The notes beneath the pieces are model-generated. The model was given only the letters and a program-made list of their open reading frames with translations, did no database searches and was not told the origin of the DNA. Shown here piece after piece: positions 1-36,211 of a stretch of 36,211 nucleotides of DNA. The first letter of the stretch is position 1. Each line of letters opens with the position of its first letter. The position numbers were made by a program, and so were the translations under genes. This stretch comes from Candidatus Woesearchaeota archaeon (GTDB lineage Archaea; Nanobdellota; Nanobdellia; SCGC-AAA011-G17; GW2011-AR18): contig JAGVZG010000023.1 in assembly GCA_018302765.1 (NCBI GenBank), positions 1-36,211 of the forward strand, given 5' to 3'.

Positions 1-368
1 CCTAAAGCTAATTCATCTGCTCCTACAGCAGCAGTTGCTAAATGAGTACTGTTTATTACAGTAATTGCACCAAGATCAAGATTACCTATAGCACCATCTA
101 CAATTTTTGTACTGTTAACAGAATTATCAGCAAGATCTTGAAGTAATATAGTATTATTAGCTATATCACCAGAAACTATTAATTCATCTGTAATATTATC
201 TAGCATTCCATTTGAAGTATTAAAACTAATATTCAACCAGTCCACAAGGTGAGTACCCCAAACATTTTCATGAGTACCTTGTGTAGGTAAATCAGCGTAA
301 GCAAGTCCACTCATCAGTAAAGTCGTCAAAGTCAAGATAAAGACTGTTAGAATGCCTCTTTTTTCCAT
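1..368 (-). CDS. Secreted/surface protein, N-terminal part (runs off the left edge)
   Basis: Translated by hand, absent from the track: MEKRGILTVFILTLTTLLMSGLAYADLPTQGTHENVWGTHLVDWLNISFNTSNGML...LADNSVNSTKIVDGAIGNLDLGAITVINSTHLATAAVGADELALG. Signal-peptide-like N-terminus, six N-x-S/T sequons, open to position 1. Confidence 0.8.
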   Translation of the reverse strand, partial: MEKRGILTVFILTLTTLLMSGLAYADLPTQGTHENVWGTHLVDWLNISFNTSNGMLDNITDELIVSGDIANNTILLQDLADNSVNSTKIVDGAIGNLDLGAITVINSTHLATAAVGADELAL

Positions 369-485
369 GTTATAAACTTAAGAATACAATTTCTATATAA
401 AATTTTAGCACCATTATAAAATGACAAATATTAAAAAAGTCTAAATTTGTAATATATAACGTCTTTAAATCAAAACTAACATAAA

Positions 486-965
486 TTAAGAGCTTAAATA
501 TTGCTTTATTTCATTCTTTAAGCTCTCAACAAACTTTTTTAGATCACTATCAACTCTGCTCTGTTTGGCTTCACTTACGTACTTCTCGTAAATTGCCCTC
601 AAAAATTTCTTAGTTGGAGATTTTTTCCATTTCTCCTGATAATCCCTTTCAATCTCTGCCTCAAAAGATACCTTTAACTTTCCATCAACGACCTTTGTTT
701 CATCAGCATAACCTTCCTTATAGTCACTTAAATCTATTTTAAGTTTTACAAAACATTTGTTATAGTCATCAACTTTTTTATCAGCAGCCCACTTTATAGT
801 TGTATTTTTAAAATCTCCCTTGACTTTTGTATCATAAACCTTCTCATCTAAATCATAATGATGCCTAGCAAAAAAATCCTTAATAACTTGAAGAAATTCT
901 TTAAAATCAAAAACACCTTCATAAATAAATTCAACATCTTTAACAATCTTATCTGTATGAACCAT
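486..965 (-). CDS. Uncharacterized protein, paralogue 3 of tandem trio
   Basis: 159 aa ORF; shares YxGxFDF...EKxY...DY...W...FL..IYEKY pattern with the two upstream ORFs. Confidence 0.85.
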   Translation of the reverse strand: MVHTDKIVKDVEFIYEGVFDFKEFLQVIKDFFARHHYDLDEKVYDTKVKGDFKNTTIKWAADKKVDDYNKCFVKLKIDLSDYKEGYADETKVVDGKLKVSFEAEIERDYQEKWKKSPTKKFLRAIYEKYVSEAKQSRVDSDLKKFVESLKNEIKQYLSS

Positions 966-1009
966 AATCTCTCCTTAGCAACTTAATTAATAATGTTTTC
1001 GGTTAATAA

Positions 1010-1516
1010 TCAGAATCTATACAAGTTAAAGAAATTCTTAACTTCATCCATTAACTTATTTGTGTCTTTATATAATTCTATTTTAAACTGCTCTGTTTTA
1101 TCTCCTACAATATATCTCTCATAAAGTTTAAACATCAAATTATCTTCATCCCATGCCTTGTTTGCATTTCTGATTAACTTAGAGCTAAACTCGATCTCGA
1201 CCTCGCACTTATCCATTTTAATTTTCTTTCCGTCCTTCTCAACTTCTATTTCAGTTAAATCTATTACAAAGAACTTAATATCAATGTTCAAAGAAAAATA
1301 TCCACCTTCTTCTCCCTTACTTGTACTCCAAACAACTTCTATCTGCTTGCCTGATGGCTTAATTCTCTCAGAGTATTTTTTTTCTCCTGATTCACAAGGA
1401 TCAGAATATTTTTCCCTTATTAACCACTCTCTAAGTTTTCTATATAACAAATTAAAATCAAAAGTTCCCTTGTATTTTATCTTTGCACCCCTAATAATAG
1501 CATCCTCTTTTGGCAT
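1010..1516 (-). CDS. Uncharacterized protein, paralogue 2 of tandem trio
   Basis: 168 aa ORF; YKGTFDF...EKKY...W...KLYERY. Confidence 0.85.
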   Translation of the reverse strand: MPKEDAIIRGAKIKYKGTFDFNLLYRKLREWLIREKYSDPCESGEKKYSERIKPSGKQIEVVWSTSKGEEGGYFSLNIDIKFFVIDLTEIEVEKDGKKIKMDKCEVEIEFSSKLIRNANKAWDEDNLMFKLYERYIVGDKTEQFKIELYKDTNKLMDEVKNFFNLYRF

Positions 1517-1551
1517 AGAACATTAATCCAAAAGCTAATTAATAAGGCTTT

Positions 1552-2025
1552 CTAAGAATAAAATCCAAAATTATTTTTTATAGAATCATGAATTGTATTT
1601 CCATCTTTAATCATAAAAGGAATTATATATGTTTTCTTCAAAGTAGGCTCTGTAACTTTAAGATAAAGGCCTAATAAAAATCTATCAAATTTTCTCATAC
1701 CCCATCTATTTTTATAATCATATATTAATTTGCCACTAATAATTACTTTGCAATCCCCATGGTCTCTTTCTTTTACTTTATTTATGTTGTCAAAATAAAA
1801 ATTAATCTCAAAAACAGCCTCAACAAAATAATCAATTTCTCTATCAAGAATAAAACTAAACTTTATTTCATTTCCATATTTTCCAGGTTTGTTAACTTGC
1901 TCTTTTTCAATTAAAGCATAACCAAGCTTGTCAGAAATCTGTTTTACTCCTTTGTAGATTTTTCCTATGTCAAAATCTTCATCAGAAACATAAATATTTT
2001 TACTAACTATAGATTTCTCAATCAT
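1552..2025 (-). CDS. Uncharacterized protein, paralogue 1 of tandem trio (most divergent)
   Basis: 157 aa ORF; DFDIGKIY...EKE...DHGD...DYKNRW...FL..LY. Confidence 0.8.
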   Translation of the reverse strand: MIEKSIVSKNIYVSDEDFDIGKIYKGVKQISDKLGYALIEKEQVNKPGKYGNEIKFSFILDREIDYFVEAVFEINFYFDNINKVKERDHGDCKVIISGKLIYDYKNRWGMRKFDRFLLGLYLKVTEPTLKKTYIIPFMIKDGNTIHDSIKNNFGFYS

Positions 2026-2035
2026 TAAAGAGTTT

Positions 2036-2587
2036 TTAATTTAAGTAATTAATAATCCTTTCGTTTCTATCACATTCTTTGCATAAGAACCTATCACCTA
2101 CAAGTTTGACTAAGGAATACATCTTGCAATTATCGCACTCGCTATCAACGTAATTACTTCTTGAACTAAACAACCTACTCTTATCTAGAATTAATTCAAA
2201 TAACTGAGGCTGCACTCTTAAAATGTCATTGAGAGTAAGAAGTCCTGCAAGAATTCCATCTTTATTTATTACTGGTAATCTCCTAATGTTATACTTTGTC
2301 ATGGTTTTGACTGCCTCTAATATATCAACACTTGGCTGAACAGTTACAAGAATATTGCTCATGATACTGCTAATTTTAGTTTTCTTTGGATTAAGATTAT
2401 TTAGTATTATCTTCTCTACTAAATCCTTCTCAGTAACAATCCCTTTCAAGATTTTATTCTCTTGTACTAATAAGCTTCCAACCTTCGCCTTAAGCATTAA
2501 CTTCACGCAATCTTCTACGCTCATTTCAGGTCCGACAACTACTGGTGTCTTGGTCATAGCATCCATTACGCTTATTCTAATTTTCAT
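2036..2587 (-). CDS. CBS-pair protein with C-terminal CxxC-CxxC zinc ribbon
   Basis: Two CBS motifs (VGSLLV...GIVTEKDL; IRRLPV...GLLTLNDI) plus CDNC...CKEC. Confidence 0.9.
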   Translation of the reverse strand: MKIRISVMDAMTKTPVVVGPEMSVEDCVKLMLKAKVGSLLVQENKILKGIVTEKDLVEKIILNNLNPKKTKISSIMSNILVTVQPSVDILEAVKTMTKYNIRRLPVINKDGILAGLLTLNDILRVQPQLFELILDKSRLFSSRSNYVDSECDNCKMYSLVKLVGDRFLCKECDRNERIINYLN

Positions 2588-2686
2588 AAGCTAAAAAAGA
2601 CAAAACTACTTAATAAAGAATATCATAAACTAAAACATAATAACAAAAAGATAAATATTTAAAAGCTAAACCATTGGGCAATAGTA

Positions 2687-3334
2687 ATGGATCTTAGAGA
2701 GCTAAATATAAAATTAACAAAAGAAAGTTTAAAGAAAGAAACATCAAGAGACATTCTTATTATCCAAACAATCCATACAATAGATGAACTAATAAATATA
2801 ATAAATATGCTGACAGCAAACTTAAGAGAAAGATACGGCTACTATGCACCTAGAATTTCAAAAACAGCAGATCAAGATAAATTATTAGAAGAAATTGAGG
2901 GAAAAACAAAAGAAGACATTGGAATGGATCTAACACAAAATGATCTAGATTCAATTCTAAAACTTTCAAGGGAAATAAAAAAATTAATTGAACTAAAAAA
3001 TTTACAAGAAGATTATATTGAAGAACTTACAAAAGAATTATGTCCAAAATTAGCTGAAGTAGCAACACCATTAATAGCTTCTCGTCTTATTGATCATGCA
3101 GGCTCTCTTAAGCACCTTGCTGAACTGCCTTCTTCAACAGTACAAGTATTGGGGGCTGAAAAAGCATTGTTCAGGCACCTGAAAACAGGCTCAAAAGCTC
3201 CAAAATTTGGGATAATATTTACCCACACAAACATTACTAATGCAGCGCAAGAACAAAAAGGCAAAGCTGCAAGAAAATTAGCAAGTGAAATATCAAAAGT
3301 TGTAAAAATTGATTTCTTCAGGCATAGAAATTAA
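2687..3334 (+). CDS. nop5: Nop5 (Nop56/58) box C/D sRNP subunit, short form
   Basis: Nop-domain motif LPSSTVQVLGAEKALFRHL...PKFGII; RDILIIQ...LRERYG coiled-coil region. Confidence 0.9.
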   Translation: MDLRELNIKLTKESLKKETSRDILIIQTIHTIDELINIINMLTANLRERYGYYAPRISKTADQDKLLEEIEGKTKEDIGMDLTQNDLDSILKLSREIKKLIELKNLQEDYIEELTKELCPKLAEVATPLIASRLIDHAGSLKHLAELPSSTVQVLGAEKALFRHLKTGSKAPKFGIIFTHTNITNAAQEQKGKAARKLASEISKVVKIDFFRHRN

Positions 3335-3424
3335 CAAAAAGAAACAACTAACAAGTAATAACAAAACGAAAGATTTTTAAGCGGTAGTGTTTGACATTTA
3401 TAAGTAACTTAAGTAAGAAAAATT

Positions 3425-4186
3425 ATGAGCCGCAAAAACACAGCTAGACTTACAAGAATAATCGAAAGAAATAGTATAAACTCAAGAGAAATAAGTATTG
3501 CATCACAACTATCTTTAGAGATTATAGTAGACGGTCCTGATGGAACAGGAAAAACAACCCTAAACAGTCTTATTTATGGACAACTTATAACTGAAGCAGA
3601 CACTAAAATTGTTGATGAAGCAGATAATGACCCATTTGCACAAGCCAGAAGTGAATACAAAAAATCAAATTCTACAGACCCACTGGTTTTGCTAATGAGT
3701 AAATGTGCAGGAAGATTAGAGTCTATACGAAGAACAAAAAGAGAATTAGAAGAAAAAATGATTAGACTGCATGAAAGAGGTTATGGAACTACAGCAGCAG
3801 AATATTTAGCTAGTACTATTGGAAATGGATATTCTCAACCTAAAGCATGTATAAAGTTCGATGAATTTAAAGCTGTATTTGACAGAATGAAAAAAACATA
3901 CCTAATACCAGACCTACATCTAATCCTAGACTGTGAACCAAATACGGCATCTGAAAGGATTGCAAGTAGATATAGAGAACAGCACGTAAGGCCTACAGAT
4001 TCAGAGTCACCTTTATCTATTAGAACAGTAAGAGGTTACTTTCTGGCAATAGCAGACCTAATTCCAAATGTATATATAATAAACACAACAGAAAAGACTA
4101 AAGATGAAGTGGCAAAGGAAGCAATTGAATTAATTAAAGCCATGCCAAAATATCAACAAATTAAATCTGCACGAACTAGAGAGTAA
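3425..4186 (+). CDS. Divergent thymidylate-kinase-like P-loop kinase
   Basis: IIVDGPDGTGKTT P-loop, ERG (DR-equivalent), PDLHLILDCEPNTASERI lid region. Confidence 0.7.
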   Translation: MSRKNTARLTRIIERNSINSREISIASQLSLEIIVDGPDGTGKTTLNSLIYGQLITEADTKIVDEADNDPFAQARSEYKKSNSTDPLVLLMSKCAGRLESIRRTKRELEEKMIRLHERGYGTTAAEYLASTIGNGYSQPKACIKFDEFKAVFDRMKKTYLIPDLHLILDCEPNTASERIASRYREQHVRPTDSESPLSIRTVRGYFLAIADLIPNVYIINTTEKTKDEVAKEAIELIKAMPKYQQIKSARTRE

Positions 4187-4224
4187 CAGTAACTCTTTTA
4201 TTCTTGTATAAATTTTAAAACAAC

Positions 4225-4899
4225 ATGGAAGTACAAAAATCAAAATACGAAGGCATATACTCTATTAATTTAAAAAATAGAAGATTAATTGCAACACAAA
4301 GTATTACTCCTGGTAAAACATTTTTTAATGAAAAAACCTACAAAGAAAACAATTATGAATACAGGGAATTTAATCCTTCGCATTCAAAATTAGCATCTGC
4401 TGTTATAAAGAAAATATCTTTAATGCCAATAAAAAAAGGAGATGCAATATTATATTTAGGAGCTTCTCATGGGTATACACCATCATTTATCTCAGACATT
4501 GTAGGAAAAGGAGGCATGATATTCTGCCTTGACTTTGCACCAAGAGTAGTAAGAGACCTACTTTTTGTATGTGAAGAAAGAGAAAATATGACCCCCATAC
4601 TAGCTGACGCAAACAAGCCAGAAACTTATAAAAATAGAATATCTCAAGTGAACCTAATTTATCAAGATGTAGCACAAAAAAATCAAGTAGAAATTTTAAT
4701 AAAAAATCTAGAGTTCTTAAAGCCAAAGGGATACGCTTTAATAGCAATAAAAGCAAGAAGTATTGACGTAACAAAATCGCCACAAAAAATTTACAGAGAA
4801 GTAGAAGAAAAACTAAAAGAAAAACTAAAAATTATTGATCAAAAAGAACTAGATCCTTTTCAAAAAGATCACTGTTTCTTTGTTTGCCAGAAAAAGTAA
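4225..4899 (+). CDS. flpA: Fibrillarin-like rRNA/tRNA 2'-O-methyltransferase
   Basis: YREFNPSHSKLASA, ILYLGASHGYTPSFISD, IYQDVAQKNQ, IKARSIDVT. Confidence 0.95.
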   Translation: MEVQKSKYEGIYSINLKNRRLIATQSITPGKTFFNEKTYKENNYEYREFNPSHSKLASAVIKKISLMPIKKGDAILYLGASHGYTPSFISDIVGKGGMIFCLDFAPRVVRDLLFVCEERENMTPILADANKPETYKNRISQVNLIYQDVAQKNQVEILIKNLEFLKPKGYALIAIKARSIDVTKSPQKIYREVEEKLKEKLKIIDQKELDPFQKDHCFFVCQKK

Positions 4900-4938
4900 A
4901 AGGAAAGGCTTATATCCAATTATAATATCTCTTAAAAT

Positions 4939-5085
4939 ATGCAGGGGGAACTAGTCAAACCTACAAAAAGAAACAAATGCGATTACTGCGATGAATTAGC
5001 AACATACAAGGTAAAAAAACAAGAAGAACCAACATTATATTTGTGCCCTGCGTGCTTTAAAGAAAATAAACTTGATAAAAAATAA
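4939..5085 (+). CDS. 48-aa putative zinc-finger microprotein (not in ORF track)
   Basis: Hand translation MQGELVKPTKRNKCDYCDELATYKVKKQEEPTLYLCPACFKENKLDKK*; CxxC-x18-CxxC; fills the gap between flpA and phoU. Confidence 0.7.
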   Translation: MQGELVKPTKRNKCDYCDELATYKVKKQEEPTLYLCPACFKENKLDKK

Positions 5086-5086
5086 A

Positions 5087-6046
5087 TTATTTCTTATCTT
5101 GATTTCTCATTCCCATCTTCAGCAAAACTTTGGATATATTACCGCAATAAATATTCATTGATCTCATTTTCTCTAGAAAATAAACATAGTCTCTAGGCAG
5201 TTTATCAATGCAATAATCTAATTTTTCAAATATATTGCCTTTATTTGCTATAACGTCTAATGCAAGAGGTATATTTTTTGTAAAGTTTGCTCTCATAGCT
5301 GCTTTATATTGCTCAACTAAAGCATTATAAGCATCAATCACTGTCTTGTCAACTTTAGATTTGATATGTCTAGGAATTCTCTTCAATTGATCTCCTATTT
5401 TCTCTACAAATAAAGTTAGCTCCCAATAATAAAAAATTTCATCTACATTTAATTTTAATTTTGCACCGTCAACAGGATCTAAACCTCTCTTAAGAACCTT
5501 AAAAACTAAATTAGCCAATCTATTTACATCTGTTTCTTTTTGTTCTAAAGCTTCTAAACAACTGTCAATATTTCCTGAAAGGGCATTATTAACATCTTCT
5601 ATCATAGATAAAATTATTCTGTCAATTCTTCTAAGAATATCATAAGGAGCAACATCACTTACATTCAATAAGTCTTTCAATACAACTTTTGTAGAACTTT
5701 GCTGCACAACTTCCAAAGCTGCCAAGCTCTCAACAACTTTTCTTATTTCAGGCATATGCTTATGCAGATCTTTCCCTAAAATATTAATCAAATTAAAATT
5801 ACTTATATAAGCATAAATCAGTTCTGCCTTAAATCTTTGCTTGTCTTCAGTGTATTCAATAGAAATTTCTGTATCCTCTTTGCTATTTATGTTATTTGTA
5901 TTAAATGGTCTAACTTTAATTGCATCATTCTCTACGTCTAACATTAGCCCGTCTCCCTTCTTCAAACCATGCTTATTAATCCAATCTTTAGGCAAACTAA
6001 CAACAAAAGAACTGTCTCCAAACCCTATAAGTTTTCTATATCCCAT
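5087..6046 (-). CDS. phoU: Archaeal PhoU-family phosphate uptake regulator with N-terminal AbrB-like domain
   Basis: RKLIGFGDSSFVVSLPKDW AbrB-like start; ETDVNRL and VEKIGDQ PhoU repeats. Confidence 0.85.
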   Translation of the reverse strand: MGYRKLIGFGDSSFVVSLPKDWINKHGLKKGDGLMLDVENDAIKVRPFNTNNINSKEDTEISIEYTEDKQRFKAELIYAYISNFNLINILGKDLHKHMPEIRKVVESLAALEVVQQSSTKVVLKDLLNVSDVAPYDILRRIDRIILSMIEDVNNALSGNIDSCLEALEQKETDVNRLANLVFKVLKRGLDPVDGAKLKLNVDEIFYYWELTLFVEKIGDQLKRIPRHIKSKVDKTVIDAYNALVEQYKAAMRANFTKNIPLALDVIANKGNIFEKLDYCIDKLPRDYVYFLEKMRSMNIYCGNISKVLLKMGMRNQDKK

Positions 6047-6158
6047 GATACTAAATATATATTATATATCTTTTATATTAAAAATATAGGTTAGTCTTAT
6101 ATATAAACCTAACTCCTTATGAAATATAATAAAGTGAGGGAGGGGTAGAATAAAATTG

Positions 6159-6437
6159 ATGGTTTTTGCATTACTAGGAGTACATCAAAATAAAATTGAA
6201 AACGTACTCAGCAAAATAAAAAGCCTTGGCAACAAATATGTAAATAAAGTTCACCTAGTTTATGGAGAATATGATATAATAGCAGAAATTAAAGCTCACA
6301 ATCCTGAGACATCAACAAATATTCTAAAAACTTTAAGAGAAACTGATGGAGTAAACACTCTTAAAACATACGTTGTCTCAGACCAGCTAACAGATGAAGG
6401 TTTAAGCACGTTACTGCCTCCGGAACAACAATGGTAG
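6159..6437 (+). CDS. Lrp/AsnC ligand-binding (RAM) domain protein
   Basis: VHLVYGEYDIIAEI...LRETDGVNTLKT; ATG at 6159 (track uses TTG 6156). Confidence 0.75.
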   Translation: MVFALLGVHQNKIENVLSKIKSLGNKYVNKVHLVYGEYDIIAEIKAHNPETSTNILKTLRETDGVNTLKTYVVSDQLTDEGLSTLLPPEQQW

Positions 6438-6473
6438 TTTTCTGACTTTTTCATCTGTTAGTTTTTATAATTA

Positions 6474-7223
6474 TTAAATGATTGAACTTTTTTCCCAAAT
6501 TGAATTAAAATAATTAACATAAGCATTAGATAAATCTTTATTTCTTATTCTTAAAACAATCCTTCCATTTTTTATTTTATTATCCTTAATTACAACTTGA
6601 GATTCCTCATCATCCTTTATTAACAAAGAAAATCCCAATAATGGATAATATTTTACTTTTATATCAGATTTTTTCAACTCCTTGATTAGCTCTCTATCAA
6701 AATCAGGATTTGTAACAATAAATTTACACACAACGTTTCTCTTTATAGCAGATCTTAAAGAATGAATAATATCAAGTATTGATTGAGTAGCACCACTTCC
6801 AATTAAAAAGAAACTAGTTTTAGCTTCTTTCATTAATATATTTCCTAATTTATAGGACTGCTCTCTTCCAGTATATAGTTCAAGAACCTCTTCATATTTC
6901 TTAATTAAGCCAGTCTTTTTAATTAACTTTAATTCTTTAACTGTATAGTTCTCTAAATTTGACAATTCATCTTTTTTATTTTTTATATAAGAAGATACTG
7001 CTATTTCAGGATCAACAGCCTGAAAGGCAAGAGGTTCATTCTGTATGATTTGAATAAATCCTTTTTGTTTTAAAGAATCCAAATTTCTATAAACTGATGT
7101 CGTAGGAACTCCTGATTTTTCACCTACATCTTTTCCAAGAAGATTTTCATATTTAATTAATGCCAAGTAGCATTTAGACTCATATTTGCTTAATCCTAAC
7201 TTTTGTAAATTTTCTATTTCCAT
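6474..7223 (-). CDS. TrmB-family transcriptional regulator
   Basis: LGLSKYESKCYLAL...SGVPTTSVYRNLDSL...FQAVDPE wHTH plus PLD-like C-terminus ending FNSIWEKS. Confidence 0.9.
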   Translation of the reverse strand: MEIENLQKLGLSKYESKCYLALIKYENLLGKDVGEKSGVPTTSVYRNLDSLKQKGFIQIIQNEPLAFQAVDPEIAVSSYIKNKKDELSNLENYTVKELKLIKKTGLIKKYEEVLELYTGREQSYKLGNILMKEAKTSFFLIGSGATQSILDIIHSLRSAIKRNVVCKFIVTNPDFDRELIKELKKSDIKVKYYPLLGFSLLIKDDEESQVVIKDNKIKNGRIVLRIRNKDLSNAYVNYFNSIWEKSSII

Positions 7224-7224
7224 T

Positions 7225-7272
7225 AGTAGTATACAGCTAATAATAGTATTTAAATGCTACTATTTTACTACT
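7225..7272. promoter_or_regulatory. Divergent promoter with two inverted-repeat pairs (candidate TrmB operator)
   Basis: AGTAGTA(7225-31)/TACTACT(7266-72) and AATAGTA(7242-48)/TACTATT(7258-64) flanking TTTAAA(7249-54) in the 65-bp gap between divergent genes. Confidence 0.55.
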
Positions 7273-7288
7273 TAGTAATACATATAAA

Positions 7289-7927
7289 ATGAACCAAGAA
7301 ATAGTATATGCAGATAGAACAGCACTAATAGTTATAGATATGCAATATGAATTTGTACACCAAAATGGAGCAATATATGTTAAACAAGCAGAAGAACAAA
7401 TTCCATTAATTTCAGATTTAATAAATTACTGTAGAACAAAAGGAATTTTTATTATATATACCAAAGTTATATGGAATGATGATAGCGAAGTTCCTAAATC
7501 TTTACTTAAAGGAATGCCTTTTAAATTTGAAGCTAACAAAAAAATATTAAGAAGATATTTAGATAGCAAACCAAATCTCATGGTAGAAATTCATGAGGAA
7601 CTTAAACCTAAAGATTTAGATTACTTAGTTGGAAAAAAATACTTTGATGCATTTTATAATACTAATTTAGATGCAACACTTGATAAAATTAGTAAAAAGA
7701 ATGGTAAGACCATAGAAAATTTGATATTTACTGGAACAACAATAAATAATTGTGTTTATTCTACAATGTTGGGAGCCTCCCATAGGAATTATAAAACAAT
7801 TGCAATAAAAGATTGTATTTCTGGATTTCCAGGGGAAGATTTAGATTTTTGGTTTAATAGGCAAATGCCTAATTTTCTAGGAACTGTTGTCTTAACAGCT
7901 GAAGAACTAAAAACAAAAATAAAATGA
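7289..7927 (+). CDS. Isochorismatase-family cysteine hydrolase
   Basis: TALIVIDMQ (Asp), VGKKYFDAFYNT (Lys), FTGTTINNCVYST (Cys) catalytic triad. Confidence 0.9.
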   Translation: MNQEIVYADRTALIVIDMQYEFVHQNGAIYVKQAEEQIPLISDLINYCRTKGIFIIYTKVIWNDDSEVPKSLLKGMPFKFEANKKILRRYLDSKPNLMVEIHEELKPKDLDYLVGKKYFDAFYNTNLDATLDKISKKNGKTIENLIFTGTTINNCVYSTMLGASHRNYKTIAIKDCISGFPGEDLDFWFNRQMPNFLGTVVLTAEELKTKIK

Positions 7928-9321
7928 ATTACATAAAAACCGGAAATAAATGGGATTTAATAGTTGCCAGAAGGAACTGCATACTTAGAATAAATTTAAT
8001 ACTCCATGGTGGATCATTAACACTTAAAGATGAAATTGATTTCAAAGATAACCAAGTTTTAACTTTAAATTATGATAAACAAATTGGTGTTTATAATAGC
8101 GAAGAGCATCTAAAAAAAATGGGTTTATCTATTGTAAAAGCGATAGAAGAAAATCCAAATTTTATTAAAAATAATATTAAAAAATGTGAAGAAGTATGTA
8201 AAAATCTAGTTAAAATTTCTGAAAAAAGTTCTCAAGATGAAAATTTGGTTATTGCTTTCAAAAACTATATGGAATCATATCATAAATTTTCAACTTTTAT
8301 GTTTTTTCCAATAGGAATAGAGAAAATTATAACTAATAAAGTAAAAGAACATCTAAAAAAATTTCTAAAGGAAGAAGAATTTCAAGAAGTATTTAATAAA
8401 ATTACAACTCCGCCTAGGATTTTAGATTCTATAAGGGAACAAGTTGATTTAATGAAAATAGCATTAAAAATAGAAGAAAATCCAGCTATAGAAGTAGAAC
8501 TTATTAAAAAACATATAGAATATTATGGCTATTTATATGTTTACAATCAAGATGAAAATCTTCCAAGTTTAGAATCTTATAAAGAACGTTTGCATTACTT
8601 AGTAAACAATAACAATAAAGTTAGAGCTATTGAAGAAGAATATAATAAAACAAATAAAGAATTTAATGAAATAATAAAAAAATTAAATATCTCAGGCCAT
8701 ATTCTTGATTTAATTAAAATATTACGTGAATATGTTTATTTAAGATCTTATCGTTTAGAAATGTTAAATAAATCAAATTTTTTGATTCAGCCGTTATTAA
8801 TAAAAATAAGTAAAAAATTCAATCTAAATTTACAAGAAGTATGTGCTTTAACTGCTGAAGATATTATAAATCTACTTGAAATTGAAAAAAGAATAAATGG
8901 TTATATTTATCTACAGCAAGGAAATAATTATAAAATATTTACCGATAATCTAGAAGAAATAAAAGAAGAAGAATTTGGCAAAGAAGAAGATTACATAGAA
9001 GTTAACAAAATTGAAGGATTAACATCTTGTAAAGGAAAAGTAATTGGTAAAGTTAGAGTAATTCTCAAAAAAGAGGAAATATCTATGTTGCAAAAAGGAG
9101 AAATTTTAGTTACTTCAATGACAACGCCAGAATATATTGTAGCTATGGAAAAATCAGCAGCAATAATAACTGATGAAGGTGGAGTTCTTTGCCATGCAGC
9201 TATAGTTAGTCGAGAAATGAATATTCCATGTGTAATTGGCACAAAAATAGCAACTAAAGTTCTAAAAACTGGAGATTTAATAGAAGTAGATGCAAATAAT
9301 GGTTTAATAAAAATTTTATAA
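7924..9321 (+). CDS. Protein with C-terminal PEP-utilizing (phosphohistidine) mobile domain, no ATP-grasp domain
   Basis: GEILVTSMTTPEY...AAIITDEGGVLCHAAIVSREMNIPCVIGTK; 4-nt ATGA overlap with upstream gene. Confidence 0.85.
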   Translation: MNYIKTGNKWDLIVARRNCILRINLILHGGSLTLKDEIDFKDNQVLTLNYDKQIGVYNSEEHLKKMGLSIVKAIEENPNFIKNNIKKCEEVCKNLVKISEKSSQDENLVIAFKNYMESYHKFSTFMFFPIGIEKIITNKVKEHLKKFLKEEEFQEVFNKITTPPRILDSIREQVDLMKIALKIEENPAIEVELIKKHIEYYGYLYVYNQDENLPSLESYKERLHYLVNNNNKVRAIEEEYNKTNKEFNEIIKKLNISGHILDLIKILREYVYLRSYRLEMLNKSNFLIQPLLIKISKKFNLNLQEVCALTAEDIINLLEIEKRINGYIYLQQGNNYKIFTDNLEEIKEEEFGKEEDYIEVNKIEGLTSCKGKVIGKVRVILKKEEISMLQKGEILVTSMTTPEYIVAMEKSAAIITDEGGVLCHAAIVSREMNIPCVIGTKIATKVLKTGDLIEVDANNGLIKIL

Positions 9322-10506
9322 TTATTTATTAGCAATAATTTCTATAACATCTCTATGTTTTAACAAATATTCCTTGCCGACTGTTAATCTCTTTTTCACA
9401 TCTATGGCTCTAATAAAATTCTTACCAAAATCAGTATGTAATTTAAAAGCAAAATCCAAAGCAGTGCTACCGTTTTTCATCAAAAAACAATCAGGCAGTA
9501 CTCTACCCTGGCTGTCAACCAAATTATTCAATCCGCCAGGAAATACTGCAATATAATTTAACAATTCAAAAACAGCAATATTCAAAACATCTTGAACTCC
9601 AGTACTTCCAAACTTATCTAGAACACTTTTCTGAATGTGTTCTAAAGCCAATCTTTGCTTTTCACTTAAATCCCCAACAATATCAAATTTTCCATCACCA
9701 GGAACATATTTTATTAAATTTAATTTTGCAGCTTCTCTCAAAGCTAATTCAAAATCAGCACTGCATGGAATTATTCTGTAATCTAGAAAGTTTTTTTTCA
9801 TATTTTCTATATTTCTATCTGAACCAGGAACATCTATTTTATTAGCAGCAATTATAATTGGTTTGGTTTTCTTCCTTATTGCAGTAGCAAAATTCAATAA
9901 ATTACCATTGCTCCAATTCTTAATATCAGAACTAAAACCTTGTAAAATTTCCTCAGCAATTTCTTCTGTAACTCCCAAACCACTAAGCTGCCTGGCAATT
10001 GCTTTATGCAGTTCTAATTTTTCAACTAATTGCTGCCTAACAAATTTATTCCATCCTTTTCTTATTAATTCAACTATCCACATATCTAACTCATTTTCCA
10101 AAAATTTAATATCATTACAGGGATCATAGCTTAATGTAGGAACATTTTCTCCTTTCTCATTTGTACCTCCACTAGCATCCACAATATGAACCAAAACATC
10201 AGCCTGTCTCAAATCATCCAAAAATTGATTACCCAAACCCTTACCTTCATGAGCGCCAGGAACTAAACCTGCGACATCAAGTAGCTCTACAGGAACAAAT
10301 CTATTATGATTAATACAAAAACCCATCCTTGGATTGCACTGCTTACTAAAATCTTTATCAACGCATTCAACTCTAACAAAACCCACAGCCCTATTTGGCT
10401 TTATTGTTGTAAAAGGATAAGAAGCTATTGCTACATCAGCTAATGTACAAGCTTTAAAAAATGTTGATTTACCTGTACTAGGTTTACCAACTATTCCTAT
10501 TAACAT
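9322..10506 (-). CDS. ychF: YchF/Obg-family P-loop ATPase/GTPase with TGS domain
   Basis: GIVGKPSTGKST, YPFTTI, DVAGLVPGA, NKID, TALDFAFKLHTD; likely start is ATG 10506 rather than 10548. Confidence 0.93.
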   Translation of the reverse strand: MLIGIVGKPSTGKSTFFKACTLADVAIASYPFTTIKPNRAVGFVRVECVDKDFSKQCNPRMGFCINHNRFVPVELLDVAGLVPGAHEGKGLGNQFLDDLRQADVLVHIVDASGGTNEKGENVPTLSYDPCNDIKFLENELDMWIVELIRKGWNKFVRQQLVEKLELHKAIARQLSGLGVTEEIAEEILQGFSSDIKNWSNGNLLNFATAIRKKTKPIIIAANKIDVPGSDRNIENMKKNFLDYRIIPCSADFELALREAAKLNLIKYVPGDGKFDIVGDLSEKQRLALEHIQKSVLDKFGSTGVQDVLNIAVFELLNYIAVFPGGLNNLVDSQGRVLPDCFLMKNGSTALDFAFKLHTDFGKNFIRAIDVKKRLTVGKEYLLKHRDVIEIIANK

Positions 10507-10615
10507 AAAAACCTCGTAGTTATAGATTATAAAAAGGTTATTATTCAAATGACTTTGTGTAAGAAGTAGCCAAAATTAACTACTTTATACACAGATTAAA
10601 GACTTTTTACACAAC

Positions 10616-10834
10616 TTACTTTATAATTTGAAGAATAGCCAATATTACCATCAAAAAACTAAGGATAAGCATAATATAAGATAAACGAGTACTAGACTTA
10701 TTAAAAGCGTCTATGGATTTCTTTAGTCGCATTGTAATTTCTGCTTGAATAATAGGATTAGAACTAGGTTTAACTCCTTTATCCATACTTGAAACAAGTC
10801 TATCATCTGGAAAGTTTTCGTAGTAATCGTTCAT
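10616..10834 (-). CDS. Small hypothetical protein with C-terminal TM helix (island cargo)
   Basis: 72 aa; hydrophobic tail LSYIMLILSFLMVILAILQII; 4-nt overlap with upstream ORF. Confidence 0.65.
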   Translation of the reverse strand: MNDYYENFPDDRLVSSMDKGVKPSSNPIIQAEITMRLKKSIDAFNKSSTRLSYIMLILSFLMVILAILQIIK

Positions 10835-11022
10835 TTTCCCAATTTTAATTTTAATTCATTGTATCTATTCATCTTATGTGGCGGTAATTTCATACCATGT
10901 TCTATGTCGTATTTTAAAGAATTAAACTCTGTTTCTTCTGAAGTGGAGTAAGACTTCGCTTCATTTAAGCGAGAAGACATTAGTTGTTTTACTAATCTAT
11001 CATTTTTCTTTGGAACTGCCAT
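10831..11022 (-). CDS. Small hypothetical protein (island cargo)
   Basis: 63 aa ORF translationally coupled to 10616..10834. Confidence 0.55.
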   Translation of the reverse strand: MAVPKKNDRLVKQLMSSRLNEAKSYSTSEETEFNSLKYDIEHGMKLPPHKMNRYNELKLKLGK

Positions 11023-11067
11023 ATGATTTTACATTTTAATTGTAATTTAAACTTTACTTTTAGCATT

Positions 11068-11099
11068 TTTTACAAAAATGGGGGATATTTTACAAAAAT
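11068..11099. repeat. 12-bp direct repeat TTTTACAAAAAT x2
   Basis: Copies at 11068-11079 and 11088-11099, 20-bp period, upstream of the two small minus-strand ORFs. Confidence 0.5.
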
Positions 11100-11326
11100 T
11101 TTTGGTAAAGGCTTTTGAATCTTGAAATTATAATTATTTTTATGTTAGTTGAAGAAAAAATAATAAGCTCATTAGAAGAAGTTTTATTAGAAAACAATTT
11201 TGATTATAATAAAACTATTAATGATTTTGTTAATGTTTTAAATAAATTTATTGTAAATGAACCGAGTCTATGGCATATAAATAATAAAAATAAACTCAAG
11301 ATTAATAGAATTATAATTGTAAATCA

Positions 11327-13675
11327 TTAGGTTGTTAATTCTCCAAATTTTTCTTTTAAATCATTAAAGTCTTTTGCAGAAGCCCATTTCTTCTCAAAAA
11401 AATCTTTTACTTTTACTTTTATTTCATTTATTGTTCTTTTATCTTTTGAAACTGGCAAATAAAGTTCTTGCCATCTATCCCCTATGTTTGGTAGAGTTGT
11501 ATCAATCATTATTTTGTTGTAGAGCTGTCTTTGTGTCAATCTATGTGAGAAAAGATAGAGTAGATAATAGGCATCTATTCCGTATTCGTTATCTTCTTTT
11601 ATAACTCTAAATACAATACTATGATGATTAAGCAAAACTTCTGTATCAAATGGAGATACTAATGCAACGCTACCTATTCTATAACTACCTTCTTTAACAA
11701 AAACAATATCTTTTGCTTTTAAGTCAAACTTTTTACCCTTTACTTTTTTATAAACTTCCATAGGAATCATAGTATTTTCACTTTTATACATTTCCCAACC
11801 AACAATATCATCTGCTCTTATATAAGGAACATCCCCCCTACCTTTAAATTCACTTGGTGGTGCTCCATGTCCTCTAAACATTTTTATAATACCTTTATCA
11901 ATAAGTTCTTTTATTTGTATGAATTTTATGTTTTGCTCTTCGGCTTCTTTCTGTAAATTTTCAATTTTCTTTTTCCAGTAATAACGAGGAACATAAAGAT
12001 TATTAACTATTTCATTTGAATTAACCATGAATACATTATTATTTTTTGAGCTATTTGGAGTATCCAATTCTTTTCTTATTGTCTCCATATCATCCCATAA
12101 CTCTCCAGTAAATTTATGAGTTGACTCATCATATCTATAAATAGATTTACCTCTATGGTCATGTCCCATTTGTTCAGCAACAGCCATAATTATCTTACTT
12201 TGCTGAGGTTTACCTTTTTGTAAAATAATCAAGCAAGTTTTAGCATTACAATAAGGTCTAAATGTATTATGAGGTAAATCAACAATCGCAATAAAGTTAT
12301 TCTTCTTTTTCATATAATCTAAAACATATTTTGTGCTTGGAGAATGAAAATAAGTCTCTGGTAGGATAATGCCTAATTTTCCACCATCTTTAAGAAATTG
12401 CAAACATCTTTCTATAAATAATACTTGAGGTTCTGTATCTTTGGCTTTATCAGTCTTTATCCATTTACTATCTTCCATCTTCCATATATGCCCCAAATCA
12501 TAATATTTGCTATCATCTTTTAAAACAGGTATTTTAGTTCCAAATGGCAGGTTTGTAATGACACAATCAAATTGTTTTGGTTTACCATCTTCTTTTACGA
12601 ATAATTCTTTTGGTTTTGGTTGATAATCTTCAAATGTGTGAAGAGTGTTTTCTTGGACTATTTTACTTCTTCCATCCCCTATAATTGACATATATGCCTT
12701 TGCTATTTTAACCAAATCAATTTCCTTATCAATTCCATAAAAATATTTTTCAGCAACTTCTCTTTTTAGACTATCAAGATTAGAAGCTCCTTTGTATCTT
12801 TTATCTTCATCCATTATTCTCCATATATGCTCTAAAGAATATATCAAAAATCCACCAGAACCACAAGCAGGGTCTAATATTGTTTCTTTTGGTTGTGGAT
12901 TTATTATTTTTATAGCAGTTTTAACAACTTCTCTTGGTGTGAAAAACTCCCCTTTATCTCCAACTAATTTACTTTCTGCAAAAGTTTCAAATGCCTCTCC
13001 TATAACATCTTTTTCACTTTTTAACAAAGAGAAACTTTGTAATTCTCCTACAACATAACAAATTGATTTAGCATCTAAAGTAATTTTTTCACTTACATCG
13101 AATACACCATCATCTGATAATTCTTCCCTTACTTCTTTGAAAAGTCCATCAATTCTTTTCTTTACTGCTTCAGGATTTTCTTCAGGTAATATTCTAAATT
13201 CGGGTATAGCATTTGGATTAAATTTTTCATCCATAATCTTACAAAATATTAATCTTATCATCTCACTACCTAATTTCTCTTTTCTACTAATATTTGTATT
13301 TGAATATAATGTCGTTAAAATTCTTTTAAAGATTGGTTTTAAGTTCTTTACAGGTTTTAATTTATTTTTAGAGATATGTCCAATCGTTTCTATTGTTTCT
13401 CCTTTTTTAGGTATCTGAAATATATATTCTCTTTTTATTTCACCTGTTTCAGGATTTTTATAGAGATATTCAATTTCATTCCCATTTGTCCATACTCCCC
13501 ACAAACAAGAACTTGCAGTCATATAACTCATTAATTGTTTTATTCCCTCTTTTCTTGTTGGTCTTTTTGTCTCTATAATTCCTAAAATATCTTCATTTTG
13601 ATTTCTCTTATTTTTATCTTTAGTTTTATAAACTACAATATCAGCCCTTTCATCTTTGTTTTTCTTAGAACTTTT
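11327..13675 (-). pseudogene. Type IIG-like fused restriction-modification enzyme (REase-N6 MTase-TRD), 5'-truncated
   Basis: Frame open 48 codons above ATG 13531 (KSSKKNKDERADIVVY...GIIETK...EGIKQL, HsdR-N-like PD-(D/E)xK motifs) up to TAA 13678-76 with no start codon; motif I ILDPACGSGGFL; motif IV reads NLPF, not NPPF; C-terminal TRD-like region. Confidence 0.75.
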
Positions 13676-13695
13676 TTATGATTAGAAACACTGAA

Positions 13696-13710
13696 AAGCT
13701 TATAAAGCTT
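13696..13710. repeat. Palindrome AAGCTT-ATA-AAGCTT at the integrase/RM junction
   Basis: Perfect 6-bp inverted repeat around a TATA-like core. Confidence 0.45.
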
Positions 13711-13728
13711 ACTATTTATTACCACTGG

Positions 13729-14067
13729 TTAGTAACATATATTTCTTAGTTTATTCTCATGGAATACGACATACCGCCAAACTTGCAGCAGCAATGCTAT
13801 TTTTGTTGGTATTGGCACAACTCTATCCTTGCCGTATCCAAAGTCATTCTTTCCTGCTAATTTACCGTTTACTACTTTCAGTATTTTTCTGTTGAAGTCC
13901 AAATGCTCTTTTTTTATTTTGCTTATTTCTCCTATTCTTAAACCGCAGAAAGTTCCAAGAATTACTACAACCATTGTCTCTGGATCATCTATTGCATCTA
14001 TTAATGTCTTTAATTGCTCTCGATTTAATACATTTGGCAATTTCCTCATTGATTTTTTAATTATCAT
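13729..14067 (-). pseudogene. Tyrosine recombinase/integrase, C-terminally truncated
   Basis: LPNVLNREQL, GLRIGEI (catalytic Arg), GK...KDRVVP (Lys); stops before HxxR and the catalytic Tyr. Confidence 0.8.
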
Positions 14068-14503
14068 TTTGTAAAAACTCCCATGCTGTTTTTCTAGCCA
14101 GTTCCATAAATTTTAATGACTGGACTAGATGTTTCTCTTTTTTTCTTACGTTCAGCATTTTTTCCAGTTTCCCTTCTCTCAGTCTATTCATGTCTTTTGG
14201 ATACAGCATAACATCTTCTGTTTTTTGTGTTTTCAAAAACCATTTGTAAACAGTATTTGGATTATAATTATAAGTAATCATATATTCATACAAAATTTGT
14301 TCTTCTTCTGTTAAAGGTTTTTTCTTGAAACCATAATGATGTCTTGCGCAATGACAGAGCATCATCAAAAGCTCATGATCAGATTGTAGCAAAAGCAATG
14401 TTTTGAAATCCTTTCTTAGCTTTGTAACTTTTCTCAAGGTTTTTCCTAAGACCATTTCCTTATACCTTTGCCCGTATTCGTTGTCTGTATGCATTTTTAC
14501 CAT
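14057..14503 (-). CDS. Hypothetical protein upstream of and overlapping the integrase
   Basis: 148 aa; AGGAG immediately before the ATG; YNPNTVYKW helix suggestive of DNA binding. Confidence 0.75.
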   Translation of the reverse strand: MVKMHTDNEYGQRYKEMVLGKTLRKVTKLRKDFKTLLLLQSDHELLMMLCHCARHHYGFKKKPLTEEEQILYEYMITYNYNPNTVYKWFLKTQKTEDVMLYPKDMNRLREGKLEKMLNVRKKEKHLVQSLKFMELARKTAWEFLQNDN

Positions 14504-14600
14504 CTCCTATAGTTGTTTCAGAGATTCTTAAAGCAAGGTATGTCTCCTGTACACAAACAGCTAATTTTATAAAGAAAACATTTCTTTTCAGTTTATAGTT

Positions 14601-14703
14601 GGGCCCGTAGCTCAGCCTGGCGGAGCAATGGTCTTATATGACTGCTTATGGTACAAAAGTTTAAGAGAGCCATAGGTCGTGAGTTCAAATCTCATCGGGC
14701 CCA
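14601..14703 (+). tRNA. tRNA-Ile(UAU) with 29-nt intron at 37/38 (14639..14667)
   Basis: GGGCCCG/CGGGCCC acceptor, GCTC/GAGC D stem, ATGGT/GCCAT anticodon stem, anticodon TAT 14635-37; BHB central helix CTTA/TAAG with 3-nt bulges; GTGAG-TTCAAAT-CTCAT T arm. Confidence 0.92.
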
Positions 14704-14704
14704 T

Positions 14705-14811
14705 GCCCCGATCGTCTAGTCCGGTCAAGGATAAAGCCCTTTCGATTCAAGCTTTTAAAAAAGTTTGAAAAAAGAAAGGCTTTGACGCGAGTTCGAATCT
14801 CGCTCGGGGCA
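14705..14811 (+). tRNA. tRNA-Glu(UUC) with 32-nt intron at 37/38 (14745..14776)
   Basis: GCCCCGA/TCGGGGC acceptor, AAGCC/GGCTT anticodon stem, TTC 14741-43, central helix CTTT/AAAG, intron hairpin TTCAAGCTTTT/AAAAGTTTGAA. Confidence 0.92.
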
Positions 14812-15006
14812 TATATATTCTAATACGTGTTTCTAAGCTTAAAGACACAAACTTATGTATTGACGCCCCAACTGCGACCAAAACACCTTGTGCAATGTTC
14901 TTTTTCAGCTTTTTTCACCTAAGTTTTCCATTAATTTAATTATGCAGTTCAATATTTAAGTTCATTCTTGCCGTATCATAGTAGCAAGAACAGACTATTT
15001 CTAAGA

Positions 15007-15028
15007 TTCGTATGAAATTTCATATGAA
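15007..15028. repeat. 22-bp near-perfect palindrome TTCGTATGAAATTTCATATGAA
   Basis: 11-bp arms with one G-T mismatch, 16 nt beyond the stop of the TrmB gene. Confidence 0.5.
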
Positions 15029-15044
15029 AAAGTTAGTGAAAAAA

Positions 15045-15761
15045 TTATTTTTTAGCAATTTTCCATAGCAGATTAAAATATTCTTCCTGCGCTAAAGCAA
15101 AATCCTTATTTTCTATAGATACTGCAAAATAAGGTTCTATCCAGATAAAAAATACCACTTTATTATTATATATTAAAGTTGTAACTGGTGATATTAATTC
15201 TTCATCTAAGTATCTATAAGTACCTCTTCTTAGTTTTTTAAATTTCGCATGTTTCCCGACTATTGCTACTTCTTTTACTTTACTTTCTCTAAGTCTAAGA
15301 ATTGTCTGTGTAGTAAAATAACTCAAAATATCCTCATATTCCTTCCTTATGCCTATCACCTTATAATTAATCTTAGCTTCAATTAATTCTATTATCAAAC
15401 TTTTCAATCCATCTTTTCCCTGGAACAAATTGCATCTTATTTTATTTTTAGTTTTCTTTGCTATATTATTTAATTCTGGAATAACACTCTCTAATGAAGA
15501 ATATTTTTCTTTAAAGTAAGTTAAAAGTTCTTTTGGAGTTAAAGCTATGAAATGTCTTATTTTATTTTTAAATGTAGAAGAAACAACTCCTTTGTCAATT
15601 AATCTCTCTAAAATATCATAAGTTGTTGTCCTGTCAATTCTTGTTTCTTGAGATATTTGAAGAGCTGTCAGGCTTTCATTTTTTATTAAAGAAAGATATA
15701 CCTTTATCTCCTTATTTTTGAATCCCAAATCCATCATAACTTCGTGTATTTCTTTTTCCAT
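15045..15761 (-). CDS. TrmB-family transcriptional regulator
   Basis: LGFKNKEIKVYLSL...RIDRTTTYDILERL...FIALTPKEL; ends FNLLWKIAK. Confidence 0.9.
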   Translation of the reverse strand: MEKEIHEVMMDLGFKNKEIKVYLSLIKNESLTALQISQETRIDRTTTYDILERLIDKGVVSSTFKNKIRHFIALTPKELLTYFKEKYSSLESVIPELNNIAKKTKNKIRCNLFQGKDGLKSLIIELIEAKINYKVIGIRKEYEDILSYFTTQTILRLRESKVKEVAIVGKHAKFKKLRRGTYRYLDEELISPVTTLIYNNKVVFFIWIEPYFAVSIENKDFALAQEEYFNLLWKIAKK

Positions 15762-15918
15762 ATTTTTAACTAGCTGTTAATTCTTATAAATGTTGCGGAT
15801 TTTCCACAACTAATATTAAAATATATTATAGTTCATCTAACTAAATTATGATAAATACATTATTTTACAAAATGTATAATTTTTTGTTTGATGGAAAGAA
15901 AATAAGGATAGAAGTAAA

Positions 15919-16230
15919 ATGACAGATGAAAAACAATTTACAGAGGATGTGCTTGAGGGAATAATTGCTATTGCAGAAGGAGCCAGATTTTACTCAAATT
16001 GCGCATTAAATGAATTCAAAGGTTTAGAAATGTCTTCTGGAAGAACAAGATTTGAGATGTACGATCCAATTTATTATACTGCTTATTTAATGGGTACTTT
16101 AGAAGGTAGAAATCATGCCTACAATACAATTTATAGTCTTTGTTTAAAAATTGCTAAACTAAGTGATAAAGAAATGCGTGTTAGAATGGCAGAAAGAAGA
16201 TTAAAATTAGTGAACGAATTACCTAAATAA
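15919..16230 (+). CDS. Hypothetical protein
   Basis: 103 aa ORF, ATG start, converges on aIF2-gamma without overlap. Confidence 0.7.
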   Translation: MTDEKQFTEDVLEGIIAIAEGARFYSNCALNEFKGLEMSSGRTRFEMYDPIYYTAYLMGTLEGRNHAYNTIYSLCLKIAKLSDKEMRVRMAERRLKLVNELPK

Positions 16231-16235
16231 ATTTT

Positions 16236-17504
16236 TTATTTCTTAACAAAAGACCATCCAACTAATCTCCACCTTGTTCCAATTCTCCTAGAAATAGCAA
16301 TTTTACTACCAACTTCAGCACAGACAGGCCTTTTTAATTTAATATGTATCTTATTCTTTTCCAAACCAACAACTATACCTGCAGTGGTCATTGCATTAAC
16401 ATTAAGCATTAAAGGTTCTCCTTTTTTTATAGGATCAACTTTAGTTTCTTCTTTGCTCCCAATAACATGCTCAAGTAAATTAGGTTCTAATTTTAGTTCA
16501 GTCCAGACAGGAGGCAATTTGCCAGCTAATCCAACAACGCTGCCTGCTAATTGATCAGATTTTACAATCGCAGGATCTAATTTTGTTTGTAAAGCTATAG
16601 AGCCGCCAGGTTTAACGCTTTCAACATAAGAACCTCCAGTAACTAAAGAAACAATTTCTGTAGAAATTAAAATCCATTTCTCAGTTCCCTTCTCTTGCAC
16701 CAGCCTCCCAGGACCAATTTCAATTTTTTCACTAGTCTTCAAAATACCTTGCTTTAAAGCACCTCCAAGAACTCCTCCAACTAACTTAGAAATATCAGAT
16801 CCAGGCTTGTTAACGTCAAAACTCCTTGCAACAAACATTAAAGGATCTTTACTTAAATCTCTTTCAGGCGTAGGTATAAACTCCTCAATTGCCTGAATTA
16901 TACAATTTATATTTATATTGTGCTTTGCAGATACAGGAATTATAGGCGCACTTTCTGCTATAGTACCACTAACAAATTTTTTTATTTGATCATAATTTTT
17001 TAATGCTTCTTCCTTAGTAACTAAATCTACTTTATTCTGTATTATAACAACGTGCTTTAAACCTACTATCTCTAAAGCCATTAAATGTTCCTTAGTCTGA
17101 GGTTGTGGACACTCCTCATTTGCTGCAACTAGCAACAAAGCTCCATCCATGATAGCACTACCGCTCAACATAGTAGCCATTAAAGTCTCATGACCTGGAG
17201 CATCAACAAAACTTACAGTTCTTTGTTTCTCACACTTACTACATTTCTTTTCTCTTCCAAAACCATGTTCATCGCAATTATAAAAATCAACATCAGCGTA
17301 ACCCAATTTAATAGTAATTCCTCTCTTAACTTCTTCGCTATGCGTGTCTGTCCACTTTCCTGTTAAGCCCAACAACAAACTAGTTTTGCCATGGTCTACG
17401 TCTTTGGTTTCATAAGCAAAAGCTTAGTCAAGTCCAACAAGACCAATGTTAACTAATGGTTGAAAGCTATATTCTTGTTCATTTACTTTTTCTTTCTTTG
17501 CCAT
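16236..17504 (-). CDS. eif2g: Translation initiation factor aIF2 gamma subunit, interrupted by a 30-nt intron (exon1 17504..17432, exon2 17401..16236; 412 aa spliced)
   Basis: Exon1 MAKKEKVNEQEYSFQPLVNIGLVG; after removing 17402..17431 it reads HVDHGKTSL, then KWTDTHSEEVKRGITIKLGY, SFVDAPGHE, QPQTKEH, QNKVD, RWRLVGW. Confidence 0.93.
17402..17431 (-). other. Candidate BHB-type mRNA intron
   Basis: Sequence UUGACUAAGCUUUUGCUUAUGAAACCAAAG; central helix UUGG/CCAA, bulges AC|U and AG|A, exon-exon helix UGGUCUUG/CGUAGACCA, internal hairpin UAAGC-UUUU-GCUUA; contains an in-frame UAA. Confidence 0.85.
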
Positions 17505-17556
17505 CGAACTTTCAATATAAGGAACATTTTTAAATGTTTTGACTAAAATTAAAATA

Positions 17557-17877
17557 ATGCTGATTAAATCAAAAAAAGATACATTTAATTTAGATCTCTG
17601 CAAAACACCATTTAAACAATTCCTTGGCTTGATGTTTAGGTTTCCAAAAAACGATGGTTTATTGTTTGAATTTAAAAAAGAAGAACCCGTATCTCTGCAC
17701 ATGCTATTTGTATTCATAAAAATAGATATAGTTTACCTTGACAAAGACAAAAAAACCATAAAAATTTTAAAAAGGGTAAAGCCATTTACTCCTTATATAA
17801 AAGCAACTAAATGCAAATATATTTTAGAATTAAAAGATTCAAAAAATTTATACATTGGAGAAAAATTAAATTTCTAA
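17557..17877 (+). CDS. DUF192-family protein
   Basis: FKQFLGLMF...GLLFEF...SLHMLFV...IDIVYLD...YILEL; ATG 17557 preferred over TTG 17539. Confidence 0.85.
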   Translation: MLIKSKKDTFNLDLCKTPFKQFLGLMFRFPKNDGLLFEFKKEEPVSLHMLFVFIKIDIVYLDKDKKTIKILKRVKPFTPYIKATKCKYILELKDSKNLYIGEKLNF

Positions 17878-18311
17878 AGTTGGCTAAGTTTTTTTTCTAT
17901 TTGTGCCAACTCTTCCTTTAACATATCGATTTCACTATTGCTAACAACTTCCTCAACAACCATTTGTTTTCTTTCACTAGGTTCAAAATCTCTAGATTCC
18001 TCATGACGTTCTTCTGTATGTTCTTTTACAGAAAACTTAGGCAGATTTTCTTTTTCTAGCTCTCTAAGAGTTTTTCTTATTTCTGAATGCACTGTTCTAA
18101 AACTATCAATTAATGTTAACTTAGCTTCCCTAATCTGCTTCAATTCAGCATAAGTTTTAAGCATCTTTGTAATATCTAAAGCGCAACTAAGAACAGATTT
18201 TCTCAAATATAAGGGAGAACTTATCATTATATGCAAAGGTTGCTCAGAGCCTGCAGCAAATTTTTTACTTTGAGATGCAGTCTGATACGTCTTTACATTC
18301 TTCTTTTGCAT
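17874..18311 (-). CDS. Hypothetical helical/coiled-coil protein
   Basis: 145 aa; ends LKEELAQIEKKLSQL; abuts the upstream gene. Confidence 0.8.
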   Translation of the reverse strand: MQKKNVKTYQTASQSKKFAAGSEQPLHIMISSPLYLRKSVLSCALDITKMLKTYAELKQIREAKLTLIDSFRTVHSEIRKTLRELEKENLPKFSVKEHTEERHEESRDFEPSERKQMVVEEVVSNSEIDMLKEELAQIEKKLSQL

Positions 18312-18860
18312 CTAAACCTCAAATAATTCTTTATCTATAGAGAATAATTTATCCTTTATATTTTGAAGGTCCTTCCTCCAGCTTTCCAGCTTTTCCTCTT
18401 CTTGTGACTTTACATCTTCAAAAGCCCTCAAAATTTCTTCAGCGTCTTCTAATTTTGCCTTTAGTGCATCTAAAGTATGTATTGCCTGTTTATAGTTGTC
18501 TATTTTAACAAATATTGCTTTGTCCTCTCCGCCATAAGTCTTTTTCTCAGTCATAGCTGAAGGAGCTGACTGTGAAAAACTTTCTGATGATTTTGAAAGT
18601 GTAGTAGAAATCATAGTTTTATTGCTAAAATCCTGTGCCCTACTGGGTATAACTAAATCCTCATCCCCGGACTTGCTTACCTCTTTTTTTATATCTGCAA
18701 CCGTAGGCTCATATTTAGGAAACTCAGCAACGTCTTCATCCAAAGAAGGAAATTCAGGTAAAGTTGGAATATCTATTCTTTCCGCCTGGGACAATTGTGA
18801 TGGTGCAGAAGAAAACCGCTTTTCATCTCCTTTTTTCTTTCCTAAGCCAAATAAACCCAT
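18312..18860 (-). CDS. Hypothetical protein: MGLF..KKK N-terminus, acidic/Pro linker, C-terminal coiled coil
   Basis: 182 aa; IFVKIDNYKQAIHTLDALKAKL...WRKDLQNIKDKL. Confidence 0.85.
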   Translation of the reverse strand: MGLFGLGKKKGDEKRFSSAPSQLSQAERIDIPTLPEFPSLDEDVAEFPKYEPTVADIKKEVSKSGDEDLVIPSRAQDFSNKTMISTTLSKSSESFSQSAPSAMTEKKTYGGEDKAIFVKIDNYKQAIHTLDALKAKLEDAEEILRAFEDVKSQEEEKLESWRKDLQNIKDKLFSIDKELFEV

Positions 18861-19001
18861 TTATTTCACTCCTATATCTTGAATTACTAGTTATTCCCAG
18901 TTAAAAAGTTTTCTTATTATTCAAATGTAGTAAATATGAAATAACATTAAAATAAAGCAAGTTTTATAAATTTAATTGCCCAAATTTGTACTTGCTCAAA
19001 A

Positions 19002-19514
19002 ATGAAATTATCTCAAAAATTAGTAGAAGAGGCAATAATAGAAATAGCTGGAAGAGAAGGAGTGATGGTTTATAAGGTACTTAAAGACAAGGAAAATGTC
19101 AATGAATTTCTAATAGCTGAAAAATTAAAGCTCACTATAAATCAGATAAGAAATATAATATATAAATTTGAACAATATAATTTAATTACATCCACAAGAA
19201 AAAAAGACAGGAAAAAAGGTTGGTATATATATTTCTTCACTCTTAATAAAAAACAAATAGAAGATCTCGTTTTACAACTAAAGAAGAAAAAAATAAACAT
19301 ATTAAAAAAACAGCTAGAAAGGGAAGGAGCTCATGATTTCTACAGTTGTCCTAATAAATGCATGCGTCTTACAATAGAAAATGCAATGGAACATCAGTTT
19401 ATGTGTGCAGAATGCGGCAGTTTATTAGAGCCTGAAGACAAAGAAAAGAATATTACAAAAATTAAGAAAGGAATAAAAGAACTTGAAGAAGAATTTACTA
19501 AAATAACAGCTTGA
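19002..19514 (+). CDS. tfe: Transcription factor E (TFE-alpha)
   Basis: EFLIAEKL...INQIRNIIYK...KGWYIYFF wHTH; FYSCPNKC...FMCAECGSLL zinc ribbon. Confidence 0.93.
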   Translation: MKLSQKLVEEAIIEIAGREGVMVYKVLKDKENVNEFLIAEKLKLTINQIRNIIYKFEQYNLITSTRKKDRKKGWYIYFFTLNKKQIEDLVLQLKKKKINILKKQLEREGAHDFYSCPNKCMRLTIENAMEHQFMCAECGSLLEPEDKEKNITKIKKGIKELEEEFTKITA

Positions 19515-19520
19515 TAAAAA

Positions 19521-20156
19521 TTAATTTGTTACTCTAAATTGCCCAGGCATATAAACATTAAAAACAGGTTTTGTAACTAAGCTACCGTCTCTAATCAAAA
19601 AAGCAGAATTTGAATCCAAAGAAGTTTCTGATAAGCTTTCTTTTTTCTTAAATAATAAAGCAGCATCTAATTTAAAAGGTATAGAAGAAAGTCTTTTGTT
19701 TATAATTACTGAATTATAAAAATCAAAACCATAACTACTGGAGTATTCCAAAGCATGGTCAATATCAAAAAAAATCTGTGGTTTCTTTAAATCAACTTCT
19801 ACAATTTTATTTGTGGGTTCAATTTTAATTGTAGGATAAAATGCAAAATATGTTCCCTTTGTCAATACCTTTTGAAAATAAAAATAAAATTTATGATCTA
19901 ATATTTCTCTTACAATTGCTACACCAGATAAAGGATTAGCTCTCATTTTATTGCGAGGCTTTGTAGCAACCAGTAATGCTCTTGGCTCAAAGCCACCACT
20001 AGCATTTTCAACATTAAGAATAACTCCACCGTACAAACTAAAACCAAATTTTTTAACTCTAGAAACCACATCTTCAAGTGTTTCAGAAGGTTCACTAGCG
20101 GCTATTAACCTAACGTGGCCCAAACATGCCCCACTCCAGTCTTCTAATAAAACCAT
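19521..20156 (-). CDS. Hypothetical protein
   Basis: 211 aa ORF; no motif recognised. Confidence 0.7.
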   Translation of the reverse strand: MVLLEDWSGACLGHVRLIAASEPSETLEDVVSRVKKFGFSLYGGVILNVENASGGFEPRALLVATKPRNKMRANPLSGVAIVREILDHKFYFYFQKVLTKGTYFAFYPTIKIEPTNKIVEVDLKKPQIFFDIDHALEYSSSYGFDFYNSVIINKRLSSIPFKLDAALLFKKKESLSETSLDSNSAFLIRDGSLVTKPVFNVYMPGQFRVTN

Positions 20157-20204
20157 ACTAATAATTAATGCTTCAAATTTATATAAATTTACTTAAAACA
20201 AAAT

Positions 20205-20780
20205 CTATATTCCAAAAACTAAACTAAATAAAGGAATCCAAACTTTAGATCCGTCTAAAGGAGGAATAGGTAATGCGTTAAAGATAAATAACCATTTGTT
20301 TACTTCCTTTGTCAAGCTCCAGAAAATTGCAGTTCTCCTAGTCATACCTTTCTGCTTGCTTAAAAAAAACATGGCAGTAATCCATAGTAACAAATTAACA
20401 AAAGGGCCGAAGAAAGCAGTTATAATACCTTGCCAAGAAGATGCTCCAGAAATCACAACATAACCAGGAGCAAGCAAAATAAACCCGCTTCCAAATAACT
20501 TTAGCAAAACTCCAAAAAATAAACCAAAATAAGACACCTGAAAAAAAGCACTCAACCCAAGAAACATAGCAACAAACTTATGACCCATTTCATGCAGTAT
20601 TATTCCTGGAGCTGCAACTAAACAAGAAAACCAAAATTCACTCCAATCAAAACCTTTGGTGTAAGAATGCAATACGTCTTTATTGCTTCCTCTCAATGGA
20701 AAAATTCCTGTAAAAATATAACCAGTAACTAAAGTTGCAATTACAATGTATAAAATCTCTAATAATGAGATAATAGCCAT
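20205..20780 (-). CDS. M50-family (site-2) membrane metalloprotease
   Basis: ILHEMGHKF (HExxH), FGPFVNL, FNALPIPPLDGSKV (NxxPxxxxDG); ATG 20780. Confidence 0.92.
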   Translation of the reverse strand: MAIISLLEILYIVIATLVTGYIFTGIFPLRGSNKDVLHSYTKGFDWSEFWFSCLVAAPGIILHEMGHKFVAMFLGLSAFFQVSYFGLFFGVLLKLFGSGFILLAPGYVVISGASSWQGIITAFFGPFVNLLLWITAMFFLSKQKGMTRRTAIFWSLTKEVNKWLFIFNALPIPPLDGSKVWIPLFSLVFGI

Positions 20781-20781
20781 T

Positions 20782-20976
20782 TCAATTCTCAAAGCCTAAA
20801 AGTAAGAAAACTAAACCTACCAAAAAAATCATAATAGGAACGCCGCCTTTCAGCAATGATAGGAAATCAGAAAGCCACCATACTACAACAGCATAGACAG
20901 AAGCCAATATTAATATTAGGCCAACTACTATTTTCAAAAAACCCATTGCATTCATACAATAACTCGGGTAATTCAT
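20782..20976 (-). CDS. Small two-TM membrane protein
   Basis: Two hydrophobic helices (KIVVGLILILASVYAVVVWW; GGVPIMIFLVGLVFLLLG); exact start uncertain. Confidence 0.7.
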   Translation of the reverse strand: MNYPSYCMNAMGFLKIVVGLILILASVYAVVVWWLSDFLSLLKGGVPIMIFLVGLVFLLLGFEN

Positions 20977-21087
20977 ATTTATAAACTTTTTTACTATCCA
21001 AAAATATCAACAAATAATATATTAATATGATAGAATTGTCATAAAAAACCAGAAACATTTAAATATAGTTCAAATAGCCAAAACAAA

Positions 21088-21666
21088 ATGGGTTTATACA
21101 AATACATAAAAAAAACAAATAAGAAAAAACCTAAAGAATATTCTGAACTAATTAAAAAAAGATTAATTGAATGGAGAAAAGAATCAACTCCTCTTAAAAT
21201 AGAAAATCCTACTAACGTAGCTTCTGCTAGAAGATTGGGATACAAAGCAAAACATGGTTTTATTCTAATAAGAATAAGAATAGAAAGAGGACAAAAACAA
21301 AGACCAAGCATAAGGCATGGTAGAAGATCAGCTCACTTCAGACAAAGACTAGTTCTAAAAAAAAGTTACCAATGGATAGCAGAAGAAAGAGCAGCAAAGA
21401 AATATCCAAACCTAGAAGTTTTAAATTCATATAAAATAGGAAAAGATGGAGTTCATTTCTGGTACGAAGTTATTTTGGTAGACCCTAATCACCCAGAGAT
21501 AAAATCTGATAAAAATATATCATGGATCAGATTAAACAAACATAAAGGAAGGGTATACCGTGGATTAACATCTGCTGGAAAGAAGTCAAGATCTCTTAGA
21601 GGTAAAGGAAAAGGATTTGAAAAATCAAGACCAAGCTTAGGAGCTCATTCTTATAGGGCAAAGTAA
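21088..21666 (+). CDS. rpl15e: 50S ribosomal protein L15e
   Basis: MGLYKYI, ARRLGYKAKHGF, EERAAKKYPNLEVLNSY, RGRVYRGLTSAGKKSR-like C-terminus. Confidence 0.97.
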   Translation: MGLYKYIKKTNKKKPKEYSELIKKRLIEWRKESTPLKIENPTNVASARRLGYKAKHGFILIRIRIERGQKQRPSIRHGRRSAHFRQRLVLKKSYQWIAEERAAKKYPNLEVLNSYKIGKDGVHFWYEVILVDPNHPEIKSDKNISWIRLNKHKGRVYRGLTSAGKKSRSLRGKGKGFEKSRPSLGAHSYRAK

Positions 21667-21670
21667 ATTA

Positions 21671-22042
21671 ATGGAAACATTTTACATACTTGAAGTTAAA
21701 GGAATAGAAGAAAGAGAAATTCTAGATAGACTAAAAAGAAAACCAAATACAGAAAATGGTTATATGATTGCAAATTACTGTAATGGTTCTACTCATGGTT
21801 CTTATTGTGATGGTGTATACTACAGACCAAACTTAGGAATAGTTGTAAGATTTGTTGGTGAAGGGGCACAAGACGAAAAAGTATGGAAAAAAGTGTGCAT
21901 GTATTCAAAAGAAGCAATGGGAAATGCAAAACTTAGGTTAAATGGTAGAAGTGATGACGCTCTTGAAATAATAGAAAGAACTGATGAAGACAGAAAAATT
22001 GAAGACTTGATAGAAAGAGCACAAATAACAGATAGATTATAG
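21671..22042 (+). CDS. Hypothetical protein
   Basis: 123 aa ORF 4 nt after rpl15e. Confidence 0.7.
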   Translation: METFYILEVKGIEEREILDRLKRKPNTENGYMIANYCNGSTHGSYCDGVYYRPNLGIVVRFVGEGAQDEKVWKKVCMYSKEAMGNAKLRLNGRSDDALEIIERTDEDRKIEDLIERAQITDRL

Positions 22043-22124
22043 TATATTTAATTAAATACTTTCAAAAACTGTATTATTAACACAATAGTGTTTATATTCA
22101 TAAATATCCAGAGTTTAAATCTAG

Positions 22125-22385
22125 ATGGAAAGAGAGGTAATACCACTAGAAATAATATGTGAAATTGGATATAAGAGTTCTCTATATGTTCTAACAAAAG
22201 ACGGAAATGTCTATAGGCCTCATGGCTTAAATACGTACTTAGATCCTTATAAGCATAACAATAATATTCATTTTTATTGCATTAGTGAAAATAATCCGAC
22301 ATTGGCTGAAAAAGTACTAAAAGAAGGAAAAAAAGAATACAAAGAGCCTGCAAGTGTTGAAGTTCTAAGAAAAGCCGCACTATAA
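22125..22385 (+). CDS. Hypothetical protein
   Basis: 86 aa ORF. Confidence 0.6.
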   Translation: MEREVIPLEIICEIGYKSSLYVLTKDGNVYRPHGLNTYLDPYKHNNNIHFYCISENNPTLAEKVLKEGKKEYKEPASVEVLRKAAL

Positions 22386-22490
22386 TTCAATTATTTTTCT
22401 TTTCTCAAGCTCTTCAATGACTATCATAACAGGTCCAGCTATTAAAACCAAGAACATAATAACCATCATAAATAATTCAAAAAATGCCAT
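22380..22490 (-). CDS. 36-aa single-TM microprotein (not in ORF track)
   Basis: MAFFELFMMVIMFLVLIAGPVMIVIEELEKRKIIEL*; ATG 1 nt after the histone stop. Confidence 0.55.
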   Translation of the reverse strand: MAFFELFMMVIMFLVLIAGPVMIVIEELEKRKIIEL

Positions 22491-22491
22491 T

Positions 22492-22701
22492 TTATTTAAC
22501 AGCTAATTTTATATCTGAACCTTTAACAGTCTTTCTGCCAGAATGCTGAGCAATTCTAACAGCTTTTTGTCCTATTTCTTCACCATAGTCCTCAAGAACG
22601 TCTTTCATTGCTCCTTTTGCGTCCTCGCTTACTCTAGCTGCTCCGCATTTCTTTAATAATTTCTCCATTGCTGCTAAAGGCAGAATTTTTCCTTTATCCA
22701 T
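22492..22701 (-). CDS. Archaeal histone (HMf/HMt family)
   Basis: LPLAAMEKLLKK.GAARVSEDAK...AQHSGRKTVKGSDIKLA; ATG 22701. Confidence 0.95.
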   Translation of the reverse strand: MDKGKILPLAAMEKLLKKCGAARVSEDAKGAMKDVLEDYGEEIGQKAVRIAQHSGRKTVKGSDIKLAVK

Positions 22702-22741
22702 AAATATAATCTGCAAAATATCACTTAAATAGCTTTCGGTA

Positions 22742-22993
22742 TCACTTTTTAAAGAGTCTTCTAAAACTAATATTCTTTCTCTCCAAAAAAGACAGTATAA
22801 GCACTAAAATTACCAAACTAACAACCATAGTTATTATGGCTGATATAAAAATAAACAAAAGCAGCAAAATAATAGTTGCCACAACAGCAATTAATACTCT
22901 ATTAATTAAAGAAATCCTGCTGTCTAACTTCAGAAATAGCAACAATCCTATAAATAAAATAAAATAAAAAATGATTTTCTCAAAAAAAGCCAT
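22742..22993 (-). CDS. Small multi-TM membrane protein
   Basis: 83 aa, almost entirely hydrophobic with basic C-terminus. Confidence 0.7.
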   Translation of the reverse strand: MAFFEKIIFYFILFIGLLLFLKLDSRISLINRVLIAVVATIILLLLFIFISAIITMVVSLVILVLILSFLERKNISFRRLFKK

Positions 22994-23030
22994 AGAGAAA
23001 TTTTATATAGACCTAGATTTAAATGTTTCT

Positions 23031-24062
23031 GTGTTAACAGACAGTGAAATAAATGAAATTAGAGAAATACTAGATAAAGCAAATAATCCTTTATATTTAT
23101 TTGATGATGATGGAGATGGTGTATGTGCATATCTAATACTAAAAAAACATTTTAAAAAAGGTAAAGGCATTTCAATAAAAAGTGCAGGTGCGCTAGATAC
23201 AAAATATTCAGTATACATCTATGAAGAAAAACCAGACTTGGTAGTAATACTAGATAAAGCAGTTGTCAAGCAGGAATTAATAGATGAAATACCATGTGAA
23301 ATTTTATACATAGATCATCACCCAATACAAGAATTGAAAAAAGTAAAATATTACAATCCTCTTATCCATGATAAAAAATCTTACATCCCAACAAGTTACA
23401 TGGCATATAAAATAACAAATGATAACTTATGGCTAGCTATAGTAGGATGTCTATTTGACTACAAAAGCCCTGATTTTCTAAATGAATTTAAAAAACAATA
23501 CCCAGACTTATTAGACAAGACACATACAGATCCGGGTTATATATTATTCAAAACCGAGTTAGGCAGACTAATAAAATTGTTTGCATTTAACATGAAAGGC
23601 AAAAACAGTGAAGTGAAAAAATCAATAGAGCTACTTGAAAATATAGAGTCGCCATATGAAATAATAAATAAAACAAATGAAAATGCAGAATATCTTCAAA
23701 AAAGATATGAAAAGCTAAATAGGGAATATGAACTTCTACTTGATAAAGCAAAAAACTGTATAAACAACAAAGACAAAGTAATAGTATTTGAATATCCATC
23801 CAGCAAAACAAGTTTCACACAATATCTGGCAACAGAACTAAGCTATGCACACCAAAATAAAACAGTAATTGTAGCTAGAGAAAAAGAAAATGATTTTAAA
23901 TTAAGCCTGAGAAATCAAAAAAAAGATATATCCAAAATACTGGCAAAGGCATTAAATGGTCTAAGTGGCTATGGTGGCGGCCATAAACACGCTTGCGGGG
24001 CTTCGATAGATAAAAAAGATTATGAAAACCTAATAGAAAGAATTCGTAAACTAACAAAATGA
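23031..24062 (+). CDS. DHH-family phosphoesterase with DHHA1 domain
   Basis: FDDDGDG, ILD, IDHHP, GGGHKHACGA; GTG 23031 avoids overlap with the divergent gene. Confidence 0.9.
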   Translation: MLTDSEINEIREILDKANNPLYLFDDDGDGVCAYLILKKHFKKGKGISIKSAGALDTKYSVYIYEEKPDLVVILDKAVVKQELIDEIPCEILYIDHHPIQELKKVKYYNPLIHDKKSYIPTSYMAYKITNDNLWLAIVGCLFDYKSPDFLNEFKKQYPDLLDKTHTDPGYILFKTELGRLIKLFAFNMKGKNSEVKKSIELLENIESPYEIINKTNENAEYLQKRYEKLNREYELLLDKAKNCINNKDKVIVFEYPSSKTSFTQYLATELSYAHQNKTVIVAREKENDFKLSLRNQKKDISKILAKALNGLSGYGGGHKHACGASIDKKDYENLIERIRKLTK

Positions 24063-26020
24063 AGAAAACCTACATAAAAAAATCTTATTTACTAATAGTC
24101 TTAATATTACTAGTTACATTGCAAGAATCATTTGCTCTAAATGTAGTAAATGATTATAATGATTACAGTGAATTAAAACTAAACTTTCTCATAAATGGAG
24201 AATTTGAGTTAATAAAAACAAGTGAGGATCACAAAATAGCTGAAGCAATAACATATTTGACATTCTTTCCTCAGATAGACAATATGCAAAAAATAGAATC
24301 TATAGATTTTAATTCTAAACCAAGTGCAAAAATAACAAAAGAAAGCGAAGAAATAATTTACCAATGGGACAATCCAGAAGAAGGAAAATTTTATTTTGGT
24401 CTGGATTCAGAAATAAAGACAGTCAATACTATGCCTATTATCGATGAAAAAATATATTTTCCCATAAACAATAAAAACAAACTATACACAGAACCAACAG
24501 AATTTATAGATATTACTCCAGAGATAAAAGAACAAGCAGACAAAATTGTTTCTGGAGAAGATGATCTTTATGCAGTAACTTTCAAAATAGCATACTGGAT
24601 ACAGCAGAACATAAAATATAATCTAACTACTCTCACAGCAGAGGTAGTGCAAAAATCAAGCTGGGTACTAAAGAACAAAGAAGGTGTCTGCGATGAATTA
24701 ACAAACCTGTTTATATCAATGATGAGATCACTGGGAATTCAGGCAAGATTTATATCAGGAATGGTTTACACAAATATAGACAACAAGTGGTCTCCTCATG
24801 CATGGGCAGAAGTATATTTTCCTGATAAAGGTTGGCTGCCATTTGACATAACATACGGAGAATTCGGCTGGATAGACCCAACTCACATAAAACTAAATGT
24901 CAACAAAGATTCTGGAGAGCCAGCAGTAAAGTACACTTGGAAAGCAATAGATACAAAACTAGAAGGTAAGAAAATAGACTTAAATACTACACTGATTGAG
25001 AAAGGAAACAAAATTACATCACCACTAGAATTTAAAGTCAAAACATTAGAAAATGATGTCGGCCAAGGAAGCTTTGTACCAATAGAATTAGAGATAAGTA
25101 ATAATAACAATTATTATATGGCAGACTGGTTTACAATAACAAAAGCCCCAAATCTGACAGAAAGTAATTCTAAGGTAGCTTTATTAAAACCAGGAGAAAA
25201 AAAGAAAATATTCTGGATTGCAAAAATACCTGAAAACCTAGAAGAAGGTTACACTTATCTTACAACTGTAGAAATAGAAGATCAGTTCCACACAAAAACA
25301 AATCTTAACATAACTTACGGAAAAGACTTAAATAAAATAAGCCTGAATGAAGCTAAATCATTAATAGAAAAATCTTACCAAGAGAAAGAAATAAAGACAG
25401 TATCAAATAAAATTTCAATAGAATGTAATGGGCCAGAAGTAGTACTAATTAATGAGTCACTAAAAATAAATTGCAAGTTAACAAACAAAGGAAACACAAG
25501 ACTTGATAATTTAAAAATCTGCTATAAAAAAGAATGCCTATCAACAGATCTTTCTATTGTTGAAGAAAAAAATATAGAAATTCCAATAAATGGCTTAAAA
25601 CTTGGTACGCAAACTATTGAAATAGAAGTCAATAATGAAAACACAAAAGCTTCAGACATAGTAACTATAGAAGTTATAGAAAATCCTAATATAAAAATAT
25701 TAAGCCTGCAATATCCAGAAAAAGTAAAATATGAAGAAGACCTTGAGATTAAATTTTTATTATCAACAAGAACGCCAGTGCAGGATATAAAAATAAACAT
25801 AAATAATGTAGAAGAGGTAGAAATTGACAAATTAAATACTAAAAAAGAAGTTATTATTACAACAAAGGGTAAAAAATTCTTAGGAAAAGATGAGGTGAAA
25901 TTTGAACTTGAATTTAAAGATTTAAAAGATAAAAGTTACAAATTAGAATATTCTTATCCTATAGAAATTATAGAAATACCCTGGTATATAAAAATTCTGC
26001 AATTTCTTAATTTAATTTAA
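24059..26020 (+). CDS. Secreted transglutaminase-like (Cys-His-Asp) domain protein with C-terminal Ig-like domains
   Basis: Signal peptide; EGVCDELTNLF, SPHAWAEVY, WLPFDIT. Confidence 0.9.
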   Translation: MKKTYIKKSYLLIVLILLVTLQESFALNVVNDYNDYSELKLNFLINGEFELIKTSEDHKIAEAITYLTFFPQIDNMQKIESIDFNSKPSAKITKESEEIIYQWDNPEEGKFYFGLDSEIKTVNTMPIIDEKIYFPINNKNKLYTEPTEFIDITPEIKEQADKIVSGEDDLYAVTFKIAYWIQQNIKYNLTTLTAEVVQKSSWVLKNKEGVCDELTNLFISMMRSLGIQARFISGMVYTNIDNKWSPHAWAEVYFPDKGWLPFDITYGEFGWIDPTHIKLNVNKDSGEPAVKYTWKAIDTKLEGKKIDLNTTLIEKGNKITSPLEFKVKTLENDVGQGSFVPIELEISNNNNYYMADWFTITKAPNLTESNSKVALLKPGEKKKIFWIAKIPENLEEGYTYLTTVEIEDQFHTKTNLNITYGKDLNKISLNEAKSLIEKSYQEKEIKTVSNKISIECNGPEVVLINESLKINCKLTNKGNTRLDNLKICYKKECLSTDLSIVEEKNIEIPINGLKLGTQTIEIEVNNENTKASDIVTIEVIENPNIKILSLQYPEKVKYEEDLEIKFLLSTRTPVQDIKININNVEEVEIDKLNTKKEVIITTKGKKFLGKDEVKFELEFKDLKDKSYKLEYSYPIEIIEIPWYIKILQFLNLI

Positions 26021-26022
26021 AG

Positions 26023-26130
26023 CGAGCCCGGAGGGATTTTCGTATTTTACCCAAGCTTTCCTAAAGCTTGTATTCGAACCCTCAGCTCAAGGTCCGAAGC
26101 CTTGCCGGTTATCCATTACCATACGGGCCC
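26023..26130 (-). tRNA. tRNA-Arg(UCG) with 36-nt non-canonical intron in the T-loop at 59/60 (26037..26072)
   Basis: GGGCCCG/CGGGCTC acceptor, CAAGG-CT-TCG-GA-CCTTG anticodon arm, GAGGG/CCCTC T stem; BHB-like TTCG/CGAA with AA|T bulges; intron hairpin CAAGCTTT/AAAGCTTG. Confidence 0.9.
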
Positions 26131-26170
26131 AATACAATCAATAATTAACATCAGATTTAAACTTAACCAT

Positions 26171-26548
26171 TTATCTCAATAAAGTTCGTTCTATATCACT
26201 AAGACTAGAAGCAGATACTAAATTTCCCAAAGGATGACCAAAAGGAACGTCATGCTCTAACTGATCTACGCTACCATTACAGTCATTATCTTGAGCATAT
26301 ACCATTGATCCATTAAATTTAACATAGATATAAGAATTATCAATTCTTCCAACCCACAAACCAACAACGCAATCATTAACTAAATTACCACTTCTAAAAT
26401 AACCTAGTTTGCGTTTAACTAGCAAAACATCATAACCCTGTGCAATACCATAATTAAATTCTTTAACTCTAAGCAAGGTCTGGCTACTACAACCAGAAAG
26501 CCCAATAATGCAAGCCAAACTACCAATTAAATTAAACAAACTTCCCAT
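26171..26548 (-). CDS. Hypothetical lipoprotein-like protein
   Basis: Hydrophobic N-terminus ending LSGC (Cys20). Confidence 0.7.
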   Translation of the reverse strand: MGSLFNLIGSLACIIGLSGCSSQTLLRVKEFNYGIAQGYDVLLVKRKLGYFRSGNLVNDCVVGLWVGRIDNSYIYVKFNGSMVYAQDNDCNGSVDQLEHDVPFGHPLGNLVSASSLSDIERTLLR

Positions 26549-26620
26549 TCGATGTAAAAAACTAAAAAATTATTTAAATCTTTTGGATAAGTTTTTAAAA
26601 TTTTTTCATAATTCAAAATA

Positions 26621-27019
26621 ATGGACTTAAGTAATATAGAAAGAGAAATCAATACGTTAACAGAAGTTTTAGTAAAAACAGTTCCTTCTTTATTGGAAAT
26701 TAGATTATTTGGTAGTTATTATAATGGAAATTGGAATCCAGAAAGATCAGACATAGATATATTTGTTCTAAAAACAGATGAAAATTACTCTGCAAATAAA
26801 TATAGAAGAGCAGGGCCACTCTATACAACATTAGAAAGTAAGTAAAGAGACGATCTTAGAAAAACAATAAATCAATGTATTGAAAATCTTAGTTATAGAA
26901 AAAAATTCCAAATATTTATAGTATCTAAGGAAGATATAAAATTATTAATTGGCAGGGATGAAGGAAGAGGAAACATTGGAAGAACTATGTTAAACGGTAG
27001 ATTATTATACAAAAACTAA
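26621..27019 (+). pseudogene. Minimal nucleotidyltransferase (MNT-type) with in-frame premature TAA at 26843-45
   Basis: LFGSY...SDIDIFV motif; same frame resumes RDDLRK...FQIFIVSKED...GNIGRTMLNGRLLYKN* to 27019. Confidence 0.8.
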
Positions 27020-27051
27020 ATACTTTAGATAAGATATTGGATTAATATAAA

Positions 27052-27396
27052 TTATTGTCTAGGAACAGCAACAACAAGTGCTCTATATCTAGCATTGACA
27101 ACTACTAAATTAGGATTATTCTTATCAATTTTTTCTGCATCAGCCATTCTAGCCCCAATTTTACCCATAACAAACATAAATTCCGCCTTACTTATAGTTG
27201 CCAAATGCTTCTTAAGATATTCTAAATCATCAGAAGCACTTTGCAAAATAGCTGTAACATTTTTAGCCTTAATAGAATTTTGAGCTTCTTGAAAGCCTTT
27301 TACAGTACCTAAATTATAGCTACTAATAGCTAAAGTAACTGCAGTAGTAACTGCAAGTAACAATTTACCAATTTTTTTATAATCCATAAAAACCAT
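27052..27396 (-). CDS. Hypothetical protein with N-terminal TM/signal anchor
   Basis: 114 aa; KKIGKLLLAVTTAVTLAISS. Confidence 0.7.
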   Translation of the reverse strand: MVFMDYKKIGKLLLAVTTAVTLAISSYNLGTVKGFQEAQNSIKAKNVTAILQSASDDLEYLKKHLATISKAEFMFVMGKIGARMADAEKIDKNNPNLVVVNARYRALVVAVPRQ

Positions 27397-27437
27397 AATA
27401 ATAAAAGAGATATATATCTTTCGTTTAATAAAATAAA

Positions 27438-27525
27438 CGAGCCCGGAGGGATTCGAACCCCCATCCTCTGGTATCTACAAATTTTACCGTAGCCAGATAT
27501 TCTGTCCAAGTTATACTACGGGCCC
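27438..27525 (-). tRNA. tRNA-Arg(ACG) with 14-nt intron at 37/38 (27473..27486)
   Basis: GGGCCCG/CGGGCTC acceptor, TCTGG/CCAGA anticodon stem, anticodon ACG at 27490..27488, BHB central helix CTAC/GTAG with GG|T and AT|A bulges, GGGGG-TTCGAAT-CCCTC T arm. Confidence 0.9.
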
Positions 27526-27553
27526 ATAACAAACAAATCATGACAACAATTAA

Positions 27554-27967
27554 TTAATCTTTCTCTTTAAAGAAATAATAAATAAGAATTAAAGATCCAA
27601 TAGTAATAAACAAATCAGCTAAATTAAATACATACCAAAACTTAAAATAAATAAAATCAACAACATAGCCTCTAAAAATCCTATCAATTAAATTACCAAA
27701 AGATCCAGCAAGTATAAAATTAAAAGCCAGGCTGTATGACTTATACTTATCATAGTAATATAATATAAAAACCATAACAAAAAGCATAACAAAAATAAAA
27801 ATTAAATTATTGTTCTTTAAAAGCCCAAATGAAGTTCCTGTGTTTGCAACAAATTTAAAAGAAAAAAAATCAGAAATAAAAATATCTTTACCTAGAAAAT
27901 ATAATTTAGTGATCTGATCAAAAATTACAAGAACTAAAATAAATAAAATACTCTTTAAATATTTCAT
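27554..27967 (-). CDS. lspA: Lipoprotein signal peptidase (signal peptidase II)
   Basis: DQITK, NTGTSFG, GNLIDRI...GYVVDFI, VFNLAD. Confidence 0.93.
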   Translation of the reverse strand: MKYLKSILFILVLVIFDQITKLYFLGKDIFISDFFSFKFVANTGTSFGLLKNNNLIFIFVMLFVMVFILYYYDKYKSYSLAFNFILAGSFGNLIDRIFRGYVVDFIYFKFWYVFNLADLFITIGSLILIYYFFKEKD

Positions 27968-28257
27968 TGACTTTCCTTAGCAATTTTCTCTATAACTTGT
28001 AATCTTCTATCCAAAACCTCTAATTTCTGATTTATTAATTCTAATTTTGTCAGAATTAAATCAGTATCTCTGTTAGCAGTGCTAATTTGAGTAAATTGTG
28101 GCTGTAGATCTGAAGGCTGAGGACTAAACCTTTTACCCAATGTCTCATCGTAATTTTCTACTGAAGGCTCTTCACCAGGTAAGTCACTAGAAGTTGTATC
28201 AAAAGCAGGCTCAAATTCTTCTTTTTTTTTCCCTCTGATAAAATCAAATACACCCAT
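27964..28257 (-). CDS. Hypothetical protein: MGVF...KKK N-terminus, C-terminal coiled coil
   Basis: ATG 28257 preferred; DLILTKLELINQKLEVLDRRLQVIE; coupled to lspA by a 4-nt overlap. Confidence 0.8.
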   Translation of the reverse strand: MGVFDFIRGKKKEEFEPAFDTTSSDLPGEEPSVENYDETLGKRFSPQPSDLQPQFTQISTANRDTDLILTKLELINQKLEVLDRRLQVIEKIAKESQ

Positions 28258-28347
28258 TAAGAACATTATAAACCAAGAAATATAAATACTTTTGTATAAA
28301 CAAAAATAAAAAGAAAGGTTTAAAATCAACCGCAAGCTAAATATATT

Positions 28348-29832
28348 ATGGTTGGAAAAGAGGTTCTAACTTTAGACGAGATAAAAAAAGGTCTGAAGGA
28401 TGCAAAAGATAAAAGAGAATATCTAAAAGAATTTATTCAAGATGAATCTTATCAAGACAAAAAGAAAGAAATAACAAAAGAACTGGCTTCTGCAATTTTA
28501 AGCAGCCCAAAGCCAAGTTACAATTTAATCTATGATTCTCTAAATGAAGGTCTTGAACCAATATACTTCTGGATTGTAGACACAATGCAAGATACGCCCC
28601 CTGTTGGTCTTGGATTGAAAGTTTGGAAAGGTTCTGAAGAATTTGAAGCATCTGTAAGTTCAGGTTATTTTGGAGAGATGGGACAAAGAACAACATTAAT
28701 GCAACAAAAAGCAATGGAATATCTTGGAACATTGAATAATATAATTAAAAGTGTTCTAAATCTAATTTATGACTTAAAAGAATTTGAAATAAAATTAAAG
28801 CCATATGATGAAATTAGAGATGAAAACTTAAGCCAAGAAAAGAAAAAAGCAGCTTTATATGCTATTAAAGGAGTTTGGATGGATCAGGTTGATGCTAAAA
28901 AAGGCCGTGGTAGTATAAACTTATTAACACAGGATCTGCAATTTGTAACTTTAAGAGATGCATTCTTCGTAATAGACAAGCCTGAAGACGTTGACAAAAA
29001 AGAAGTTGACTTAAACGACAGGGTGAAAAGGCTTCTAAAAATAAAACTTGAAGAATTTGCTGTGTGGAAAGAATATAGTGAGAAAGAAATAAGAAAAAGA
29101 TATGAAATAGAAAAGACATATCTAAAATCTCAAGTTGGAACTCTGCAGTTATATGCCAAATGGCTAAAACCATATTTAATAGCAGCACAAAAACTAAAAA
29201 TGCGTAATCCATCTGGCACAGGTCTTGCAAATCCTAACATAATAAATGCATTCAGCAATATGGAAATAGAAATAAAAATTTATGGAAAAAAGGAGCTTAC
29301 TCCTGCATCAATTCATCCGTCATTTGCAGATATAACTATAGATACAAAATACTATGCATTAACAGAAGTTATAATGAAATTCAGAAGTGTACCTTCAGCA
29401 TTATCAGGGCAAGGTGGAAGGCAGTATGTGCATGCAGGCCGTACAGAAATCTTGTTTAATAGTTATGGAGTAGATCAAACAGAATTAGAATCTATAGAGT
29501 CACTGGAATTATATGAAGATCTTGAAATTGTTGACGAATACATTGGAACTAGCCTAAAGCAATTACAGGAAGAAATAGAAAAATACCTAAAAGAACCAGA
29601 AAAGGAAGAAAAGAAGAAAAAACTACAGCCAGTAATAGAAAATCCCTTCAAAGGTTTGTTTGCAGGCTTTCTAGAAATATATAAGCCAATAGTTGAAACA
29701 TTTACATCAAAGAAAAAAGGCCCAAGTGTTGCTTATGAAGAATTGTCTAAATTAGCTCAAAAAACTGCAGCAAGTCAAACATACATAATATATAATATCT
29801 ACAAAAAAACACATGGTATGATAGGATTATAA
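28348..29832 (+). CDS. Large uncharacterized protein
   Basis: 494 aa; EPIYFWIVD, KGVWMDQVD, WLKPYL blocks; no family recognised. Confidence 0.9.
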   Translation: MVGKEVLTLDEIKKGLKDAKDKREYLKEFIQDESYQDKKKEITKELASAILSSPKPSYNLIYDSLNEGLEPIYFWIVDTMQDTPPVGLGLKVWKGSEEFEASVSSGYFGEMGQRTTLMQQKAMEYLGTLNNIIKSVLNLIYDLKEFEIKLKPYDEIRDENLSQEKKKAALYAIKGVWMDQVDAKKGRGSINLLTQDLQFVTLRDAFFVIDKPEDVDKKEVDLNDRVKRLLKIKLEEFAVWKEYSEKEIRKRYEIEKTYLKSQVGTLQLYAKWLKPYLIAAQKLKMRNPSGTGLANPNIINAFSNMEIEIKIYGKKELTPASIHPSFADITIDTKYYALTEVIMKFRSVPSALSGQGGRQYVHAGRTEILFNSYGVDQTELESIESLELYEDLEIVDEYIGTSLKQLQEEIEKYLKEPEKEEKKKKLQPVIENPFKGLFAGFLEIYKPIVETFTSKKKGPSVAYEELSKLAQKTAASQTYIIYNIYKKTHGMIGL

Positions 29833-29886
29833 AACATTTTAAGCAATTAGAAAGGTATAAAAATATTAATAAAAATAATATGTACT

Positions 29887-31872
29887 ATGGCAGGATTCTA
29901 TAAAAGCTACAGTAGTTCAATGGAGCCTCATGCAACAAGCCACAACTGGTCTCTAGGTGCTCCAACTAATCCAATGGTGGCTAGGCAGCTAGAAGAATTC
30001 AGCAAGTTGCTAAACCAAGGTATAAAAAATATTGAAGTTGGTACGATAAGTACTGACAAATTTGAACAAATCCCACAGCAGCATTTTGAAGAGGTTAGAA
30101 GGCTGGCAAAAATAACAGACGCTAAAGTATCTGTTCATGCTCCTCTAATAGACCTAGCAGGATTTCCAGGACAAGAAGGAGGAAGATGGAGAGAAGAACA
30201 AAGGCAGAGTACAGAACAGCAGGTTTTCTCTATATTGGAAAGGTCTCATAAATTAAGCAATGGAGAGAATGTTCCAGTAGTATTTCATGCAGGAAACACA
30301 TTCAGCCAGGAATACGGAATTCCATACGATGAAAAAAAACATCCTGAAGGTTTATACAAAGAAGAACCAATAATAGAAAATGGAAAAATAGTTGGCAAAA
30401 AGAAAATACCAATAAAAGAAAGACTAATAGTTGCAATAAACCAAGAAACAGGAGAGATAGCCCCGCTTCAATATGAAAAGAAAAATTACATAGGAAAAGG
30501 TGAAGAAGTATGGGATCCAGAAAAAAGACTTGAAAGCTTAAATCAAACACAGTGGGACCAGGAAAAGAAAAAACTTCTGGAATACCAAAAAGAAATTGAA
30601 GACCTGAAAGAAAAAATGATAGTAAAAATGAAGCAAAATGAGGCTATAGGAAAAACAGGTTTAGAAGCAAATCCAGAATACAAAAAGGTAGCAGAAGATA
30701 ACACTTTGGATATTCTTAGAATGAATAGACATATAGATGAAATAAACAAATTGCTGGGAAGTGAATACCACAATGTTTACAACAAATTCGTAAAGTTCGC
30801 AAAATTTGAATCTCCTGAAGAAAAGAAAAAAATAAACGAATATTTAAAAAAATTGGATGAGAATTACAATGAAACAAACAAGAAAATAATGCAGAAAAAC
30901 AAAGAATTATACTTATTGGATGAAATGAGTAAAAAAACAGAAGACTACGAAGAAAAAGCAAGATTGGAAAAAGAAAGGGAAAAAGCAGCATTAGACTTAT
31001 TTAATCTAACACAATTTCAATCAAAACAGGTTGTTACAGCACTTGCGCCATTAGAAACACCAGAAATATGGGAGCCTGTTGGTAAATTTGCCATAGAAAA
31101 AACAGCTGAAACTGTAGCAGGAGCTGTAGCCAAGCTTTATGAAAAACTTAAAAAAAGTGGCAAAGAAAAAGAAACCCCGTTCATAGCTCTAGAAAATTTC
31201 TTTGTTCATACTCCAATGTCAACAGCAGAGGATCTTAGAAAAGCAGTAATGGAAAGCAGAAAAAAATTATCTAAAGAACTAATGGATAGATGCAAGCTAT
31301 CAGAAAAACAAGCAGATAATGAAGCGGAAAGACTAATAGGTGCAACATGGGATGTAGGCCACATAAATAATCTAAGAAAAGCAGGCTATGAAGGTGAAGA
31401 ACTAAAACAAAAGATGATAGAAGAAGCAAAAAAAATAGCAGATGTAACAAAACATGTCCATATAACAGATAACTTTGGCTTTTTCGATAGTCACCTTCCG
31501 CCAGGAATGGGAAATGTTCCTATTAAAGAAATAATGGAACAACTAGAAAAAAAGTGGGCAGAGCAATATGAGGCAGGAAGACTTCATCAAAAACCAAGAG
31601 GTATAGTAGAAGCAGGTGGTTTTGTAGCTGAAATAGGTCAAAATCCTACTTTAGGAATCATGGAATATTTTGGCAGTCCGCTCTACAAAATGTCTCCAAG
31701 CCCTTATTGGAAGGACATATCGCAGGGCTACCCTAAATATATGGAATCATTTATAGAATTCCCATCACAGCACTTTAACTTGTATGGAAGCAGTTTCACA
31801 ACGCTGCCAAAAGCTGTAGGCGGACAAGTTGGCAGTGAACAGTCTAGATTCAGCGGAACTCCAAATCAATAA
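29887..31872 (+). CDS. Xylose-isomerase-like/AP-endonuclease-2 TIM-barrel protein with long coiled-coil insertion
   Basis: SVHAP, VVFHAG, ALEN, TWDVGHIN, HVHITDNFG..DSHLPPGMGNVP metal-binding motifs. Confidence 0.8.
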   Translation: MAGFYKSYSSSMEPHATSHNWSLGAPTNPMVARQLEEFSKLLNQGIKNIEVGTISTDKFEQIPQQHFEEVRRLAKITDAKVSVHAPLIDLAGFPGQEGGRWREEQRQSTEQQVFSILERSHKLSNGENVPVVFHAGNTFSQEYGIPYDEKKHPEGLYKEEPIIENGKIVGKKKIPIKERLIVAINQETGEIAPLQYEKKNYIGKGEEVWDPEKRLESLNQTQWDQEKKKLLEYQKEIEDLKEKMIVKMKQNEAIGKTGLEANPEYKKVAEDNTLDILRMNRHIDEINKLLGSEYHNVYNKFVKFAKFESPEEKKKINEYLKKLDENYNETNKKIMQKNKELYLLDEMSKKTEDYEEKARLEKEREKAALDLFNLTQFQSKQVVTALAPLETPEIWEPVGKFAIEKTAETVAGAVAKLYEKLKKSGKEKETPFIALENFFVHTPMSTAEDLRKAVMESRKKLSKELMDRCKLSEKQADNEAERLIGATWDVGHINNLRKAGYEGEELKQKMIEEAKKIADVTKHVHITDNFGFFDSHLPPGMGNVPIKEIMEQLEKKWAEQYEAGRLHQKPRGIVEAGGFVAEIGQNPTLGIMEYFGSPLYKMSPSPYWKDISQGYPKYMESFIEFPSQHFNLYGSSFTTLPKAVGGQVGSEQSRFSGTPNQ

Positions 31873-31976
31873 TTTATTTCTTTTCCTTAATAAAAAACTA
31901 ATATTTTAAATTTCAGTACAACATTTCTTCAATTTTCTGGCAAAAGATTTATAAAAGCTGGTTTTATCCAAGAACT

Positions 31977-32414
31977 ATGGGCAACAAAAGTAATGGTCTG
32001 ATGGCTGGAAAAAAACTCAAAGATAGAAGAAAAAAAGCTAGATGGCACAATAAATGGTTTATTAAAAAAGCACTAAAACTAAAAGAAAAAGCAGATCCGC
32101 TTCAAGGGGCCCATCAAGCTAAAGGAATTGTTTTAGAAAAAAGACAAATTGAGGCAAAACAGCCAAATTCTGCTATGAGAAAAGCCTGTGTAGTCCAGCT
32201 TTTAAAAAATGGAAAACAAATTACTGTGTTTATACCTGGAGACAATGCTCAAAGATTTATTAATGAACATGATGAAGTAATTATAGAATGCATTGGTGGA
32301 AAAATGGGAAGAGCGAAAGGAGACCTTCCTTGTGTTAGATGGCAGGTAATAAAAGTTAATGATCAAAGCCTTGATGCTTTACTTAAAGGTAAGATAGAAA
32401 AAGGTAGAAGATAA
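31977..32414 (+). CDS. rps12: 30S ribosomal protein S12 (uS12)
   Basis: QAKGIVLEK...[11 protein letters not shown]...VQLLKNGK. Confidence 0.97.
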
Positions 32415-32454
32415 AACAGAAATCTTTATATTTTCATTTCTAACTAAAAATGAT

Positions 32455-33159
32455 ATGAAAAAGAGCTTACTTTTAATTATGTCTTTTATTTTAGTCCTTG
32501 TATTATATGCATGTACAACGTCTAAGCCACAACAAGTTACTGTCAAAGAAAATGTAAGCGAGGTAAAAGTTGTGGCTTCTTGTAATGATGACAATCCATG
32601 CACAGAAGACCTATTCAATCAATTAACTCAAGAATGTGAACACAAAAGGCTAAATTATTGCTGCGGTGATAGGACATGCGACGCCAATGAAAGATGTGAT
32701 CAGGCAAAACACAAAACAGTATGTCCTGAAGATTGCCCAAGAGAATGTCCTGGAGAATTGGCTCTAAGCAATTTAGAATGTTCAGGAAAATGCATAAAGT
32801 CTGAAGATAAGTATATTGTCGATGGTGACACAAAATTTACATTGCAAGTTCAGAATATAGGAGAATTAAGTATAAATGATGTAACGTCAATTTTCAGATG
32901 CACAAAAGAAAATGGAAATATATTTGTGTCGACAACCACAGCAAAAACAAAATCTGGAGTGTCGTTCAAAGACTATTTTAATAATGAAGAAAAGAAAATA
33001 TCATTGACAGGAATACCTTATGGAAAAGACAAGGCAAAATACACACTAGAAATAACAGGTAATCCTGAAGAAGATGTTACAATGAAATGCACTATTAATG
33101 CAGTTTCTATAAAAGGATCAGCATCGCAAGAATTTAATTTAAAACTTGTAAAAATATAG
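32455..33159 (+). CDS. Cys-rich putative lipoprotein
   Basis: Lipobox-like LYAC (Cys20); CNDDNPCTED...CCGDRTCDANE...CPEDCP. Confidence 0.8.
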   Translation: MKKSLLLIMSFILVLVLYACTTSKPQQVTVKENVSEVKVVASCNDDNPCTEDLFNQLTQECEHKRLNYCCGDRTCDANERCDQAKHKTVCPEDCPRECPGELALSNLECSGKCIKSEDKYIVDGDTKFTLQVQNIGELSINDVTSIFRCTKENGNIFVSTTTAKTKSGVSFKDYFNNEEKKISLTGIPYGKDKAKYTLEITGNPEEDVTMKCTINAVSIKGSASQEFNLKLVKI

Positions 33160-33198
33160 TAGTAAGTTTTATAAACTATTTCTATTGTCAGGTAACAT

Positions 33199-33798
33199 AT
33201 GACTGAATTAAAGTGGTTTAACAAGTGGGACACAAAAGAAGTATCTGTTGAAGATCTGGGTTTAAAAAGATACATTGATCTCAAGCCTGTCCTTGTGCCT
33301 AGAAATTTTGGAAGAAATTCAAATCAGAGATTTGCCAAAAGTAAATCAACAATAATTGAAAGGCTAATGAACAAAGTTATGGTTGCAGGCCATAAAGGCA
33401 AGAAACATTATAGGACAAGTGGTCATACGACAGGAAAAGGATTTCATGTTTACAACACAATAAAAGAGTGTTTAACATTAATTGAAAGAGAAACAAAACA
33501 AAATCCAGTAAAGATATTCATCAAAGCTTTGGAAAATGCAGCACCAAGAGAAGAAATAACAACAATAGAATATGGTGGTGCAAGATATCCTCAAGCAGTT
33601 GACTGTGCCCCACAAAGAAGAATTGACATAGCACTAAGGCAGTTTACTCAAGGTGCTTACAATAAAAGCTTTGGTAAAAAGAAAGGCATAGCAAATGCAT
33701 TGGCTGAAGAAATAATAAAAGCTTATAATCTGGATCAGAGCAGCCAAGCCATATCAAAAAAATTAGAGTTAGAAAGACAAGCAGATTCTAGCAGATAA
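33199..33798 (+). CDS. rps7: 30S ribosomal protein S7 (uS7)
   Basis: IIERLMNKVM, ENAAPREE...GGARYPQAVDCAPQRRIDIALR, KKLELERQADSSR. Confidence 0.97.
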   Translation: MTELKWFNKWDTKEVSVEDLGLKRYIDLKPVLVPRNFGRNSNQRFAKSKSTIIERLMNKVMVAGHKGKKHYRTSGHTTGKGFHVYNTIKECLTLIERETKQNPVKIFIKALENAAPREEITTIEYGGARYPQAVDCAPQRRIDIALRQFTQGAYNKSFGKKKGIANALAEEIIKAYNLDQSSQAISKKLELERQADSSR

Positions 33799-33799
33799 A

Positions 33800-34362
33800 T
33801 TATTTTTCAATGTAGTCCAATTCTACAAAATATCTTTTGTTTTTACCAGCTAGATGATTAATATATTTGACAAAACTTTTTGTATTTTTATTGACCTTAA
33901 TAATAGTAACAGCATTTCTAACAGGATTAATTCTTAATATTTCTTCACCATTCTGAACAAAAGAGCTATATCCATTAGCGTCATAATTCCATGTCTTTGT
34001 AAACTCAACAATAACTTTCACATTACAATTTTCCTTTAGACTATCATTCAACAAACCATAATTTCCATGGCAAAAACAAAATAGCCTAGAAGATTTCAGT
34101 TTCAATTTATAATTAAATAAACCAGATACAAACTTTCCAAACAAATCAATAAAATTTTTATCATTTAAATCAGAGAAATTATAAAAGTATAACTCAGGCT
34201 TATATCTTTCCTTAAATGTATAAATAATTTATTAACAAAACTTTCATTAAAAAAGTTACTTAAAACCAGATAAGGAAACGGCTTGGCATGAATAAACTTT
34301 AACTTTAATGACTTAATAGAGCTCTTTGATAAATATTTTTTATTTATATAGGCATCAAGCAT
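33800..34362 (-). pseudogene. Frameshifted Tpa1/OGFOD1-like (2OG-Fe(II) oxygenase fold) gene; joins track ORFs 34165..34362 and 33800..34144
   Basis: N-part INKKYL...AKPFPYLVLSNFF; one missing base near 34200 (GATATAAGCCT) would join it to KPELYFYNF...GNYGLLND...RINPVRN...SFVKYINH; span 563 nt = 3n+2. Confidence 0.6.
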
Positions 34363-34495
34363 GATATTCTTGATTTATCTAGAATTTATATCTCTTCCTT
34401 ATCTAGCTATTAACAAAAAATATCATCAAAAAAGAAATAACTACAAAGTAGTATCAATTAAATAATTTTATAAATTTTCTCTGTATATCATATTT

Positions 34496-34852
34496 ATGAA
34501 AAATCCATTTAGATACATTGCATATTTAATATTATCAAGATTTTTTAAAGAAGTAAGAGAAGAATACGAAACAGTTATAGTAAAAGGAAAGCTAGAAAGC
34601 TTTAAAAAAATTTCTGGTCTAGAAGCTAGATTAACGGTAAAAGCACAAAATGGAAGGCACATTGATATTACTGCAAAAGTATTGGATGAATTAAAAGTTG
34701 GAGGAGAAGTAATAATGGTATATAAAAAAACCATACAAACAACATATGAAGTGACTTATGATGACTTCAAAGAAAAACAAAAAGTGCCAGGAAGTGAAAG
34801 ATCATTAGGTTATACTCCAGATTATGTTTATGGAGTACAAAAAAAATCCTAG
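34496..34852 (+). CDS. Hypothetical protein
   Basis: 118 aa ORF, ATG start. Confidence 0.7.
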   Translation: MKNPFRYIAYLILSRFFKEVREEYETVIVKGKLESFKKISGLEARLTVKAQNGRHIDITAKVLDELKVGGEVIMVYKKTIQTTYEVTYDDFKEKQKVPGSERSLGYTPDYVYGVQKKS

Positions 34853-35439
34853 TTAATATTATTAAATCTCGCTTCAACAACTTCCCAGTCAACAGCATCC
34901 ATAAATACTTTTATGTAATCTGCTTTTTTTATTCCATAATCCAACATATAAGCATGCTCAAATATATCCATAACCAATAAAGGAATACATCCTGATAAAT
35001 GCCCAGCATCGTGTTCATTTATCCAAACATTAAATAATTTCTTATTCAAGGGATCATAATACATTACAACCCAGCCTATTCCCCTCATTGAACCTGAAGC
35101 TATAAAATCAGTTTTAAAACCATCTACAGACCCAAAATCAGCAACTGCTTTTTTACAAATTAAGTAATTAGAATTTAGCTCTTTATTTTTCTTGCTCATA
35201 TTTCCAAAATAAAGTTCATGCAACCTCATACCATTAAATTCCCATCCAAATCTTCTCTTCAATTCTGCAAATTCAGGCGTTCCAGTCTTACCTTCCTTAA
35301 TCATTAACAACAAAGTATCAGATAATTTATTAGTATTAGTAATATAGCCTTGATATAGAATAAAATGATTTTTTAATAACTGATCACTAAATCCTTGCGT
35401 TCCCAATAAATGATCAAAATTTTTTGCTTCATAAATCAT
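34849..35439 (-). CDS. sod: Fe/Mn superoxide dismutase
   Basis: LKNHFILY, NGMRLHELYF, GIGW, MDIFEHAYMLDY ligands; AGGAGG upstream. Confidence 0.95.
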   Translation of the reverse strand: MIYEAKNFDHLLGTQGFSDQLLKNHFILYQGYITNTNKLSDTLLLMIKEGKTGTPEFAELKRRFGWEFNGMRLHELYFGNMSKKNKELNSNYLICKKAVADFGSVDGFKTDFIASGSMRGIGWVVMYYDPLNKKLFNVWINEHDAGHLSGCIPLLVMDIFEHAYMLDYGIKKADYIKVFMDAVDWEVVEARFNNIN

Positions 35440-35448
35440 TTTTGCCTC

Positions 35449-36012
35449 CTATATTTTACCAACTAAATCAAGACCAGGCTTGAGAACTTTCTTTCCTGGC
35501 TCCCAGCTTACAGGACAAACAAGTCCTTTATTTTCCCTTACAAACTTAGCAGCCTGTAATTTTCTTAATATTTCTTTCGTGCTCCTTCCGATGCTGTTAT
35601 CATGTATATCCATAGCTTTCAAAATACCATCTGGATCTATAATAAAAGTTCCACGCAATGACAAACCTTCATCCTCAATATAAGTTCCAAACTCTCTACA
35701 AACTTTACCTGTTGGATCAGCCAACATTGGATATTTTATTTTCTTAATTGCAGGTGAATGATCATGCCACGCCTTATGCACAAAAACAGTGTCAGTGCTT
35801 ATACTTAGTATCTCAGCGCCAAGTTTCCTAAACTCTTCATAATGCATAGCAGCTTCTTCTAGTTCAGTAGGACAAATAAATGTAAAATCTGCAGGATAAA
35901 ATAACAACACAATCCACTTTCCCTTCAGAGCAGATAATTTTACTATCTTTTCCTTCTCATTGTGGAATGCTTTTAACTCAAAATCCAAAACTTTTTCTCC
36001 AATCTTAACCAT
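35449..36012 (-). CDS. ahpC: 2-Cys peroxiredoxin (AhpC)
   Basis: FYPADFTFICPTEL (peroxidatic Cys), RGTFIIDP, VCPVSW (resolving Cys); ATG 36012. Confidence 0.95.
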   Translation of the reverse strand: MVKIGEKVLDFELKAFHNEKEKIVKLSALKGKWIVLLFYPADFTFICPTELEEAAMHYEEFRKLGAEILSISTDTVFVHKAWHDHSPAIKKIKYPMLADPTGKVCREFGTYIEDEGLSLRGTFIIDPDGILKAMDIHDNSIGRSTKEILRKLQAAKFVRENKGLVCPVSWEPGKKVLKPGLDLVGKI

Positions 36013-36126
36013 TTTAAATCTCAAATATAATTATAATTTTCATATTTTTATACTTTATTGTTCTAAAGCATATACCAAAATAGAACTTATTTCTTAATTC
36101 CTAATGTTCTAAAAAGTAAACTAATT

Positions 36127-36192
36127 CCGAGCCTATCCCATCGTTCGCGAATACGCTCACTTCACAGCAAGCTGTGGGGCATTACGGCTCGG
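36127..36192. other. 66-nt GC-rich branched hairpin element (REP/MITE-like or ncRNA)
   Basis: CCGAGCC/GGCTCGG closing stem, internal TTCGCGAA palindrome and CACAGC/GCTGTG hairpin; 39/66 GC in an AT-rich intergenic region. Confidence 0.55.
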
Positions 36193-36211
36193 TAAAATTG
36201 ACTAATTTCAA

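What the first reader, a model, noticed from the sequence alone, without database searches (positions are those of the whole stretch)
17392..17445. tRNA-type (BHB) intron inside the mRNA of translation initiation factor aIF2-gamma, splitting the P-loop motif
Seen in sequence: on the minus strand the gene reads ...GGT CTT GTT GGA C[TTGACTAAGCTTTTGCTTATGAAACCAAAG]AC GTA GAC CAT GGC AAA ACT. The 30-nt insertion (17402..17431) carries an in-frame TAA, so the unspliced gene stops after 26 codons. Only one placement of a 30-nt removal restores NIGLVG-H-VDHGKT. That placement matches a canonical BHB: central helix UUGG(17437-34)/CCAA(17407-04), 3-nt bulges AC|U and AG|A each cut after the second nucleotide, outer exon-exon helix UGGUCUUG/CGUAGACCA (8 pairs, one bulged U), and an intron hairpin UAAGC-UUUU-GCUUA. 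The inner helix is relaxed (one U-A pair, then mismatches). The spliced product is 412 aa, a normal size. Established knowledge: archaeal splicing endonuclease (EndA) plus RtcB ligase process BHB motifs; the accepted mRNA precedent is cbf5 in crenarchaea; aIF2-gamma is essential and needs the G1 motif to bind GTP. Inference: this DPANN archaeon splices a translation-factor mRNA with its tRNA machinery, making initiation depend on EndA activity. I know of no such intron in this gene, but could not check the literature.
Basis: partly seen in the sequence, partly recalled or inferred. Interest (0 to 1): 0.95.

Follow-up and report, generated by a model that had tools for sequence, protein, structure and literature searches.

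The report
Spliced mini-intron in archaeal aIF2-gamma
The only gene for an essential translation-start factor in this tiny groundwater archaeon is broken in its GTP-binding loop by a 30-base insert shaped like a tRNA intron, so its mRNA very probably has to be cut and rejoined by the tRNA-splicing enzymes, which in print is known inside only one other archaeal protein gene.

Summary
On the minus strand, 30 nt (17431..17402) carrying an in-frame TAA split the aIF2-gamma gene. Only that one 30-nt removal restores NIGLVG-H-VDHGKT, giving a 412-aa protein. [quoted passage not shown]

It is not an artefact: five independent groundwater assemblies carry the identical insert. It is not a pseudogene: this is the only copy in a 100%-complete 1.02-Mb Woesearchaeota genome, and dN/dS is about 0.1 between intron-bearing genes.

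Of 240 genomes of the order, 17 have an insert at the same spot. There are 19 distinct sequences of 29-35 nt, most not multiples of three. All have a central hairpin of differing sequence and a strictly Watson-Crick closing pair (G-C or A-U). Removal at the BHB cuts restores GHVDHGK in every case, and no ribosome hop does. EndA (single alpha unit) and RtcB are both encoded.

No RNA data could be obtained, so splicing is inferred, not shown.

I found no paper describing this. This scan has noted the same kind of intron before on other DNA: aIF2-gamma, aEF-2, rtcB and alba in Woesearchaeota and Asgard.

Relatives also carry a second intron site 8 nt downstream, an intein in the same loop, and the same-site intron in aIF5B.

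The parts
17432..17504 (-). Exon 1 of aIF2-gamma: ATG 17504-17502 through C17432 (24 codons plus the first base of the His codon); encodes MAKKEKVNEQEYSFQPLVNIGLVG + C of CAC
   Evidence: the profile positions missing from exon 2 (TIGR03680 matches only 14-407 of 407) lie here
17402..17431 (-). 30-nt BHB mini-intron with an in-frame TAA (17426-17424)
   Evidence: identical in 5 independent assemblies; homologous inserts of 29-35 nt in relatives
16236..17401 (-). Exon 2 of aIF2-gamma: AC of the His codon, VDHGKT... to stop codon 16238-16236
   Evidence: NCBIfam equivalogs NF003077/TIGR03680, 590/585 bits; Pfam GTP_EFTU + eIF2_C
17438..17445 (-). Outer (exon-exon) helix, 5' strand UGGUCUUG
   Evidence: pairs counted; 7.1 of 8 pairs in intron-bearing genes against 5.2 of 8 in intronless genes
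17434..17437 (-). Central 4-bp helix, 5' strand UUGG (exon 1)
17431..17433 (-). 5' bulge A C | U; predicted cut between 17432 and 17431
   Evidence: the cut after the 2nd bulge base is the only one that restores GHVDHGKT
17413..17426 (-). Intron hairpin UAAGC-UUUU-GCUUA (inner helix h', set off by a 3-nt/4-nt internal loop)
   Evidence: -4.5 kcal/mol, z -2.6; every homologue has a hairpin here, mean z -3.8
17404..17407 (-). Central helix, 3' strand CCAA (intron)
17401..17403 (-). 3' bulge A G | A; predicted cut between 17402 and 17401
17392..17400 (-). Outer helix, 3' strand CGUAGACCA (exon 2; U17398 bulged)

Best explanation
This is a true archaeal bulge-helix-bulge (tRNA-type) intron inside the coding sequence of the single aIF2-gamma gene of a Woesearchaeota (DPANN) archaeon.

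The pre-mRNA folds so that exon-1 bases UUGG pair with intron bases CCAA. Exon 1 and exon 2 pair with each other to form the outer helix, and the intron forms a small hairpin. The splicing endonuclease EndA, here a single alpha-type unit and presumably a homotetramer, cuts after the second base of each 3-nt bulge: C17432|U17431 and G17402|A17401. RtcB then joins the exons, creating the His codon CAC and the intact G1 motif GHVDHGKT. The released 30-nt intron is probably circularised.

Unspliced mRNA can only give a 26-residue peptide, so synthesis of the factor depends on the tRNA-splicing machinery.

Shown: the sequence, its geometry, conservation, covariation, selection on the gene, and presence of the enzymes. 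Inferred: cleavage, ligation, circularisation and dependence on EndA.
For: Frame and motif:
- Only this 30-nt removal restores GHVDHGKT and a 412-aa protein.
- Exon 2 matches the aIF2-gamma equivalog profiles only from position 14 or 18 onward.

Not an artefact or pseudogene:
- This is the single copy in a 100%-complete genome; the other hits are paralogues at 28-33% identity.
- The identical insert sits in 5 independent assemblies, and 24 contigs carry the same ORF.
- dN/dS is 0.08-0.10 between intron-bearing genes.

Comparative support:
- 17 of 240 genomes of the order match the site-A pattern, with 0 in the reversed control.
- There are 19 distinct aIF2-gamma inserts of 29-35 nt. Counting the aIF5B one, 13 of 20 lengths are not multiples of 3.
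- Cutting at the BHB sites gives G-H-VDHGK in all 20.
- The BHB core has 89% of cells paired against 25-52% when slid.
- The closing pair is G-C in 13 and A-U in 6, with no mismatch among the 19 aIF2-gamma genes. In 37 intronless genes the same two positions are Watson-Crick in only 13.
- The outer helix has 7.1 of 8 pairs against 5.2 of 8 in intronless genes.
- Every intron has a central hairpin of different sequence.

Machinery:
- EndA is a full-length TIGR00324 match with N and C domains. RtcB is intact.
- Published work links alpha4-type EndAs carrying the L3 loop in DPANN to heavy tRNA gene disruption (PMC5829648).
Against:
- Thermodynamic folding does not prefer the BHB. The model structure is -11.3 kcal/mol against an MFE of -15.6, and the whole region has z of only -1.9. 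This is usual for bulged motifs.
- The inner helix next to the central helix is weak in this genome.
- The homologues were collected with a pattern that fixes TTGGAC and CAAAGAYGT, so invariance of the central helix is partly by construction.
- In the BHB core only one pair truly covaries.
- Related genomes are not independent observations.
Confidence: 0.85

Rival explanations
1. Translational bypass (ribosome hopping as in phage T4 gene 60) or stop-codon readthrough: the ribosome takes off at GAC before TAA and lands on the GAC formed by the last intron base plus AC, or reads the TAA through.
For: In this genome alone a GAC-TAA take-off and an in-frame GAC landing codon exist 27 nt apart, and a hairpin starts at the stop codon, which resembles gene 60.
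Against: The hop would give GLDVDHGK, a G-X5-GK loop rather than G-X4-GK[ST]. Readthrough would add 10 residues inside the P-loop. Across the 20 homologues no matched-codon hop restores G-X4-GK[ST], and 6 have no matched codons at all. Thirteen have lengths that shift the frame, which excludes readthrough. Conserved BHB geometry and the covarying closing pair are not needed for hopping.
Confidence: 0.03
2. Decaying pseudogene or a split gene whose exon-2 ORF (380 aa from TTG 17378, as annotated publicly) is the real, P-loop-less product.
For: Gene callers and NCBI annotate only the 378-380-aa ORF (P0001, P0121-P0123). The unspliced frame stops after 26 codons.
Against: It is the only aIF2-gamma in a 100%-complete genome. 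A GTPase without the G1 motif cannot bind GTP (established knowledge). Exon 1 is conserved and collinear with intact orthologues: G011 is 84% identical in exon 2 and its N-terminus is intact. dN/dS is about 0.1. The same interruption is kept in at least 8 families of the order with an open exon 2 of about 387 codons.
Confidence: 0.04
3. Assembly or sequencing artefact: the 30 nt are not in the organism's DNA.
For: None beyond the general possibility in metagenome-assembled genomes; raw reads could not be inspected.
Against: The identical insert and flanks occur in five assemblies from different samples and assemblers (ENA records with scaffold, k127, k141 and NODE names). Homologous but different inserts occur in 18 other species-level genomes.
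Confidence: 0.01
4. A BHB-like element that is cut but serves mainly as a regulatory switch or a relic of a mobile element. Splicing would be partial or conditional, so the intron tunes aIF2-gamma supply to tRNA-processing capacity rather than being a neutral passenger.
For: Patchy distribution among close relatives points to repeated gain or loss. The same P-loop also hosts a second intron site, a LAGLIDADG intein and an aIF5B intron at the same position. This is typical of selfish elements that target conserved sites.
Against: Nothing here speaks to regulation. No homing-endonuclease gene lies next to the gene in this window: the neighbours are DUF192 and two unassigned ORFs. This reading is a refinement of the best explanation, not an alternative to splicing.
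Confidence: 0.07

Closest known systems
BHB intron in the cbf5 (pseudouridine synthase) pre-mRNA of Crenarchaeota (Watanabe 2002; Yoshinari 2006; Yokobori 2009, PMC2738675)
   Same: A tRNA-type BHB intron inside a protein-coding sequence, removed by the tRNA splicing endonuclease and ligase. Distribution among relatives is patchy, with gain and loss. It interrupts a conserved, essential RNA/translation-related gene.
   Different: The gene (aIF2-gamma) and superphylum (DPANN Woesearchaeota) differ. The EndA architecture differs: a single alpha unit here, whereas the published connection for cbf5 was to hetero-oligomeric EndA. This intron sits in the P-loop codons and has relatives in a paralogous GTPase. 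Splicing of cbf5 was shown experimentally; here it is inferred.
Multiple and non-canonical BHB introns of tRNA genes in DPANN and Thermoproteales (Kaneta 2018, PMC5829648; Fujishima and Kanai 2014, PMC4033280)
   Same: Same motif (4-bp helix, two 3-nt bulges, cuts after the 2nd bulge base), same size class (about 13-50 nt) and same enzymes. Earlier notes of this scan report tRNA genes with up to six introns in this same genome.
   Different: The host RNA is an mRNA, so the exon helices are built from codons. Synonymous positions are visibly constrained, and the outcome is a reading frame rather than a cloverleaf.
BHB intron in the 5' UTR of HVO_1309 of Haloferax volcanii (Schwarz 2020, PMC7714728)
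   Same: EndA substrate within an mRNA.
   Different: It lies in the untranslated leader, so it does not interrupt a reading frame.
Inteins in P-loops of archaeal GTPases and ATPases
   Same: A selfish insertion in the same highly conserved motif. Relatives G004, G041 and G046 carry a LAGLIDADG intein at GK|T of this very gene.
   Different: An intein is removed at the protein level and is hundreds of residues long. This insert contains a stop codon and is often out of frame, so it must go at the RNA level.
IRE1/RtcB splicing of XBP1 and HAC1 mRNA in eukaryotes
   Same: Spliceosome-independent, endonuclease-plus-ligase splicing of a short intron that changes the reading frame of an mRNA (RtcB for XBP1 in animals).
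   Different: The endonuclease is different (IRE1), the recognition is by stem-loops rather than a BHB, and it is a regulated stress response. This is an analogy only.

Membership tests
Archaeal BHB (EndA/RtcB-spliced) intron | Central 4-bp helix flanked on opposite strands by two 3-nt bulges | tested here: met
   UUGG/CCAA with bulges ACU and AGA; 100% paired in 20 homologues, though the search pattern fixed most of these bases
Archaeal BHB (EndA/RtcB-spliced) intron | Cleavage after the 2nd base of each bulge yields the functional mature RNA | tested here: met
   These cuts, and no neighbouring ones, restore GHVDHGKT here and in all 20 homologues of 29-35 nt. This is a prediction from sequence, not observed cleavage.
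Archaeal BHB (EndA/RtcB-spliced) intron | Flanking helices h (outer) and h' (inner) | tested here: met
   The outer helix has 8 pairs with one bulged U (86% of cells paired across homologues). The inner helix is relaxed here: one U-A pair, an internal loop, then a 5-bp hairpin. It is contiguous in several relatives.
Archaeal BHB (EndA/RtcB-spliced) intron | Structure kept by compensatory change | tested here: met
   The closing pair is G-C in 13 and A-U in 6 with no mismatch in aIF2-gamma, against 13 of 37 Watson-Crick in intronless genes. Hairpins have different sequences in every lineage. In the core only one pair covaries.
Archaeal BHB (EndA/RtcB-spliced) intron | Genome encodes the splicing endonuclease and an RtcB ligase | tested here: met
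   One EndA alpha unit (PF02778 + PF01974, TIGR00324 positions 10-177 of 177) and one intact RtcB (565 bits)
Archaeal BHB (EndA/RtcB-spliced) intron | Spliced RNA, excised or circular intron, or in vitro cleavage observed | not testable with these tools
The protein collection holds no spliced form: P0128 is a chimera.
aIF2-gamma (TIGR03680 / NF003077) | Full-length match to the equivalog profile above its cut-off | tested here: met
   Exon 2 alone scores 585 bits (cut-off 514.5) and 590 bits (cut-off 315), covering profile positions 14-407 and 18-411
aIF2-gamma (TIGR03680 / NF003077) | Intact G1 motif G-X4-GK[ST] | tested here: met
   Met only after removal of 17431..17402 (GHVDHGKT). Not met in the genomic reading.
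Translational bypass element (T4 gene 60 type) | Matched take-off and landing codons that give a functional product, conserved among homologues | tested here: not met
   The GAC/GAC match exists only in this genome and gives a G-X5-GK loop. No hop restores the motif in any of 20 homologues.

The most novel reading that the evidence does not exclude
The insert belongs to a mobile family of P-loop-seeking BHB mini-introns. These would spread among and within Woesearchaeota genomes, and between paralogous translational GTPase genes (aIF2-gamma, aIF5B and, per earlier notes of this scan, aEF-2). The proposed route is reverse splicing or recombination guided by pairing of the intron's CCAA/CAAA with the exon's GUUGG/GUUGA. 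On this view protein-gene splicing by the tRNA machinery is routine in this phylum and ties production of the translation apparatus to EndA/RtcB activity.
Probability: 0.3. Interest if true: 0.85.

Novelty: new member of a known kind. Interest (0 to 1): 0.72.

Why it matters
In print, splicing inside an archaeal protein-coding sequence rests on one gene, cbf5. PMC7714728 said so in 2020, and my searches up to late 2026 found nothing further.

A well-supported second gene would change that picture. It lies in a different superphylum, is essential for translation initiation, is present in dozens of genomes, and has relatives in a paralogous GTPase. That would make mRNA splicing by the tRNA machinery look like a recurrent feature of intron-rich archaea rather than a curiosity.

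It also has a practical side. Public annotation of this gene starts at an internal TTG and yields a 380-aa protein without a P-loop, so such genes are mis-annotated or would be scored as broken in DPANN genomes.

It offers a clean test system as well: a 68-nt substrate, one EndA and one RtcB. With it one could ask how an alpha-type EndA handles relaxed motifs in mRNA.

Tried and rejected

2. Metagenome scan for the spliced junction in its exon context. It returned 11 contigs, all ordinary intronless aIF2-gamma genes of other archaea on DNA contigs up to 79 kb. This is not evidence of splicing.

3. Genome-contig scan with the intron 3' end plus exon 2. It did yield eight Woesearchaeota/Nanoarchaeia loci.

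4. De novo genome-wide BHB and ORF-fusion scan of G000. It produced 32,641 and then 1,609 candidates in this AT-rich genome, mostly junctions of adjacent genes. The true intron did not stand out, so I abandoned the scan. I therefore cannot say how many other mRNA introns this genome has. Among its translational GTPases only aIF2-gamma is interrupted.

5. P0128, a 411-aa member of the same 90% cluster, looked like a spliced product. Its first ~85 residues match an intronless relative (G011-like) and the rest matches G000. It comes from a protein-level assembly, so I read it as a chimera.

6. RNAalifold and MFE folding do not return the BHB. I used explicit pair counting instead.

7. Similarity of the intron to the tRNA-Ile(UAU) intron 2.7 kb away (shared TGACT, GCTTATG, AAAG). 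By my rough estimate a 7-mer plus a 5-mer shared between two 30-nt AT-rich sequences is not convincing, given the many tRNA introns in this genome.

8. No homing endonuclease gene lies beside the gene.

Full report
**What is there**

On the minus strand an ORF starts at ATG 17504-17502. It reads MAKKEKVNEQEYSFQPLVNIGLVGLD and stops at TAA 17426-17424. The same frame continues AFAYETKD-VDHGKTSLL... for 387 more codons to 16236.

Deleting 17431..17402 (30 nt) joins GGAC to ACGTAGAC, making the codon CAC (His) and the sequence NIGLVG-H-VDHGKT. The product is 412 aa. Moving the deletion one base either way gives GDVD or GLVD, so the placement is unique.

Exon 2 alone matches the NCBIfam equivalogs for archaeal aIF2-gamma. 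NF003077 scores 590 bits over profile positions 18-411, and TIGR03680 scores 585 bits over positions 14-407. It also matches Pfam GTP_EFTU and eIF2_C. The missing first profile positions are what exon 1 encodes.

**The RNA motif**

- Central helix: U17437-G17434 with C17407-A17404.
- Bulges: A17433 C17432|U17431 and A17403 G17402|A17401.
- Outer helix, made of exon 1 and exon 2: 17445-17438 with 17400-17392, 8 pairs with U17398 bulged.
- Intron hairpin: UAAGC-UUUU-GCUUA.

The topology is that of the canonical hBHBh' motif. Each strand carries one bulge, and both cuts fall after the second bulge base, as in archaeal pre-tRNAs (established knowledge; Marck and Grosjean 2003, Xue et al. 2006).

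The inner helix next to the central helix is weak: one U-A pair, then an internal loop. Free-energy folding does not choose the BHB. The model structure is -11.3 kcal/mol against an MFE of -15.6, and the region's z-score is -1.9. I count this as a weak point against, although nearest-neighbour models penalise such bulges.

**The organism and its enzymes**

The window is contig C6 of a 1.02-Mb, 28-contig genome scored 100% complete. Related records are titled Candidatus Woesearchaeota or Nanoarchaeia, and the same gene occurs in groundwater metagenomes.

The genome has one aIF2-gamma. The other hits are aEF1-alpha and aIF5B at 28-33% identity. It has one EndA: N and C domains and a full-length match to the 177-position TIGR00324 model, so a single alpha-type unit. 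It has one intact RtcB.

Kaneta et al. 2018 (PMC5829648) report alpha4-type EndAs with the L3 loop in several DPANN lineages, together with strongly disrupted tRNA genes. Earlier notes of this scan report tRNA genes with up to six introns in this same genome. I did not re-test those. I did see that two adjacent tRNA genes in the window (14601-14811) carry about 30-nt inserts and are missed by ARAGORN.

**Not an artefact, not a pseudogene**

The truncated ORF occurs on 24 contigs. In five assemblies from different samples and assemblers, the 30 nt and their flanks are identical to the window.

Between pairs of intron-bearing genes, exon 2 has dN/dS of 0.08-0.10. This is strong purifying selection in lineages that have carried the insert through substantial divergence (dS 0.4 to above 1).

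**Comparative evidence**

I classified the gene in the relatives whose 5' end could be read. The split was 8 with an insert at this exact site (site A), 2 with an insert 8 nt downstream (site B), 3 with an intein, and the rest intact.

A pattern for site A hits 17 of 240 genomes of the order and none when read backwards. Outside the order it hits 1 of about 330 genomes of the same class.

Together with loci from the genome-contig scan, this gives 19 distinct aIF2-gamma inserts of 29, 30, 31, 32 and 35 nt. Counting one aIF5B case, 13 of 20 lengths are not multiples of three. Cutting at the BHB positions restores G-H-VDHGK in all 20.

On the alignment, the BHB core has 89% of cells paired against 25-52% when partners are slid 1-3 columns.

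The pair that closes the outer helix against the 3' bulge is G-C in 13 and A-U in 6 of the 19 aIF2-gamma genes, with no mismatch. It links the first base of a Val/Ile codon to the synonymous third base of the His codon. In 37 intronless relatives the same two positions are Watson-Crick in only 13: G/T 20, A/T 8, G/C 5, A/C 3, A/G 1.

The outer helix forms 7.1 of 8 pairs in intron-bearing genes against 5.2 of 8 in intronless ones. The gain is at synonymous positions. For example, the Gly codon is always GGU, which is paired in 100% of cases against 27%.

All introns have a central hairpin of 5-9 bp with different sequences (mean z -3.8 against shuffles).

Caveats:
- The collecting pattern fixed TTGGAC and CAAAGAYGT, so invariance of the central helix is partly by construction.
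- Relatives are not independent.
- Only one core pair covaries.

**Rivals**

- *Readthrough* is excluded by the frame-shifting lengths.
- *Ribosome hopping* deserved a look, because this genome has GAC-TAA...GAC with a hairpin at the stop, like T4 gene 60. That hop gives GLDVDHGK (G-X5-GK), and no matched-codon hop restores G-X4-GK[ST] in any of the 20 homologues.
- *Pseudogene* and *assembly artefact* are dealt with above.

**Evolution**

The aIF2-gamma tree follows the taxonomy: family f1 is a supported clade. The intron is scattered on it. The pair (G000, G002) has it, but the close relative G011 (84% identical) does not. G026 has it while nested among intronless sisters. This requires repeated precise loss, repeated gain, or both.

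In one genus, the sister pairs (G021, G025) and (G023, G012) carry site A and site B respectively. Site B (GTTGAT|...|CACGG, 30 and 31 nt) restores the frame only with a relaxed motif: central helix 3 of 4 pairs plus a G.A mismatch, and a good inner helix. The perfect-looking UUGA/UCAA register would remove 28 or 29 nt and break the frame.

Both sites follow a GUUG in the exon that pairs with CAA in the intron. This is compatible with movement guided by pairing, but that is speculation.

A Woesearchaeota genome outside my sample (L101, handle G571) has a 32-nt BHB intron at the same P-loop position of aIF5B: MIRQPIITVLG-H|VDHGKTSLLD, with a 9-10-bp inner helix. Its aIF2-gamma appears uninterrupted, with an open frame of 431 aa.

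Three relatives have a LAGLIDADG intein at GK|T of aIF2-gamma. The P-loop codons are thus a hot spot for three kinds of insertion.

**What is known**

I found no paper linking aIF2 or DPANN mRNAs with BHB introns. PMC7714728 (2020) states that, apart from the HVO_1309 5' UTR, the only further BHB intron in an archaeal mRNA is in cbf5.

This scan's own earlier notes describe the same kind of insert in several places: aIF2-gamma of another Woesearchaeota genome, aIF2-gamma of Asgard archaea (at the Lys codon), and aEF-2, rtcB, alba and RNase HII. Those are unchecked AI notes. They agree with what I found independently here but are not independent evidence.

**Verdict**

This is a new member of a known kind (the archaeal pre-mRNA BHB intron). 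Confidence that it is spliced as proposed is about 0.85. The missing piece is any RNA-level or enzymatic observation.

Noticed in passing
L014 (G023) and L015 (G012), P-loop of aIF2-gamma: A second intron site 8 nt downstream (GHVD|HGKT), with inserts of 31 and 30 nt. The frame is restored only with a relaxed BHB (central helix 3 of 4 pairs); the perfect UUGA/UCAA register would break the frame. The sister clade in the same genus has site A instead.
   Followed up: partly
L020 (G004), L190 (G041), L206 (G046): An intein with a LAGLIDADG domain is inserted at GK|T of the same P-loop (...CHN|TT...). Open frames are 930-998 aa, with Pfam Intein_splicing and LAGLIDADG_3 matches in G004.
   Followed up: partly
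L101:174-244 (-), genome G571: A 32-nt BHB intron at the homologous P-loop position of aIF5B (MIRQPIITVLG-H|VDHGKTSLLD), with a strong 9-10-bp inner helix and a weak outer helix. The aIF2-gamma of that genome appears uninterrupted.
   Followed up: partly
window 14601-14811 (+) and 27438-27525 (-): Three tRNA genes found by Rfam but not by ARAGORN, because of about 30-nt inserts (introns). The tRNA-Ile(UAU) intron ends in UAAG-AG|A and shares short words (TGACT, GCTTATG) with the aIF2-gamma intron. I judge the similarity weak.
   Followed up: partly
G000 contig C26:43219-43242 (-): A coding stretch of an unrelated, uninterrupted ORF (...SFVYETKDGKKITIKP...; I did not identify the gene) is 23 of 24 identical to the 3' two-thirds of the intron plus the first exon-2 bases (blastn-short E 3e-5). 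It may be coincidence or a hint to the intron's origin.
   Followed up: no
L023 (G016), aIF2-gamma: A single in-frame TAA replaces a residue (CKI*RIV) with no insertion. It could be a sequencing error, a nonsense mutation or recoding; it is not an intron.
   Followed up: no
window 16236-17378 (-): Public gene calls (NCBI, JGI, ENA, Logan) start this gene at an internal TTG/ATG and give 378-380-aa proteins without the P-loop. P0128 (411 aa, from a protein-level assembly) is a chimera of two species.
   Followed up: yes
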